This document shows, piece by piece, positions 1-64,000 of a stretch of 64,000 nucleotides of DNA. Numbering within the stretch: the stretch's first letter is position 1; each line of letters opens with the position of its first letter. The stretch is from positions 163,384-227,383 of IMG/VR virus record IMGVR_UViG_3300028888_000051; one strand, 5' to 3'. The translations under genes were made by a program, and so were the position numbers. The notes under the pieces were generated by a model. It made no database searches and was not told the origin of the DNA. It was given only the letters and a program-made list of their open reading frames with translations. Origin of the DNA: a virus (Duplodnaviria > Heunggongvirae > Uroviricota > Caudoviricetes).

Positions 1-14
1 ATAGTATAAATAAA

Positions 15-2039
15 ATGAGTCGTGAACAAGAAAAAGATGCACGTAGAATGAATGATATTAAATTAGTTAAAAATATTTTTGGTGATGGACCTAATATGGT
101 ATATAATGATTTACATTCTTATATGGGTCAATTTGCTAATAATGAAAAAGCATATAAAGATGCTATTGAACAATTAAAACAAAATAAAGCTGAAAAAAAT
201 AAGGAAAATACAGATAAAGAACAAACAAAAACAGAAGCTTTTGATGATAATCAATTAGATAATGATGAAGTATGGTATTTAGAATATCAAACTAATATTC
301 CGGGAGAAACTTCTTATCTAAATAAAGCTTGGAGAGAAGCTGATTTACTTTCTGATAATTTAGATCAAGCTGCTAAATTTATTTCTCGTGATAATGCAAT
401 GACTGAATTACAAGAATTATATGCATCTAAACAAACTTCTTTTCCATTTAAACCGATAATTGGAGGAGCTTTTGAAGAATGTGGAGCATGTGCTACAACA
501 AATGCGAGTTTAGGTTCAGCTGTACAATATGTTAGTAATAAGAAAAAAGAAGAAAGTTTCGATGAAGAAAAATTAACTGAAGATCAAAGACTTGATGTAA
601 AAGATCGCTCAAAATTAAACAAAGAACTAATTAAAATAGCTAATATTAAAGATTTTGCTGGTAACGTTATTGGCAAAGCAGGTAAAACATTCCAAGAATA
701 TGCTGATAATAATGAATTAGGCTTTAATTATGATGAAAACGGTAATATAATATTTAACCAAAATGATAAAACATTAAGAGTTGCGGATGAATTGGCTAAT
801 CGTAGAATAGCTTTAGATTATGTTACTAATCAACCAATAGGTATGATTGACACTATTGGTAAAGTAAGAGATTTACATGGTAAACAAATTGGCTATTCAG
901 ATACTCGTGAAGCTGCAAAAAATCGTGGTATAGATTTAGATAAGCTTGACATAATATCTACTCATGATGATAATTGGCAATATACACAAAAAGCAGGTTC
1001 ACATTGGCGTAATGATGCAAATGCTATAAAATTTATGGATAAAGAAGGTAACATTAGAGATAAATATGCAGATGCTTGGCAAACTATAGCGAAAGATAAT
1101 AAAAAATTAAGAGATAATCCAGAATTATTACAAACAATGTTTGGTGGTTATTTCGAAAAAGGACAAATCTTAGATCCAAAATCATTTAAACAGCGTGTAT
1201 TAGAAATAAATGATACTTTTGGATTAGAATTAAATCCTGATGAACCAATGATTCCAAGTCAAATGAAAGCAGGTGGAAAACAACAGCAGGAATTTTATAA
1301 ATGGCGTGATAATTACTATAAACCTTTATTTAATGCTTCTCGTAGAAAAAATAAAGCTGCTGATAAAATTAATGCTGATAGAGAAAATTTTAGTAAAGAA
1401 CAAGATGAGTGGAGAGCTTCAGCTAATGATCGTGCTGAACAAGAACAAAGTATTCAGTATTTTATAAATGATATGCAAGATGCTAATAAACAATTTATGG
1501 ATGGTAAAATAAGTGGAAAAGATTTAAAAAATAAATTTATGTCCATTGCCTCAAATGATGCTATTCCAACATATATTAAAAGTAAATTAGCTAAAGATAC
1601 TTATAATGCATTCGCTTCTTATGATGAAGATATGGCTGATATGTGGAAAGAATTGAATAATCAATATTTTACTCAACAAGAATCTGTATTAACTGAAGAT
1701 GATTCTCCTGCTGATTTTGCAGATGGTCCTATATCATCAAATATGACTGGAACTATATCAACTACAGATCAAACAATAGATCAAACAGATACAATTTCAG
1801 ATGGAATAGATGATTATGGATTAGAAGAACCTAATATGAGTGGAGGAGCCAGTTTCGGTGATATAAATATTAATGCTGGGCCAGGAGAAAATGATGAAGC
1901 TCCTATTCAATCTACTGAAAACAAAAGAATTATAGATGTATTAGTAAATGAAAATGATCCATCTCAAATTAAATTAAAAATAAAAGATATGGATACAAAT
2001 AAAATTGAATTAAAAGATTTATCTGAAATTGATGTTTAA
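15..2039 (+). CDS. hypothetical protein (674 aa), D/N/K-rich
   Basis: long ATG ORF; no family motif recognised by eye. Confidence 0.5.
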   Translation: MSREQEKDARRMNDIKLVKNIFGDGPNMVYNDLHSYMGQFANNEKAYKDAIEQLKQNKAEKNKENTDKEQTKTEAFDDNQLDNDEVWYLEYQTNIPGETSYLNKAWREADLLSDNLDQAAKFISRDNAMTELQELYASKQTSFPFKPIIGGAFEECGACATTNASLGSAVQYVSNKKKEESFDEEKLTEDQRLDVKDRSKLNKELIKIANIKDFAGNVIGKAGKTFQEYADNNELGFNYDENGNIIFNQNDKTLRVADELANRRIALDYVTNQPIGMIDTIGKVRDLHGKQIGYSDTREAAKNRGIDLDKLDIISTHDDNWQYTQKAGSHWRNDANAIKFMDKEGNIRDKYADAWQTIAKDNKKLRDNPELLQTMFGGYFEKGQILDPKSFKQRVLEINDTFGLELNPDEPMIPSQMKAGGKQQQEFYKWRDNYYKPLFNASRRKNKAADKINADRENFSKEQDEWRASANDRAEQEQSIQYFINDMQDANKQFMDGKISGKDLKNKFMSIASNDAIPTYIKSKLAKDTYNAFASYDEDMADMWKELNNQYFTQQESVLTEDDSPADFADGPISSNMTGTISTTDQTIDQTDTISDGIDDYGLEEPNMSGGASFGDININAGPGENDEAPIQSTENKRIIDVLVNENDPSQIKLKIKDMDTNKIELKDLSEIDV

Positions 2040-2410
2040 TCTTTTTTAGCTAATTTTTTATTTTCAATCATTTTAGTAAAAATAAATTTACCTATGTCTG
2101 CTGATAATCGGCAGACATATTCTTTCTGTAAACCAATCGTACTATTTGTTTTTAAATTTTTTATATAAAAATATCTAGAATTATAACTTAAATTAAACAC
2201 ATCTTTTTTATCATTTTTAATAAAATTAAATTCTAAAAGATCTTTTAACTTTTTATGTAAAATTAATAAATTTGTATAATTACCTATATGAAGTGTATAG
2301 TCTTTTTTACGTAAAGCGTAAGTATCGAATTTAACTATACTGTGTTTAGATTTATCAGCTTTAGTTTCAACTATACTAATATCATAATCTTTAGCTGCAG
2401 CCATTGTCAT
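2036..2410 (-). CDS. hypothetical protein (124 aa)
   Basis: ORF with RBS-like aaaaaggag upstream on minus strand; TTCTATA motif (2436-2446, minus) 25 nt upstream. Confidence 0.45.
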   Translation of the reverse strand: MTMAAAKDYDISIVETKADKSKHSIVKFDTYALRKKDYTLHIGNYTNLLILHKKLKDLLEFNFIKNDKKDVFNLSYNSRYFYIKNLKTNSTIGLQKEYVCRLSADIGKFIFTKMIENKKLAKKD

Positions 2411-2563
2411 ATTAAAATCTCCTTTTTAATTTCATCATATAGAATATAAGTTTTAATAAAAAAGTAAATAATAATTTTTCCAAAGTTAAGAAATCGCCTA
2501 ACTACAAAGAATTTAGCTCGGCTAATCTTAGCTATACATTTTTTATTTTTAACAAAACAAAAA

Positions 2564-2614
2564 ATATAATATAATAATATATAATTAATAATATAATATA
2601 ATATAATATAATAA
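2564..2614. repeat. (ATAAT/ATATA)n microsatellite in intergenic region
   Basis: aatataatataataatatataattaataatataatataatataatataat read directly. Confidence 0.7.
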
Positions 2615-2740
2615 AAAAAAACAAAAAATTATTTTAACTTTTGCATTAACACTAACTTTGGCTTTTTATTTTTAAAATTTTTTAAATTTAAATATTTATG
2701 TTTTTTTGAAATAAGTTCTAAATTCTAAAAGGAGAAAATT

Positions 2741-3298
2741 ATGCAAATTTATGGTAATCCTAATTTATCTGATAAATTTTTTGTTTATTTAGAAGATAAT
2801 AGTATTAATTATGTAAGAGATTTTGAAACAGCTAAGGGTTATATTCAAAATCCAAATTATAAAAAATGGTTTGGAAAAACTTTATATTGTACAAATGAAG
2901 ATATAGTAAAAGCTTATGATGGTAAATTGTACTTAAAAAGCAAAGTTCCAGAAAATCCAAATGAAATAAAAATATATGATAATAAATCTTTTTTTATTAA
3001 TAATTGTAAAAAATATATTGAAAATACATTAAATGATTTGAGTATTGAATATGGTTATGTATCTTTTTATCAATTAATATCTTGGAAAGATTCAAAAATA
3101 TTAAAAAACAAACAATTAGCTGAAAAAATGTTAAATTATCGTGATAAATTATATAATTTCTATTCAAAAATATACAATAAACATAAAAAACAACTAGAAA
3201 ATACATCAGAATTATTAGATTTATCAAATATTTACACAGAATTTTTAGAAAATATTCCAAAATTTAAAAAAGTTAAAGAAAATGAAACAAACAATTAG
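2741..3298 (+). CDS. hypothetical protein (185 aa)
   Basis: ATG ORF with aaaaggag RBS; AGTTCTAAAT motif 18 nt upstream. Confidence 0.55.
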   Translation: MQIYGNPNLSDKFFVYLEDNSINYVRDFETAKGYIQNPNYKKWFGKTLYCTNEDIVKAYDGKLYLKSKVPENPNEIKIYDNKSFFINNCKKYIENTLNDLSIEYGYVSFYQLISWKDSKILKNKQLAEKMLNYRDKLYNFYSKIYNKHKKQLENTSELLDLSNIYTEFLENIPKFKKVKENETNN

Positions 3299-4184
3299 AT
3301 TATATATAATACCTACTTATAAAAATCCTTATGTAGATGAATATTATCTATTTGATCAAAATAATAAAAATACACTAGATGTAGTATGGTTAGATAATGC
3401 TTTAATTGAATTAAAAAATAATTATAATATTTTACAAACAGAAATTTGTGGGGGAGAAATAACAGTATTATCTGATTTTTATTTTAATATTTTGTTTCAA
3501 TTAATAAAAATGAATTGTAATAAAATTATTGTATCTACAAATTTTATAGATTTTAATAAATCTATAATAAATCTTTGTGATATAATTAATGTAAAATATA
3601 ATTTTAATGGTTATAGTAAATATAAAACTATTGTTTATAACAATATAAAGGCAGCAATAGCTGAAAATAAAATTATTAATTTAAAATCACTAGATATATC
3701 TTGTAAAAACAATCATAAATTAATTATTGAAGACTTAAATAGATTAAAAATAAAATCTTGGGAAATTATTCCATATCATCAATCTATTTATTCAAAAGCT
3801 ATTCCATTAAATTATACTGAATATGAAGAATTAATAAGAAAATATTTATTTTCAGCAAAAGATATGAAGTTTGCTTTTCAAAATAAACTTCAATTAGATG
3901 AAATCTTACCAATAGATAACTATAATATTAAAAATATTTATATTACACCGAATAATAAATTTGCCATAACAGAATTTAACAAAAACAATAAATTTAAATT
4001 CGTTGAATATGATAATTTATCTAATTTACAGAAAAAAATAGAAGAAATGGAAAATTTACGTGATAATTTTTGTTATAATTGTGATTCTAAATTACGATGT
4101 CTAGCAAATAGATTAATAAATTTAAATTATACTGGTAAAAGTTGTAGTGGTTTTAAAGATTTAATAAAATATTATAACAAATAA
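3282..4184 (+). CDS. hypothetical protein (300 aa); possible degenerate paralog of the radical-SAM family at 21.7-25.5 kb (CGGE motif, C-terminal Cys cluster, no CxxxCxxC)
   Basis: EICGGEITVLSDFYFNILFQLI resembles GGE[IF]F...LF segment of ORFs 21696-25451; C-terminal CYNCDSKLRC...CSGF; no N-terminal Cys triad. Confidence 0.4.
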   Translation: MKQTIRLYIIPTYKNPYVDEYYLFDQNNKNTLDVVWLDNALIELKNNYNILQTEICGGEITVLSDFYFNILFQLIKMNCNKIIVSTNFIDFNKSIINLCDIINVKYNFNGYSKYKTIVYNNIKAAIAENKIINLKSLDISCKNNHKLIIEDLNRLKIKSWEIIPYHQSIYSKAIPLNYTEYEELIRKYLFSAKDMKFAFQNKLQLDEILPIDNYNIKNIYITPNNKFAITEFNKNNKFKFVEYDNLSNLQKKIEEMENLRDNFCYNCDSKLRCLANRLINLNYTGKSCSGFKDLIKYYNK

Positions 4185-4205
4185 ATATCCTTATGGAGTA
4201 GATAG

Positions 4206-4772
4206 ATGAATTTTATGTCAGTAATTTTAGAAGAGCGGAAATTAACAGCAAAAGATACTAAAAAGTTTGGTTCAACTATAGAAAATTTAAAAAACATAAT
4301 AAAAAAAGAAAAAGTTAAAATTAGCAAAAATATTAAAAAAGTAGGTAATTCAATGTATTGTGTAAATGCTTTACCTTATATTGCAAGTACTAGAGATGTA
4401 TTAAAAAAACCAGATATTGTATGTTCTATACGTGTAAATTGGAAACAAAAATCATATATTGGTATGTCTACAAATGATATTATTAATGAATTAAAAGAAC
4501 AATGGTGTTGGTATACTTCTATTGTTGATGAAGAGCATAGTCGTAATAAATTTAAAAATAAAGATATTATTTGTGTTGTATTTGATTCAAAAGAACAAGC
4601 TGAAAAAAATATGGAAATTTTTAAAAAATTGTTTATGACAGCTATTGAACAAGATTGTGTAGAAGAATACAAAAAGTTTAAACAAAATCCAGATAAAAGA
4701 GTTCTTAGTTTTGATAAACTTGTAGATAATGCATATGAATTATACGAAAAAGTTGATAAAGGTGAATTATAA
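4206..4772 (+). CDS. hypothetical protein (188 aa)
   Basis: ATG ORF in same-strand array. Confidence 0.5.
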   Translation: MNFMSVILEERKLTAKDTKKFGSTIENLKNIIKKEKVKISKNIKKVGNSMYCVNALPYIASTRDVLKKPDIVCSIRVNWKQKSYIGMSTNDIINELKEQWCWYTSIVDEEHSRNKFKNKDIICVVFDSKEQAEKNMEIFKKLFMTAIEQDCVEEYKKFKQNPDKRVLSFDKLVDNAYELYEKVDKGEL

Positions 4773-4793
4773 TTTTAATTCAAGGAGATACTA

Positions 4794-5114
4794 ATGACAA
4801 AAGAAATTAAAATTTTAGTTAAAGGTAAATATGGTATTGGTAAAACTACATTTATAAATACTATACGAGATATTTTAAAAAAGAATAAAAAATTTAAAGA
4901 ATTATTTGAAGGTTATGAATTTGATGTTTATGAATTTACTACAGATGAAGAAAAAGAAAGTCAAGCGGCTACAAGTAAAAAATGGACCATTACAGAAGGT
5001 AAATTTGAAGAACAAGAATTTATGGTTGTAGCTTATAAAAAATCTTTTTTCAAAGGAATTTGGTTAGCTATAATTAAGATGTTTAAAGCAATTTTTAAAC
5101 TATTTATAAGATAA
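4794..5114 (+). CDS. small P-loop NTPase-like protein (106 aa)
   Basis: Walker A-like GKYGIGKTT near N-terminus; aaggag RBS. Confidence 0.45.
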   Translation: MTKEIKILVKGKYGIGKTTFINTIRDILKKNKKFKELFEGYEFDVYEFTTDEEKESQAATSKKWTITEGKFEEQEFMVVAYKKSFFKGIWLAIIKMFKAIFKLFIR

Positions 5115-5195
5115 ATTGGAAATTTAAATAATATTTTTTGTTTATTTTAAGACTTCTATATTTGTGATAGTACAATTTAGAGGTCTTTTTATATT

Positions 5196-7061
5196 ATGAA
5201 ATTTAATATACGCCGGATAGAAATTGAAAATTTTAGAAGTATACAATCTAAGGTTACAATTAATATTAAACCTGGTCTATATTCTATTGAAGGTATAAAT
5301 AATGATGAAAAAACCAGTACGAATGGAGCGGGAAAATCTTCATTAATTTCAGCTTTATATTGGTGTTTAACTGGCAATGCTTTAACAAATGAAGCATTAG
5401 CCGATGATGTCATAAACGCTAAGGTTGGTAAGAATTGTAAAGTAAGTGTTTTTATTGAATCATTACAAGGTGATATAAAAATCACTAGGACAAGAGGAGA
5501 TTCTGAATTTGGTAATAATTTATTTCTTGAAATAGCAGATCAAGATTTAACTTGTCATAAAGTTGCGGATACTCAAACAAGAATTAATCAATTGTTTAAG
5601 ATTCCGTTTGATTTATTACATAGTACTATCATGATGACTCACGACATTAAGTCTGCTTTTTCTGAACTTACTCCACAACAACGTGTACAAACTTTAGAAA
5701 GTATACGTGATTATTCTATTTGGGATAAAGTTAGAGATGAAGCAAATAAAGATATCAAAATATATAACAAAGAAATACAGGAGCTTAATTTGAAATTAAG
5801 TAACATGAATGGTAGTAAGCAAACATATGAAAAAATGATTGCTGCTGCGGGAGAAAACTATAAAGTAGTTGTTAAATCTTTTGATAAAATCGAAATTGAT
5901 AATAAAATTAATAGTCTAATAGAAGAAAATAAAAACTATGCTATTGAAATAGCAAATTTAGAATCTGATATTAAGGAATTTAATAATTTTATTGAAAAAA
6001 ATACAGATAATTCTTTACAAAAAAGACTTAATGAGATTACTGATACTGCTAGCAATATTAAACTTTCACTTCAGAGTGCGGAATACGAACGGAAAGAGAA
6101 AGTAAAGGATATTGATATTATCAATGCTTGGTTTAAAAATGATAAATGTCCTACCTGCGGTCATTTATTGGATAGAACAGAAGAAGAAAAAGCTGTAAAA
6201 TCTAGCCATCGTGATGAATTAAATAAACAGCTCAATCTAATTGATGAAAAAGTAAAAAAATTAAATAATGATATTGCTTTAAAGCGAGAAGAGTGGGCAC
6301 AAGTAAATACTCAATTGAAGGTTAGTGAAAAAACTTTAACAGATTTTAGAGCTAAATTGAGTGAAAGTAATAATAAGATAAATATTCTTAAGAGTAAAGA
6401 GCTTGCAAATACGCGAGAGTTAGCTAAGCTTGAGTTAGAAAAAAATACTCACTCTTCTCAAGTAGATAAGTTAGACAAAGATATTATCTCTTATAAAAAA
6501 GAAATAGAGTCAATCTCAGCTGGCGAAGCTATCATCAATGAACAACTTAAGTTACTTGAAAATAAAAAAGAGTTATCTGATTACTTTTTTAAGTTACTTG
6601 GTAGTAAAGGTGAGTTAAGGCCTTATCTTTTAAAACAAGATATTTGTTATTTAAATAACTGTATGCAAACATATATACATCAATTTTTTGAAAATACTGA
6701 AGTTGAATTACGTTTAGAAGGTCCAAATATAGAGATTTTAATAAATAGTAATGGTATTAAGAAAAAAGTAACAAGCTTATCGGGTGGTGAAAAAAAGCGC
6801 CTTAATATTGCTATTCAACTTGGTCTATATGATTTAATACAAGCTACTTCACAAGTATGTTTTAATGTACTTTGGTTAGATGAAATTGAATCAGAATTAG
6901 ATCAAGCAGGTGTAAATCAATTAATTAATATAATTGAAGATAAATCTAATGATGCTGAAACTGTATTTTGGATTACAAATCATCCAAACGTTAAGGAAAG
7001 TATTACAAATAAAATTATATGTACTAAATCTTTAGGTGTAACAACTATTGAGGAGAGATAA
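5196..7061 (+). CDS. recombination endonuclease ATPase subunit, SbcC/Rad50-like (T4 gp46-like)
   Basis: N-terminal Walker A GAGKSS, central coiled-coil with CPTCG zinc hook-like motif, C-terminal LSGGEKKR signature and LWLDEIE Walker B. Confidence 0.8.
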   Translation: MKFNIRRIEIENFRSIQSKVTINIKPGLYSIEGINNDEKTSTNGAGKSSLISALYWCLTGNALTNEALADDVINAKVGKNCKVSVFIESLQGDIKITRTRGDSEFGNNLFLEIADQDLTCHKVADTQTRINQLFKIPFDLLHSTIMMTHDIKSAFSELTPQQRVQTLESIRDYSIWDKVRDEANKDIKIYNKEIQELNLKLSNMNGSKQTYEKMIAAAGENYKVVVKSFDKIEIDNKINSLIEENKNYAIEIANLESDIKEFNNFIEKNTDNSLQKRLNEITDTASNIKLSLQSAEYERKEKVKDIDIINAWFKNDKCPTCGHLLDRTEEEKAVKSSHRDELNKQLNLIDEKVKKLNNDIALKREEWAQVNTQLKVSEKTLTDFRAKLSESNNKINILKSKELANTRELAKLELEKNTHSSQVDKLDKDIISYKKEIESISAGEAIINEQLKLLENKKELSDYFFKLLGSKGELRPYLLKQDICYLNNCMQTYIHQFFENTEVELRLEGPNIEILINSNGIKKKVTSLSGGEKKRLNIAIQLGLYDLIQATSQVCFNVLWLDEIESELDQAGVNQLINIIEDKSNDAETVFWITNHPNVKESITNKIICTKSLGVTTIEER

Positions 7062-7064
7062 TTA

Positions 7065-8099
7065 ATGAAAATAATGGTTTTTGGAGATATACATTTTCAT
7101 AATTCACATCGTTTTTCAAATATTGAACCTCAAGGATATACAACTAGAGAAATTGAACAATATAATTGTGCAAATACATTAATTAAAATAGCCAAAGAAG
7201 AAAATATTGATAAAGTTGTATTTTTAGGTGATGCTTGGCAAGCTGTTGGAGATACAATTTCTGCTGAAACGCAATCAATTATGATTGAATTTTTTGCTCA
7301 ATTGAGAAGATATTTACCAAATTTAGCAGTAATTCTTGGTAATCATGATTTAATTAATAATGATCCAACTATAAATAAACTTAATTTTCTTAAATATATG
7401 CCTCCAATTGAATTTTTTTCAAAACCTGAGGTAAAAAATGAGTTTGTTTATATGCCTTATTGTTTAAATGACGATGAAGCTATTCGTTTTTTAGAAAATA
7501 TTTCAGAAAAACAAAATAAAATAGTTTTTTCACATTTAGAATTAGGAGGAATAAATTTGGGTAATGGTATTTTTACTCAAAAAGGCGTTCCATTAGATTT
7601 ACTTAAACAATTTAAAATGACTTTACAAGGACACTATCATTCAGGTGGAAGTTATGGTCATAAAATTCAAATAGCTGGTTCTACACAAAGGCTTTCTTTT
7701 AAAGATAAAGGTATTTCACGTAATAATATTATTATTTATAATACTGATACTGATAAAATTATTAGAAAAAGTTTTGAAAGTCCAGATTGGTTAGTATTTG
7801 ATGATGATAACATAGAGAATATTCTTAAAATAGACAATAATAATTACGTTAAGGTTGATTTAACCAGTGATATTTTATTAACATCTGAAATAAAAACTAA
7901 ATTAGAACAAGTAAAAAATAAAACAGTACATATAGATTTAACACGTATATCTATAAATAAACAAATTACAGAAGAAATATCAGAAAAAGAAGATAATTTA
8001 GATGTAATAAGAAAATTTATTATTAAATCTAATAATACAGATGATAAAAAAGAACAATTAATACAAGAAGGAGTAAGATTATTAAATAAAATTAGTTAA
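7065..8099 (+). CDS. recombination endonuclease nuclease subunit, SbcD/Mre11-like (T4 gp47-like)
   Basis: calcineurin-like phosphoesterase motifs GDIHFH, LGDAWQ, GNHDL, GHYH; directly follows gp46-like gene. Confidence 0.8.
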   Translation: MKIMVFGDIHFHNSHRFSNIEPQGYTTREIEQYNCANTLIKIAKEENIDKVVFLGDAWQAVGDTISAETQSIMIEFFAQLRRYLPNLAVILGNHDLINNDPTINKLNFLKYMPPIEFFSKPEVKNEFVYMPYCLNDDEAIRFLENISEKQNKIVFSHLELGGINLGNGIFTQKGVPLDLLKQFKMTLQGHYHSGGSYGHKIQIAGSTQRLSFKDKGISRNNIIIYNTDTDKIIRKSFESPDWLVFDDDNIENILKIDNNNYVKVDLTSDILLTSEIKTKLEQVKNKTVHIDLTRISINKQITEEISEKEDNLDVIRKFIIKSNNTDDKKEQLIQEGVRLLNKIS

Positions 8100-8202
8100 A
8101 TTGGAAAATTTATTTAAATATTTTATGGATTATTTAACTTCTATAAAATGTAAAGTTTAATTTTTTGAATATAAACATGTTTATTTAAAAGGAAAATGTA
8201 AA

Positions 8203-9027
8203 ATGGAAAAAAGTTATAATGAAGAATGGATGAAAGATATTTTAAGTAGGAGTAAAGAAGCAATGGATGATTCATCTGGTTCATATCCTTCAACTGAATG
8301 GGTACAATATAAAAAAGGTTTCAAAAAGAGTATTACTTTTAAATTGATGCCTGCAAATAGTAAAGAAAACAATGTTTTTAGTCATATAGTTGCTCAACAT
8401 TGGATTCAAACATCAGATGGTAAAACAAAAAGATTCGTTTGTCCAGAAGAAACTGTACATTTGAAAGGTCAACATGTAAAATGCCCAGTTTGTGAAGCTA
8501 AACGTAAATTAAAAGCATTAGGTTTTACTGATGAGCAATTGAGTGTTGAAGGTAAATTTGGTTTAGTACCTGTATTTGATCCTAAATTTACTTCTAATGC
8601 AAAAGTTGTAGTTCTTCAGTCTGATGAAAAACAAGATTGGGATAGAGCTCATATTTCTGTATTACAACAGAATGGTACTTTCATGACTGTTTGGTTAGCT
8701 CAAAAATATGCTAGTAACGAAATTCCTAATTTTACTGAATTAGCATCTAGTAATCCTATTAAATTTTCTCGTCCAACAGATTCAGGTAAATGGGAACGTG
8801 AATTTAGTTTTAATGTATTTAATCCTTCTAGTGATGTTTTAGCAAAATTAAAAGAAGAAAATGAAGCATTAACTTTACCTGATTTGTGGAAAATGCCTTC
8901 AGATCAAGAGTTTATTGAAATTAGTCAATTGATGGAAGATATGCAAAAAAATTATCTTGCTGCTAGAGATACAATGACTAATACTTCTACTGATACTTCT
9001 ACTGTAGAGGATGACATTCCATTCTAA
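8203..9027 (+). CDS. single-stranded DNA-binding protein, T4 gp32-like (tentative)
   Basis: segment FKLMPAN...FSHIVAQHW...KRFVCPEE...KCPVCEAKRK resembles gp32 LP...FAILVNHG...IETCSS zinc region; acidic C-terminal tail TDTSTVEDDIPF. Confidence 0.5.
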   Translation: MEKSYNEEWMKDILSRSKEAMDDSSGSYPSTEWVQYKKGFKKSITFKLMPANSKENNVFSHIVAQHWIQTSDGKTKRFVCPEETVHLKGQHVKCPVCEAKRKLKALGFTDEQLSVEGKFGLVPVFDPKFTSNAKVVVLQSDEKQDWDRAHISVLQQNGTFMTVWLAQKYASNEIPNFTELASSNPIKFSRPTDSGKWEREFSFNVFNPSSDVLAKLKEENEALTLPDLWKMPSDQEFIEISQLMEDMQKNYLAARDTMTNTSTDTSTVEDDIPF

Positions 9028-9037
9028 GTCATCCTAA

Positions 9038-9091
9038 TTGTGGTGGTGTGGCTGGTTTTTTACATGAGAGTTTCCTTCCAGCCACACCAGA
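9038..9091 (+). promoter_or_regulatory. GC-rich perfect 12-bp stem-loop (TGGTGTGGCTGG ... CCAGCCACACCA) immediately upstream of the HNH gene RBS
   Basis: inverted repeat read directly; 29-nt T-rich loop; followed by GAGGAA RBS of ORF 9101. Confidence 0.6.
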
Positions 9092-9100
9092 GGAATTTAA

Positions 9101-9538
9101 ATGTTAAAAAAAGTACCTTTAAAAAATAAAAATAATCAATTGAAAAAAACACCTTTAAAATCTAATTCAAAAGGATTAAAGGTGAATTCTTTTTTAAAGA
9201 AAAATAAGGAAACAACACTTAATAATAATTCAGAATTAAATAAACAAAACGAAAAAGCAAAAAAGAAATGGGAAAAGGTTCGCAATCAAGTATTAGAACG
9301 AGATAATTATAAATGTGTGGTTTGTGGAAAACCTGCAACTCAAGTACATCATATTCATCTTAGAAGTAAACGTAAAGATTTATTATATGAAATGAATAAT
9401 TTAATAAGTTTATGTGATAGACATCATTTTCATAAAAGTAATGAAAAATATGAAGAACAAAATGAAGTTATTGCTAAAGCTAAACATATAACTATTGAAG
9501 AATTGTTAAAATTTGCAGAAACAAGAAGTGAGGAATAA
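9101..9538 (+). CDS. HNH endonuclease (free-standing, homing-endonuclease-like)
   Basis: CVVCG...VHHIHLRSKRKD...NLISLCDRHHFHKSN HNH/zinc motif; Lys-rich N-terminus. Confidence 0.75.
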   Translation: MLKKVPLKNKNNQLKKTPLKSNSKGLKVNSFLKKNKETTLNNNSELNKQNEKAKKKWEKVRNQVLERDNYKCVVCGKPATQVHHIHLRSKRKDLLYEMNNLISLCDRHHFHKSNEKYEEQNEVIAKAKHITIEELLKFAETRSEE

Positions 9539-9541
9539 GTT

Positions 9542-9952
9542 ATGAAAGAAGTGATTGTTTGGAAAGATTTTCAAGAAAATCATAAATGTCAATTGAGATT
9601 GGTAGACAGTCATTATGGTTTAGGTACTTATTTCAAAACTTGGAAAGAAGGATATTACAGTACAATTAAAGGTATAAATGTAGATTTTATAGTCTATGTA
9701 TATACTGGATATCCTTGTGGAGCTTCAGAAAAACATTATTGTAAAGAAAAAGAAACTTATGAAAAATATTTAGGTAAATGTTACAGTATTGAAGAATTGT
9801 ATGAAGATGCTGAATCTTTCGGATTCAATAGAGAACAAGTAGATGCTTTTATAAGTCAAGAAGAAAAAAGATGGGTTTATGATGATAATGGTCGTTTAAT
9901 AGAATTTAATGATGGCTGGAGTTGGAATGCTAATCAATTAGAAAAGGAATAG
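9542..9952 (+). CDS. hypothetical protein (136 aa)
   Basis: ATG ORF, gaggaa RBS. Confidence 0.5.
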   Translation: MKEVIVWKDFQENHKCQLRLVDSHYGLGTYFKTWKEGYYSTIKGINVDFIVYVYTGYPCGASEKHYCKEKETYEKYLGKCYSIEELYEDAESFGFNREQVDAFISQEEKRWVYDDNGRLIEFNDGWSWNANQLEKE

Positions 9953-9955
9953 ATT

Positions 9956-10408
9956 ATGGAAGAGTTTGATATTGAAAAGGTAGAAGCTTTAGATTATGAA
10001 GCCATTAAACAACAATTATATCTTATTTTTAAAGAAGAGAAGGATGTAGTTGCTTTTGTAAATTTTTTACAAAATGTTCAAAAATTTGCTAGTTTATCTA
10101 CAGATAAGCGTCATATGAATCTTGTTAATCTTGCATATTTTCGTTCTCAAATTCAACTTTATGAAAAAAAGATTCAGTCTCTGATAGATAAAAAAAAGAA
10201 TGAACAAACACGAGCTGCTATTAAAAAAGCTAAAGGTATTGGTGAAAAATTAACAGAAAGTGTTATTTTATATCATACTGAAGAAAATGAAATATTAGAT
10301 AGTTTAAATGAATTACATAATCTTGTATATGCTTGGTCTTTATATATGAGTGATTTATACTTTATTTGTGGTCAAACTAATAAAAATTTGGGAGATTTAA
10401 ATATATAA
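9956..10408 (+). CDS. hypothetical protein (150 aa)
   Basis: ATG ORF, aaggaa RBS. Confidence 0.5.
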   Translation: MEEFDIEKVEALDYEAIKQQLYLIFKEEKDVVAFVNFLQNVQKFASLSTDKRHMNLVNLAYFRSQIQLYEKKIQSLIDKKKNEQTRAAIKKAKGIGEKLTESVILYHTEENEILDSLNELHNLVYAWSLYMSDLYFICGQTNKNLGDLNI

Positions 10409-10516
10409 GATTATTTACTATTTGGAAATTTAATTTCTCAATGATTTTACAAATTAAAGTTTTTAAATTAATTTATTATTCATAAGTGTATTTTAATAAA
10501 AAGGGAATTATCATAG

Positions 10517-11551
10517 ATGCTAAATGGAATTAAAAAAGCTAAAATTTCTAAGCGCACAAATAGAAAGCAAAATTTTAAAAAGTTTATAGAATCTAATTAT
10601 ACTGATATTCAAGCTTTTTTAAATGCATGTCATAATGATGAAGATTTGCTTATTTATACATGTCTTAAGCCAAATGAATTACAAGAAATTATTGAAAAAA
10701 TTAAACCATTAAAAACATTAGAAGAAAAGATAGATTATTTAGTTAATAATCAGCCAATTATGAATTCTGATCCAGAACGATTTGATAGATGTGTACAATC
10801 ACTTGTAATGTATCTTAAAGGATATATTGAATATAATGGATATAAATTAGCTAATTCTAATGGTAATTATGAAGACCAGGCAGCTGAATTTTATCTTAAA
10901 TATGTAAAAATTTGTAATTTTTATCGTACTCGTTGGTTTTATCCAGAAACATTAAAAAAAGCATCAACTGTACAATATAATCCAATGCTTTATAAAGAGT
11001 TTTTATATATTATAAGACTTTCTATTTCTGGTGATAGAAAGCATAAAGCTTTTTTAGCAACACAAGATGAAAATGCTTCAATTTTTAAATTATCACTTGA
11101 TTCTAAGATAGATGATGGTAAAGGTGAAAAAAGATTAGGAGATGTTGTTCCAGATACACAGCATAGTATTGAATATACTCAAAATATAACAGAAGTGAAT
11201 AATATTTTAACAAAAGCATTAAGATTAATTAAAGAATATCCAGATGCTGTAAAAAACTATAGTAAAATAAAAGAGTTTTACGAAAAACAAGATCCAATAG
11301 GATTTGATAAAAAAACAGTATTACTCGGAAAAATATTTTTATATAAAGCTGGTTTAGTCAGTCCAAAAATTTTACAATTTATAAAATCATTATCTTCAAC
11401 ATATAAATTAAGATATAATATTTCACAAGCACGTATTAATGCACAGATTCAAGAACAAAAGAAGATAATGACAGGAAAACCAATAAAAAAAGTAAAGACT
11501 GAAGATTTGACTTATAAAGAATTAATTTTTAAGAAAAGAGGAGAGCTATAA
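10517..11551 (+). CDS. hypothetical protein (344 aa)
   Basis: ATG ORF with aaagggaa RBS; no family recognised. Confidence 0.5.
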   Translation: MLNGIKKAKISKRTNRKQNFKKFIESNYTDIQAFLNACHNDEDLLIYTCLKPNELQEIIEKIKPLKTLEEKIDYLVNNQPIMNSDPERFDRCVQSLVMYLKGYIEYNGYKLANSNGNYEDQAAEFYLKYVKICNFYRTRWFYPETLKKASTVQYNPMLYKEFLYIIRLSISGDRKHKAFLATQDENASIFKLSLDSKIDDGKGEKRLGDVVPDTQHSIEYTQNITEVNNILTKALRLIKEYPDAVKNYSKIKEFYEKQDPIGFDKKTVLLGKIFLYKAGLVSPKILQFIKSLSSTYKLRYNISQARINAQIQEQKKIMTGKPIKKVKTEDLTYKELIFKKRGEL

Positions 11552-11552
11552 T

Positions 11553-12092
11553 ATGACTAAAGTAAATATGATTGTTGCTATTGGTCCAGATAATATAATT
11601 GGATATAGTAATAAATTAGCTTGGCATTCAAAAAAAGATCTTGAGCATTTTAAAAATATAACTTTAAATAGACCAGTAATATTTGGAACAACAACTTTTT
11701 TTGGTTTACCTAAATATCCATTACCAAATAGATTAAATATTGTATTAGATAATAGTGAATATAAAGTATTTAATATCAATGCCATAAATGATAATAAAGG
11801 TGGTTGGATTGAAGCAACTTCAGTTGAAAGTGCCTTAGAATTTTGTAAAAATTTTGATAATATATTTATTTGTGGAGGAGCATCTATTTATAAATATTGT
11901 TTAGAAAAAAATTTAATAGATTGTGCATATATAACAAAAGTGAATTGTAAATTAGAAAATAGAGATGATTATATAAAATTTCCATTTGATATTAATAGAT
12001 ATTTAAATTATGAAAAATGGGATGCTAAATTAGAAGAAACAGTTTTTGATGAAGAAATTCAATTAGAATTCTGGAAATATATTAAAAAATAA
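11553..12092 (+). CDS. folA: dihydrofolate reductase
   Basis: IVAIGPDNIIGYSNKLAWHSKKDLEHFKNITLNRPVIFGTTTF matches DHFR N-terminal fingerprint (LPW..DL..FK..T..PV[IV]MGR.T). Confidence 0.85.
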   Translation: MTKVNMIVAIGPDNIIGYSNKLAWHSKKDLEHFKNITLNRPVIFGTTTFFGLPKYPLPNRLNIVLDNSEYKVFNINAINDNKGGWIEATSVESALEFCKNFDNIFICGGASIYKYCLEKNLIDCAYITKVNCKLENRDDYIKFPFDINRYLNYEKWDAKLEETVFDEEIQLEFWKYIKK

Positions 12093-12133
12093 TCTATAAG
12101 TTCTAAATAATGTCAATTGTTTTATAATTGATA

Positions 12134-12184
12134 GAAGAGTAATTAAGGTTTCCCCCTCCTTTCCCTGATTACTCTTCTTTTTTA
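12134..12184 (+). terminator. rho-independent terminator after folA
   Basis: GAAGAGTAAT ... ATTACTCTTC stem with C-rich loop, followed by TTTTTTATATT. Confidence 0.65.
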
Positions 12185-12299
12185 TATTATTATAGTCTTA
12201 TATACAGTTATTTTTGCATAGTTTTCTTATTTAATCTAAAAATAATCTTCTAAGTTCTAAATAAACAAGTAACATTTATAAAATTTTAAGTATGTTAAA

Positions 12300-13250
12300 A
12301 TGATAGTTGGACAAAAAAGAATAATACATCGTTTTATACGACCAATAGCTGATTATGAAGAAGGTGGAATTTATTATAATCAAGTTATACCTATTGATAC
12401 ACAAGCTTATGCACATTATCCTAAAGAATATGGTAGAGATTATAATTTATGGTATGTATTTGGCGATGGTGTTCATACCTATACTGAAATTAGAGACGGT
12501 AAAGGTCTTGTTGATACAGCTAAAGAATATCCAATCTTTACACAAGAATATATAGAATCATTTGTTACGTTTGATAAATTATATGAAATACTAGATGAAG
12601 AACTCGTTGCCGAAAATATAAAATATCAAAATGAATATGATGATTATAAAAACGTTAAAGAAGGTTTAGATGCACTTCTTTATAAAGAGCCTATTGTTAC
12701 ATTATCTGGTGGTAACATATATGAAAAAGGAACTGTAGTAGATACAGTTAATTTAACTTGGGAAATAACAAAACCAGTTCGTTCACAAATATTGTTACCA
12801 GATATTGGAGATATAGATAGTAATTTAAGAGAATATACAATTGAAAATGCAAATATTTCTGAAGATACAACATTTAGTTTAATCGTAAACGATGGACAAA
12901 CAGCAACAATTGGTGAAACATCAATTATTTTTAAAAAATATATTTATTATGGTAGTTCAGCTACATTAAATTTAACGAATGAAGAAATATTAACTTTTTC
13001 AAAAAGTTTTGAAACAATTACAGAAAATTTAATAACTTTTGATTGTTCTGGTGGAAAGTATTTATATATAGTTATTCCAACAGAATATTTGAATAATATT
13101 ATACTTAAAATAAATGGATTTATTTTCAATGATGTTACAAAATCTGAAATAAATCTTATAAATGAAAGTGGATATGAATCAAGCTATGTGATTTTAAAAT
13201 CGAATAATATTCAAACATATAGTAATCTTAAAATGGAGTATTGTATATGA
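12300..13250 (+). CDS. hypothetical protein (316 aa), possibly virion/tail-associated (precedes tail fiber gene)
   Basis: ATG ORF; position only. Confidence 0.5.
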   Translation: MIVGQKRIIHRFIRPIADYEEGGIYYNQVIPIDTQAYAHYPKEYGRDYNLWYVFGDGVHTYTEIRDGKGLVDTAKEYPIFTQEYIESFVTFDKLYEILDEELVAENIKYQNEYDDYKNVKEGLDALLYKEPIVTLSGGNIYEKGTVVDTVNLTWEITKPVRSQILLPDIGDIDSNLREYTIENANISEDTTFSLIVNDGQTATIGETSIIFKKYIYYGSSATLNLTNEEILTFSKSFETITENLITFDCSGGKYLYIVIPTEYLNNIILKINGFIFNDVTKSEINLINESGYESSYVILKSNNIQTYSNLKMEYCI

Positions 13251-13696
13251 GTGATCTTTTGGGAACAAATATAGCAACCGGCATAGTTCCTTTTACTACA
13301 GAAGATGTATACCCTACACATTACTCTGAATATGGAAAAGGTGGCTGGAAACAAGTAGCTACAATAGTAGAACGAGATGCAATTTCATTAGAAAGACGTG
13401 AACTTGGAATGGTAGTATATGTTTTAGAGGAAAATAAAACTTATACACTAAAAGAAGGTCTATCAAATGAATATTGGGTTTTAATGATGCCAGTAAACAG
13501 CGGTGGTACATATATTCATACACAAGGTATTGCTTCTGCAACATGGGTTATTGAACACAATCTAGAAAAGTATCCTAGTATTACAGTAGTTACATCTTCT
13601 GGAACAATTGTTGAAGGAGATGTAGCATATAATAGTAAAAATGTTATCACCGTAACATTTAATGGAGCTTTTAAAGGAAAAGCCTACTTAAACTAA
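13247..13696 (+). CDS. hypothetical protein (about 149 aa; track start 13241 is TTG, ATG at 13247 more likely)
   Basis: ATGA overlap with upstream ORF stop. Confidence 0.5.
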   Translation: MSDLLGTNIATGIVPFTTEDVYPTHYSEYGKGGWKQVATIVERDAISLERRELGMVVYVLEENKTYTLKEGLSNEYWVLMMPVNSGGTYIHTQGIASATWVIEHNLEKYPSITVVTSSGTIVEGDVAYNSKNVITVTFNGAFKGKAYLN

Positions 13697-13755
13697 TTTA
13701 TTAATATTGTATGTGCAATATTAATTAAACTTAAACAAAATGGAGAAAAAGACAA

Positions 13756-15501
13756 ATGTCTAAAAAGTTTTTAGTTGATATTGACCTTAACGGTAATGAA
13801 TTGCAAAATGCCGTAATACAAAATCTGGCTTCTGCTCCTGAAAATCCAAAAGAAGGTCAACATTATTTTAATACTGTAGATGAGGTAGAATATTATTGGA
13901 ATGGCACACAGTGGATTAATGTTGCTGGTGATTATACATTTAAAAATGGTATTGAACAAGTTTCTGGCACACGTGATGTTCAGATTAAAGTAGCCACTGG
14001 TAATGCTGCTGGTAATATTGCAATTACTGCTAATACAGATGGTTTAGCGGCAACAGTTGCAGATGCTTCAACTACTACAAAGGGTATTATTGAAATAGCA
14101 ACTGATCAAGAAGCTGCTACAGGTACTAGTGAAGTTTTAGCAGTTAATCCAAAACAATTGGCAACAAAAGTTGATAAATTGACTTCTGGACCAACTGCCG
14201 GTACATATACTAAAGTAACAGTTAATAGTGAAGGTCAGGTTACTGCTGGTACAACTATTACCTTATCTGATGTTACTGATATCACTGCAACTGCTGCTGA
14301 AGTTAATATTTTAGATGGTATTACAGCAAATACATCTGAATTAAATATTTTAGATGGGGCCACTTTAACTACAACTGAATTAAACTATGTTGATGGTGTT
14401 ACTTCATCAATTCAAGATCAATTAGATAGCAAAGTTGCAAAAAATGCTGATATTACAGCTTCTACGACTGGTAAAACAATAATTACATATGATGCAAAAG
14501 GTCTTGTTACTGGTGGATCAGAAATTAGTATTGATAGCAATTCAACAAATTATTTAGAATTTGATACAATAAATCATAATATTAAAGCTAAAGTTGATAC
14601 TACAGTTACAGATCAATCAACCAAATTAGTAACATCTGGAGCAGTTTATACGGCTATTACAAATGCTTTAGTCGGTGGTGTTATTTATCAAGGTACTTGG
14701 GATATTACATCAGCTACTGATTTTTCTGGTATTACTCTTCCTGTTAAAAAAGGATATTTATATTATGTAATTGGTACAGGTCCTAAAACTATTGGTGGAA
14801 TCGAATGGAATGCTGGTGACTATTTATTAGTTAATGATGATGTTGATGTAGGTGGATCATTAAGTGGAAAAATTGAAAAAATTGATAACTCTGAAGCCGC
14901 TGATATTGTAAGATTAAATGCCATTCAAACTTTAACTAATAAAACAATTGATGCTGATGATAATATAATTTCTGATTTAACGACTACTAATTTAAAATCT
15001 GGTGTATTACAAACAAGTATTCGTGATGCTTTGACTGCAACTGATACTTCTTTGGCTTCAGAAAAAGCAATTCGCACAGAATTGGATACAAAACAAGATA
15101 AAGTTACTACAGCTGTTGAAAATAATTTAGCCATATGGAATGCTTCGGGTAATACAAAAGATTCAGGTAAAGCATTTGTAACAAGTATTGGTCCTTCTAG
15201 TGGAACTGGAGCAGCTACTGATAATCAAATTCCAACAGCTTTAGCTACTAGATCTGCAGTTGATACAGCGATAAGTAATAGTAAAACAACAATTAGTTGT
15301 CCAACATTAACTGCTTCTTCTGGTGTTGCTACATGGTCAATAACAGGTTTAGCAAGTGATCCTTATGCAATTACTATATTAGATTCATTAAATAATGAAG
15401 TTATTGCAGATATAACTTATGGAACTAAAGCAGCTACTATTATGTTTAATACAACAACAAATATTGAAGCTGATAGTTTTGTTGCAAAAATACTCATGTA
15501 A
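13756..15501 (+). CDS. tail fiber protein
   Basis: N-terminus MSKKFLVDIDLNGNELQNAVIQNLASAPENPKEGQHYFNT is the conserved phage tail-fibre N-terminal motif; T/G/A-rich repeats (EVNILDGITANTSELNILDGATLTTTELNYVDG). Confidence 0.7.
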   Translation: MSKKFLVDIDLNGNELQNAVIQNLASAPENPKEGQHYFNTVDEVEYYWNGTQWINVAGDYTFKNGIEQVSGTRDVQIKVATGNAAGNIAITANTDGLAATVADASTTTKGIIEIATDQEAATGTSEVLAVNPKQLATKVDKLTSGPTAGTYTKVTVNSEGQVTAGTTITLSDVTDITATAAEVNILDGITANTSELNILDGATLTTTELNYVDGVTSSIQDQLDSKVAKNADITASTTGKTIITYDAKGLVTGGSEISIDSNSTNYLEFDTINHNIKAKVDTTVTDQSTKLVTSGAVYTAITNALVGGVIYQGTWDITSATDFSGITLPVKKGYLYYVIGTGPKTIGGIEWNAGDYLLVNDDVDVGGSLSGKIEKIDNSEAADIVRLNAIQTLTNKTIDADDNIISDLTTTNLKSGVLQTSIRDALTATDTSLASEKAIRTELDTKQDKVTTAVENNLAIWNASGNTKDSGKAFVTSIGPSSGTGAATDNQIPTALATRSAVDTAISNSKTTISCPTLTASSGVATWSITGLASDPYAITILDSLNNEVIADITYGTKAATIMFNTTTNIEADSFVAKILM

Positions 15502-15528
15502 GAGTAATCTTTGTTTTTGTTATTTCAA

Positions 15529-15560
15529 GAGAGTCATATTTCAGACTCTCTTTTTATTAT
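15529..15560 (+). terminator. rho-independent terminator after tail fiber gene
   Basis: AGAGAGTC atatttca GACTCTCT followed by TTTTTATTAT. Confidence 0.7.
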
Positions 15561-15626
15561 AATATAAAAGTTCTATAAAATAAATATGTTTAAACAGTTT
15601 TTAATTAATAAAATTAGGATCCTATA

Positions 15627-18611
15627 ATGTCAGAAAAACAATTACTTATCGAATCTTCTGATTTTAATCTTACTTGTAATTTATCAGAAAAAGACAGAGA
15701 AAATTTAACTGAATCTTTAAAAATTTCTGCAGGTAAACATGGTAATTTGATTGTCAAAAATATTCCATGTACAATACTTGATAGACGTAATCAAAATGGA
15801 CGTATATATCCTACAGCTTTAATGCAAAAAGCAATTAATGAAGCTATGCCAAAAATGAAAGCTAAAATGTTAGTGTGTTCTGCTTCTGAGCATCCTTCTG
15901 GAAGTTTTTGTGAACCAGCTAATATTTCACACGCTGTTATTAATGCATATATAAAAAATGTTGAAATTGAAGTTGAAGGTAAAAAAGAAAGACATAATGT
16001 ACTTTTTAATGATTGGGAAGTATTAAATGAAAAAAGTCAAGTTGCAGCTCATGTTCAGCAATTAATTTTATCTGGATTTGGTATAGGTACATCTATTCGT
16101 TCACTAGGTTCTTGTGATCCAGATGGTACAGTAACAGAATTAGAATATTTAGGAACTGATATTGTAGGACAACCTTCATCTTCTACTTATGTTAATATGC
16201 CAATTAATGAATCAGTAGAAGTAACAACAATTCCTTTAACAGAAACTTATGTTGTATCAGCTTCTGCTACAAATGTTGTAAGAGATTTAGATTCTGCATT
16301 AGCATTATCTCAACAAATTGATTCTGCTAATTTTGGTACTGTAAAAAAGACTTCTACAAAACTTGATTCTGAGGTTGATCCTAAAACGGGTGCAGAAACA
16401 ACAATGGTTACATTAGAAACTGAAACAGAAGATGAAGTATCAGAATTAGATCAAGCATTAATGATGGCTAAACAAGCCATGTTAAATGGAAAAGCTGATA
16501 TTGATTCTGTTACAATAGAAAATATTAAAGAAGAACAACCAAAAGAATCTGTTGAAAACAAAGATGATGAAAAAGCATTAAATGAAGAGAATAAAATAAC
16601 AGAAAATCATTTTGCTCCTTTACCTCATATTACTTCAATTACAAATCATATTTTATTGAATTATCCAAAAGAAAGCGAAGCTTATAAAGTAGCTTTACAT
16701 ATTCAAAATGATTTAATTACTAATAGATTAAAAGATAGACAAGCAGCTTTAGAAGAATTAAAAAAATATGTAGATATAACTAAAGACGAATATGTACCTG
16801 AATCTGTTATGAATGAAGTAGGTGTTGATAAGTTAATGGATGAAATTCGTAACATTATGTATAATGAAGGTTTGTCTCTTGAACAGGCTTGTCGTAAATA
16901 TTGTGAACATCATGAAAATATTCCATATGAATATGTATTGGAATATATGAGAACAAATCCAGTTACTGAATCAATTACAGAAGCTAAAGAAGAAAAGCAA
17001 GAAGATCCAAATGAAGGTAAGCAATATGTTTTGAAAACTTCTCAGGGTTTTGTTGCTATGGATGGTAATGCTATTTCATTTGTAGATAATCCTAAAGAAG
17101 CTATTCATTTTATTAAGGGTAAAGAAGAATCAGGAGTTGTTCATTTATCTGGAATTAATAAAATTCTTGAAACAATGGGTATATATGATGTACAAAAATA
17201 TTTTAAAAAAGGTACAACAGATATTTCCGCACCAAATGATATAAATATACAAAATGCCAAAAATGCAGGCATCGAAGTTAAAGAGTGTGGTAATATAGAT
17301 ATGCCAATGACTGAAGATAATGGCTCAAATACACGTTTTAAAGCTACTGTAAAAATTACTGATGAAAATGGAGAGTCTTCTGAAGATATTCCTGTTTCAG
17401 CAATTGATATGGAAGGTATTAATGCTGAAATTTCTAATCTTTATGATATGAAAAAACAAAAAGGTAATCCAGTTATCACTGTTACAGATACTACTTCTGG
17501 TCAACAATTTACATATAATCCAGAGTCTCGTCAAATTGAATTAATGAATATACAAACTGAAGCGAGTGGTGATTTAGAGCAAGATGGAAATAAACTTTCT
17601 ATGGAAATTGATGATAACAATAAAGTAGAAAAAGAATTTAATTCACCGGTACAAGCCGCAGTTGCAAAAGCAGGTATTGAAGCAGGCAAACTTGGTGGTG
17701 ATGTTCTTTTGAGTGAAGATGATGAAGATTCAGATACAGCTAAATGTGCATGGTGTGGTGAAGAATTTGAAAAATCTGCATTACGTAAAGAGAAAGATTT
17801 AGGTTATCTTTGTAACACTTGTGCAAAAGGAATTCAATCAAGAGAAGGTTCATTAACATTTGAAGAAGATTTAGCAAATGATCCACATATTTATAATCAA
17901 GGAAAAGATGAAATAGATAATGGTCAAGAACCTAATATGAATAAAATTGCGGATTCTATTCGCTATATTGCTAAAAAAACTGATTGCTCACTAAAAGATG
18001 CAATGGATATCTATGAAAAGATTACAGGTTTTAAATTTGATGAAAAAGATTCTATTTCAGAAGAAGTTCATAGACCAAATTATGAAGATATAGAACCAGG
18101 ATGGTATGCAGGAGCTCAAAATATTGGTGTTACTGGACCTTATGAATCAAAAGAAACATTGCTTGCAGATTTAGGTGAAGTAGCAGATAAAATTGATATT
18201 GAATATATTTCACCAGAAGATTTAGGGCTTGCTGCTGAATCATCTAAAATAGATGAAGTATTATATAATAAACCTAGTAAGGCTTCTGATCCATTAATTA
18301 AAACACCATTAGAAGAAGATGATGATGAATCTCCAGCGGTAAATATTTTATTTAAAAATATTGATTGGAATACTAAAGACTTTATGAATTCTATGATGGC
18401 TAATATGGAAAATGATGATCCTGTTAATATAGAAGATATAAAGTCAAAAGTAAAAGATTTACCAGATGAAGCAACTATTACTGTTAAAGTTAATGAAATA
18501 CCTTTATCTGATGATAGTTTACTTGAAAAATTTTTATTTGATAAACTTGGTAAAAAGTATGCCATGAAAGTAAATAATGCAGAAATGGCAAATATAAGTT
18601 GGGCAGTATAA
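15627..18611 (+). CDS. large acidic hypothetical protein (994 aa) with internal Cys4 zinc-ribbon (CAWCG...CNTC)
   Basis: long ATG ORF; AGTTCTATAAAATAAATA motif 41 nt upstream. Confidence 0.55.
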   Translation: MSEKQLLIESSDFNLTCNLSEKDRENLTESLKISAGKHGNLIVKNIPCTILDRRNQNGRIYPTALMQKAINEAMPKMKAKMLVCSASEHPSGSFCEPANISHAVINAYIKNVEIEVEGKKERHNVLFNDWEVLNEKSQVAAHVQQLILSGFGIGTSIRSLGSCDPDGTVTELEYLGTDIVGQPSSSTYVNMPINESVEVTTIPLTETYVVSASATNVVRDLDSALALSQQIDSANFGTVKKTSTKLDSEVDPKTGAETTMVTLETETEDEVSELDQALMMAKQAMLNGKADIDSVTIENIKEEQPKESVENKDDEKALNEENKITENHFAPLPHITSITNHILLNYPKESEAYKVALHIQNDLITNRLKDRQAALEELKKYVDITKDEYVPESVMNEVGVDKLMDEIRNIMYNEGLSLEQACRKYCEHHENIPYEYVLEYMRTNPVTESITEAKEEKQEDPNEGKQYVLKTSQGFVAMDGNAISFVDNPKEAIHFIKGKEESGVVHLSGINKILETMGIYDVQKYFKKGTTDISAPNDINIQNAKNAGIEVKECGNIDMPMTEDNGSNTRFKATVKITDENGESSEDIPVSAIDMEGINAEISNLYDMKKQKGNPVITVTDTTSGQQFTYNPESRQIELMNIQTEASGDLEQDGNKLSMEIDDNNKVEKEFNSPVQAAVAKAGIEAGKLGGDVLLSEDDEDSDTAKCAWCGEEFEKSALRKEKDLGYLCNTCAKGIQSREGSLTFEEDLANDPHIYNQGKDEIDNGQEPNMNKIADSIRYIAKKTDCSLKDAMDIYEKITGFKFDEKDSISEEVHRPNYEDIEPGWYAGAQNIGVTGPYESKETLLADLGEVADKIDIEYISPEDLGLAAESSKIDEVLYNKPSKASDPLIKTPLEEDDDESPAVNILFKNIDWNTKDFMNSMMANMENDDPVNIEDIKSKVKDLPDEATITVKVNEIPLSDDSLLEKFLFDKLGKKYAMKVNNAEMANISWAV

Positions 18612-18672
18612 AACAGTTCTAATTTAATAGTAAATAATTTTTATTAATCTAGATTTTAAGGAAAAACATATT

Positions 18673-19386
18673 ATGACAAAAGAAGAATTTTTACGTCTTT
18701 TAAGTGAATCTGAAGTTAAAAATGCTGAAGATACGCTTTCTAATATTGAAACAAAAGAAGTTAAAGATGTTGAGCCTGCTGAAGGTATTAAAGGTTTAGA
18801 TTCTGAATTACCTACACAGAAAGATATCGAAAAAGAAGTAGCAAAAGATGAGGGTCCGGTTGTTCCAGCTGATAAAGATGGTGTTTCTAAAAACGGTGGT
18901 GAATGTGACTGTTTAGAAGCTGGTAAAATTGAAGCAGAACGCAAAAAAGAAGATAATAGCATGAAAGATGTTATTAACGTTTCTAGTCGTAAAGTTGAAG
19001 AAAATAGTGAAGTAAGTAATGAATTGTTAGCTCAACTGAAAGAAGCTGCTGCTCGTGAAGAAGCTATGAAAAATCAAATTACTGAAATGAAAAAACTTTG
19101 TGAAGAAGCTTTATTAGCTCAAGAAGCAGACTTAGTAAAGACTCACGCAAAAGAAATGAAAAAAGTATTTGAAGCAGTAATTGCTGAAGGCGAAAAATTT
19201 GAAAAAACTTTAACTGAATCTTCTGCTAAAAATGAAAAATTATATAAGAAAGCTCAAAAGATGTATGAAAGCTCTGCAAAATTAAATAAAATTTTGTTAG
19301 AAGCAGTAAAGAAATCTCAACCTGAACAAAAAATGGTTCGTTATCAATCTGCTACTGCAAGAGCTATGGCTTCTTTGCGTAAGTAA
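18673..19386 (+). CDS. acidic coiled-coil protein (237 aa), possibly scaffold/internal protein
   Basis: E/K-rich heptad-like sequence; motif AGTTCTAATTTAATAG upstream. Confidence 0.45.
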   Translation: MTKEEFLRLLSESEVKNAEDTLSNIETKEVKDVEPAEGIKGLDSELPTQKDIEKEVAKDEGPVVPADKDGVSKNGGECDCLEAGKIEAERKKEDNSMKDVINVSSRKVEENSEVSNELLAQLKEAAAREEAMKNQITEMKKLCEEALLAQEADLVKTHAKEMKKVFEAVIAEGEKFEKTLTESSAKNEKLYKKAQKMYESSAKLNKILLEAVKKSQPEQKMVRYQSATARAMASLRK

Positions 19387-19416
19387 TATATTAAATATAT
19401 TGCATTTTATTTTCTT

Positions 19417-19451
19417 AAAAAAGGATCGGTTATTTTATCGATCCTTTTTTA
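19417..19451 (+). terminator. rho-independent terminator
   Basis: AAAAAAGGATCG gttattttat CGATCCTTTTTT. Confidence 0.8.
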
Positions 19452-19472
19452 AACTAATTTAAGGTATAATGT

Positions 19473-20246
19473 ATGTTTATAAAAATAATTAAATTCATGT
19501 TTAGTTGGTTTAATAAAAAAGAAAAGATCGAAGAATCAAAACCTGTTGAAGTACAAGAAAAACAGGAATCAAAACCAATTACAGTATCAATTGAAAAAGA
19601 AAATGAAAAAATTAAATTAACATGGTTATTTTTACGTGAAACATTATATAAAGTTAATAATAATCTTAATAAGAATGATTGTGATTATTATTATGAAGCT
19701 TTAAATAAAATACTTCCTCAATATGAAATTAATACTAAACTCAGAGTTTGTCATTTTTTGGCACAAATTTTACATGAAAGTGGGCATTTAAAATATAAAT
19801 CTGAAAATTTAAATTATTCTGCGAAAGCTTTACGTTCTGTTTTTGGCAAATATTTTAAAACAGATGAAATCGCAAAAGCATATGAAAGAAAGCCAGAAAA
19901 AATTGCTAATAGAGTATATGCTAATCGCATGGGTAATCGTAATGAAGCGAGTGGTGATGGGTATAAATTTCGTGGGCGTGGACTTATTCAACTCACTGGA
20001 GCTAACAATTATAAGATTTGTGGACAAGATTTAGGTTTAGACTTAGTAAAAAATCCAGATTTAATTATATCTGATCCAGAAATTTGTGTAAAAACAGCTT
20101 GTTGGTTCTGGAATAAGAACAAATTAAATGAATTAGCAGATAAAGATGATATAAATGCTATAACAAAATGTATTAATGGTGGCTTAAATGGAATCGATGA
20201 TCGCCGTAAAATATTAAATTTAGCTAAAGATAAAATAAATATATAA
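19473..20246 (+). CDS. glycoside hydrolase family 19 (chitinase-like) endolysin with about 75-aa N-terminal extension
   Basis: HFLAQILHESG and GRGLIQLTGANNY catalytic-region motifs of GH19; N-terminal hydrophobic MFIKIIKFMFSWF. Confidence 0.75.
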   Translation: MFIKIIKFMFSWFNKKEKIEESKPVEVQEKQESKPITVSIEKENEKIKLTWLFLRETLYKVNNNLNKNDCDYYYEALNKILPQYEINTKLRVCHFLAQILHESGHLKYKSENLNYSAKALRSVFGKYFKTDEIAKAYERKPEKIANRVYANRMGNRNEASGDGYKFRGRGLIQLTGANNYKICGQDLGLDLVKNPDLIISDPEICVKTACWFWNKNKLNELADKDDINAITKCINGGLNGIDDRRKILNLAKDKINI

Positions 20247-20336
20247 AAATGGAAAAATTTTGAGCTATTTTTTTAAAATATATAAATTCTAATATAGAGA
20301 AATAGTTTATGTATAATAAAGGAAATAATTATAACT

Positions 20337-20813
20337 ATGGCGAATAGATTTATACCAGATGATTATGATCATAATTTAGAAAACGAACTATTTGATGAAG
20401 AATGGTACACTAAAGTTTCTAATGCTATAAATTATACTTTTGACATATTAGAAAATAATAATAAAAGAATTGTTATCAATAAAGAAACTATTGCAAAAGC
20501 TATTATTGATTATAATATAGAAAAAAAACTCAGTGAAAATATTGATAATTTACCAATTCCTACTTTATTAGATTGGTCTAAAGCAAATAGTGTACAAATA
20601 TTTGATGAATTTGCTTCTATAGTATGTCTTTGTAATAAAAATGATAAATTTAAAAGACATGTTGTTAAAATAATATGTAATAATAATAAATCAGCTATCG
20701 AACAATTTAAATTTTGGGAAAAAGTTAATAATGAAGAAAAAAATAATACAATAATTTTAGATAAAATTCAAAAAAATAATACAATAATTTGTATTATCAA
20801 AAGAAGGACTTAA
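20337..20813 (+). CDS. hypothetical protein (158 aa)
   Basis: ATG ORF; AATTCTAATATAG motif upstream. Confidence 0.5.
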   Translation: MANRFIPDDYDHNLENELFDEEWYTKVSNAINYTFDILENNNKRIVINKETIAKAIIDYNIEKKLSENIDNLPIPTLLDWSKANSVQIFDEFASIVCLCNKNDKFKRHVVKIICNNNKSAIEQFKFWEKVNNEEKNNTIILDKIQKNNTIICIIKRRT

Positions 20814-20818
20814 ATTTT

Positions 20819-21715
20819 ATGTCAAATGAATTAGTATTAAATTCAGAATGGACGCCTTTTTTAATAGAAAACAGAGCTTCTATTACATTTGATAAATTTT
20901 TAGATTTAATTAAACAATTAGATAACAATAGTTCACCAAATTTATGGACAAAATGGAAAAATTATGCTAATCAAGTAGTTATAGAAACACCAAATTACTA
21001 TTTTAAGTTATATGAAGATGATTATTTATGTGGTTCATTTTGGTCATTAATTCGCTCTACTTTAGGAGAGATATATACAAAATATTTTAATATTTTGTGG
21101 GATGTTAATATTATAAAGCAAAATAGTAAAATATATACACTCGAAAGACGTCAAAAATTAAATGTATGTATACCGAATTCAATTTTATATACTGATTTAC
21201 TTCTTAATTGGTCAAATACACTTAAAAAACTAGAAAATGAACTTTTATTATCAGAAATATGTCAACAACTTAAACCATATATTCCAGAATTAGCAGAACT
21301 TAAGTTGATACGTAATTGTATAAATAAATATGCAGATTATGCTATTACTGAAGATAATAATATTGTACTTTTAGATGATTCCGATTGGTTTATAGCTATG
21401 GTTGATAAAAACGGTAAATGGTTAAATTCAAAATTTAAAGGTTATAATATAATTTCTAGTTTAGGAGAAACAATTTTTGCTCCAGAGGGTTATTTTGATA
21501 AAGGAAATATAACTAAACATGAAGAATTTACAAATAAATGGCAAATTTATATGGAAAATATTAAAACTACAGAAATAGAAGGAATTTTATTTGATCAACG
21601 TGAACAAATGCTCAAAGATAATATATCTTTGATATTTAATCAAAAACTTTTGCCTAATCAAAATATAAAATCTTTTGATTCAGTAGGTGATTTACTTAAA
21701 ATTGGTTTTGAATAA
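20819..21715 (+). CDS. hypothetical protein (about 298 aa; track start 20789 is TTG, ATG at 20819 more likely)
   Basis: ORF; 3' end overlaps convergent radical-SAM gene by 20 nt. Confidence 0.5.
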   Translation: MSNELVLNSEWTPFLIENRASITFDKFLDLIKQLDNNSSPNLWTKWKNYANQVVIETPNYYFKLYEDDYLCGSFWSLIRSTLGEIYTKYFNILWDVNIIKQNSKIYTLERRQKLNVCIPNSILYTDLLLNWSNTLKKLENELLLSEICQQLKPYIPELAELKLIRNCINKYADYAITEDNNIVLLDDSDWFIAMVDKNGKWLNSKFKGYNIISSLGETIFAPEGYFDKGNITKHEEFTNKWQIYMENIKTTEIEGILFDQREQMLKDNISLIFNQKLLPNQNIKSFDSVGDLLKIGFE

Positions 21716-22742
21716 ATTCTCTATCACAGATAACACATTCATCAGAATCTATATAGGCGCAATAATTTAGTTGATGTCCACATTTAGCTGTAAGAAATTC
21801 TAAGCAATTACCTTCTTTTTCATTTAATTCATTTCGTGTATGTTTATTTCTATGATTTAATTGCATACGATGATTATCATCTGATTCATTGAAATTTCTA
21901 TACAAATCATCTGCACGATAAATTATATTAAAAAGTTTATCATATAAACCTGGGCAATCTTCTTTAAATTTAATTAAAAATTTTAAAAAATCTTCTCTTT
22001 TTGGAAAAAAACCCGGTAATCTTTTTTCCATTAATTGTTTAGCTTCCATGTATTGTTCAATTTTTGATAAGTTTTCATGAATAGGTTTAATTCCACCTGG
22101 AGAAGGTTGTTTAAAAAACATAGAAGTATGATATTTATTCATAAAATCATTAAAAGAAAATTCACCATTCAGATATTTGGTAATTATATCTTGAGTTAAA
22201 ATGGTACAAGTGTTAAAATTTAATGTTGGATATTTTTCATGTAAATTTAACATGTTATTTGACCAATTTTCTTGCATTTTTGGTAAATGAAAACGACCGA
22301 TCGTATCATAAGATGTAACAAGCCATACTTGATTTATTAATTCTGGTTTTCCGGCTTGAATATACATTTTTTTCATAATATCCAAAGAAGTATATAAATC
22401 TTTTTGTGAACCTATTGTAAGGGTACACATAATCCATACTTCACGTATTTTACCTGAAATTTGTAATTCTGCAGTTTTTTGCATAAGATTAAAAAATTTA
22501 TTTTTGACTTCATCTACATCAAGTTGACCTTGAAAAAATTCTCCACCTATATAAGATACTGTGTTATATGGAATCATTTTTTTGTTATCAGATAAAAAAT
22601 TATAAGCATCATCAAGTGCCTTAATTTTTAATTCTGTTGGTGTAAAGCTATTACTGTTTGCATTATAACAAAATACACATTTTTGATTACATTGATGCCA
22701 TAATTCAAACTGTAAACTCTTTTTTTCATTTATATCCATCAT
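21696..22742 (-). CDS. radical SAM protein, paralog 1 of 4 (348 aa), C-terminal 4-Cys cluster
   Basis: WHQCNQKCVFCYN (CxxxCxxC), YIGGEFF SAM-binding GGE motif, ILTQ and FFPKREDFLKF family motifs, C-terminal CGHQLNYCAYIDSDECVIC. Confidence 0.8.
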   Translation of the reverse strand: MMDINEKKSLQFELWHQCNQKCVFCYNANSNSFTPTELKIKALDDAYNFLSDNKKMIPYNTVSYIGGEFFQGQLDVDEVKNKFFNLMQKTAELQISGKIREVWIMCTLTIGSQKDLYTSLDIMKKMYIQAGKPELINQVWLVTSYDTIGRFHLPKMQENWSNNMLNLHEKYPTLNFNTCTILTQDIITKYLNGEFSFNDFMNKYHTSMFFKQPSPGGIKPIHENLSKIEQYMEAKQLMEKRLPGFFPKREDFLKFLIKFKEDCPGLYDKLFNIIYRADDLYRNFNESDDNHRMQLNHRNKHTRNELNEKEGNCLEFLTAKCGHQLNYCAYIDSDECVICDREFIQNQF

Positions 22743-23659
22743 TAGTCTCCTATCATTTCTAAAAAGTTTTCAACATCACTTCTTGGATGTATGTTAGAAT
22801 CAAAATATCCATAATTGTTTTCATCACAATAGGTATTCTTTTTATTTTCTGAATTATGTCTATCATTCATAATATAAAAATCTTTATCGTCAAATGAAGA
22901 ATAACATGTATCACTATGATTTACAATATTTATAAAATTTTCTAAATCATCTTTTGTAAACATTTTTGTTTCATAAGTATATTGTAAAAATTTAAGAAAG
23001 GTTTCTCTTCTCGGAAAAAAATTAGATAAAATTTTATTTTCGAAATCTTCAACATTTTTACATAGATGACCATAACCAGTCATTGGTAGCATATAATTTG
23101 TAAAGCAATTATAATTTTCATTGAATTCTTTTAAATTTAAACGATTAGACAACACTGCTTCTAACATAGCTTGAGTAACAATCATTTCAACATGAAGTTT
23201 TAAATTTGGATAATTTTTATGTAAAAATAACATATTATTTTGCCAATTTTTTAAAGTGTTATTATTAAATCTACCAATTATATCCCAAGAAGTACAAATC
23301 ATAAATTGATTCTGAAAGTTCTTTATATATTCACAAAATTCTAATAATTCAGAATTATCATCAAACATTAAAGCTGTTGTAATAAGACAGCGTTTAGCTA
23401 TTCCCATTTTAATTTTATTTATAAAACAGTCTATAATTTTATAAAAGTATTTTTTAACTTCAGCTGTATCTATTTCACCATTAAAAAATTCTCCACCGAT
23501 TATACCAAAATCAGAATATTTATCAGCTTCTTTTGTATTAAGAATATCTAAAACTTTTTTCATACATTTAACTTTATCTCTATGTCTAGGTATACCGTTA
23601 TTATAGCAAAATTTACATCCAAATGAACATTGTTTCCATAATTCAAATTGTAAAAACAT
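22742..23659 (-). CDS. radical SAM protein, paralog 2 of 4 (305 aa), lacks C-terminal Cys cluster
   Basis: WKQCSFGCKFCYN, IIGGEFF, MIVTQ, FFPRRETFLKF. Confidence 0.8.
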   Translation of the reverse strand: MFLQFELWKQCSFGCKFCYNNGIPRHRDKVKCMKKVLDILNTKEADKYSDFGIIGGEFFNGEIDTAEVKKYFYKIIDCFINKIKMGIAKRCLITTALMFDDNSELLEFCEYIKNFQNQFMICTSWDIIGRFNNNTLKNWQNNMLFLHKNYPNLKLHVEMIVTQAMLEAVLSNRLNLKEFNENYNCFTNYMLPMTGYGHLCKNVEDFENKILSNFFPRRETFLKFLQYTYETKMFTKDDLENFINIVNHSDTCYSSFDDKDFYIMNDRHNSENKKNTYCDENNYGYFDSNIHPRSDVENFLEMIGD

Positions 23660-23660
23660 A

Positions 23661-24584
23661 TTACTCTCCTAGTATAAGTAAATCACAAAGCATACATTCA
23701 TCTGAATCTGCATAACATCTATATAATTCACTATGACCACATTCGGTAATATTTTCTTTACCATCAGATAAAATTGGTTGTTGAGTTATATCATTATTTT
23801 TATTACGTAAACCAGTATATTTATAAATCGCCGAAGCGTTAGTTGAACTATACATATTAGTATATATCTGTGGAAAGTTTTCTTTCAAATATATACAAAA
23901 ATTAAGAAAATCTTCACGTTTGAAGAAAAAGTCATTTAATTTAAAACCAGAATGTATTGGATGAGGATATAAAAAACAAAAATTACATCCTTTTAGTTCT
24001 TCTTCTAAAAAATATTTAAAATCAAATTTGTTAGACATAATATCATCAATAAGATATTGAGTTAAAATCATTTGAACTCCAACTGCATAATTATATCTAT
24101 CTCTAAATTTTTTGATATTTTCTAAAGCTAATAATCTTTTTTCTTCTGAAGGATATCTATATTTTATATCATAAGAAAAATTTACATCTATAAATCGCAT
24201 GTCTCCTGTTTTTTCTTTGATTCTGTCTATAACACGAAATAAAAATGCTGGATCATACATTCCATTAGTTACAGTTGAATAGCGACATCTATAAGAAGTA
24301 CTAACTAATAATATTTTATTTATGATGTCATCTATTAAAAGCATAAATTCATCTTGTATATCTTTATCGGTTATAAAATACAATTCACCACCTAAAAGAG
24401 ATATACCATCAGCAAATTTATCTTTCCAATCAATATAATCCAAATTTTTTCTTATTTTATGTATTTCTTCAATAAGTCTAGATTTATCCCAAACTTCACG
24501 ATTTTTTCGTAAACAGAATTTACAGTTATTGTTACAATTTGGCCAAAGTGAATATTGATTCATATAATGTTTAATTTCTAACAT
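23661..24584 (-). CDS. radical SAM protein, paralog 3 of 4 (307 aa), C-terminal 4-Cys cluster
   Basis: WPNCNNNCKFC, LLGGELY, MILTQ, FFKREDFLNF, C-terminal CGHSELYRCYADSDECMLC. Confidence 0.8.
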   Translation of the reverse strand: MLEIKHYMNQYSLWPNCNNNCKFCLRKNREVWDKSRLIEEIHKIRKNLDYIDWKDKFADGISLLGGELYFITDKDIQDEFMLLIDDIINKILLVSTSYRCRYSTVTNGMYDPAFLFRVIDRIKEKTGDMRFIDVNFSYDIKYRYPSEEKRLLALENIKKFRDRYNYAVGVQMILTQYLIDDIMSNKFDFKYFLEEELKGCNFCFLYPHPIHSGFKLNDFFFKREDFLNFCIYLKENFPQIYTNMYSSTNASAIYKYTGLRNKNNDITQQPILSDGKENITECGHSELYRCYADSDECMLCDLLILGE

Positions 24585-25451
24585 TTACATTTTCTCCATT
24601 ATTTCTTTTAGCACTTTACAATCACAAACAAAACATTCATTTGAATCAGAATAACATTTTTTAAAATTTTCTGAATGACCACATTTACTTTTATTTGATG
24701 AGATATCAACTAGTTTTCCATTTTCAGATTTTTGTAAAATAATATTTTGATTTAAAAGAAAATTATTACAATATTCTGTACCATAACCTGGAAGTTGTTC
24801 ATTAAGTTTTAGAATAGTTTTAAAAACAGTTTCTCTTGTTGGAGCTTTTATGTCTTTTCCAAATTTTATATAGGGTATTGTATTTACTTTAACGTTATAG
24901 TTATTTTCATACTCAGCTATGTTAAATTTTTCAGATAATACATCATTACAAAAACTTCTGGTTAAAATAATATTGACATATATAAGTAACTCAGGAAATA
25001 AATTTCTAATTTCAGTGAGATTAAAATAAAATTGTTTCATAGAAAAAGAATTAGAAAATCTTCCATCTCCATCACCAGAAGTAGTAAAATGTATTCTATT
25101 TTCTAATTTATAATCTTTTATCATATTTAATATTGGTAAAAGAAGTTCATGAATATCATATAAAATATTTGTATTAATATAACATAATTCAATTTCATTT
25201 TTTAACATTTTTTCACAAGTTAATTTGAATAATTTAAATAATTGTGAATTTATTATTGTATTTTTTTCTGCAAATATTTCACCACCAACGAATAGTATAT
25301 GTGTATCAGTTAAGTCTTTTACTGCATTATATATTAATTTTATCGATTCAAGTTGTTCTTCATGAGTTTGTTGTTTTTCTCTTTTTTGCCAGCAAAATTT
25401 ACAATTATTTGGACAATTATTCCAAAGAATGAATTCATGTATAGGTAACAT
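24585..25451 (-). CDS. radical SAM protein, paralog 4 of 4 (288 aa), C-terminal Cys cluster
   Basis: WNNCPNNCKFC, FVGGEIF, IILTR, C-terminal CGHSENFKKCYSDSNECFVCDC; first gene of the operon. Confidence 0.8.
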   Translation of the reverse strand: MLPIHEFILWNNCPNNCKFCWQKREKQQTHEEQLESIKLIYNAVKDLTDTHILFVGGEIFAEKNTIINSQLFKLFKLTCEKMLKNEIELCYINTNILYDIHELLLPILNMIKDYKLENRIHFTTSGDGDGRFSNSFSMKQFYFNLTEIRNLFPELLIYVNIILTRSFCNDVLSEKFNIAEYENNYNVKVNTIPYIKFGKDIKAPTRETVFKTILKLNEQLPGYGTEYCNNFLLNQNIILQKSENGKLVDISSNKSKCGHSENFKKCYSDSNECFVCDCKVLKEIMEKM

Positions 25452-25464
25452 TTTAACTCCTCTT

Positions 25465-25503
25465 TAATTTATATTTTAGAACTGAAATGAGTTCTATATA
25501 TCA
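25465..25503. promoter_or_regulatory. divergent promoter-like region: back-to-back copies of the GTTCTA motif forming palindrome TAGAACT gaaatg AGTTCTA
   Basis: read directly; minus-strand copy faces radical-SAM operon, plus-strand copy faces ORF 25526. Confidence 0.55.
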
Positions 25504-25525
25504 TATAAAAAATAAAGGAGAAGTT

Positions 25526-26029
25526 ATGGAAAATATTAAACAATTAACTAAAGATGAAAAAATAGAAAAATTACGTGCTTATATGAAAGGTGAAATTTTA
25601 GATAATGATTTAGCCTTTAATGTATTTTTATTATTGTGTCCACCAAAAAATTTTGGTCAAGATTTTTTTGAACATGAAAAAGTAATGTATTCATCTATTA
25701 TTGAAATATGCTCTATAACAGGTTTATTAAAACAAGATATGATTGATTTTTGTAGTCAATTATTAGGTATATATGAAGCTTGTTTTAGATATTGTGTACC
25801 AATTAAAACAGAAAAACAAGAAACTAATGTACCAGAACAATATTTAAAAATTTTTGCATTATTAGATTTTCAAAGAATAGCCAAATTGTATGAAAAATAT
25901 GAGGCAGCTAATATAAATTGTAAGTATGGAGATGCTTATAAAGTAATTTATCCGTTTATGAGACAGTTTAATTTCTATGAAGATTTAATGTGTGAAAACG
26001 GATTTGAATTTGGAGATAATTGTGACTAA
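25526..26029 (+). CDS. hypothetical protein (about 167 aa; track start 25487 lies inside promoter motif, ATG 25526 with aaaggag RBS preferred)
   Basis: RBS aaaggagaag 7 nt before ATG 25526. Confidence 0.5.
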   Translation: MENIKQLTKDEKIEKLRAYMKGEILDNDLAFNVFLLLCPPKNFGQDFFEHEKVMYSSIIEICSITGLLKQDMIDFCSQLLGIYEACFRYCVPIKTEKQETNVPEQYLKIFALLDFQRIAKLYEKYEAANINCKYGDAYKVIYPFMRQFNFYEDLMCENGFEFGDNCD

Positions 26030-26816
26030 TAGTACAACAAATATTGATTCTAATGAAAAAATAACTTATGCTGTATTAACAACAAAATTTTTAGAATGGT
26101 TAAAAGCAAGTTGTAAAAATATAGGTACAGCATATGCATCAGATGTACCAGATGCAATGAAAAGTACAACATATCATAAAGATTATACCGGTACTATATC
26201 TGTTCCAGCTGATTGTAAGCCAAAATCAGCAAGTAGAAACACAAATTATAAAATGAGTATGAATATAAATAATACTTCATTACCAAATAGTTTTCCATTA
26301 GTTACTATCTCTGATATTGAAACAGATTTCAATAATTTTATGCAAGCTAGAGGTATATATACTAAATCAGATACTCCAGTTATAGCAACTGGTTTATTGG
26401 CTTTTTGGAATAATGTTGCATCATTTTGTTCAGCACGTATATATAATGTAGCTGGATTAAATGCTACAAAGGCATTACGTATGTATAAAAAATTAGGAAA
26501 AACAGTAGCTGAAATACAAGCTGCAGATAGTGGAAATAATCCATATTATAAAAAAGTTTCTACTATGACTCAAGGGTTTGTTCCAAATTCTTCACAAGGT
26601 AATTGTTTTAATAAAAATGATGTTACAAAATTATTAGATGAATTAGAAACAATTATTGGAGAGACAAATAGATTATATACTGTCACGTATGTTTTTTCAA
26701 ATAGTTTATGGTCATCATCTTGCTGTTCAAGTTCTTGTTCTTCTAGTTCATCATCTAGCTCAAGTAGTAGTTCATCATCTAGTTCAATGTTTATAGGATA
26801 TATGAAATTATATTAA
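25992..26816 (+). CDS. hypothetical protein, paralog of ORF 27969-28670, with poly-Ser/Cys C-terminal tail (start is GTG; GTG 26022 with ggag RBS also possible)
   Basis: shared motifs ETDFNNF, TGLLAFWNNV, ITY..L.T..L.W.K with ORF 27969; tail SSSCCSSSCSSSSSSSSSSSSSSSS. Confidence 0.55.
   Translation: MKTDLNLEIIVTNSTTNIDSNEKITYAVLTTKFLEWLKASCKNIGTAYASDVPDAMKSTTYHKDYTGTISVPADCKPKSASRNTNYKMSMNINNTSLPNSFPLVTISDIETDFNNFMQARGIYTKSDTPVIATGLLAFWNNVASFCSARIYNVAGLNATKALRMYKKLGKTVAEIQAADSGNNPYYKKVSTMTQGFVPNSSQGNCFNKNDVTKLLDELETIIGETNRLYTVTYVFSNSLWSSSCCSSSCSSSSSSSSSSSSSSSSMFIGYMKLY
26703..26790 (+). repeat. coding Ser-codon repeat (TCA/TCT/AGT/AGC) encoding poly-Ser/Cys tail
   Basis: tcatcatcttgctgttcaagttcttgttcttctagttcatcatctagctcaagtagtagttcatcatctagttca. 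Confidence 0.7.
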
Positions 26817-26879
26817 AAATATTCTTTAATTGCTATATATAAATTAAGTTCAATAATATAAATCATTGGAGTTTATATT

Positions 26880-27920
26880 ATGAAAGACAAAAATTTAATA
26901 ATTAAAGAATGGTTTGATATAGATGGTTTTTCAGTTAATGAATTACAAATATTAAAAGCTCATCGTCCAGAAGTAATAAAAAATTATAATATCGATTTAG
27001 AAAAATCAATGATAGATAGATTTTCTAAATTATTACCTTATAGTCATATAAATTATGGCACACATGAAATTTCTTTTTTTGAACATGCTACAGATATAAT
27101 AAATTGTTTATTTTCACAAAAAGTTGATGATAATACTTTAGTTATTGTATCTAATAATGAGCATGAAAATGTAATAAAAAATTATACACAATGCAAGAAT
27201 ATTTATGTTTTAGATTTTGATACTGAAATAATACCATGTAAATTAGATAATTTATATGCAGAATGCAGTAAATATAGAAAAGTATTTGTATATATAATAG
27301 GCACACAAGTTTCAAATGGAATAATTACACCACAATTATTTTTTGAAACATTAAAAACTTGGCTAGTATCAAATCAAAAAGAGCATGTAATGATAATTGA
27401 TGATGTGCATGGCTTATTTATAGTACCTAGAGATTATACTATATTTGATTACATCATTTATACATGTCATGCTTTAATTACACAATTTGATATGGGAATT
27501 TTAATTGCAAAGAGACCTTCTGAATTAGTAGGATATCATTATTTAAATTGGGGAATGGCTTATTTAGATGCTATAGAAATAATATTTAATCATTTAATAA
27601 AATTTTATAATTTCAAAAATATAATGTGCCAATATTTTGAAGAAGAAATTGCTGAAAAAAAGTTGACATTAAATTCTAATACAGCTCCACATATTTTTGC
27701 ACCAGAAATTCATAGACTTAGATTAAATAAAAATGATTTTGATGAGATATTTTATGAATTAAAAAAGTATGATATGCGTATTGAGGGAGGATTTGATGAA
27801 AATGGTAAATGTAATTCTAGATTATATCTTCGAATAAGAGAAGGGCAATACTTTACACATCCAGAAAGATTAATTCCAGGTTTAGAAATAGCTAAGTCAA
27901 TTTTTAGTACAATAGAATAA
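26880..27920 (+). CDS. hypothetical protein (346 aa) with weak resemblance to PLP-dependent aminotransferase class-V fold; catalytic Lys not evident
   Basis: IIDDVHGLFIVP...DYIIYTCHALITQFDMGILIAKR resembles DA.Q..G...D..SgHK..GP.G.G.L..R pattern of NifS/IscS-like enzymes but HK replaced by HA. Confidence 0.3.
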   Translation: MKDKNLIIKEWFDIDGFSVNELQILKAHRPEVIKNYNIDLEKSMIDRFSKLLPYSHINYGTHEISFFEHATDIINCLFSQKVDDNTLVIVSNNEHENVIKNYTQCKNIYVLDFDTEIIPCKLDNLYAECSKYRKVFVYIIGTQVSNGIITPQLFFETLKTWLVSNQKEHVMIIDDVHGLFIVPRDYTIFDYIIYTCHALITQFDMGILIAKRPSELVGYHYLNWGMAYLDAIEIIFNHLIKFYNFKNIMCQYFEEEIAEKKLTLNSNTAPHIFAPEIHRLRLNKNDFDEIFYELKKYDMRIEGGFDENGKCNSRLYLRIREGQYFTHPERLIPGLEIAKSIFSTIE

Positions 27921-27968
27921 AGTTCTAAATTTATATTAATATAAACAAATAATTTTAATGGTAATATT

Positions 27969-28670
27969 ATGGCAATTGATCCTACAAATACACTTACATA
28001 TAATGAATTAAAAACTGATACTTTAAATTGGATAAAAACTATTCCACAAAATGTTGGTTCATATAAAAGTACTGTACATGCATCTTTAAGAGATCCAAAT
28101 TGGAGTAAAACATTAACTCAATATAATTATAATTGGGAATATAGATATACATATAATAAACAAGGAAATCCAACAAAAGCTGATAGATATCGTACACATA
28201 TTGATTTGATTGCCAAAATAAATACAGCTACAATTATTCCAGTAGTAACAGCAACACAAATTGAAACAGATTTTAATAATTTTTTAACTACAGCTAATAT
28301 TAATTCACGTTTAAATGGAATAGTTACAACATCTGGACTTTTAAATTTTTGGGATAATGTAGTATGTTTTTTATATAAACATTTGGTTAGTGTTTCTAGT
28401 AATGATGCACCAAATGGTGTTTTAATGTATTGGTCAACTTCAACATATAATTATAAATATGTTACTAAATTATCAGATAACTATACTACAGTACCAAGTG
28501 AAACAAAAATTACAGCACAAGATATGTTAGATATGTTAACCACATTAGAAGAAACTTATAATTTTGCACATCGAACACATATTGTTACTTATTCGATAAC
28601 AAAAACGACAACTGTTACAAAATTAGCTACTGGTGTTGCACCTGGTACTTATGAATCACCTGAATCATAA
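27969..28670 (+). CDS. hypothetical protein (233 aa), paralog of ORF 25992-26816
   Basis: IETDFNNFLTTANINSRLNGIVTTSGLLNFWDNVV matches paralog; AGTTCTAAAT motif upstream. Confidence 0.55.
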   Translation: MAIDPTNTLTYNELKTDTLNWIKTIPQNVGSYKSTVHASLRDPNWSKTLTQYNYNWEYRYTYNKQGNPTKADRYRTHIDLIAKINTATIIPVVTATQIETDFNNFLTTANINSRLNGIVTTSGLLNFWDNVVCFLYKHLVSVSSNDAPNGVLMYWSTSTYNYKYVTKLSDNYTTVPSETKITAQDMLDMLTTLEETYNFAHRTHIVTYSITKTTTVTKLATGVAPGTYESPES

Positions 28671-28674
28671 AATT

Positions 28675-29259
28675 TTAAAATTCTTTTGTTTGTAACCAGT
28701 GTTTTCTACAAACAGATTTATACACTATATTATCTTTTTCGATTCCTATAACTTTATTTGAAGTATCTGGTTTTCTATTTACATAACGTAAATGATGTGT
28801 TGCTTTATTTGTACAATCTGGTTTTTCACATAACATTTCTATTTCTTGTATTTCATCTGCAAATTCAATAAAAGCTTTTGTACCTTCAAAAAGATTTCCA
28901 TTAATATCATTTTTTAGACCATATGCAATAATATTTATATTTTGTTGTTCAATTAACTTTGAAATAAAAATTACATCATCACGAGTAAAAAATTGTGCTT
29001 CATCAATAATAATTATTTTATCATAATTTATATTGTTTAATTCATTTTCAAAATTTTCAATATAATAAGCAGGTATTTTTTCTTTAATCAGTCTAGAAGT
29101 AGTATATCCCCAACCTTTTTGATTTCCATCTCGTGTATCTATAACTGGTTTTATTATAATAGGATTCATGTTTTTATATTTGTACATTTGATATGTTTTT
29201 ATTGCATTTACTGATTTACCTGCATTCATACATCCATAATAAAACTTTAATTTTGTCAT
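28675..29259 (-). CDS. tdk: thymidine kinase
   Basis: P-loop GCMNAGKS, DEAQFF, C-terminal zinc ribbon CEKPDC...CRKHW typical of type II TK. Confidence 0.85.
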   Translation of the reverse strand: MTKLKFYYGCMNAGKSVNAIKTYQMYKYKNMNPIIIKPVIDTRDGNQKGWGYTTSRLIKEKIPAYYIENFENELNNINYDKIIIIDEAQFFTRDDVIFISKLIEQQNINIIAYGLKNDINGNLFEGTKAFIEFADEIQEIEMLCEKPDCTNKATHHLRYVNRKPDTSNKVIGIEKDNIVYKSVCRKHWLQTKEF

Positions 29260-29280
29260 TTTAAAATTATCCTAATAAAA

Positions 29281-29330
29281 AATAAACACGCATATATAGA
29301 ATTCCTATAATACACGTGTTTATTAAAAAA
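29281..29330 (-). terminator. minus-strand rho-independent terminator (AATAAACACG/CGTGTTTATT stem) with tk promoter-like motif in loop
   Basis: perfect 10-bp inverted repeat flanked by A-run (T-run on minus strand); loop contains TATATAGAATT = minus-strand AATTCTATATA. Confidence 0.6.
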
Positions 29331-29362
29331 TTAAAAGTCAAGAGACAAGTTTTGTTTAACAC

Positions 29363-30163
29363 CTAAGAAAATAACTTTACAAGCTTTTGCCAGAATGTAT
29401 CTGGATTTTTAACTTTTGCAACTATTACCTCTTCTTTTTTATTTTTAATAATAGATTGGCCAGAGAGTAAATAGTTTTTAAGATCATCATACTCAGCATT
29501 ATACCTCGCTTTATATTCTGGATACTTGATCTTTCTATATGTATATAATTTTTCTAAAAATTTTTCTTTCGTAAGAATATTTTTATTAAAACATATACTT
29601 TGGAAGATTTTATAAGCACCACCTTGTCCATGTTGTATAATAGTAGACTTAACTGCTGCTTGAATAGCATTATCTTCAGAAGCCCAAGATGTTAATTTAT
29701 TAAAATTACTATTGCCGTTTTTATCCATACGAATATAAACAGGAATTATTTCTTTTTTTAATAAAAAATTATCATATGAATTTCTAAAAGATTTTTCAGT
29801 AGCTATTTTCTTCCATATATTTATAAAATTTTTATTACCAGCATATGCAGCTCTATAACCACCTGCTTGTATTAATATATCATAATACTTATAATTATTA
29901 TCTTTTAAATATGTTAAAAAGAAATCAAAAGTAGATGGTAAATTGTTCTTTCTCCAAGTAGATATTTGCCACTTTCCATAAGAATAACCACCATATCCAT
30001 CCTTACTTATTGCTTGATACCCTAATTTACCACATTCATATTTTGCTACAATATCATGCTTTGTATGAAGAGCATCATAATTTGTTTTGGCTTGAACTGT
30101 TACTATATTTCCAAAAATAACTAAAGTTATATAATAACTTAACCAAAAGATTTGTTTAATCAT
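29363..30163 (-). CDS. secreted protein with signal peptide; weak lysozyme-like (GH108-type E.G...D.GG..YG) motif
   Basis: N-terminal MIKQIFWLSYYITLVIFGNIVTVQA signal; YECGKLGYQAISKDGYGGYSYGKWQIS. Confidence 0.35.
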   Translation of the reverse strand: MIKQIFWLSYYITLVIFGNIVTVQAKTNYDALHTKHDIVAKYECGKLGYQAISKDGYGGYSYGKWQISTWRKNNLPSTFDFFLTYLKDNNYKYYDILIQAGGYRAAYAGNKNFINIWKKIATEKSFRNSYDNFLLKKEIIPVYIRMDKNGNSNFNKLTSWASEDNAIQAAVKSTIIQHGQGGAYKIFQSICFNKNILTKEKFLEKLYTYRKIKYPEYKARYNAEYDDLKNYLLSGQSIIKNKKEEVIVAKVKNPDTFWQKLVKLFS

Positions 30164-30453
30164 ATCTTAAATCCTAGTATCACTTGCCTCTTAGTTTGCT
30201 TGTTCAACTATTTTCATCAATAAAGATTAACTTTATATAGAACTATTTAAAATTAATGTAAAGCCTTAAGTTAAAAAAACTATATTTTGTAAATAGTTAT
30301 CTAGAAACAAACTCTTATATATTTCTAAATAAAAATAAGTTCTATAAATCAATGATTAATTTATTTAATTTCAATTTATTCATAGCTAAAAATTTATTTA
30401 TTATAAAATAATTAGTTAAATATAACTTTAACTTAAAGGATAAAATAATTACC

Positions 30454-31914
30454 ATGAGTACTACTGATACAGATGTTCAAAATTTAGTTGTTAATAAACT
30501 TACTCTTTCAAAATATACAGAATTAAAAAAAGCGGGTACAGTAAGTGCAACTGAATCTTATGAAATTACAGATATTGATTCAAAGATTTTAGATTTTTAT
30601 GGTACGTGTACTACAGCCGCAGGAACACAAGCTAAGGTAGTTACTTGTCCCGGATTTATTTTACAAGAAGGTATATCAATAAGAGTTAAATTTACAAATA
30701 ATCAAGATTATAATGGTGTACCTACTTTAAACGTTAATGGAACAGGAGCAAAAAATATTGTATCAAAGTCTGGTACAAATGCATTTAGATATTGTTGGAT
30801 GGCAGGTGAAGTTGTTGCTTTTACTTATGATGGTACAAATTGGATTATGCAAGATGGTGGAATTGCAACAACTACATATTATGGTACAACAAGATTACAA
30901 ACTTCTACAACTTCTACTAGTACAAGTTTAGCAGCAACTCCAGCTTCAATAAACAATTTAGTTCAAAATATGATTGAACCATATGATATTTATTCTACTT
31001 CAAGTACTTATGCTATTGGTGATAGAGTAAGATATAATAACAATGCTTGGGAATGTAATACAGCTATTAGTACAGCAGAAGCCTGGACTCAAGCTCATTG
31101 GACAATGTTAGATCCTATCCAAATACAATTGGATGATAAACAAGAAACACTTACTTCTGGTACAAATATAAAAACAATTAATGGTAATTCAATATTAGGT
31201 TCTGGAAATTTAATTATTGAAGGAACTGGAGGTAATGCTACTTGGGGTAGTATTAATGGTACTATTTCTAATCAAACGGACTTAGTTCATTCTGTTGCTG
31301 GAGCAATAAATAGTTATTGTGCAACAAATGGATCAACAAATGATAAACCATACAAAAAAATTGCTGAATGGATATTAACTGGAACATATCAATCAGTTAT
31401 TGTACCTTTTTTATATTGTTTTACAAATGTCGATGCAGCAAGTGCTTTATATTTAGGAAAAATAAATTCAAGGGTTGATGCAACTGCTGGTACTTCAAGT
31501 CAAGCAACTTCGAATATTGTATTGGAAACTTTTCCAATTGATATTCAAAATGAAAAAATTACTTTTTATTTATTATCTAAAAATAATACACCAAGTGCAG
31601 ATAGTGTTACCTATCAATTATGGATTTACATTAATAATACATATAGAGGTGTAGCAATTTTACCATTACGACAAGGAACAGGAGGATCAGGATATAATAT
31701 TTCTAATATTACATGGGGTAATAATTTAGTAGAAGCTAGTGCTTTACCTAGTGAATATGTTGCAAAAAGTCAAACATTAGCTTCTTTACATGCTTTAACT
31801 CCTACCACCAGTGATAATTCTACTAACGTGGCAACAACAGCTTTTGTAAAAAATCAAGGGTATTTATCTACGATGACATATGATTCATCTACAGAAACTT
31901 TAGCTTGGAGTTAA
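30454..31914 (+). CDS. tail fiber protein (T/S/G-rich, 486 aa)
   Basis: composition; C-terminal DNSTNVATTAFVKNQGYL motif shared with downstream fibre genes. Confidence 0.6.
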   Translation: MSTTDTDVQNLVVNKLTLSKYTELKKAGTVSATESYEITDIDSKILDFYGTCTTAAGTQAKVVTCPGFILQEGISIRVKFTNNQDYNGVPTLNVNGTGAKNIVSKSGTNAFRYCWMAGEVVAFTYDGTNWIMQDGGIATTTYYGTTRLQTSTTSTSTSLAATPASINNLVQNMIEPYDIYSTSSTYAIGDRVRYNNNAWECNTAISTAEAWTQAHWTMLDPIQIQLDDKQETLTSGTNIKTINGNSILGSGNLIIEGTGGNATWGSINGTISNQTDLVHSVAGAINSYCATNGSTNDKPYKKIAEWILTGTYQSVIVPFLYCFTNVDAASALYLGKINSRVDATAGTSSQATSNIVLETFPIDIQNEKITFYLLSKNNTPSADSVTYQLWIYINNTYRGVAILPLRQGTGGSGYNISNITWGNNLVEASALPSEYVAKSQTLASLHALTPTTSDNSTNVATTAFVKNQGYLSTMTYDSSTETLAWS

Positions 31915-31921
31915 AATATGA

Positions 31922-33181
31922 ATGTATAAATCAAGTTTTATTGGTATTTTAAGAAATTTACCACAGAATTTTACTCCAAATATCATTTGTGAATCTGCTA
32001 GTACAGAAGTACCTTATATTTTTGATTATACTGCAAATTATACAGATAATAATTGTTGGGATATTACATTAAATGTAAGACAAGATACTACTAATGCTAT
32101 TAATACCTCAACACCAATCTGGGGGCCGTTTACATTTATTATTACTGCAACAAATTATGCTCCCGCAATTTTAACTAGTTCAACGTATGAAGGAGTTTTT
32201 GATATTAAAATGGAACAATATGTTACAAGAATTTTAAATGAAAAAACTAATACTGGATATGTAATAAAAGACACAGAAGCTAGAAATAATATTACTACAT
32301 TAGATAGTAATGCAGTACATAAAACTGGTAATGAAACCATTAGTGGGACTAAGACATTTACCGATTCTATAGCGTCCCACAGTGGAGTTGATGAAACAAG
32401 CAGTTCTGCACAAGAAAAAGACTTTATTAAATTATACGATAATCAAACCAATACCGGATTTATTAGACAATATTGGTCGACAACACAAAACCAATTAAGA
32501 ATTAGAAATTTAGCAAGACACGGTGAAGCTGCAGGGGCTTGGGGAGATATACAGCAGATAATTGATGCTAACGGGAATTATAGAGTAAATATTGATTGTG
32601 CCGGAACATTAACCAATATGGCTCTCACAAGTGCTACAGGTAGCTCAACCGCCACTGATGTACCTACAAAAGGATGGGTAAATAACCCTGCTACAAGTAC
32701 GAATGTCGTGCATAGAACTGGTAATGAAACTATTGGCGGACAAAAAACTTTTACAGCTCAAGTTACTAAAACAAATAGCTCGACTGGAGCAGATACAATT
32801 TTTGTAAATAAAAATACAGCAATAACAAAAGGAACAGCTCCTAGTACAAATGTTGAATCAAGATGGAGATTAACAGATTCTTCTTCTGGAGATAGTAATT
32901 CTGCTTTGATAGCAGGTGTAGATTTTCAATATGATACAAGTAATAGAACATCTGCTTTTTTACAAGTAGGTAAACCAGAAGCAGGTTCAACAAGTACTGC
33001 CCGTATGGGTATTTTTTATCCAGCTACAGGTAATCCATATACAGAAGCTCCAACTCCTGCAACTTCTGATAACTCAACAAAAATAGCAACAACAGCATTT
33101 GTAAATAGTCACATACAGCAAGTAAGTGCACTTCCTGCTTCTCCGCTTTCTAATGTTTTATATGTAATACCAGAGGAATAG
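31922..33181 (+). CDS. tail fiber protein (distal fibre-like)
   Basis: repeated HKTGNETISGTKTFT / HRTGNETIGGQKTFT and APTPATSDNSTKIATTAFVNS motifs. Confidence 0.6.
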   Translation: MYKSSFIGILRNLPQNFTPNIICESASTEVPYIFDYTANYTDNNCWDITLNVRQDTTNAINTSTPIWGPFTFIITATNYAPAILTSSTYEGVFDIKMEQYVTRILNEKTNTGYVIKDTEARNNITTLDSNAVHKTGNETISGTKTFTDSIASHSGVDETSSSAQEKDFIKLYDNQTNTGFIRQYWSTTQNQLRIRNLARHGEAAGAWGDIQQIIDANGNYRVNIDCAGTLTNMALTSATGSSTATDVPTKGWVNNPATSTNVVHRTGNETIGGQKTFTAQVTKTNSSTGADTIFVNKNTAITKGTAPSTNVESRWRLTDSSSGDSNSALIAGVDFQYDTSNRTSAFLQVGKPEAGSTSTARMGIFYPATGNPYTEAPTPATSDNSTKIATTAFVNSHIQQVSALPASPLSNVLYVIPEE

Positions 33182-33184
33182 AAG

Positions 33185-33847
33185 ATGCCAGTATATTTCG
33201 GAAACAGTAATAAAATAAAAGAAATGTATTATGGAAGGACTAAGATAAAAGAAGCTTATTATGGTTCTACGTTAGTTTATAAGAGTACACATTATAAACC
33301 AAATGAGGTAATCTATGAATCATCAACAGCTGGAAGCACTACACTTAATTTATTAGATAATGGTAAATATGAAGTCATTTGTATTGCAGGCGGAGGTGGT
33401 GGTAAGCAATTTAAATATGGTTCTGATATTACTGATCCAATAATTAATTACGGTGGTGGTTCAGGTTCTGGATTTGATTGTATTTTACAATTAACAAGTG
33501 GAAGTTATACAGTGACTGTAGGTGCAGCAGGTGTTAGAAATACGGATCACTCAACAACTTCATCTGGTTCTGGTGGCAATTCACGATTTGGAACATCTTA
33601 TGCTTATGGTGGAGGTGGTGGTAAATATAATGCAGTTGGACCAAAAGGAGAGGCTCCAAGTATAACTTACACAATAATATCTACTACTTTTAATAAAGCC
33701 GGTAATAACGGAACTAGAGATGTTGGTTCGACTGCCGCAGGTGGTGCTTCTGTTTATGATAATACAGCAACCGGCTATGGTGCAGGTGGTAGAAGCAATC
33801 AAAATGGCCATGCAGGTTATGTAAAAGTTATTTATAAAGGAAGTTAA
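33185..33847 (+). CDS. glycine-rich tail-fiber adhesin, gp38-like (tentative)
   Basis: multiple GGGGG/GSGSG glycine-rich motifs separating variable segments; position immediately after distal fibre gene. Confidence 0.45.
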   Translation: MPVYFGNSNKIKEMYYGRTKIKEAYYGSTLVYKSTHYKPNEVIYESSTAGSTTLNLLDNGKYEVICIAGGGGGKQFKYGSDITDPIINYGGGSGSGFDCILQLTSGSYTVTVGAAGVRNTDHSTTSSGSGGNSRFGTSYAYGGGGGKYNAVGPKGEAPSITYTIISTTFNKAGNNGTRDVGSTAAGGASVYDNTATGYGAGGRSNQNGHAGYVKVIYKGS

Positions 33848-33936
33848 ACAATTGTAAAAAAGTATATCAAAAGATTGTGTTTAATATACAAAAAACAGTG
33901 GATAGAAAACTAAAAAGTTTTAAGGATTTTTAATAA

Positions 33937-34911
33937 ATGGCCAATTATGTTAGTAAATTTTTAAATAATGATATAGAATATACATTAAAAGATTCGAACG
34001 CCGTTCATAAAACAGGTGATGAAAGTATTGCAGGTGATAAAACTTTTACTGGGTATATTAAAGGTCAAGCAGCTAATTATACAAACCATGCGATGAAACT
34101 CGGCACTAATGGTGTCGATTATATGGATTTCTATGAGTATGGCGGTTTATGGAATTTCTACAAGTCGAGAAGCGGAACTAATACCCTAGTGGCTAAGATT
34201 GCAGAATTGACAACTTCTACAAATGATGAAACGCTTGCTACCACAAATTGGGTTAATAGTAAAGGCTATGCATTAGATAGCGATGTTGTTAAAACTAGTG
34301 GTAGTCAGACCGTTGACGGGATTAAGAATTTTACAAGTGGTATTAATATAGGTGATTCAACAGAATACAGAGCACAACTTTACAAATTATCTGGAGGTTC
34401 TGGCAACCTTGCACTTGCAATTAATAAACAAGATAATTCTGGTTGGTTATCAAGCATAGTGTTGAATAAAGATGGAACAATCAATATCAATCCAAGCACT
34501 AGCGTAACCGCTCCAACACCTGCAACAAGCGACAACTCTACTAAAATTGCAACAACAGCATTTGTAAATAGTAGAGTACAAAATCTTTCTTGTGATTTTT
34601 CCTCTACTGGAAAAACGACACTATCTTTAGCTCTTAATACCCCATACGCCTTTGCTGTAAGTGGTTATCTAGTTATTACCATAAACGTAAAAGGGCAAAC
34701 AGACCCTACTGTTACTGTGTTAATGTCAAACACCAGTAATGCTTCTTCATCTTCATTTAAAGTGTGTAGTATAAGTAGTAATGGTGGAACGGCAGAACAC
34801 AATAATATACCGTTTTCAATATATGTAGAAAAAGGGCAGAGTATATATCTACATAAAACTGGTGGTGGTTCTGCTACTGTGGAAGACGCTTTTATTTTCG
34901 CAACAAGATAG
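33937..34911 (+). CDS. tail fiber-like protein carrying same repeat motifs
   Basis: AVHKTGDESIAGDKTFTG and APTPATSDNSTKIATTAFVNSR identical to motifs in ORF 31922. Confidence 0.55.
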   Translation: MANYVSKFLNNDIEYTLKDSNAVHKTGDESIAGDKTFTGYIKGQAANYTNHAMKLGTNGVDYMDFYEYGGLWNFYKSRSGTNTLVAKIAELTTSTNDETLATTNWVNSKGYALDSDVVKTSGSQTVDGIKNFTSGINIGDSTEYRAQLYKLSGGSGNLALAINKQDNSGWLSSIVLNKDGTININPSTSVTAPTPATSDNSTKIATTAFVNSRVQNLSCDFSSTGKTTLSLALNTPYAFAVSGYLVITINVKGQTDPTVTVLMSNTSNASSSSFKVCSISSNGGTAEHNNIPFSIYVEKGQSIYLHKTGGGSATVEDAFIFATR

Positions 34912-34921
34912 GAGATTTTAA

Positions 34922-35536
34922 ATGATAGAAGAAATTTTAGAAGAAAAATCACCAAAAGAGCAAGGGGAAGAAAAGCTTGCTAAAATGCTTGAACAACACC
35001 CCGAACTTAAAAACTATGCAAAGTTTATGGTGAATGATGAAGGCGAAATTGTATATAAAGTAATCATAGAGCCTAGTAAATTTGACATCGCCTTTGATGA
35101 TTATTTCTTTTTGAAAAATCACCCAGAAGATGAAAATGCTAAGTTTATTGATGACTTTTATGAATACGTTTACAACCTTGTATCTAAGTGGTGTGAAGAG
35201 AATAAGGATTATACTATTGACTGTTGGCAAAACCACTACACTGTTCGCAAGAGTGATGAGGTTGAAAAAATCCATTATGAGTCTATGAGTGAAGATGAGA
35301 AAAAATCATATGATGAAAGAAAACTACAAGAAAAGATAGATTCTAAACGTGCTGAACGTGATAATTTACTCACTATGGTTGTTGACCCAATTGTTACAAA
35401 TCCACTACGTTGGGAAGAACTTTCAGACGCTGAGAAGTCAAAATATCGTGCTTATCGGTTGTATTTATTAGATATTCCACAGCAAGAGGAATTTCCTGAT
35501 ATTGAGATTAAGTCTTTCGAGGAGTTTAACGCATGA
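34922..35536 (+). CDS. acidic hypothetical protein (204 aa)
   Basis: ATG ORF, ggagat RBS. Confidence 0.5.
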   Translation: MIEEILEEKSPKEQGEEKLAKMLEQHPELKNYAKFMVNDEGEIVYKVIIEPSKFDIAFDDYFFLKNHPEDENAKFIDDFYEYVYNLVSKWCEENKDYTIDCWQNHYTVRKSDEVEKIHYESMSEDEKKSYDERKLQEKIDSKRAERDNLLTMVVDPIVTNPLRWEELSDAEKSKYRAYRLYLLDIPQQEEFPDIEIKSFEEFNA

Positions 35537-36171
35537 TTTGGTTATACAGTATTATAAGTGCACTTACTTTTAGAATAAGAGGCGGGTTAAGAATACTATT
35601 TACAGATAAGAAATTTCCTCTATGCAAATGGTGGTTTGCAACAGCTTTTGCTACATTAGCTTGGTTTTTGAAATATAATAATTTTACTTTTGAAAGTTTT
35701 AATTATTGGTTAGTGTTATTAATAGCAAGTAGATTATCTACACAAATGGCTGGTTGGGGTGAATATTGTGGTTGTGTACTTGGTATAGGCAAACCTAATC
35801 CAGAAAGAAAAGACTTCCCTAAAGTAGATGATTTTCTAGACAATCTTAAATGGGATGCTCATGATATTAAAATATGGAAATGGACAATTCATATTCCAGC
35901 TTTTAATTTATTAGATCATCCTATTTTATTCGGATGGTTAGGCTTATCAGCTAGAGGTTTATATTTATCATTTATTATTGGATTAGCCTTAAATTCTGTA
36001 ATATTTATGCTTTGTGGAATTATGATGGGTACAATTTATTGGTTATGTGGATTATTTGCACGCAAAGTACTAAAGAAAATGGATAAAACAGGATGGAATA
36101 TTTCTGAATGGGTATTTGGAGGTTATCTTGGCTTATTCTTATATATTTGTATTAAAATAACTATATTTTAA
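35533..36171 (+). CDS. integral membrane protein (212 aa, multiple predicted TM segments)
   Basis: hydrophobic W/F/L-rich segments throughout. Confidence 0.5.
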   Translation: MIWLYSIISALTFRIRGGLRILFTDKKFPLCKWWFATAFATLAWFLKYNNFTFESFNYWLVLLIASRLSTQMAGWGEYCGCVLGIGKPNPERKDFPKVDDFLDNLKWDAHDIKIWKWTIHIPAFNLLDHPILFGWLGLSARGLYLSFIIGLALNSVIFMLCGIMMGTIYWLCGLFARKVLKKMDKTGWNISEWVFGGYLGLFLYICIKITIF

Positions 36172-36199
36172 ATCTGTTAGTATTAATTATATATAAAAT

Positions 36200-36236
36200 A
36201 AAAGGTACTCATAGTAAGTACCTTTTATTATTTTTA
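36200..36236. terminator. bidirectional terminator between convergent genes
   Basis: AAAAGGTACT catagta AGTACCTTTT with T-runs on both strands. Confidence 0.75.
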
Positions 36237-36250
36237 TCTATTAAAATTTT

Positions 36251-37018
36251 TTATTTTACACTGTTTATAAATGGAATTGGAGCTGAGCCATAAATATTTA
36301 CTGGTAATTTTCCATCCCATTTTTGTACAGCTTCATAAGCAACTAAATTTTGATTTTTACTTAGGGCTTCAGAACGAATAGCCATTGACTTAGCCTCTGC
36401 TTCAGCAGCAAGAACTTTTTGTTTAGCTTCTTCTTGGACTTCAGCTGTTCTATTCCTTGCTTCTTCAGCCTTTTGTGTTGCTACAACTTTAGCTTCAATT
36501 GCTCTTTCAAAAGCATCTGTATATTCAATATTATTTAAAGAAACTGAACTTATTTTTATATAAAAAGCTGTCAAAGTTGTATTTAAATCTCTTTTAATTT
36601 CATCTGTAGCTTTTTCACGATTAGCAACAAGATTTGCAGCATCCCATTTACCAATCACATCTTTAACAACAGCCTCAGCATTAGGACGTAATACTTTTTC
36701 TTCATAATTTTTACCAATTTCACGATGTAAATTAATAATATTATCTAAATCAAGACGATAATTGAGAGTAATTTTCATATTAGCCGTTTGAATATCTTTT
36801 GTATAGGTCTCTATTTCCATTGTATATTTTTGAGTTTTACCTTCATATTCAATTACATTACCACCAAATGGCATATAAAAATATAAACCTTCTTCTAATG
36901 GCTTTTCTGAAGTAATTTCACCCCACATTGTCTTCAAACCACGATTACCTGTATCAATTTGCTCACCACATCCAGTTAATGAGCAAACAATAAATAAAAC
37001 AGTAAAAATTTTTTTCAT
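36251..37018 (-). CDS. SPFH/band-7 (prohibitin/stomatin-like) lipoprotein
   Basis: lipobox LTGC after signal peptide; SPFH-like core and C-terminal A/E/K-rich helix (ERAIEAKVVATQKAEEARNRTAEVQEEAKQK). Confidence 0.7.
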   Translation of the reverse strand: MKKIFTVLFIVCSLTGCGEQIDTGNRGLKTMWGEITSEKPLEEGLYFYMPFGGNVIEYEGKTQKYTMEIETYTKDIQTANMKITLNYRLDLDNIINLHREIGKNYEEKVLRPNAEAVVKDVIGKWDAANLVANREKATDEIKRDLNTTLTAFYIKISSVSLNNIEYTDAFERAIEAKVVATQKAEEARNRTAEVQEEAKQKVLAAEAEAKSMAIRSEALSKNQNLVAYEAVQKWDGKLPVNIYGSAPIPFINSVK

Positions 37019-37034
37019 TTGTATCCCCTTTAAT

Positions 37035-37229
37035 TTATTTATCTTTTTGTGAATAAAGTTTATTTATTATCTTTTTTCTACCATTACTAGTTAAAAATAA
37101 TATTGGTGAAAAAAGAATAATAAGTAATTTTGTTTTTGGTTTAAACATTCGATTAAATTGCATAATAATTATAAATGCCCATATTGTAATAAAATAAGCA
37201 CATAAAATACGTAAAATTAAAATACTCAT
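37035..37229 (-). CDS. small membrane protein (64 aa, 2 TM)
   Basis: hydrophobic composition; 16 nt downstream of SPFH gene. Confidence 0.4.
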   Translation of the reverse strand: MSILILRILCAYFITIWAFIIIMQFNRMFKPKTKLLIILFSPILFLTSNGRKKIINKLYSQKDK

Positions 37230-37244
37230 TTATTATTTTCTCCT

Positions 37245-37871
37245 TTAAAATCCAGTAGCAACTAAAACTAAAGCATTTTCTTTAACTTCAACTGGTATTT
37301 CACCAATTGTATGATATTTAAGTGTATGTAATTCATAATAAGCATTAAATTTTCTTTCAGCAATTACATGATAACCGTTAATTGTTTCAAATGTTGCTTT
37401 ATAATATTTATCACAAAGATTAATAACTTTATCTAATAAAGCTTTACTTTTACTATCTATATCAAATAACCAATATCTACTCTTTTTATCAGAAGAAGTA
37501 TCTTTCATACAATTACTTGTTAATAATTTTGCATAATTTTTTGCTGAAAATTCAATTCTTTGATTACATAAAGCTGGATCTAATAATTTAGTTATATCAT
37601 CACGTAAAGTAACCATAGATTTAATATATGATTTTCTATCAGTACACATATAAAGTCTACATTTATTATCTTCTATTACTTTTTTCATTTCAGGTATGTA
37701 CCAATATAAATCTTTAATACTAGATATTACCCAAGTTTGTATGATTTTACTTTCTTTTTCTAAATAAATTTTTGGATCATCTTTTCTACGCTTTAAAGCA
37801 ATAAAAAAGTAATAAGAATGACCAATATTGTATTTCATTATGAAATCTAATTTATCAAAGTTATTAATCAT
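37245..37871 (-). CDS. hypothetical protein (208 aa)
   Basis: ORF in tight minus-strand array. Confidence 0.5.
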   Translation of the reverse strand: MINNFDKLDFIMKYNIGHSYYFFIALKRRKDDPKIYLEKESKIIQTWVISSIKDLYWYIPEMKKVIEDNKCRLYMCTDRKSYIKSMVTLRDDITKLLDPALCNQRIEFSAKNYAKLLTSNCMKDTSSDKKSRYWLFDIDSKSKALLDKVINLCDKYYKATFETINGYHVIAERKFNAYYELHTLKYHTIGEIPVEVKENALVLVATGF

Positions 37872-37882
37872 TAAAGGTCTCT

Positions 37883-38470
37883 TTATTGATGGTTTTTAAC
37901 TATTTCATCAGTAACACCATAATCAATTGCTTCTTCTGCTGACATCCAAAAATCACGTTCACAATCTTTTTTAACTTGATTAATATCTTTATTTGTAGCA
38001 TTAGCGATCATTTGCATTAACATATCTTGTAATCTGCTAACTTCTTCTAATGTAATTTTCATATCATGAACATTTGCTTGCATACCACTACTAACAGAAT
38101 GAAGCATATATCTAGCATGAGGCATTATTTTACGCATACCTTTTGTACCAGATAATGCAATCATAGCATCCATAGAGGCAACTTCACCTGATACAATAGT
38201 TGATACAGGACATGAAATCATATTCATAGTATCAATAATCTGTAAACCAGCTGTTACACTTCCACCTGGTCCACTAACAATCATTGTAATAGGTTTATCT
38301 TTATCTTCTGCTTCTAAATATAAAAGTTGAGCAACAACACTTTCGGCTAATTCATCATCAACTTTACCACAACATAAAATTAATCTATCACGAATTAATC
38401 TTGAAGTAATATCAACTTGACGTTCGTTACCATTAGAATCTTTATAAATAACTGATGGAATTCCTATCAT
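37883..38470 (-). CDS. clpP: ATP-dependent Clp protease proteolytic subunit-like serine protease
   Basis: GGSVTAGLQIIDTM, active-site Ser context GEVASMDAMI, His region RYMLHS, ERDFWMSAEEAIDYG. Confidence 0.8.
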   Translation of the reverse strand: MIGIPSVIYKDSNGNERQVDITSRLIRDRLILCCGKVDDELAESVVAQLLYLEAEDKDKPITMIVSGPGGSVTAGLQIIDTMNMISCPVSTIVSGEVASMDAMIALSGTKGMRKIMPHARYMLHSVSSGMQANVHDMKITLEEVSRLQDMLMQMIANATNKDINQVKKDCERDFWMSAEEAIDYGVTDEIVKNHQ

Positions 38471-38491
38471 TTTATATATTTTCCTTTCTTT

Positions 38492-39310
38492 TTAATTTGC
38501 TTTGAAACATCTTTTATTAAAACCTTTAGGCATAAGACCTTTATAAAAATTTTCACCTATGTGAGTTTTTTTACCATGTTTTACTATAGAATCAATTGTA
38601 CCATTTGATATATAATATTCACAAGGTGTTTGTTCATGTGTAACATACATCTTAACTAATTTATGAGTTAAAAATTGCATAGTACTCCAAAGAGATACAC
38701 ATTTATAAACACTTCCGCCGCCTTTACCGGCTTCACGACGAGCTCTGTTTTTAACTCCTCCTGATTCACAAAAGTATTGTACTTTAATTTTCCATTCGCC
38801 TTTTTCATTTAAACTAAATACTTCACCGTCTTCTCGTATTACATATTTAGTTTTTTTACCAACATAGGCTAAAATCGTGTGTTTTAAACCATTTATTGTA
38901 AAGCAATCCACTACACTAATATTATTATATTTTGTAGTTTGATGTCCAGTATATTTATTCAATTTAACGGTTTCTATTTCACCTGTTTCTTTATCAGTTA
39001 TTTTTTTGTTAATAACATATTTAATATCTAATGTATCATGTTCAGTGTTATTAATATCTTTTTTATCTTTTTGATAAATAAGACATGCATATACACCGTT
39101 ATCTATTTCTATATATGAAAAATTAATACGTTTATCCCAAGATGTAATAATTTTTCTTAAATCTTCTAAAAATTGTTCTCGCTCAATCTGAGAAAAAGTT
39201 ATAAAAGATATACCAGGAACTAACCAATCTTTGGAATTAATTTTAATTTCATGAGCAAAAGTATCTTTACCTAAATTAGTTAAAATTAAGTCTCTCAAAT
39301 CTCGTTGCAT
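38492..39310 (-). CDS. hypothetical protein (272 aa)
   Basis: ORF. Confidence 0.5.
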   Translation of the reverse strand: MQRDLRDLILTNLGKDTFAHEIKINSKDWLVPGISFITFSQIEREQFLEDLRKIITSWDKRINFSYIEIDNGVYACLIYQKDKKDINNTEHDTLDIKYVINKKITDKETGEIETVKLNKYTGHQTTKYNNISVVDCFTINGLKHTILAYVGKKTKYVIREDGEVFSLNEKGEWKIKVQYFCESGGVKNRARREAGKGGGSVYKCVSLWSTMQFLTHKLVKMYVTHEQTPCEYYISNGTIDSIVKHGKKTHIGENFYKGLMPKGFNKRCFKAN

Positions 39311-39365
39311 TTAAAATTCCTTTCTTAATTAAATTAAACTATGTATTTAATATAGTATTTAATTT

Positions 39366-39782
39366 TTATTTTGTAAAGCCGTTAAATGTTATTTTATCAT
39401 TTTTATATAGCATTAAATATTGTTGTTTAGCTAATAAAAGATTTTCATTGTCTTCTTCAGTTGCTTGTTTAGTAGAAAGATTAATATTTAATAATTTTTT
39501 AATATTTCTAATATATCTATCTTCTTCCAATCGTAAATTTATCCATCTTTCTTCATCTGTAGAAAAAATACAAACAATTTCATTATCTGTCTTATTATTA
39601 AATCTAACATTTTTTATAAAGCTTAAAGCTCTTTTTATACCAAATATATGTCCTTCAGATTCTTCCGTATTTACTACTCTAAAAGCTGATTGAAAACATA
39701 TTTCATTATTTTCATTAAGCATTACTATACCAACATCATTACTCGTATAATGTTTATTTATTGCTGTATATATTTTTAACAT
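39366..39782 (-). CDS. hypothetical protein (138 aa)
   Basis: ORF. Confidence 0.45.
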   Translation of the reverse strand: MLKIYTAINKHYTSNDVGIVMLNENNEICFQSAFRVVNTEESEGHIFGIKRALSFIKNVRFNNKTDNEIVCIFSTDEERWINLRLEEDRYIRNIKKLLNINLSTKQATEEDNENLLLAKQQYLMLYKNDKITFNGFTK

Positions 39783-39849
39783 ATGATTAATTCCTATAAT
39801 TAATTGATATAATTAATATAAATATATACTTTAGATAGTAAAGCCATTT

Positions 39850-40407
39850 TTAAATATTATTTTCTTGTAATTTAAATAATGTGTAATATTCTATTGGATT
39901 ATCATGACCATAAAAATATAATATATTAAAAGATTTATCTTTTCTTATTCCTTTTAGTCCTTCGTATTTATAGCCATAATAATCTGTTAACTTTTTATCT
40001 ATTTCAGAGGTCATAAGATCATCAGTTAAAACTAAAAAATTTTTTATTATTTTGGCATCAGATAAGTATTCTTTATCTTTAACATAAGAGCTTAAACATA
40101 TCATATAAGCTTCTACTGGAATTTGCATTTGTTGTATTTCTTTTATAATTATTGGATCATTGATTATAAAACTATCAAAATTAACAAATTCTATAGATTC
40201 TTTTAATTTTTTATATGAAGAAGATTCTGCGAGGGCAGTGTCTATCCATGGTTCAGTATCTCCTTTCACACAATTAAACATTTGAAAAGCTACAGAATTT
40301 TTGTAATAACCAACGTCAATCCATTCATAGTCTTTTTGTAAAGGAAAATGTTCTTTTAACCATTTAATGCCATTTAAACCAAAAGTTTTTTCATTTAGAG
40401 AATACAT
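39850..40407 (-). CDS. hypothetical protein (185 aa)
   Basis: ORF. Confidence 0.45.
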   Translation of the reverse strand: MYSLNEKTFGLNGIKWLKEHFPLQKDYEWIDVGYYKNSVAFQMFNCVKGDTEPWIDTALAESSSYKKLKESIEFVNFDSFIINDPIIIKEIQQMQIPVEAYMICLSSYVKDKEYLSDAKIIKNFLVLTDDLMTSEIDKKLTDYYGYKYEGLKGIRKDKSFNILYFYGHDNPIEYYTLFKLQENNI

Positions 40408-40981
40408 CTATTTCTCCAGCTAATTTGAGATAAGTATATATTTCTTTAGCGTTATCTGTAAAATTGAAATGAGTATATTTTGAATTTTTTGTAAAACTTA
40501 TACCTGCTTTTGATAATTTATCAATTATAATATCATTTAAAATATTATTTTTAATACAAATTTTTTTAAATGCTACTTGTGGAAGTTTTAAATTACCTAT
40601 TTTATTATCAGGTGTTTTATATGTATAAATTAAATATACTATATAATTAAGTATAATATGTTTATAAGTGTCTGTATCTATTTTACGTTTTCTAAAATAA
40701 TTTATTAAAGAAGGTTTAAATTCATAATATTGTTCATTTATATTACTAAAAGTTTCAATTTTTAGTTGTTTATAATACTTTTTATTTATTGTTTGAAATA
40801 ATTTTTCATTAAAAATTCTAAAATAAAATCTATTATACTTATTATCTATTGTTTCAAATGATGATATTTCAAAAAATTCATTTTTCTGTAATAAATATTT
40901 ATATTTTCGCTCTAAATATTTCAGAGCTAATACATATATATTTGATATTTCTAAATTTACGTGTAACATTTTTACTCTCAT
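40391..40981 (-). CDS. hypothetical protein (196 aa)
   Basis: ORF. Confidence 0.45.
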   Translation of the reverse strand: MRVKMLHVNLEISNIYVLALKYLERKYKYLLQKNEFFEISSFETIDNKYNRFYFRIFNEKLFQTINKKYYKQLKIETFSNINEQYYEFKPSLINYFRKRKIDTDTYKHIILNYIVYLIYTYKTPDNKIGNLKLPQVAFKKICIKNNILNDIIIDKLSKAGISFTKNSKYTHFNFTDNAKEIYTYLKLAGEIDVFSK

Positions 40982-41027
40982 TAATTAAATGTATTATAAC
41001 AAAATAATCAATGAGAGTAAAACCTTT

Positions 41028-42377
41028 TTAAGCTATAATATTATCTGGTCCATTATTAATTGATAAATCATATTTTTGTTTATAAAAAGGACCTACTTTA
41101 TTTAGCATTTTTTTAACCGTAGAGTGAATACTTTCATTTTCTAAATCAATTATGCCTTCAGGAACCTCTTGCTTACCACGAAGTAAAATACGAGCAATAA
41201 GTTGACCTAATTCAAAGCACATAGATTCATCAAAACCCCGAGTTGTAATCGCTGGAGTACCAATTCTAATTGCAGAAGATTCAGATGGTTTAGTATCACC
41301 CGGCATCATGTTTTTATTACAAATAATATGATATGATGTTAATAAGTCTTCAGCCTGTTTACCATTTATACCAGAATTTCTAAGGTCTACTAATACCATA
41401 TGATTTTCTGAGCCATTACTAATGAATCCTATTTTATTTTCTTTATCGAAATCTCTTATACCATTGATAAGTGCTTGCATATTACAATATACTTGTTCTA
41501 TATAATCTTTAAATTCTGGTTTGAGAGCTTCAATAAAACATTGTGCTTTAGCAGCAACAAGTGCTTCATTTGGACCACCTTGAATTTTTGGAAAACACCC
41601 ACTGTTAATTTTACTACAAAGTTTTTGGTCATTCCAAAGAATTATACCACCACGAGGTCCTCTTAAAGTTTTGTGTGTTGTAGAAGTGATCACATCACAC
41701 CATTTAGTTGGATCATATTTATCTTTCCATAAATGAGCAGCAATAAATCCCATTACATGAGCTGAATCAGACATAAGATAACATTTTGTTTCTTCATCCC
41801 TACCAAGATTATATACATCTACCAATTTCCTTATATATTCATAATTAATTCGTTTAGAATAAGCTGAAGCTCCAACAACTAACATTCTTGGATGATATTG
41901 AAGTAATTTTTGTTTAATTTCTTCATAATTCAATTCACCATTTTCATCAAGACCATAATATACAGGATTATATATATGACCTGTTAATGAAGCTTTAGAG
42001 TAGTGTGTCAAATGTCCGCCATATTCTATGCCCATTCCAAGTACTGTATCACCTGGTTTTAAAAGACCTGCATATACAGCTTGATTAGCCTGAGAGCCAG
42101 AATGAGGTTGAACACAAGCAAAATTTACATTAAATAATTCTTTAGCTTTTTCTATAGCATAATTTTCTACTTCATTTATTACTTCACATCCAGCATAATG
42201 ACGTCCCTGTTTAGAAACTTCATTTGGAAATCCTTCTGCATACTTTACAGATAAATGACTTCCCAAAAGATCAAGAATATCTTGACTTGGATAGTTTTCT
42301 GAAGCTATTAATTCAATACCATCATTAAGACGATTTGTCTCTTTGCTTTCTAATTGTTGTAATTTTTGATCAATCAT
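41028..42377 (-). CDS. glyA: serine hydroxymethyltransferase
   Basis: PLP-lysine motif TSTTHKTLRGPRGG, GSQANQAVY, overall SHMT length and motif order. Confidence 0.9.
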   Translation of the reverse strand: MIDQKLQQLESKETNRLNDGIELIASENYPSQDILDLLGSHLSVKYAEGFPNEVSKQGRHYAGCEVINEVENYAIEKAKELFNVNFACVQPHSGSQANQAVYAGLLKPGDTVLGMGIEYGGHLTHYSKASLTGHIYNPVYYGLDENGELNYEEIKQKLLQYHPRMLVVGASAYSKRINYEYIRKLVDVYNLGRDEETKCYLMSDSAHVMGFIAAHLWKDKYDPTKWCDVITSTTHKTLRGPRGGIILWNDQKLCSKINSGCFPKIQGGPNEALVAAKAQCFIEALKPEFKDYIEQVYCNMQALINGIRDFDKENKIGFISNGSENHMVLVDLRNSGINGKQAEDLLTSYHIICNKNMMPGDTKPSESSAIRIGTPAITTRGFDESMCFELGQLIARILLRGKQEVPEGIIDLENESIHSTVKKMLNKVGPFYKQKYDLSINNGPDNIIA

Positions 42378-42489
42378 TTATATCTCCTTTTCTATTTTCT
42401 TAAATACGTATACCATAACAATAATCCACAAGCACATGATAAACATAATGCTAGAACAAATATTCCTAAGTTATTTGTTATATCTTCTA

Positions 42490-42618
42490 TCATTCTTCTT
42501 TTATATTTAAATCAATATCATCATTTTCAATTAACTCTTTAATACGTCTGGCAATAGTATATCTACCATATCCTAATACTCTATCTATAATAATATTTAT
42601 GTTATATCTTTTAGTCAT
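42490..42618 (-). CDS. possible small HTH-like protein (42 aa)
   Basis: own translation: MTKRYNINIIIDRVLGYGRYTIARRIKELIENDDIDLNIKEE; below ORF-track size cutoff. Confidence 0.25.
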   Translation of the reverse strand: MTKRYNINIIIDRVLGYGRYTIARRIKELIENDDIDLNIKEE

Positions 42619-42826
42619 TTAGAACTCTATCTTCTATTAGAGTATTTTTTAATTTATTAAGCTCTTGTTTTAGTTCATCTAAAGTCAAATTTTTATCATT
42701 AGTCATATTAATTCTACCAAGATGCTTATACCAAGTGATTAACAAACCTGTTTCAGTGTCTAAAATGTAAAAATCATCCTCATATCTAGTTAAAATAAAC
42801 TCATAACTATTATACCCAGATGTCAA
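42611..42826 (-). CDS. hypothetical protein (71 aa)
   Basis: ORF. Confidence 0.4.
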   Translation of the reverse strand: MTSGYNSYEFILTRYEDDFYILDTETGLLITWYKHLGRINMTNDKNLTLDELKQELNKLKNTLIEDRVLND

Positions 42827-42943
42827 TAAATCAAAAGTTTACCATATTGTTCATTTGTAAATACTTCATTAAAAGTATTACAAAAATCTTCTCTTTCAAA
42901 ATGATACTGTTCCATGCTATCAAACATTATTTTCTTCCTTTCA

Positions 42944-43663
42944 TCATAAAGCGAAAAATTCCCACTTCTTCTTTTTACAATACTCTAATGCACTATTATG
43001 TAAATTGCAAGAAGAACAATTGTTACATGGTTTTTTATCAACACAACCTGGAGATTGACAATATGAACAATATTTTAATATTTTATGCTCATGTAAATAC
43101 CACAAAATATATTTCTTTTCAACCCACTCAAATGGTAAATATAAACTAGCATTAGCTTTACTCATTGAGTTTATAGTTTCAAAAAGATTATTAAATTTAT
43201 CTATAAAGTGCCATATATCATCATTTTTTATATATCCACATGAGATTAAACGGTTATTACCCCTAATTAAATTCGATATCATACTTAAAAACAATTGTGG
43301 CTGACTAATACCTCCTCCATTACAATAATCATCACAATCACCATTTTCTTTAATTTCAAATGTAATGTGATTAACTAATATTTTTTGCTTTTTAAATATC
43401 TTAAGTAATTGTTTTTGAGCAATTATATCAGCAGGATAACTTCCGAATCGGTCATAATTTATAGAAACAAGATTGATAGTTTTATGGAACTTTTCCCACA
43501 AATATAATACTAAAGCTGTAGAATCACATCCACCACTCCATAAAACAAAAATGTCTGAAATATTTTCTGGTATTTTTATATAATTACTATACAAATCATT
43601 TACCCAATTAAAAAATTCTGAACCGATTATATCTTCTCGTATATCCATGACTTTCCTATTCAA
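42944..43663 (-). CDS. PP-loop ATP pyrophosphatase, QueC-like (7-cyano-7-deazaguanine synthase family)
   Basis: N-terminal PP-loop VLWSGGCDSTALVLYL; C-terminal zinc motif CQSPGC...CNNCSSCNLH matching QueC CxxCxxCNL[RH]. Confidence 0.6.
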   Translation of the reverse strand: MNRKVMDIREDIIGSEFFNWVNDLYSNYIKIPENISDIFVLWSGGCDSTALVLYLWEKFHKTINLVSINYDRFGSYPADIIAQKQLLKIFKKQKILVNHITFEIKENGDCDDYCNGGGISQPQLFLSMISNLIRGNNRLISCGYIKNDDIWHFIDKFNNLFETINSMSKANASLYLPFEWVEKKYILWYLHEHKILKYCSYCQSPGCVDKKPCNNCSSCNLHNSALEYCKKKKWEFFAL

Positions 43664-43750
43664 TATTAATCTTTTTCTTTTGTTTCAAATCAACCGTGTT
43701 TTAAAGCAAATTTACTAAAAGTAATTAGAATATTTTGTGTTAGTATTTCT

Positions 43751-43996
43751 TCATTCTCTATCTTTATGGACTGCTTTTATTGCTTGGTTATATAACCACT
43801 CTTTATAGCCATCTATACTCATCGAATAAAAGTTTCCTAGACGAGTATTTATAGAGTATTGTTTATTGTTATACTTAAAAGATACATCTATTCCTTTATT
43901 TAAATCTTCCCAAGTTGCATTATCAGGAATAGCATCCCAAAAACTATCAATGATGTTGTAGATTTGAAAGTGTTCATCTTCGTAGTCTTTAGTCAT
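43751..43996 (-). CDS. hypothetical protein (81 aa)
   Basis: ORF. Confidence 0.4.
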   Translation of the reverse strand: MTKDYEDEHFQIYNIIDSFWDAIPDNATWEDLNKGIDVSFKYNNKQYSINTRLGNFYSMSIDGYKEWLYNQAIKAVHKDRE

Positions 43997-44199
43997 TTCA
44001 ATACCTCATCTATTTTGGTTAAAAGTTCTGCTTTGTTTTTAAAAATATCTACATACCAACAAACTGGTCTTCTACACTCTTTCAGAAGTTCTTTGAGCTG
44101 TTTGTTTTCTAAAATAATTTTATCAATATCCTTTATAATAATAGTTCGTTTAAGTTGTGATTCTTTAAGTATTGCCATATAATCATCTACATCAGTCAT
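43993..44199 (-). CDS. hypothetical protein (68 aa)
   Basis: ORF, ATGA overlap. Confidence 0.4.
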   Translation of the reverse strand: MTDVDDYMAILKESQLKRTIIIKDIDKIILENKQLKELLKECRRPVCWYVDIFKNKAELLTKIDEVLK

Positions 44200-44230
44200 T
44201 CTTCATTCTCCAAACGTGCTTTTAAAATAT

Positions 44231-44533
44231 TTAATCCTTATCTAAAAATTTCTTTTCTGTTTGCATTCTTTCTGGAATTATTTTCCATAATTTATTAATC
44301 GCATACGAAGTAAATGCATCAATAACTTTAGCAGTTTGCTTTTTAGTATCAATGACATAAATATCATCTTTTATTTTTACGTATAAAATATTTTCATTAG
44401 TCATTTCATATATAAAGTATCCTTTTTTAAGATATCCTAAAGCTTCTTCAAAATTTACGGTAAAATTAAAATCTATTTTTAGATCATTACCCCAAATAAG
44501 AACTTTAAATAACCACCAAAATAATTTAATCAT
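44231..44533 (-). CDS. hypothetical protein (100 aa)
   Basis: ORF. Confidence 0.4.
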   Translation of the reverse strand: MIKLFWWLFKVLIWGNDLKIDFNFTVNFEEALGYLKKGYFIYEMTNENILYVKIKDDIYVIDTKKQTAKVIDAFTSYAINKLWKIIPERMQTEKKFLDKD

Positions 44534-44951
44534 CTTGTTTGTCCTTTATATGTGTGATTGATATGCTCCAACCTTTATTTTCTAATTCGACATGATAACT
44601 TTCCCAATATTCTCTATCTGTTTCACGAGTCGATTTATCAGTAATTTTTCCTTTTAATACATTATCATTAATAAGTATTTCTATATTATCATTCAGATTC
44701 ATTTGTTTTAACTCCAACATTACTTCATTTTGAATATTATTAACATCAGTCTCGTTTTCAAAGATTTCGGTAGATTGATTTATTTTTTCTTTTAACTCAT
44801 TATTTTCTTCTTTTAATTCTTTTATTTCATTTTTCTCTTTTGTACAAGAACAATTACTATGACCAATTGTATATCCTAAAAGGAAACCTGCATTTGCATT
44901 AAAAGAAATTGTCATCAAAACTGTTAAAGTTATTAATAGTTTAATCATCAT
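44526..44951 (-). CDS. secreted protein with signal peptide and coiled-coil (141 aa)
   Basis: MMIKLLITLTVLMTISFNANA signal-like N-terminus. Confidence 0.45.
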   Translation of the reverse strand: MMIKLLITLTVLMTISFNANAGFLLGYTIGHSNCSCTKEKNEIKELKEENNELKEKINQSTEIFENETDVNNIQNEVMLELKQMNLNDNIEILINDNVLKGKITDKSTRETDREYWESYHVELENKGWSISITHIKDKQDD

Positions 44952-45325
44952 CTATTTCTTTCAATCCTATTAGCTAGCTTCTTGATTTCTTTGCATACAT
45001 CATCATAATTTATACTTTTACTTTTTAAACACAAAATCAAGTAGTCTTGATTTCTATTAATATTGTTTTCTATTTCGAAACGCCAATTATAAAAGGGATT
45101 TAAGTAATTAAAACAAAAATCACGTATAATATCTAAATTCTTAACAGCCATATAGATTTCACATGGTGTTTTTCCATGTCCACAACAACACGAAAGTGTT
45201 TTTATACCACTCAATGTATTTAAAATAAAAATTAAATTATGTAATTCTTTATCTATTTCTTTATAAGGAATATTTATATTATCTATTTTATCAAATTCTA
45301 TTTTTTGCATAATATTAATCCTCAA
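44948..45325 (-). CDS. hypothetical Cys-rich protein (125 aa, CCCGHGKTPC)
   Basis: ORF. Confidence 0.4.
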   Translation of the reverse strand: MRINIMQKIEFDKIDNINIPYKEIDKELHNLIFILNTLSGIKTLSCCCGHGKTPCEIYMAVKNLDIIRDFCFNYLNPFYNWRFEIENNINRNQDYLILCLKSKSINYDDVCKEIKKLANRIERNR

Positions 45326-45551
45326 ACCAACAACCTGTTTCTTCAGCTAATTCTAAAAATCTTTTTGTTATTTTTAAAGCTTTTTTCACTTCTAATACAT
45401 CATATTCATTAGCTAGAATTTCCTCAGGATGTAAGGATTCTTCTGTTTGATATATCATTTGCTCAACACTACAAACTTTAAATGGAATAATTTGGCCAAG
45501 CTCTTCATTATATCCAATATTTTCTTTTAACTTATATTCATCTTCTAACAT
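45315..45551 (-). CDS. hypothetical protein (78 aa)
   Basis: ORF. Confidence 0.4.
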   Translation of the reverse strand: MLEDEYKLKENIGYNEELGQIIPFKVCSVEQMIYQTEESLHPEEILANEYDVLEVKKALKITKRFLELAEETGCWFED

Positions 45552-45832
45552 TATTTCACCTCACAAGAAATCGGTTTGCCATTAAAATCCAAATTATTCG
45601 CTAATCTTGAAGCCCCTTCTATATATTCTTTTCCATCAATACAAACTATTTTATATTGATACATAGAATTTGTTTTAAGATATTCTATTTTTTCTTGACA
45701 TTTAGAATCATTTGTATGAGCACATGGATTATCACAACCTGTTATCAATAAACATATAAATAATATTCCGATAAAAATATTATCGAACCATCCATATTTT
45801 AGTCTTTTTCTTAAATATTCTTCATTGAACAT
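45551..45832 (-). CDS. putative lipoprotein (93 aa)
   Basis: lipobox LITGC after hydrophobic segment. Confidence 0.45.
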   Translation of the reverse strand: MFNEEYLRKRLKYGWFDNIFIGILFICLLITGCDNPCAHTNDSKCQEKIEYLKTNSMYQYKIVCIDGKEYIEGASRLANNLDFNGKPISCEVK

Positions 45833-46049
45833 TTTCTAATTCCTTTTCAATAAATTCGTCACAAGCTCTTTTCATATGAAACTGACTTCTTTTATTAGTT
45901 GGTAAATATACAATTTCATCGTCTTTTATAACAAACATTATTGTTTTATTTATACCTATATCTAATTTATGCTTAGGAATAGTATAGTATATCTTATAAC
46001 CTTCTTTTTCACTTAATAGATCAAATATTAGCTTTTGTTGAAGATTCAT
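45822..46049 (-). CDS. hypothetical protein (75 aa)
   Basis: ORF. Confidence 0.4.
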   Translation of the reverse strand: MNLQQKLIFDLLSEKEGYKIYYTIPKHKLDIGINKTIMFVIKDDEIVYLPTNKRSQFHMKRACDEFIEKELENVQ

Positions 46050-46262
46050 TTATTCATCCCTATATCTTAAACGGTTATAATCAATCCATTTACTGTTTTC
46101 TTGTTTAACCATACAGCCTTGAATCGGTCCATATGACCATTCCATTTCTTGCATAATAGCTTTAGATTTACATTTATAGGCATTAAACCCTACGGTAAAA
46201 GCAGAAAATATTATTAAACATATTATTGTAACAATTACTACTATCCATTCATCTTTATCCAT
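46050..46262 (-). CDS. small membrane protein (70 aa)
   Basis: TM segment WIVVIVTIICLIIFSAFTVGF. Confidence 0.4.
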   Translation of the reverse strand: MDKDEWIVVIVTIICLIIFSAFTVGFNAYKCKSKAIMQEMEWSYGPIQGCMVKQENSKWIDYNRLRYRDE

Positions 46263-46272
46263 TTTATTTCTC

Positions 46273-46800
46273 CTAAGTTATATTTAAGTGATCTATAAAT
46301 GGCCAATCTTCATTATCGTATGTGATAACAAATGGCCAATTTAAAAGCATACCAATACGTTTTATTGGAAATTCTTTTTGTAATTCATCAAAAATTAATT
46401 GATTCTTTTTGTGTACTTTATTTAAATAATACCACCATTCTTGTGGCAACCACATTCTAGCATTAGGCATTGTAACTCTTGTATCATCTTCAAACAAATA
46501 ATGATCTCTATCAAAATACAAACCCATTTTATCATAGGATGTATGTCCTTTAGTATCTGTATAAGGTAAATGTATACAAAGTTCTGGTCTAATATTAGAA
46601 TATTCTTTTATAATAACAATATGACCTTTTACTTTTAAATTATCTAAAAATCTTTTTATTTGTTCGATTAAAAGATGACAAGCTATTTTACGAGCATCTA
46701 TAATATGATGTTCTTCCCAGTCCCAATCTTTTTGTTTACCAGCATATTTTAAAGCATTTTCATATATTTCTTTTGCTGCTATTTCATTATATTGACTCAT
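46273..46800 (-). CDS. hypothetical protein (175 aa)
   Basis: ORF. Confidence 0.45.
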   Translation of the reverse strand: MSQYNEIAAKEIYENALKYAGKQKDWDWEEHHIIDARKIACHLLIEQIKRFLDNLKVKGHIVIIKEYSNIRPELCIHLPYTDTKGHTSYDKMGLYFDRDHYLFEDDTRVTMPNARMWLPQEWWYYLNKVHKKNQLIFDELQKEFPIKRIGMLLNWPFVITYDNEDWPFIDHLNIT

Positions 46801-46803
46801 ATC

Positions 46804-47268
46804 TTAAAATCCTCTTTCATTAAAATATGTTATCAGCTTTTCCCACACTTCATCAGATTCCGTATTGTCATCATTTAAATCAAATGTTATTTTTCTTATT
46901 TCCTCTATATCCAAAGCGTTTATATCACAAGGATTATATGAACAAATACCATAATTGATTTCTTCTTTTCTTGTATATGCTTGTCTTATTGGTTTAAATT
47001 CTTCATAAGTAAGAAATTTTAATTTAAATCCATTTCTATCTACAAAACAATCCTTTTCAGCACTCCACTCAGCTTTCTTTGTTTCATACCTTGTAAACCA
47101 ACTTTCACTTCTAAATCCATTCCATTTATGAGAAAAATCAAATGTTTCATAATATTCATGATCTATTAATAGACTTTTAGGCATAACTGGAATTACAAAA
47201 CATTCTTCTTTAGTAATATGATTTTTCTTTTTATATTCAATATATTTGTTTTTTAACCATTTAAACAT
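46804..47268 (-). CDS. hypothetical protein (154 aa)
   Basis: ORF. Confidence 0.45.
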   Translation of the reverse strand: MFKWLKNKYIEYKKKNHITKEECFVIPVMPKSLLIDHEYYETFDFSHKWNGFRSESWFTRYETKKAEWSAEKDCFVDRNGFKLKFLTYEEFKPIRQAYTRKEEINYGICSYNPCDINALDIEEIRKITFDLNDDNTESDEVWEKLITYFNERGF

Positions 47269-47684
47269 TATTCTTTATCCTTGTTTTCTTTAATGTTCAT
47301 GTCTTTTTCGGTTAAAATGATCATTTTTCCATTTTCTGGACTAATTTGCAATACAGCTTGTCTGATGATACAATCGTTACCTAAACTTTGCGGAATATTA
47401 TACCACCAGTCAATAACGCTTTGACAATCTTCTTCATCAAAATCTCTCAAATCACCAAATAAAGCAATAGTTCGCATATAATCAGAAGCGTCATCATCAG
47501 CTCTATCTATGAACTCTATATCAATACTTCCTTCTGATCCTGTTGGTAAATTACCATTATCATTTGGATGATACCAAGTATTTCTCACAAAGATTTTAGA
47601 GAAATCAGTTTTGCTGTTTGGTTGTAAAATCATTTTCATATCGTCTACTCTGATACAGCCTGTAATATGTGTCCAAATGCTCAT
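47268..47684 (-). CDS. hypothetical protein (138 aa)
   Basis: ORF. Confidence 0.45.
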   Translation of the reverse strand: MSIWTHITGCIRVDDMKMILQPNSKTDFSKIFVRNTWYHPNDNGNLPTGSEGSIDIEFIDRADDDASDYMRTIALFGDLRDFDEEDCQSVIDWWYNIPQSLGNDCIIRQAVLQISPENGKMIILTEKDMNIKENKDKE

Positions 47685-48028
47685 TATTTTGTTTCCTTAT
47701 ATCCTTCAAAATTCCAAAAATCTATCATATTTTCACCATGTAAATATTCAATAGCAAATTTAGGAAAGTGACACCAAGTATTGTCATCAAGCATAATGGC
47801 TATGTCATTCTCATCACTTCTTTTTCTTGCAAACAATTTTGAAGATTCACACCAACCAATTATTTTGCTCTTTATAAATTCCTTGTTTTCGTACATATCA
47901 TAAAAATTTGTACAAAATTCACGATTCCAATTTTCAAAAAGAAATTTATTACTTGATAATTTCGGAATACTATTACTCATACTTTTACTTTCAAATGTGA
48001 TAAAATATACATAACATGTATAATTCAA
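47684..48028 (-). CDS. hypothetical protein (114 aa), first gene of minus-strand accessory array
   Basis: ORF; faces 350-nt divergent intergenic region. Confidence 0.45.
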   Translation of the reverse strand: MNYTCYVYFITFESKSMSNSIPKLSSNKFLFENWNREFCTNFYDMYENKEFIKSKIIGWCESSKLFARKRSDENDIAIMLDDNTWCHFPKFAIEYLHGENMIDFWNFEGYKETK

Positions 48029-48380
48029 ACATACTTTCTATAAGTCCAGCCATACATAAAGCTCCTGAATCTTTTATGATTTCTTTAAATCCAAAAGATT
48101 TTAGCCATAAATTTACCATTAAAACTAAAAATCCAATCATTAAAAACCTTACAAATGTGAATAATTTACTTTTAAATACAAAATATAATAAACATTTTGA
48201 ATTGTAAAACCATATTTTAATAAAAGTTTTATTTATGATATGAATATATTAAGAGGTCAAAAATAATACTTAAAATTTTTTAAAATATTATTATAATTAA
48301 CTGGTTCTAATTAATAGTTATCAAGTTCCACTAATTTAATATTTCTATTTTATTTAACATTTAACTATTAAGATATAAAA

Positions 48381-48791
48381 ATGGATATAACAAATAAACC
48401 AAAATTAGATCCAGAGATAAAAGTAGAATTATTAATAAAATTAGCTTTTGGTATATCAATGGATGAATTAGCAAAAGAATATGATTTAACTCGTGCTAAA
48501 ATAATAAATTTACGTAAAAACAATTATTTAATGTATAATGATTTTTTAGAGCATTGGAAAATTGATAAAGAGGTAGCAGTATTAGGTCTAGTGCCAAAAT
48601 ATGAAAGAGCTTTATCTATTGTCAAAAAATTTTATAAAAATAAAATAAAAATAATATCTATTAATGATATTCTATATAATAATAAACCTTGTACTATGAA
48701 TAATATTATAGATATGGCTGATGAAATTCTTAAAAAAGATGATATTAATAATTTTAAATCAATGTCTATAAATTTAAAAAACAATTATTAA
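48381..48791 (+). CDS. hypothetical protein (136 aa)
   Basis: ORF; GGTTCTAATTAATAG motif upstream. Confidence 0.45.
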   Translation: MDITNKPKLDPEIKVELLIKLAFGISMDELAKEYDLTRAKIINLRKNNYLMYNDFLEHWKIDKEVAVLGLVPKYERALSIVKKFYKNKIKIISINDILYNNKPCTMNNIIDMADEILKKDDINNFKSMSINLKNNY

Positions 48792-48815
48792 AAATTAAAA
48801 AAGGAGAAAACTATA

Positions 48816-49232
48816 ATGTCTATTTCAGTAAAAAATGTAGACTTAACAGAAACAGAATATAATTCAGAATTAGACTGGGCAGCAGATAAAGGATATTGGA
48901 TGAATATGCTTGGTGGTATTCGTTATGATTATATTAGACACAAATATATCATGGCACCAATTAAATATTCTGATGTATCTCTTGAAGGAGAATCTATTAA
49001 ATTTGCTTCTGGACAGGAATTTCAAGTAATTTATGCATGTTTAGCAGCTGAATATAAAAATAAAAAAGAAGTAAGAGATGCTTGGTGGGAAAGGGCTCAA
49101 AAAGTTGTTGAAGATTTTAAAGAACAACAAAAAATTCAATCACATATTGATTCAACTAATACTGATTTGAAAAAATTACGTAAAGAAGGGGCTCTTTTAG
49201 ATAAAGAAGATATAACTGACGGAATGGAATAA
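48816..49232 (+). CDS. hypothetical protein (138 aa)
   Basis: ORF, aaaaggag RBS. Confidence 0.5.
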   Translation: MSISVKNVDLTETEYNSELDWAADKGYWMNMLGGIRYDYIRHKYIMAPIKYSDVSLEGESIKFASGQEFQVIYACLAAEYKNKKEVRDAWWERAQKVVEDFKEQQKIQSHIDSTNTDLKKLRKEGALLDKEDITDGME

Positions 49233-49234
49233 TA

Positions 49235-49522
49235 ATGGTGGCAACAGCAGGTAAAGTAAAATCGATATCAGAAGATACAGGTTTATCAGAAGCCAATGTT
49301 GCTGCTGTATTATATTTATATCTTACATATTGTCTTCAGGAAGCTTTGATTGATGGACAAACAAGAACATTATTTGGTACACTTAAAATTAATCAAAATA
49401 ATCGTTTTGAATTAGAAACCGATAAGCAAGGTCTTATTGATTTAATAGATAAACGAGATATCAAATTAATTTATAAAATAGCTGAAAATGGACCAGATGC
49501 TTCAATATTTGGAAATTTATAA
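49235..49522 (+). CDS. hypothetical protein (95 aa)
   Basis: ORF. Confidence 0.45.
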   Translation: MVATAGKVKSISEDTGLSEANVAAVLYLYLTYCLQEALIDGQTRTLFGTLKINQNNRFELETDKQGLIDLIDKRDIKLIYKIAENGPDASIFGNL

Positions 49523-49761
49523 TGCCAAAAGTATATTCAAATAAGCATATTGAAGAAGATATTAAAAATTTAATTGAAGAAACATTTAATACTTGCTTAT
49601 CTAATAGAGAAGAAATATACTGGTTAATTACTTTATTGCGTGGATTTATGAAAGTACCAAACAAAAATACAAAATTAACTCCAGATAATATGCAATTAAA
49701 TAAATGGCAATATGAAATGACTCCAATTATTGAGAGTTTCATGAAAAAGTGGAAGTTGTAA
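49522..49761 (+). CDS. hypothetical protein (79 aa)
   Basis: ORF, ATGA-type overlap. Confidence 0.45.
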   Translation: MPKVYSNKHIEEDIKNLIEETFNTCLSNREEIYWLITLLRGFMKVPNKNTKLTPDNMQLNKWQYEMTPIIESFMKKWKL

Positions 49762-50253
49762 ATGGCTGAGCATAAAAAAAGAGGCACATATGAATTAACA
49801 TCTGAAGAATTAGCATCATCTGAAATGGTATTTATTGCCTGTACTTTATTAGAAAGTCGTGGTTATCCAGGATTTATGGAAATGCTAAATGTTTTGGACA
49901 ATCCTTCACTTGTAATAAAATTAATTCGTCTTTTTTATGGTATGACTATAAAATTTCCATCGATACAAGAATTTCAAGATTGTCTAAAAGCTTCAGAATA
50001 TATATTTACAGATTTTCATAAAAAAGTAAATGACATGCTTGTTGTAAAACCACTAGATATACGTAATCATATGCATATAACAGAGGAAGAAGAAGATAAA
50101 TTACTAAAATTATTTGATGAATGGGTACTTTATATGCATAAAGCTGGTTATCCAATTGAAAAATTGATGCATATTAATAGAAATATAACAAAAAAACGTA
50201 TTGAATCAGTTGTAACAGGTAAAAGAGCAAAAAAGAGTAAAAAGATTAGCTAG
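49762..50253 (+). CDS. hypothetical protein (163 aa)
   Basis: ORF. Confidence 0.45.
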   Translation: MAEHKKRGTYELTSEELASSEMVFIACTLLESRGYPGFMEMLNVLDNPSLVIKLIRLFYGMTIKFPSIQEFQDCLKASEYIFTDFHKKVNDMLVVKPLDIRNHMHITEEEEDKLLKLFDEWVLYMHKAGYPIEKLMHINRNITKKRIESVVTGKRAKKSKKIS

Positions 50254-50289
50254 TTCTATAATATAGTTTAAAATTTAAGGATATATACA

Positions 50290-50967
50290 ATGGATTTTAA
50301 AGATACTCCTAAGATTTGGGTTGAAGATACAAATGAAAATGAAATATATGATAATACAACTCAACTTATGCCAATAGAAGAGACTATTCCTTTGCCCACT
50401 ATTCAAGAACAGCATGATATGTTAGCAGAAAGTACATTATCTGAAGAAGATAAGGGAATTTTAGGTGGTATAATTGAGGTTAATAAAGTTTGTCAATTGT
50501 TAGACCAAATTAAAATGGCTGAAACCGCTGATAAACGTCAAGCAGTATTAAATGTATATGCTGAAAATTTTATAATGTCTCATTTACGTAATAATATAAG
50601 AGCAGAAACACTTAAAGATAAATTATTACAAAGATTAGCAGATCATATTGATGATTTAGATTTAGAATTAACTTCTAGAATTTTCTTAGATCTACAACAA
50701 ACTATGGCTCCAGATGTTGCAATTATGAATGCTCGTTCACAAGGAGACAGTGGTATGAATGCTGCAATGGGTAATGGACCGAGTATTAATTTAACAGTTA
50801 ATAATGCAACTACTGAAGGTGCTAGTATAACTAATAATACATTAGCTGTAAATAATAATCCACAACAATTAAAAGACGTTACATCATTAAATTATGCTAT
50901 GAAAAATATGCAAAAAATTCAAATGCCTAGACAAAAATCTGAGCTTATAATAAATCAAAATGAATAA
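50290..50967 (+). CDS. hypothetical protein (225 aa)
   Basis: ORF; AGTTCTATAATATAG motif upstream. Confidence 0.5.
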   Translation: MDFKDTPKIWVEDTNENEIYDNTTQLMPIEETIPLPTIQEQHDMLAESTLSEEDKGILGGIIEVNKVCQLLDQIKMAETADKRQAVLNVYAENFIMSHLRNNIRAETLKDKLLQRLADHIDDLDLELTSRIFLDLQQTMAPDVAIMNARSQGDSGMNAAMGNGPSINLTVNNATTEGASITNNTLAVNNNPQQLKDVTSLNYAMKNMQKIQMPRQKSELIINQNE

Positions 50968-50991
50968 ATTTGTTAACGAAAGGAAAATATT

Positions 50992-51210
50992 ATGTATGAA
51001 AAATTAATAGATCTTAAAGATAATTTTTTATTTTGTATTGCAACTACATTTGTTGGAATTTTAATTATGATAATAGCTAGTGTTATTATAATTATAACAC
51101 TTCCAATGTATTATTTATTTTGGATAAATCCAGTATTTGAAATTTATCAAAATTTAATTTGGAAAATATATGATATATTATTTCAAATTGGATCAGATGA
51201 TGAAATTTAA
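50992..51210 (+). CDS. small membrane protein (72 aa)
   Basis: TM segments. Confidence 0.4.
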   Translation: MYEKLIDLKDNFLFCIATTFVGILIMIIASVIIIITLPMYYLFWINPVFEIYQNLIWKIYDILFQIGSDDEI

Positions 51211-54200
51211 ATTAAGTCTTGCAATTCTTCAGAAGATTGATCTATAAAATTTGAATAATCATTTACTTTTTCTTTTATTTGATTAGAAGAAATATATTCA
51301 TATTGCGGAAAATCTGAATAATTAAGCTGTGCATTATATATAAAACCAACAATTACATCAGCTAAATCTTTTAATTCAGTAGTTCGAGTTACTTTTCCTC
51401 TATCAAAAACAAGAGCCGATAATTCTTTTCTGAGTTTTGGACATATTCCTACTTTTACCTGTCCTAATTCCATTAAAGTAGATGCATTAACATAAGGTTC
51501 AAGTTTTATATCGACTGAAACTTTATTTACTACTTCGAAACATCCCGATTTAGCTAAATTTTGTTGAAAAATTTCTCCATTCCATTGATCGCTTGATACT
51601 GTATGAATTAGCATATTACGTTCAATTACTAAATTTATTAAAAAAGTTTCTATTGCATGTATATCTATTTTATTTCTTGCATTCACAGCTATAAGTAAAT
51701 CAACTACATATATTGTTTCATTTTCTTTTTTATTTTCATTATAACGCCATTCTTTATGACCAATACATATACCAGCATCACATTGTCCAGAATCACCACC
51801 TCCTGCTAAATCTACATGACAATAACGTTTTGCAAAAGGAGCTCTTTTAAATATCCATCTACCATCTGTTAATTGTTCCCATAAATTATATTCATCTAGT
51901 AAAGCTAATATATCATTATTATCACTTATATCAGCTTTAATATTAAATTCTGGAGGCAATTCAGCATCTTCAATTTTTGATATATCTTTAAAGACTGTAC
52001 TGTTATCTACAGTTGTCATTCCTGCAATATCTTGAATAGACTGATCTAATTGTAATTCAAATTTTTCTTTATATACAGTTGGAACATTTATTACTTCACA
52101 TCCAATGGGTGGTATATAATTTCCATCTTCTAAAGCTTTCAATTCACCAGGATCGGTAAATATTTTAGAAGGAATTGAGCCATTACCAACAAGAACAGGA
52201 AATGTAGAGCCATCACCTAAAAACTCAGGATCTTCTTTAACTTCCCAAAGCCGAGGCATAAGAATAAGAATAGATGGATCATTTTTTGGCAATCGACGTA
52301 TGTATTCACCAATAGGACTATTTGTTGTACGAGCTGATGATACAACTGACTGAAATACTAAAGGACTTCCTTGAAAACGTGAACTAAAACGATTATCAAC
52401 TGAATTAAGAAGTGCCAAAGCTTCATCTACACCTTTTTCATTGATCTCATCCATAAAGCTATTTACTATATTCAAACCTATAGTATGAGTTATACCTGAA
52501 CCAGATGTAATAATAATATTGTCTGGAAAATATATCGTGCCTGTCGATTTTTCCACATTAAATGGTATTGGACAATGTGGATCCGATAAATCAAAATTTT
52601 CAAAAGATTGCATTCGCATAACTCTTTGAAAACACGGCATTGTTTCCATAAGTTTAACAAATGGTAATAAATTTGTTTCATAAACTTGTTTTAAAGTCAT
52701 AGAAATAATAACATTTGCTATTGTTGCATCACTATCTATATTAAATACTGCTCTAGGATAACGTAAACATAATATACGATATAAAACATATAAAAAAGCT
52801 TTACGAGCAATTGTTGACTTACCACAATTATGTGCAATTATACCAGCCTTTAAAGCAAAATTATGATTTTTTTCTGTAGTTATATCATAAACTTGTTGTT
52901 TACCTATATATTCTATAGAAATTATTTTATGATTGTATATTTTTTTACGCTTGTAATTTTCTTTAGCCCCTAAAGTAGGATCATACCAAGGCTCTCTTGT
53001 ATGAATAAATGCTAATAATTCAATGTATTTTTGATTTTCTTTTCCATGGAATCTTGCAATAGTAGCTAATACTTGTTTAGCCAATATAATTGCTTTTTCT
53101 TCAGGACTTTTGTTGGCTTTTAAATTACGCATATTTTCAGCCATTTTTTTAGAAATATTTCTAGCCTTTTCTGTTTTATTTCTTTCTATTAAAGTTTTAC
53201 TTGCTCTTTGTCTATATTCTTCACTATGTGGACCATTCCAACCGGCAAGCGAAGCTTTTCTTTGGTGTTCTGAATCTTGATGTAGTTTATTCCATCCAAT
53301 TTTTCTTTTTGCTTCTATCTCTTCATAATCTAAGCGAGCTTTATAGGTAATATGACTTTTTATTCCTTTTTGTCTTCTGTATTCTTTAAATTCATCACCT
53401 CTAATTGAAGCATTATATTCTTTCCATCTTCTACCTCCAACTTTAGCGTGATATTCCCAATGATATTTGTGAGGTATAATAGCTAAATTTTGAGGTCTAT
53501 CATCTAATTTATTAAAATTTTTATGGTGAACAACTTGTCCAGTTTTATATAAAGTTTTCCATTTACCTACTATTTGATATCTTTTTTCCCATTTTTCAGT
53601 AGTATTATTTTTTATTTGAATATATCCTTTATCACTAATTTTTGAATAATAAGGCATCATAGATTCACCAGATTTTAATCCAGTATCTATACTTTTCCAT
53701 TTATTTTTTCTTGTTAAAAATCTATGATCTGATGTACATTTAATTATTTCACCATTGTCTAAAGTTATTTTATACACATCTTTTATACCACTACAAAATA
53801 CATTAATTATCTTATCTGGTTCCCAAGTTTTATTAAATGTATTAAATGATAATACCCATTCATTATTATAATTATTAAGTAATTCATAAATTGTTTTATT
53901 ACCATTTAAAGTAGCTACTATCGTATCACCGGTTAAGCAACCAATACTTCCACCAAATATAGTTTTTCTTACTGGTGAGCCTTCCCTAAACATATATTCA
54001 AGTTGTTGTCGCCAATAAGGATATAATGTAGCATTACTATTATACATATAAAATTTACCAGATAAAAATTCTTCAATATTAGGCATAGGTCGTCTATATA
54101 AAAGATTATCAATTTGATCTGTTAAATCAGAATCCTGATTTGTTAATGTCAAATATAAAGCAATACGTTTTTGTATTTCTTGTTGCTTTTTAAATTCATC

Positions 54201-54344
54201 TGGCATATAATGCTCTTCATAATATGCTAAAATGTCTATAAAATCTTGTGACATAATAACATTTTGAAGTTCATTTGCATTATTAAATGAAACTATTGGA
54301 AGATTTTCTAATTTTTTTGCAATATCAGTAGGAAGTTGTTCCAT
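51207..54344 (-). CDS. terminase large subunit (T4 gp17-like) interrupted by an intein in the Walker A P-loop; extein about 674 aa
   Basis: extein junction restores GGSIG|CGKST Walker A; C-terminal nuclease motifs CHVDLAGGGDSGQCDAG; intein blocks CLTGDTIV ... VYDITTEKNHNFALKAGIIAHN|C. Confidence 0.85.
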   Translation of the reverse strand: MEQLPTDIAKKLENLPIVSFNNANELQNVIMSQDFIDILAYYEEHYMPDEFKKQQEIQKRIALYLTLTNQDSDLTDQIDNLLYRRPMPNIEEFLSGKFYMYNSNATLYPYWRQQLEYMFREGSPVRKTIFGGSIGCLTGDTIVATLNGNKTIYELLNNYNNEWVLSFNTFNKTWEPDKIINVFCSGIKDVYKITLDNGEIIKCTSDHRFLTRKNKWKSIDTGLKSGESMMPYYSKISDKGYIQIKNNTTEKWEKRYQIVGKWKTLYKTGQVVHHKNFNKLDDRPQNLAIIPHKYHWEYHAKVGGRRWKEYNASIRGDEFKEYRRQKGIKSHITYKARLDYEEIEAKRKIGWNKLHQDSEHQRKASLAGWNGPHSEEYRQRASKTLIERNKTEKARNISKKMAENMRNLKANKSPEEKAIILAKQVLATIARFHGKENQKYIELLAFIHTREPWYDPTLGAKENYKRKKIYNHKIISIEYIGKQQVYDITTEKNHNFALKAGIIAHNCGKSTIARKAFLYVLYRILCLRYPRAVFNIDSDATIANVIISMTLKQVYETNLLPFVKLMETMPCFQRVMRMQSFENFDLSDPHCPIPFNVEKSTGTIYFPDNIIITSGSGITHTIGLNIVNSFMDEINEKGVDEALALLNSVDNRFSSRFQGSPLVFQSVVSSARTTNSPIGEYIRRLPKNDPSILILMPRLWEVKEDPEFLGDGSTFPVLVGNGSIPSKIFTDPGELKALEDGNYIPPIGCEVINVPTVYKEKFELQLDQSIQDIAGMTTVDNSTVFKDISKIEDAELPPEFNIKADISDNNDILALLDEYNLWEQLTDGRWIFKRAPFAKRYCHVDLAGGGDSGQCDAGICIGHKEWRYNENKKENETIYVVDLLIAVNARNKIDIHAIETFLINLVIERNMLIHTVSSDQWNGEIFQQNLAKSGCFEVVNKVSVDIKLEPYVNASTLMELGQVKVGICPKLRKELSALVFDRGKVTRTTELKDLADVIVGFIYNAQLNYSDFPQYEYISSNQIKEKVNDYSNFIDQSSEELQDLI
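52827..53939 (-). mobile_element. intein (371 aa) with HNH homing endonuclease domain, inserted in TerL P-loop
   Basis: N-terminal Cys codon TGC at 53937-53939, block B TSDHRFLT, HNH VVHHKNFNKLDDRPQNLAIIPHKYHWEYH, terminal HN followed by +1 Cys (TGT 52824-52826); boundaries verified by codon counting. Confidence 0.85.
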
Positions 54345-54376
54345 TAATGTAATTATCCCTCTAAACTTTTTTAGAT

Positions 54377-54427
54377 ATTATATAGAACATAATCAAAAGT
54401 AAATATATAAAGTTCTATTTAAAATAG
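54377..54427. promoter_or_regulatory. divergent promoter-like region between terminase (minus) and tail-tube (plus) genes with GTTCTA motif on each strand
   Basis: TATAGAAC (54381-54388, minus-strand GTTCTATA) and AGTTCTATTTAAAATAG (54411-54427). Confidence 0.5.
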
Positions 54428-54526
54428 AAAAGTATTAACAGAAAAAAGAACTTAAAATAGCATTGTTCTAATTTATAAAGAATTAATCCCCTATTAAGAC
54501 ATTATATTTATAAGGAATAATAACAC

Positions 54527-55084
54527 ATGTTAAAGCCATTAAGTGCCGTTAGAAATCTTAAAGACCCATTAAAACAATTTGTATGTAACTTTAGTTTAGC
54601 ATTTCCGGCAAATAGCCCATTAAATCAATATATTGATACAGAAGATCTTATTTTACGTGCAACTAGTTATGGTTTACCAGGTTTTAAAGCTGATGAAACA
54701 GTAGTTACTTGGTCTGGTTTTGAAAGACATTATGGTGGTAAACAAACACGTCAAGGTAGTTGGCAATGTACAATTGTTGAAGTATGGGATGCTCGTATTA
54801 CAGAAATATTTAAACAATGGTTTAATGCATACCATCGTTATAAAGAAGGTACAATCGCATTATTAGAATCATATACAGGTACAGTTAATTTAGCATTAGT
54901 TGATCCTGATGTATATGATCCAAAACCAGATGGAATTGGTAAATATGATTTACGTTTATATGACGTATTTCCTGTATCTTGTGATATGCCAACTATTGAC
55001 GCTTCTAGTTCAGAGACTATTAATATTAATATTAATTTGAATTACAACTACTTCTTAGCAGGCAGTGAAATAGATGGTCAATAA
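54527..55084 (+). CDS. tail tube protein, T4 gp19-like (tentative)
   Basis: ATSYGLPGF...TWSGFERHYGGKQTRQGSWQCTIVEVWDARITEIFKQWF resembles gp19 ATALPAG...VGFMNRKINVAGDRTFDDWTVTVMNDEAHDARQKFVDWQ. Confidence 0.45.
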   Translation: MLKPLSAVRNLKDPLKQFVCNFSLAFPANSPLNQYIDTEDLILRATSYGLPGFKADETVVTWSGFERHYGGKQTRQGSWQCTIVEVWDARITEIFKQWFNAYHRYKEGTIALLESYTGTVNLALVDPDVYDPKPDGIGKYDLRLYDVFPVSCDMPTIDASSSETINININLNYNYFLAGSEIDGQ

Positions 55085-55114
55085 TTAGACTTTTACATTT
55101 TGTTATTCTTTTTG

Positions 55115-55146
55115 AGGGACTTGAAATATAGTCCCTTATTTATTTT
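55115..55146 (+). terminator. rho-independent terminator after tube-like gene
   Basis: AGGGACT tgaaatat AGTCCCT followed by TATTTATTTTT. Confidence 0.6.
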
Positions 55147-55217
55147 TACGGTTTTACATTTTTTATATTTAGTTCTATTATATATAAAGTTTAAATTAAT
55201 ATTGATAAAGTGAGAAT

Positions 55218-57167
55218 ATGAAAAATATTTGTAAAAATTGCGGCAAAGAATATGAATTTGAACCAAAGCATGGAACCTATAAATTTAAGTATTGTTCTCA
55301 AGAATGTAAACATGCCTTTGCGAAAAAAGATGAAGAACCACAATATAGGATTTGTGAATATTGTGGTAAAGAATATTGGTGGAGTAATTCGTTTAAAAAT
55401 TATAAAGAATATGTACATATAGATACAAAACGTTTTTGTTCTGCTGAGTGTAGTAAAAATTATAAAAAAGAAAAAATTAAACAAACATGTTTAAAAAAAT
55501 ATGGTGTTGAATATATTTCACAAACTGCAGATGTTAAAGAAAAAATGAAAAATGCATGGAAAAATAAATCAGAAAAAGAATTAAAATTGCGTCAAGAAAG
55601 TAGAAAGCAAACTAATTTAAAAAAATATGGTGTTGAACATGTATCTAAATTATCTGAAATTAAAGAAAAAGTAAAGCAAACAAATTTAAAAAAATTTGGT
55701 GCTGAATTTTATACACAAACAGATGAATATAAAGAAAAATATAAACAAACCAATCTTAAAAAGTATGGTGTAGAGCATTGTTCACAAGTACCAAAAATAG
55801 CAGAAAAAATAAAAAATAGTCTATTAAATAAATCTAAAGAAGAATGGGTTAAAATTATAGATAAGAGAAAGCATACTAATTTAGAGAAGTATGGTACAGA
55901 AAGTGCTTCTCAGAATAATGATATAAAACAAAAAGTAAAACAAACTAATTTAAAAAAATTTGGAAACGAAATAGCAATTCAATCAGATATTATACAATCT
56001 AAAATTAAACAAAATAATCTTGAAAAATATGGTGTAAAATATAGTATAGCATCTAATGAAGTACAAGAAAAAATTCGTACTACAAATTTGAAAAGATATA
56101 ATTATGAATATCCATTTCAATCTGAAGAATTAAGAAAAATTATGGAAGAAAATAGAAAAAAGACGAATCTTAAAAAATATGGTACAGAAAACATTAGTCA
56201 AGTTAAAGAATTTAAAGAAAAAGCAAAAAATACATGTTTGAAGAAATATGGTGTACCATATAATTGTATGACTGAAAATTGTTTAGAAGTAGGACATAGT
56301 ACTATATCTAAAATAAATTTGGCTTTTAAAAATAAATTAGATAAATTAAATATTCAAAATAAACTAGAATTTCATATTGATAAATGGAGTTATGATTTTT
56401 TATGTAATGATAAGTTTTTAATTGAAATTAATCCTAGCTATACACATAATTCATCTAATACTAAAAAACGATTGGAATTTATGAAGCCAAAAGATAAATA
56501 CTATCATTTTAACAAAACTAAATTAGCTTATGAAAATGGTTATCAGTGTATTCATATATGGGATTGGGATGATAAAGAAAAAATTTTAAATATACTTGTT
56601 GATAAAAAGAAAATATATGCTAGAAAATTAATATTAAAAAATGTATCAAATGAAGAATGTAATGAGTTTTTAAATTCATATCATTTACAAAATACATGTA
56701 AAGGACAAACTATTAGATTAGGTTTATATAAAGATAATGAATTGATACAATTAATGACATTTGGAAAAGCGAGATATACAAAAAATTATGAATATGAATT
56801 ATTAAGATTATGTACAAAAGCAGAATATAAAGTTATCGGAGGAGCAGAAAAATTATTTAAACATTTTTTAATTATATATAATCCAAAATCTATAATTTCT
56901 TATTGTGATAATTCAAAATTTTCAGGAGAAGTATACAAAAGATTAAATATGAATTTGAAAGATTATGGAACACCAAGAAAGCATTGGTATCATATAGAAA
57001 AAAATAAACATATTACAGAAGCACTTTTACTTCAAAGAGGTTATTCACAATTACACGGTGATAAAGAACATATAAAAGGTGAAAATAATGAAAAACTGAT
57101 GTTAGAAGCAGGATATGTAGAAATATATGATTCTGGTCAAAGTACATATGTTTGGCATAAAAACTAA
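55218..57167 (+). CDS. homing-endonuclease-like protein: N-terminal Cys4 zinc ribbons, about 10 tandem NUMOD3-like 23-aa repeats, C-terminal Vsr/DUF559-like nuclease domain
   Basis: CKNCG...CSQEC and CEYCG...CSAEC; repeats TNLKKYGVEHVSKLSEIKEKVKQ; C-terminal YDFLCNDKFLIEINPSYTHN ... NGYQCIHIWDWDD matches vDF...IE.DG..H...Gw.vlRf pattern. Confidence 0.55.
   Translation: MKNICKNCGKEYEFEPKHGTYKFKYCSQECKHAFAKKDEEPQYRICEYCGKEYWWSNSFKNYKEYVHIDTKRFCSAECSKNYKKEKIKQTCLKKYGVEYISQTADVKEKMKNAWKNKSEKELKLRQESRKQTNLKKYGVEHVSKLSEIKEKVKQTNLKKFGAEFYTQTDEYKEKYKQTNLKKYGVEHCSQVPKIAEKIKNSLLNKSKEEWVKIIDKRKHTNLEKYGTESASQNNDIKQKVKQTNLKKFGNEIAIQSDIIQSKIKQNNLEKYGVKYSIASNEVQEKIRTTNLKRYNYEYPFQSEELRKIMEENRKKTNLKKYGTENISQVKEFKEKAKNTCLKKYGVPYNCMTENCLEVGHSTISKINLAFKNKLDKLNIQNKLEFHIDKWSYDFLCNDKFLIEINPSYTHNSSNTKKRLEFMKPKDKYYHFNKTKLAYENGYQCIHIWDWDDKEKILNILVDKKKIYARKLILKNVSNEECNEFLNSYHLQNTCKGQTIRLGLYKDNELIQLMTFGKARYTKNYEYELLRLCTKAEYKVIGGAEKLFKHFLIIYNPKSIISYCDNSKFSGEVYKRLNMNLKDYGTPRKHWYHIEKNKHITEALLLQRGYSQLHGDKEHIKGENNEKLMLEAGYVEIYDSGQSTYVWHKN
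55482..56274 (+). repeat. in-frame tandem coding repeats (about 69-bp units, about 10 copies, some with insertions)
   Basis: protein-level repeats TNLKKYGVE..SQ..EIKEKVKQ read from translation. Confidence 0.7.
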
Positions 57168-57232
57168 AAGGTTTTACATTTCTATATAAATGATATATAT
57201 TTAATTAAGTATTAAATAGTGGCAAATATAAT

Positions 57233-57601
57233 ATGAATAGAATATATAATCTTGTACGTGATGATTTTAATTTAAATGATAGTAGTATTTTGTGTAGGCA
57301 AAGTACTTTATTTTGTATCTTAGAAGAAATAGCTACTAATGATTATTTTTCTGCTAAAGAATTTTTTATTAAACCTCAGGATGGTTATTATGGAAGTCGT
57401 GTCACATTAAGAAGAGAATCATGGGGTTATAAAATAGCAATAAAGCATAGTACTTTACCAGAAGATCCAACACAAACGTATAGACTTTATATGACTAGAA
57501 AAGAAATCGTAGAATTATATACATATTTTAAGTTATTTAATTTAAAAGTTATTAATCTTATTAATCATATTCATATTAATACTAGAGAGGCATATTTTTA
57601 A
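57233..57601 (+). CDS. hypothetical protein (122 aa)
   Basis: ORF; TTCTATATAAATG motif upstream. Confidence 0.45.
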   Translation: MNRIYNLVRDDFNLNDSSILCRQSTLFCILEEIATNDYFSAKEFFIKPQDGYYGSRVTLRRESWGYKIAIKHSTLPEDPTQTYRLYMTRKEIVELYTYFKLFNLKVINLINHIHINTREAYF

Positions 57602-58440
57602 TGAAAAATTTAAGAGAAATTGCTAATGATATAGCTGATAATCTAGGCATTTTAAGACCGACAGATAAACTTTTAAACAAAAATAGTTTATGGTATGATG
57701 TTTTATATAATACTTTAAAAACTTTAAATAAAGAATTTTCTGAAGAACTTGAATATTCTGAAACTATTGTTTTTGATAGTGAAACTTTTGAAGAAAAATG
57801 TATATTAGAAAAAGAAACAGATTATCCAGTTTTTGATGAATATTTATGTTTTTTATGTGGAATATATTTTTATTTACGTTATACAGCTCAGCCTTATGCT
57901 AAAGCTTGGGCTGAATATAATAATGAATTAGAAAAAAGAAAAGGTCCAAAAAAGCTTTGCTTGCAAGAAAATCATCTCTATAAGCATGGTACTAAACTTT
58001 ATTATGTTTCAGAATGGACATCTGGTAATGAAAAGGAGCTTGATGTTGAGGTATTTGAACAATGTAAGAAACCAAATGAAAATATTTATGAAGATACATT
58101 GTTTGATGATGATGTACAAATTAAAAGTGTTGAAGATTTTGAAAAATATATTGGAGACAGAAAGCTTGTTGATTTAGGTTTACTTGAAAATACAGTATAT
58201 AAATTCAAAGAGGTTCCAGGATTTGGACGTTGTACAAATAAAGTGCTTGTATATACATGTAGTTATGATAAAGATGATCTATGGAGAGCAAAATTAGAAA
58301 AACAAGAAATGCTTGAAATATTAGAAAAATGTAAACCTTTAATTACATCATATATTCAAGAGCTTTATTCAAAAAATGATGTGAATTATAAAGATTGGGA
58401 AAACGTACTTAAGGAGATAAATAAATGGATAAAAAAATAA
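57601..58440 (+). CDS. hypothetical protein (279 aa)
   Basis: ORF, TAATG overlap. Confidence 0.5.
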   Translation: MKNLREIANDIADNLGILRPTDKLLNKNSLWYDVLYNTLKTLNKEFSEELEYSETIVFDSETFEEKCILEKETDYPVFDEYLCFLCGIYFYLRYTAQPYAKAWAEYNNELEKRKGPKKLCLQENHLYKHGTKLYYVSEWTSGNEKELDVEVFEQCKKPNENIYEDTLFDDDVQIKSVEDFEKYIGDRKLVDLGLLENTVYKFKEVPGFGRCTNKVLVYTCSYDKDDLWRAKLEKQEMLEILEKCKPLITSYIQELYSKNDVNYKDWENVLKEINKWIKK

Positions 58441-58856
58441 ATGTATGGATGTCTCCAAAGTGTGGTGAAAATTGTTCAATATCAATTAATAATAGTATAT
58501 TGTTTACATTATATGATCCTAAAGAAATGTTTTTAATTAATTTAGCTAATATAATTGAAATGAAAAATAATAATAAAGAACAAGAAATTAAAGATAATAC
58601 AATAATTACTCTTCAAAATATTAAAGATGATATACAAATAAAATATTGGTTATTAAATGAAGATAACAATATAGCAACAGCTTTTGTTGAAATGGTAATT
58701 AAACAAAAAAATTATAATGAACTTTATGATATGTATAGTTTATTTAAAATGAATAAAAATTATATAAATAAATATATAAATATTATAGAATCTGATAATT
58801 TTAAATATAATGAATTAAGACGGTTATTTCAAAATGGATGTCTTATTTTAAATTGA
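58425..58856 (+). CDS. hypothetical protein (143 aa)
   Basis: ORF. Confidence 0.45.
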   Translation: MDKKINVWMSPKCGENCSISINNSILFTLYDPKEMFLINLANIIEMKNNNKEQEIKDNTIITLQNIKDDIQIKYWLLNEDNNIATAFVEMVIKQKNYNELYDMYSLFKMNKNYINKYINIIESDNFKYNELRRLFQNGCLILN

Positions 58857-58892
58857 GTTCTATGAAAAGTTAGTTAAGTTAAGGGTGATAAA

Positions 58893-59129
58893 ATGACAGA
58901 ACAAGAAGAAATTGAAGAAAAAATTAAACAAACAGCTATTAGAAATAATTTTGATTTATCTGATAATTTACATAAAATTGCTAAAGGTAAATTAATGTTT
59001 TTTGGAACAAAAATGTGGATGAAATGTCCATGTGATCCAGATAGTGATAGAGCTTGTATAAGTAAACATTGTAAACAAGATATTGAAAATGATGGTATTT
59101 GTCATTGTCAGTTATATAAAAAAAGATAA
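58893..59129 (+). CDS. small Cys-rich protein (78 aa)
   Basis: CPCDPDSDRACISKHCKQDIENDGICHCQ; GAGTTCTATG motif upstream. Confidence 0.45.
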   Translation: MTEQEEIEEKIKQTAIRNNFDLSDNLHKIAKGKLMFFGTKMWMKCPCDPDSDRACISKHCKQDIENDGICHCQLYKKR

Positions 59130-59231
59130 CTGATTAGAGTGTTATTTTTTATAAATGGAAAAATAATTCAGTAGAATATTTTTATTACTTTTATTCTATA
59201 TAATACTTTTAATTATAAAAAGGAAATTAAA

Positions 59232-60326
59232 ATGGCTAAAAAAATAGAAAAAAAAGTTCAAAAGGAAAATTCTCGTGTAACTTCAGCATTATCATTACTT
59301 CGTAAAAAATTTGGTGATGATGCAGCAATGACTTTTAATGACATAGGTGTTACAAAAGTAGATGTAATTCCTTCTGGTTCTTTAAAATTAGACAAGATAT
59401 TAGGAATTGGTGGATGGCCACGTGGCAGAGTTACGCTTTTATGGGGTGATTATAGTTCTGGTAAATCAACGATATGTTTACAAGCCGTAGCTAATGCACA
59501 AAAAGAAAATTTAGTTTGTGCTTATGTTGATATGGAACATGCTTTAGATCCTATTTATGCTGAAGCACTAGGTTGTGATATGTCTGAATTAATTTTACTT
59601 CAACCAGATGGTGGTGAACAAGCACTAGAAGCTATTAAATTATTAGCACAAGAAAAAGCAGCTGATTTAATTATTCTTGATTCAATTGTTGCATGTGTAC
59701 CAGCAAGTGAATTAGATGGTGAATTATCTGATATGAATATTGGACGTCAAGCAAAGTTATTTAGTTCATTTTTTAAACAAGTTACTCCAGCACTTGAAAT
59801 AGCAAATTGTGCTTTAATTTGTACAAATCAAGTTCGCCAAGCTCCAGGTAAATATGGAGATGCATCTGTTTTACCTTGTGGAGAAGCTCAAAAATTCTTT
59901 GCTTCTATTATTTGCCGTACTCGTAGACAACAATCTCAAAAAGAAGAAAGTAAAGAAGGTGATATTATTGCAAATCAAATTAGTGTAACTACAGAAAAGA
60001 ATAAATTGGCCCCTCCATTCAGAAAAGCAGAATTAATGATTTATTATGGTAAAGGTTTTTCAGCAGATAATGAAATGTTAGATTTAGCTGTAGAATTTGG
60101 TATATTAACAAAAGCTGGAGCATTTTATAAATATAAAGGAGAAACTATTGGACAAGGATCTGCTAAAACTAAAATTTGGTTAGAAGAACATAAAGATATT
60201 AAAAATAATATAATGGAACAAGTTAAAGAAATTCTTATGAAGCCTAATAATGAAAAAATGATTTTAGAAAAAGAAGCAGAGTCAGAGTTAAATTATGATC
60301 CGGATACAGGTGAAATAATAGAATAA
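59232..60326 (+). CDS. recA: RecA-family recombinase (bacterial RecA-like; functional analogue of T4 UvsX)
   Basis: Walker A GDYSSGKST, LLQPDGGEQALE, ILDSIVA Walker B, CTNQVRQAPG loop-2-like region. Confidence 0.85.
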   Translation: MAKKIEKKVQKENSRVTSALSLLRKKFGDDAAMTFNDIGVTKVDVIPSGSLKLDKILGIGGWPRGRVTLLWGDYSSGKSTICLQAVANAQKENLVCAYVDMEHALDPIYAEALGCDMSELILLQPDGGEQALEAIKLLAQEKAADLIILDSIVACVPASELDGELSDMNIGRQAKLFSSFFKQVTPALEIANCALICTNQVRQAPGKYGDASVLPCGEAQKFFASIICRTRRQQSQKEESKEGDIIANQISVTTEKNKLAPPFRKAELMIYYGKGFSADNEMLDLAVEFGILTKAGAFYKYKGETIGQGSAKTKIWLEEHKDIKNNIMEQVKEILMKPNNEKMILEKEAESELNYDPDTGEIIE

Positions 60327-60337
60327 GGAGAAATAAA

Positions 60338-60706
60338 ATGCTAGAATTTTTAAAAAAATTGTTAAGAATTGGCGAAAAATGTTATTGTGAAGGTATATGT
60401 CATTGTAAAAAGATTACATGTGATGGTCCAGATTTAGAAGAAGATTTTGATGAAACAATTACACGTAAAGATTATAAAATTACTATACCTTATAGTATAA
60501 ATGCAGAATTAAAAAAAGAAGGTATTTCGATTTCAGCTACAAAATATAATGGAAAACCTTCGTGTGTACAAATGTTTAAAGTAGTTGATGGAAAAGTAAA
60601 ATACATCGGTACATTAAAAACATATATGAACGTTAAATCTTTTAAAGATAACAACGTTTGTAATTTTAGTCGTGAAAACTTAATTTATAAAGAAAAGGAA
60701 AATTAA
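60338..60706 (+). CDS. small Cys-rich protein (122 aa)
   Basis: CYCEGICHCKKITCDGPD. Confidence 0.45.
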   Translation: MLEFLKKLLRIGEKCYCEGICHCKKITCDGPDLEEDFDETITRKDYKITIPYSINAELKKEGISISATKYNGKPSCVQMFKVVDGKVKYIGTLKTYMNVKSFKDNNVCNFSRENLIYKEKEN

Positions 60707-60707
60707 A

Positions 60708-60965
60708 ATGACAGAACAAGTAGATGTTGAAGTCGGTGGTTTAAATACTGAAAGATTAAAATCTATTATTGAACGTATAGAAAATGTAGATAATGAGATT
60801 AATGCATTAAAAGAAGATAGAAAAGGTATAATGCTTGAAGCAAAATCTGCAGGTTTTGATACAAAAGCTATTACCCATGTTATTAAACAAAGAAAAAAGA
60901 ATAAAGCACAGCGAGATGAAGAGGAATTAGTTTTCGAAACCTATGAAAGAGCTGTTGGTTTATAA
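60708..60965 (+). CDS. gapR: GapR-like nucleoid-associated DNA-binding protein (DUF2312 family)
   Basis: LKSIIERIENVDNEINALKEDRKGIMLEAKSAGFDTKAITHVIKQRKKNKAQRDEEELVFETYERAVG closely parallels Caulobacter GapR LKSIIDRVERLE...AEAKGNGFDVKVLKKVVRIRKQD...EEDAILDLY..AIG. Confidence 0.8.
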   Translation: MTEQVDVEVGGLNTERLKSIIERIENVDNEINALKEDRKGIMLEAKSAGFDTKAITHVIKQRKKNKAQRDEEELVFETYERAVGL

Positions 60966-61003
60966 TACATTATAAATGGAAAAATAATTTAAATAATTTA
61001 GTA

Positions 61004-61036
61004 GAATCCATATAAAGTATGGATTCTATTTTTATA
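61004..61036 (+). terminator. rho-independent terminator overlapping promoter-like motif
   Basis: GAATCCATA taaag TATGGATTC followed by TATTTTTATATTT. Confidence 0.7.
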
Positions 61037-61059
61037 TTTAAGTTAAAGGAGTCAATTTA

Positions 61060-64000
61060 ATGGAAAATATTATAAAGAATAGAAGTAAAGATGAATATAT
61101 TTGTACACTTGGTCCAAAATTATTATTAATTGCACTTAAACCTTTAGATAATGATAAAAAAGAAATATTTGATTCAATACAAGGTATTGAATATTTGAGT
61201 AATTGTTTCAAAAGTAAGTTTAAATCCGCAGAAACTCATGTTACATATTTATTAGATACTGATTCTAATTCTAATTTATTTCAAAATGGTTTTTATGATA
61301 TATTCAATTATTACAATAAAAAAGGTACTTTTGATCCTAAACAATTTATGATAGGATTTATAGGTCAAAAGTCTTTTGATGAATTCAAATATAAGTCTGA
61401 CTCCCTTGTATTTGATGGGGTATATAGTGTAGGGCTTCGTGAAATTACTTCAAGCATAAGAATTTATATATCTGGAATTAATGGAAATAAAGATTTTTAT
61501 GCTCCCTACATTATATTACCTGATGTAACTGAAGATTTTTCTAAAACTAATGTTTTATTAGATAATACAAAAATAGCCCAATCTATAACTACTTCACCAT
61601 ATAGTACAACAAAAGAAGTAATTGATCATTTTAAATTATTAATTGAAAAATATAATGCAGGTGATATAAAAGGGTTTAGATTTAATTCAAAAATAAATTT
61701 TGATTTACCTAAACCGAAAACCGAATATTTCAAAGTATATGATTATGGTACAACACATGAATTAGTTTATTGTCCTTCTGATATTATTTGTGAAAATGAT
61801 ACTTTAGAATTAAAAAATGAATTTAAAAAAAGTTTAATTGAATTATTTAAAACTGTACCAATTTGTGGAGATGATATAGAAAAAACACTTAGTTTATATA
61901 AATTTCCTGGACATGAACAAATAAAAATTGTTGAAGAAAAAGATATTATTCCTGATCCATATGAAATTATATTAGATAGACCTTATTTTAAAATCGTAGG
62001 AAGCAGAAATGGTACTCCTTCTAATTGGTATACTAAATGGAGAAATGAAGTATTCTATGGCTTAAATTTAGACAAAAAAACAATAAAGCGCGAAGGATAT
62101 GACGATAGTTTAAAATATGAATGGATTTATGATATAGAGGTTTTTAAAAATGATTGGCTGTTTGTTGCAAAATCAATAGATGGCGAAAGTAAAGTTGTTT
62201 GCTGGAATGATCCTATAAATTTAGCTAAATGGATTAAAAATAAAATTTTGATTGGTTTTAATAATGCTGGATATGATGATGCTGTTATTCATCATGCATT
62301 AGTTTATCCATATGCTGTAAAGGGTGCTTTAACAGTTAAAGAATTTTCTGATTTAATGATTTATGATGAATTAGATAATGTAAAAAGACGTCCTGAAATA
62401 AGAGAAGAATTTAAAAATCAAAGATTAGTTTTTGATCCTCCATTTTTGTCATGGGATTTAAGTTTTCATATGCCATTTGATATTAGACGTAATTCATTAA
62501 AAAAACTTACAATGTCTATACTCAATAAACGGAATTATGATTCAAATGTACCATTTGATACTCCTAGACCACTAACTAAAGAAGAGCGTAAAGAAGTAGA
62601 AAAGTATTGCGAAATGGACGTTGATAACACTCGTGATTTATTTTTACCAGATCCAGAAGATGTTAAGAAAAAAGAAGAAAATCCAAAATATAAAATGAGA
62701 GAATTTGCAAGAGATTCTTATGATATTAAATGGAATTTGATTGTTGAATATAAAATGACTGCAAAAACTCTTATTACAAAATCTTCATCTTTTGCTGGAA
62801 AAGTGTTATGTGGAGAAGACGCTAAACCAAATCTTCAAAATACCTTTAAGCTAGTAGATGGCAAAAGACAATATTATCTTATTCCAGAAATGGCATATAA
62901 AGAATTAGAAGGAACACCTGTTTTAAATTTTTATATTAAACATCAAAGTAATCCAGATTATATAAAAGAAAAATTTGAATATTATATGGGAGGAAATGAT
63001 GAAAGTCATAAATATCAATTTGGTTTTGGTGGACTTCATCAAGCTTTAGTTAATTTTGGATCTACTAATCTTTGTAATTTTGATGTAGCTAGCTTATATC
63101 CATCATTACTTATTCAATATAATCTAATGTCACGAGGTGCAGAAAAAAATCCAGATTCTTATAAAGAAGTGTATCATACACGTATAGCAGCTAAACATGA
63201 AGGTAAAACATTATTAAATCTTGGTTTAAAATTAGTATTAAATGGTGCTATAGGAGCAATGTTAAGTAACTATAATCCATTATATGATACTTGGTCTAAT
63301 TCGAGCATTTGTGTACATGGACAATTACTTTTATTTATTCTTTGCAAGCGTCTTTATGAAGCAGGATTTAATATTGTTCAAACTAATACAGATGGTATTA
63401 TGGTAGAGCGTAGAGAAGATATAGACTTTATGCCAATTTGTAAAAAATGGGAAGAAGAAACAAGACTTGTTCTCGAATATGATGACATTGCGATTTTACA
63501 ACAAAATAATGTTAACAACTATTATTGTCAATTTACAAATGGAAAGGTTAAGTCTAAAGGTTTTTATTTATCAAATGAAAAATATGGTAAAGCAACAAGT
63601 ATTATTCTTTGTAATATGGTAACAGGTAAACCATTATTAGAAGGAACAGAACCTAGAGACTATGTAATTTATAAACGTCATAGTATTGGTGAAATTTATG
63701 ATGGAAAAACTAATCAAAAATTAGAAGGTCGTAGTTTAGCATTTGTTGTTGGTTATCCAGAAGATTCTAGAACACAATCTTATTATAGTCGTAGTCGTAA
63801 TGAAAGAGAAGTAGTTAAAAAAGATGAAAATGGAAAAGCTATAGTAGATGAAAATGGAAATAATGTAATGGAAACAATAAATAGTATTTCTAAAATTAAT
63901 GGTTTTACTGAACATATGCTTTTGGTAGATGATACAAATACATTAACTTTTGATGAAATTAACACAAAAGAATATATAAATTTTGCTAAAAACTTACTTG
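61060..64000 (+). CDS. family B DNA polymerase (T4 gp43-like), 5' partial - ORF continues past window end; about 350-aa region precedes Exo I
   Basis: no in-frame stop from ATG 61060 to 64000 (own translation of first 1.2 kb); Exo I YDIEV (62128), Exo II FNNAGYDD, motif A DVASLYPSLL, motif C QTNTDGIMV. Confidence 0.8.
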   Translation, partial: MENIIKNRSKDEYICTLGPKLLLIALKPLDNDKKEIFDSIQGIEYLSNCFKSKFKSAETHVTYLLDTDSNSNLFQNGFYDIFNYYNKKGTFDPKQFMIGFIGQKSFDEFKYKSDSLVFDGVYSVGLREITSSIRIYISGINGNKDFYAPYIILPDVTEDFSKTNVLLDNTKIAQSITTSPYSTTKEVIDHFKLLIEKYNAGDIKGFRFNSKINFDLPKPKTEYFKVYDYGTTHELVYCPSDIICENDTLELKNEFKKSLIELFKTVPICGDDIEKTLSLYKFPGHEQIKIVEEKDIIPDPYEIILDRPYFKIVGSRNGTPSNWYTKWRNEVFYGLNLDKKTIKREGYDDSLKYEWIYDIEVFKNDWLFVAKSIDGESKVVCWNDPINLAKWIKNKILIGFNNAGYDDAVIHHALVYPYAVKGALTVKEFSDLMIYDELDNVKRRPEIREEFKNQRLVFDPPFLSWDLSFHMPFDIRRNSLKKLTMSILNKRNYDSNVPFDTPRPLTKEERKEVEKYCEMDVDNTRDLFLPDPEDVKKKEENPKYKMREFARDSYDIKWNLIVEYKMTAKTLITKSSSFAGKVLCGEDAKPNLQNTFKLVDGKRQYYLIPEMAYKELEGTPVLNFYIKHQSNPDYIKEKFEYYMGGNDESHKYQFGFGGLHQALVNFGSTNLCNFDVASLYPSLLIQYNLMSRGAEKNPDSYKEVYHTRIAAKHEGKTLLNLGLKLVLNGAIGAMLSNYNPLYDTWSNSSICVHGQLLLFILCKRLYEAGFNIVQTNTDGIMVERREDIDFMPICKKWEEETRLVLEYDDIAILQQNNVNNYYCQFTNGKVKSKGFYLSNEKYGKATSIILCNMVTGKPLLEGTEPRDYVIYKRHSIGEIYDGKTNQKLEGRSLAFVVGYPEDSRTQSYYSRSRNEREVVKKDENGKAIVDENGNNVMETINSISKINGFTEHMLLVDDTNTLTFDEINTKEYINFAKNLL

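Follow-up and report, generated by a model that had tools for sequence, protein, structure and literature searches.

The closest described relative of the gene considered here is Hef of phage U5 (GenBank AY262133.2, ABI48935.1), the prototype of its family and a reported DNA-cleaving enzyme. Its gene lies at nrdA/nrdB, and a review names nrdB as a gene that U5 hef cleaves (PMC2988022). The protein has 544 aa and contains one zinc ribbon, about two DUF7487-type repeats, a DUF559/Vsr-type nuclease and a Mom-like domain, in that order, together with an extra HTH. Homing endonucleases annotated as 'Hef-like' occur in T4-related, Vi1-like, Campylobacter and jumbo phages, and in Dickeya phage LIMEstone1 the Hef-like gene adjoins the tail-tube gene. 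Hef-type enzymes have been placed in the Vsr-like EDxHD family (Taylor et al., 2011), the prototype of which, I-Bth0305I (PDB 3R3P), is intron-encoded and carries NUMOD2/HTH DNA-binding modules N-terminal to the nuclease. The Mom-like part resembles Mom of phage Mu (PDB 8BV8; PF25680), a stand-alone enzyme of ~240 aa that modifies adenine N6 in DNA in a tRNA-dependent manner and which, according to a 2026 study, works on a flipped adenine of double-stranded DNA. Fusions of Mom with REase domains in jumbo phages are read as both momylating and restricting (Iyer et al., 2021).

A Hef-type Gene in a Phage Genome

The stretch of phage DNA analysed here (the window, 64,000 nucleotides) contains at 55218..57167 an intact open reading frame (ORF) that starts with ATG, encodes 649 aa and aligns end to end with homologues; this feature and all others given below lie on the + strand. 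The coordinates and length in the original prediction are exact, the motifs that it quoted (YDFLCNDKFLIEINPSYTHN and NGYQCIHIWDWDD) are both present in the protein, and its reading of the ORF as a free-standing gene of homing-endonuclease type is upheld by homology to U5 Hef and by sporadic presence in one spacer. PHROG 'homing endonuclease' families match the protein at E 2.5e-88 and 3e-44. U5 Hef matches aa 399-548, the nuclease and Mom-like parts, with a blastp E of 1e-21, and a second blastp match (E 0.002) spans the zinc ribbon and repeats; tblastn gives E 8e-17. The order of modules is shared, as two zinc ribbons are followed in the window protein by ten DUF7487 repeats, a Vsr-like nuclease and a Mom-like GNAT domain, and both genes are free-standing, intergenic and located beside a conserved gene. 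There are, however, differences between the two. Identity is only ~37% over 160 aa, the nuclease motif of the window protein reads IEINP..TH in place of the canonical IEYDG..WH, the HTH is lacking, and the insertion locus is at the tail-tube gene. In addition, U5 Hef apparently has N at the position equivalent to Mom D149, and its similarity to the window protein fades in the second half of the Mom-like domain.

The combination of nuclease and Mom-like domain is found in ~14,000 protein clusters, always within one polypeptide, and the number of repeats in 120 homologues ranges from 4 to 15. Thus, the architecture and the number of repeats are both usual, contrary to what was first supposed, and the gene ranks as one ordinary representative of the very large group of phage genes that encode Hef-type selfish homing endonucleases. 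Other phages carry up to 15 copies of the homing endonuclease gene (HEG) per genome, many of them divergent; the 64-kb window contains no paralogue. Megablast of the 51-61 kb region finds no match among 50,697 GenBank phages, so there is no close cultured relative. The NCBIfam search yields no match for the protein, none of the structural-protein families covered by Pfam, PHROG and NCBIfam matches it, and PADLOC models match in 0 families at E<=0.1. PDB sequence and profile searches, run with the protein and with the alignment of homologues, give no meaningful match, and the links between its domains and solved structures come only from fold comparison and from U5 Hef as a bridge. AF2 models of parts of the protein have pLDDT values of 93 and 85.

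Insertion Site and Mobility

The upstream neighbour (54527..55084) encodes a tail-tube protein of 185 aa with 50 homologues. The protein itself has no Pfam match at E<=0.01; its homologues at 49-73% identity carry PF23849 (Phage_TTP_2), which bears out the earlier description of this gene as tail-tube-like. Conserved and directly upstream of the insertion site, the gene is a candidate neighbourhood of the homing target. Related loci were found via homologous proteins and the contigs encoding them; an IMG/VR search for related loci with the tail-tube protein returned nothing. The HEG follows the tail-tube gene in the window and in L003, L006 and L008-10 (four lineages), and absence from the homologous locus, which the original prediction had proposed to test in related phages, is confirmed in L007, L012, L014 and L016 (four lineages), which have the same spacer; the relatives compared are jumbo phages. 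The boundaries of the insertion are clean both between L003 and L014 and between the window and HEG-less L007, where homology stops 3 bp past the tail-tube stop codon. The tail-tube proteins of L003 and L008 are 80% identical but their HEGs only 41%; for L003 and the window, the HEGs are 63% identical and the tail-tube proteins 56%. This disagreement between the HEG and tail-tube phylogenies indicates that the gene has apparently moved horizontally into one site of the spacer. Comparison of L003 with the window and with L008 reveals no co-conversion tract at the tail-tube 3' end. A gene of 122 aa downstream of the tail-tube gene in L007 has the same length as a 122-aa gene of the window, to which it is unrelated.

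The flanking signals originally assigned to the HEG, a terminator and a promoter-like motif of its own, are both present, but not entirely as proposed. A terminator-like hairpin (55113-55138) plus T-run occupies 55113..55148 and is the only terminator-like site in the 3.4 kb between 54300 and 57700, where 0.4 would be expected. Each of the nine loci compared, occupied or empty, has an equivalent hairpin and T-run behind the tail-tube stop codon, so the terminator belongs to the tail-tube gene and lies outside the mobile gene. As to the promoter, a sigma-70-like match exists at 55153-55181, but in DNA this rich in AT the number of such matches is in line with chance (37 found against 30.4 +/- 4.8 expected) and the assignment was rejected. 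Its -10-like hexamer is overlapped by a putative promoter-like phage motif, TTCTATTATA (55173..55182), located 45 nt upstream of the HEG start codon. Motifs of this type, TTCTAT(W)4, are enriched, sitting 36-64 nt upstream of 10/76 genes (1.4 expected). A second promoter-like copy, TTCTATATAA (57180..57189), stands 53 nt upstream of the next gene (57233..57601), and in HEG-less relatives a motif of the TTCTAT(W)4 type precedes the next gene. Rfam gives no intron or other RNA around the HEG.

Putative DNA-binding Modules

The N-terminal region (aa 5-30 and 46-78; 55230..55451) contains two zinc-ribbon-like CxxC...CxxxC clusters, one formed by C5, C8, C26 and C30 and the other by C46, C49, C74 and C78. 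Both are kept in the consensus of 74 homologues, and the two Cys4 ribbons of the original prediction are therefore there as described. The second cluster aligns with the single one of U5 Hef, and phrog_1271, named 'HNH endonuclease', matches aa 2-112.

Ten DUF7487 repeats follow (aa 90-362; 55485..56303; Pfam PF24308, E 2.6e-55), which form a putative DNA-recognition array. The initial estimate of about 10 tandem 23-aa repeats was right, whereas the extent assigned to them (aa 89-352) was not. Units begin at aa 90, 132, 155, 178, 220, 243, 266, 289, 316 and 339, with a spacing of 23 aa that is broken by a 19-aa insert in two units and a 4-aa insert in one; a search with an HMM of these units recovers 10 copies, and the 23-aa signature is T-N-L-K-K-Y-G-V-E...Q....K.K. 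The 69-bp repeat is also measurable in the DNA, where units share a mean nucleotide identity of 59%, compared with 35 +/- 5% for control 69-mers drawn in frame from the gene itself, yet TRF reports only 2.4 copies. The repeats are thus real but old, and have diverged.

The repeats had been described as NUMOD3-like, a relationship that profile comparison does not bear out. NUMOD3 (PF07460) matches neither the protein, nor 9 single repeats, nor the whole array in Pfam, even at E<=10, and it is absent from the 25 most frequently matched Pfam families listed for 75 homologues. DUF7487 is the sole Pfam match for the array (188 bits, with a gathering cut-off of 27) and for each of the 9 single repeats tested, and is also matched by 74/75 homologues. 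The likeness to the NUMOD3 modules of GIY-YIG/HNH homing endonucleases is one of kind, since both are short, repeated, basic helical units found with phage nucleases, but at the HMM level the two have no detectable sequence relationship. The array has a net charge of +25 and its last two units are helical in an AF2 model. By analogy with NUMODs, the repeats are likely to be modular DNA-binding units; we infer the binding solely from their charge, their helical structure and their occurrence with nucleases. A TALE-like recognition code was rejected, as the repeat-variable positions are conserved at 0.44 between orthologues, compared to 0.63 for the scaffold, and no clear code emerges. DUF7487 repeats also occur in PHROGs named HNH endonuclease and in other insertions in terminase genes (an intein ORF in L007 and a 415-aa gene in L008). 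No mention of DUF7487 was found in the literature searched.

Nuclease and Mom-like Domains

The nuclease domain (aa ~363-460; 56304..56597) is a Vsr-like (EDxHD-type) variant of the PD-(D/E)xK fold. The proposed DUF559/Vsr-like character of the protein is correct as regards this fold and its D/H/D residues, but there is no Pfam match to DUF559 (PF04480) or Vsr (PF03852) at E<=1. Nor is the nuclease C-terminal: it had been thought to fill aa 360-649, the last ~185 aa of which are a Mom-like GNAT domain. Its invariant residues are D393, E403, P406, H410, Y429, H430, K433, D449 and W450, of which D393, E403, H410 and D449 are found in 75/75 sequences. Of the EDxHD residues, the last three (D51, H69 and D97 in Vsr) are present as D393, H410 and D449. 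D393 and H410 align, via U5 Hef, with positions 196 and 213 of 3r3p, and the spacing D393-x11-N405-x4-H410 is that of I-Bth0305I (D196-x11-N208-x4-H213). The first motif residue, which is acidic in I-Bth0305I, is seemingly Asn in the window protein; by spacing alone, N367 (N in 74/75) takes the place of Vsr E25 and I-Bth0305I E170, and the nearly invariant E384 could substitute for it. The nuclease of U5 Hef matches 3r3p by sequence (E 0.005), and the Pfam matches of U5 Hef, to MTES_1575 (E 1.8e-4) and DUF559 (E 0.012), fall short of their respective cut-offs. The Mom-like domain is absent from I-Bth0305I.

This Mom-like GNAT-fold domain (aa ~465-649; 56610..57164) covers the last third of the protein and was overlooked in the original prediction. 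Mu Mom is its top match in Foldseek and the closest structure among GNAT folds. H489, R530, D564, Y573 and W590 correspond to Mom H58, R111, D149, Y159 and W181 and are conserved in 74-75/75 sequences, and the Mom-specific insertion (H.IT.N...R.G) is recognisable and conserved. The correspondence to Mu Mom is nevertheless incomplete: of R111, S124 and R151, all essential for momylation, R111 has its counterpart, but S124 aligns with variable E544 (E/S/Q/N), and R151 has no clear equivalent, falling in an alignment gap beside invariant K567. Pfam Mom (PF25680) matches aa 471-593 at E 4.8e-4 with 20.3 bits, below the gathering cut-off of 27.1; 15/75 homologues match it (best E 1.1e-6), one homologue (P0083) has a precomputed match, and comparison with the Mom family in hhalign yields P 0.001. 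The domain is the best-conserved region of the window protein, and we infer that it is an integral and strongly constrained part of the enzyme. Simple homing leaves this high conservation, and that of the active-site residues, unexplained. Candidate roles may be adenine binding or flipping, DNA modification and self-protection. To our knowledge, modification activity is not known for any Hef-type protein. By analogy with Mu Mom, the domain could be catalytically active and either modify an adenine of the protein's own target site or hold it in a flipped state, possibly with the use of aminoacyl-tRNA, but this is doubtful.

Proposed Mechanism and Biological Role

The gene is most probably a selfish element belonging to the Hef family of free-standing homing endonuclease genes. 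A long DNA target would be bound by the zinc ribbons together with the array of basic repeats, and the Vsr-like domain would use D393, N405, H410 and D449 for cutting it in the HEG-less genome of a co-infecting phage; the cut would probably fall within or close to either the tail-tube 3' end or the spacer. Repair by recombination with the HEG-bearing genome would then carry the gene into the recipient, along with its promoter and adjoining DNA.

It is unlikely that the protein is instead a modification-restriction module directed against the host or competing phages, with the Mom-like domain modifying the phage's own adenines and the nuclease cutting unmodified foreign DNA. Such a role would fit the conservation of the five Mom residues and of the domain as a whole, and the PA5oct genes treated as fusions of this kind (Iyer et al., 2021) are annotated as Hef-like endonucleases and match the window protein. 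However, the distribution is that of a selfish homing gene (presence or absence at a single site between genes, a phylogeny at odds with that of the tail-tube gene, and numerous divergent copies within a genome), and a long sequence-specific array would limit modification to rare sites and provide no global protection of the genome. The variable residue in place of S124, the Pfam Mom score under the gathering threshold and the lack of a PADLOC match also argue against this role. A homing endonuclease with built-in immunity, in which the Mom-like domain would spare the HEG-bearing genome, but not naive ones, by covalently modifying, or tightly flipping and holding, an adenine in the enzyme's own recognition site, appears quite improbable. 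It would be in keeping with the constant fusion of the two domains, with the conserved active-site residues and insertion, and with the action of Mom on a flipped adenine in double-stranded DNA, but is at odds with the loss of S124 and with the features of U5 Hef noted above, namely the apparent N at the D149 equivalent and the fading similarity. Hef is also reported, in work by Sandegren and colleagues from 2005, to cut HEG-containing as well as HEG-less DNA. That the gene is decayed or domesticated, or encodes a structural repeat protein (e.g., of a fibre) devoid of nuclease activity, is suggested by the tandem repeats and the structural genes nearby but is highly improbable given the intact ORF, the invariant nuclease residues, the lack of a structural-family match and repeats that are basic helices fused to a nuclease.

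For the window locus itself, the preferred reading as a homing endonuclease gene is an ordinary outcome, one more Hef-like member, and the gene stands where conserved DNA (terminase, tail tube) gives way to variable DNA in an uncultured phage of ~230 kb. DUF7487 is a repeat module tied to phage nucleases, and its arrays of 4-15 units are a candidate scaffold for modular DNA recognition. The literature contains two unconnected readings of a single family, as Vsr-like homing endonucleases of Hef type (Taylor et al., 2011; GenBank) and as Mom-REase fusions (Iyer et al., 2021); here, both domains are found in one protein that behaves like a mobile gene. As Mom has recently been shown to be a tRNA-dependent DNA-modifying enzyme, DNA modification by Hef-type nucleases is now a concrete and testable question. 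If the Mom-like domain does act on the protein's own target site, these homing endonucleases would carry a modification arm of their own and act, within one polypeptide, as a 'cut others, mark self' element.

Domain architecture and relation to the Hef family

The 649-aa ORF of the gene under study (here the HEG) is present at 55218..57167 (+), as originally predicted; the short ORFs on the opposite strand are low-complexity by-products of the AT-rich sequence, and no paralogue was found elsewhere within the 64-kb window. The N-terminus carries the expected pair of Cys4 zinc clusters, both of the form CxxC...CxxxC (C5, C8, C26, C30 and C46, C49, C74, C78), and both are kept in the consensus of 74 homologues. 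The tandem repeats, put at about 10, are 10 by position (unit starts at aa 90, 132, 155, 178, 220, 243, 266, 289, 316 and 339), and exactly 10 copies are recovered by an HMM made from the units. They recur at 23 aa, an interval lengthened by two inserts of 19 aa and one of 4 aa. Mean identity between units is 43% at the amino-acid and 59% at the nucleotide level, the latter exceeding the 35 +/- 5% of in-frame 69-mers taken from this gene as controls, so the repeats are real but ancient duplications; TRF detects only 2.4 copies in the DNA. A NUMOD3 assignment does not hold: the full protein has no Pfam match to NUMOD3 at E<=1, its aa 85-362 matching DUF7487 (PF24308, E 2.6e-55), and DUF7487 is the sole Pfam match of nine single repeats and of the whole array at E<=10. 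The array is strongly basic (61 K/R vs 36 D/E), and its last two units are helical in the AF2 model, each with one long helix and a short one. Zinc ribbons and repeats are covered by PHROG families named 'homing endonuclease' or 'HNH endonuclease', and among related phage loci (L numbers) DUF7487 repeats also occur in two terminase-gene insertions, the intein ORF of L007 and a 415-aa HTH+DUF7487 gene in L008. The repeats are a nuclease-associated modular unit and probably bind DNA, a role analogous to that of NUMODs; no mention of DUF7487 was found in the literature searched.

In the AF2 model of aa 355-649 (pLDDT 93, pTM 0.87), aa ~365-450 form an alpha-beta-beta-beta-alpha-beta core, in which strand 2 carries D393 and strand 3 carries E403. 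Because the C-terminal domain masked the nuclease in the first fold searches, aa 316-470 were modelled separately (AF2, pLDDT 85). Throughout 75 sequences there is no variation at D393, E403, P406, H410, Y429, H430, K433, D449 or W450, and position 405 holds either N or D. At the sequence level, the nuclease segment of U5 Hef, the 544-aa prototype of the family, matches the I-Bth0305I structure 3r3p (E 0.005), and the two positions changed to Ala in the crystallised construct (D196A, H213A) pair with the D and H of U5 Hef. The HEG protein is alignable to U5 Hef across this segment; together, the two alignments equate D393, N405 and H410 with D196, N208 and H213 of I-Bth0305I (Taylor et al., 2011, PMC3239194), with identical spacing. 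From its spacing, N367 seems to stand at the place of the first acidic residue of the EDxHD motif. The invariant D393, H410 and D449 and the link to 3r3p via U5 Hef thus bear out the predicted Vsr-like nuclease.

This nuclease does not occupy the C-terminus, where the original prediction treated aa 360-649 as one domain and overlooked a whole Mom-like domain: aa ~465-649 form a GNAT fold (AF2 model). The best Foldseek match is the DNA-modifying enzyme Mom of phage Mu (8bv8, E 2e-7, 203 columns), with many acetyltransferases ranking below. The C-terminal fragment alone matches Pfam Mom (PF25680) at E 4.8e-4 and 20.3 bits, under the 27.1 cut-off; 15 of the 75 homologues match this family (best 1.1e-6), and for one full-length homologue, P0083, PF24308 and PF25680 are already recorded together in the database. 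Alignment of the domain with 120 Mom homologues by hhalign (P 0.001 over 123 columns) pairs H489, R530, D564, Y573 and W590, each kept in 74-75 of 75 family members, with Mom H58, R111, D149, Y159 and W181, which are important or essential in Mom (2026 Mom study, PMC13219725). The essential S124 of Mom falls opposite the variable E544, and Mom R151 is without a clear partner. Among close homologues the Mom-like domain is the most conserved region, with an identity to the query of 0.68, followed by the nuclease (0.57) and the repeats (0.51).

A tblastn search of GenBank phages matched 405-420 records, every one below 60% identity, with up to 15 copies per genome. Their annotations read 'Hef', 'Hef-like homing endonuclease' or 'homing endonuclease', with 'putative nuclease/acetyltransferase protein' used in two Acinetobacter phages; the matches include AY262133.2, the phage U5 nrdA-hef-nrdB record. 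The match between U5 Hef and the HEG protein has E 1e-21 for the nuclease together with the Mom-like domain's first half, and E 0.002 for zinc ribbon and repeats. The modules follow one order in both proteins; U5 Hef has a single zinc ribbon, roughly two repeats and an extra HTH. U5 hef cleaves nrdB, according to a T4 mobile-element review (PMC2988022), and Hef-type enzymes have been assigned to the Vsr-like EDxHD family (Taylor et al., 2011, PMC3239194). Exhaustive HMMER searching matched the nuclease+Mom module to 14,132 cluster representatives, 9,445 of them at E<=1e-10; nearly all of the best 150 listed carry it whole at the C-terminus, preceded by N-terminal sequence that varies in length. 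Since close homologues have 4-15 repeats and the module spans 14,132 clusters, the repeat number and architecture, first thought unusual, are typical, and the protein belongs to an already known, very abundant kind.

Insertion site and mobility

The window is part of a ~227-kb uncultured phage contig with no close GenBank phage relative found at the DNA level. The neighbours of the HEG are the tail-tube gene (54527..55084) on one side and a 122-aa gene on the other. A DUF7487 gene directly follows the tail-tube gene in the window, L003/L004, L005/L006 and L008-L010, and is missing there in L007, L012/L013, L014/L015 and L016/L017, in keeping with the expected absence from some relatives. Between the window and L007, the homologous terminase and tail-tube DNA ends 3 bp past the tail-tube stop codon, and homology returns 3.8 kb downstream, at a 78-aa gene. 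This gene (58893..59129 (+); L007 12039-12252) encodes a Cys-rich protein with a CPC...C..HC...CHC pattern and no Pfam match; its DNA identity between the two, 85%, is far over the ~69% of flanking conserved genes. Between L003 and L014, homology extends ~60 bp beyond the stop codon, after which 3.8 kb in L003 (HEG and a 507-aa gene) stand opposite 138 bp in L014. The 507-aa gene (L003 12132-13655), of no known family, shares the insertion and may be cargo travelling with the endonuclease gene.

Occupied and empty lineages occur in both main clades of the tail-tube tree. L003 and L008 have tail-tube proteins that are 80% identical and HEGs that are only 41% identical, while for L003 and the window the HEGs (63%) exceed the tail-tube proteins (56%). 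Such incongruence, together with a fixed site, is what homing predicts. No co-conversion tract was seen in the 3' end of the tail-tube gene, and no Rfam family was detected in 50.5-60.5 kb, hence no group I intron there.

Flanking signals and neighbouring elements

The HEG had been described as flanked by a terminator and its own promoter-like motif. A terminator-like hairpin, at 55113-55138 in the window, stands behind the tail-tube gene in 9/9 loci and therefore belongs to that gene, outside the insertion; sigma-70-like promoter matches occur at chance level. A TTCTAT(W)4 motif lies 45 nt upstream of the HEG. Of 76 genes, 10 have this motif at an upstream distance of 36-64 nt, where 1.4 would be expected, the gene after the HEG at 53 nt; these genes start at 5196, 8203, 15627, 48381, 50290, 55218, 57233 and 59232 (+) or, on the minus strand, are 28675..29259 and 51207..54344. 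Its longer form, (A/T)GTTCTAT(W)4-6, keeps its position in related phages and is a candidate phage-specific promoter element. Elsewhere, window 2001-4000 has a very low GC content (17-19% vs ~25-30%) and a GC skew near zero.

Within the large terminase gene (51207..54344 (-), 1045 aa), aa 149-506 are an intein (E 1.7e-22 for Pfam Intein_splicing) with an HNH_3-like motif (E 3.7e-4), so that the tail-tube gene lies between two mobile elements; HEG clusters near essential genes have been described (PMC10448857). The terminase gene is whole in L003 and L010 (668/673 aa), in two pieces in L007 (780 + 458 aa, with intein and DUF7487-like repeat), and in L008/L009 its pieces are separated by the 415-aa gene. 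At the place of these last insertions, L010 has an IS-like pair of TnpB (Cas12f1-like_TNB) and resolvase genes (554-2162 (-)) adjoining the terminase gene. A RecA/UvsX-like recombinase gene (RecA_N, RecA_C; window 59232..60326 (+)) and a GapR-like DNA-binding protein gene (L001 15491-15748) follow the HEG at a distance of a few kb.

Proposed function

The gene is most probably a selfish, free-standing homing endonuclease gene of the Hef family. Its domain content and intact catalytic residues are observed, as are the homology to U5 Hef, the presence or absence at a single site and the phylogenetic incongruence; the homing-endonuclease claim of the original prediction is upheld. The zinc ribbons and repeats would bind a long DNA target, the Vsr-like domain would cleave HEG-less genomes near the tail-tube/spacer region, and repair would then copy the gene into the cut genome. 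The family has also been read as Mom-REase fusions (Iyer et al.), and no paper joining that reading with the Hef-type one was found in the literature searched. A modification-restriction conflict module of this kind is improbable here: against pure restriction-modification stand a distribution of selfish type, the predicted long, specific DNA-binding array, the lack of a conserved counterpart of Mom S124 and the lack of a PADLOC match for the HEG protein. Marginally less probable still is a homing enzyme with built-in immunity by modification, and an inactive or structural protein is scarcely credible. Homing depends on functions of the type that a phage-encoded recombinase supplies. The remaining interest is in what the Mom-like domain and the DUF7487 arrays may do.
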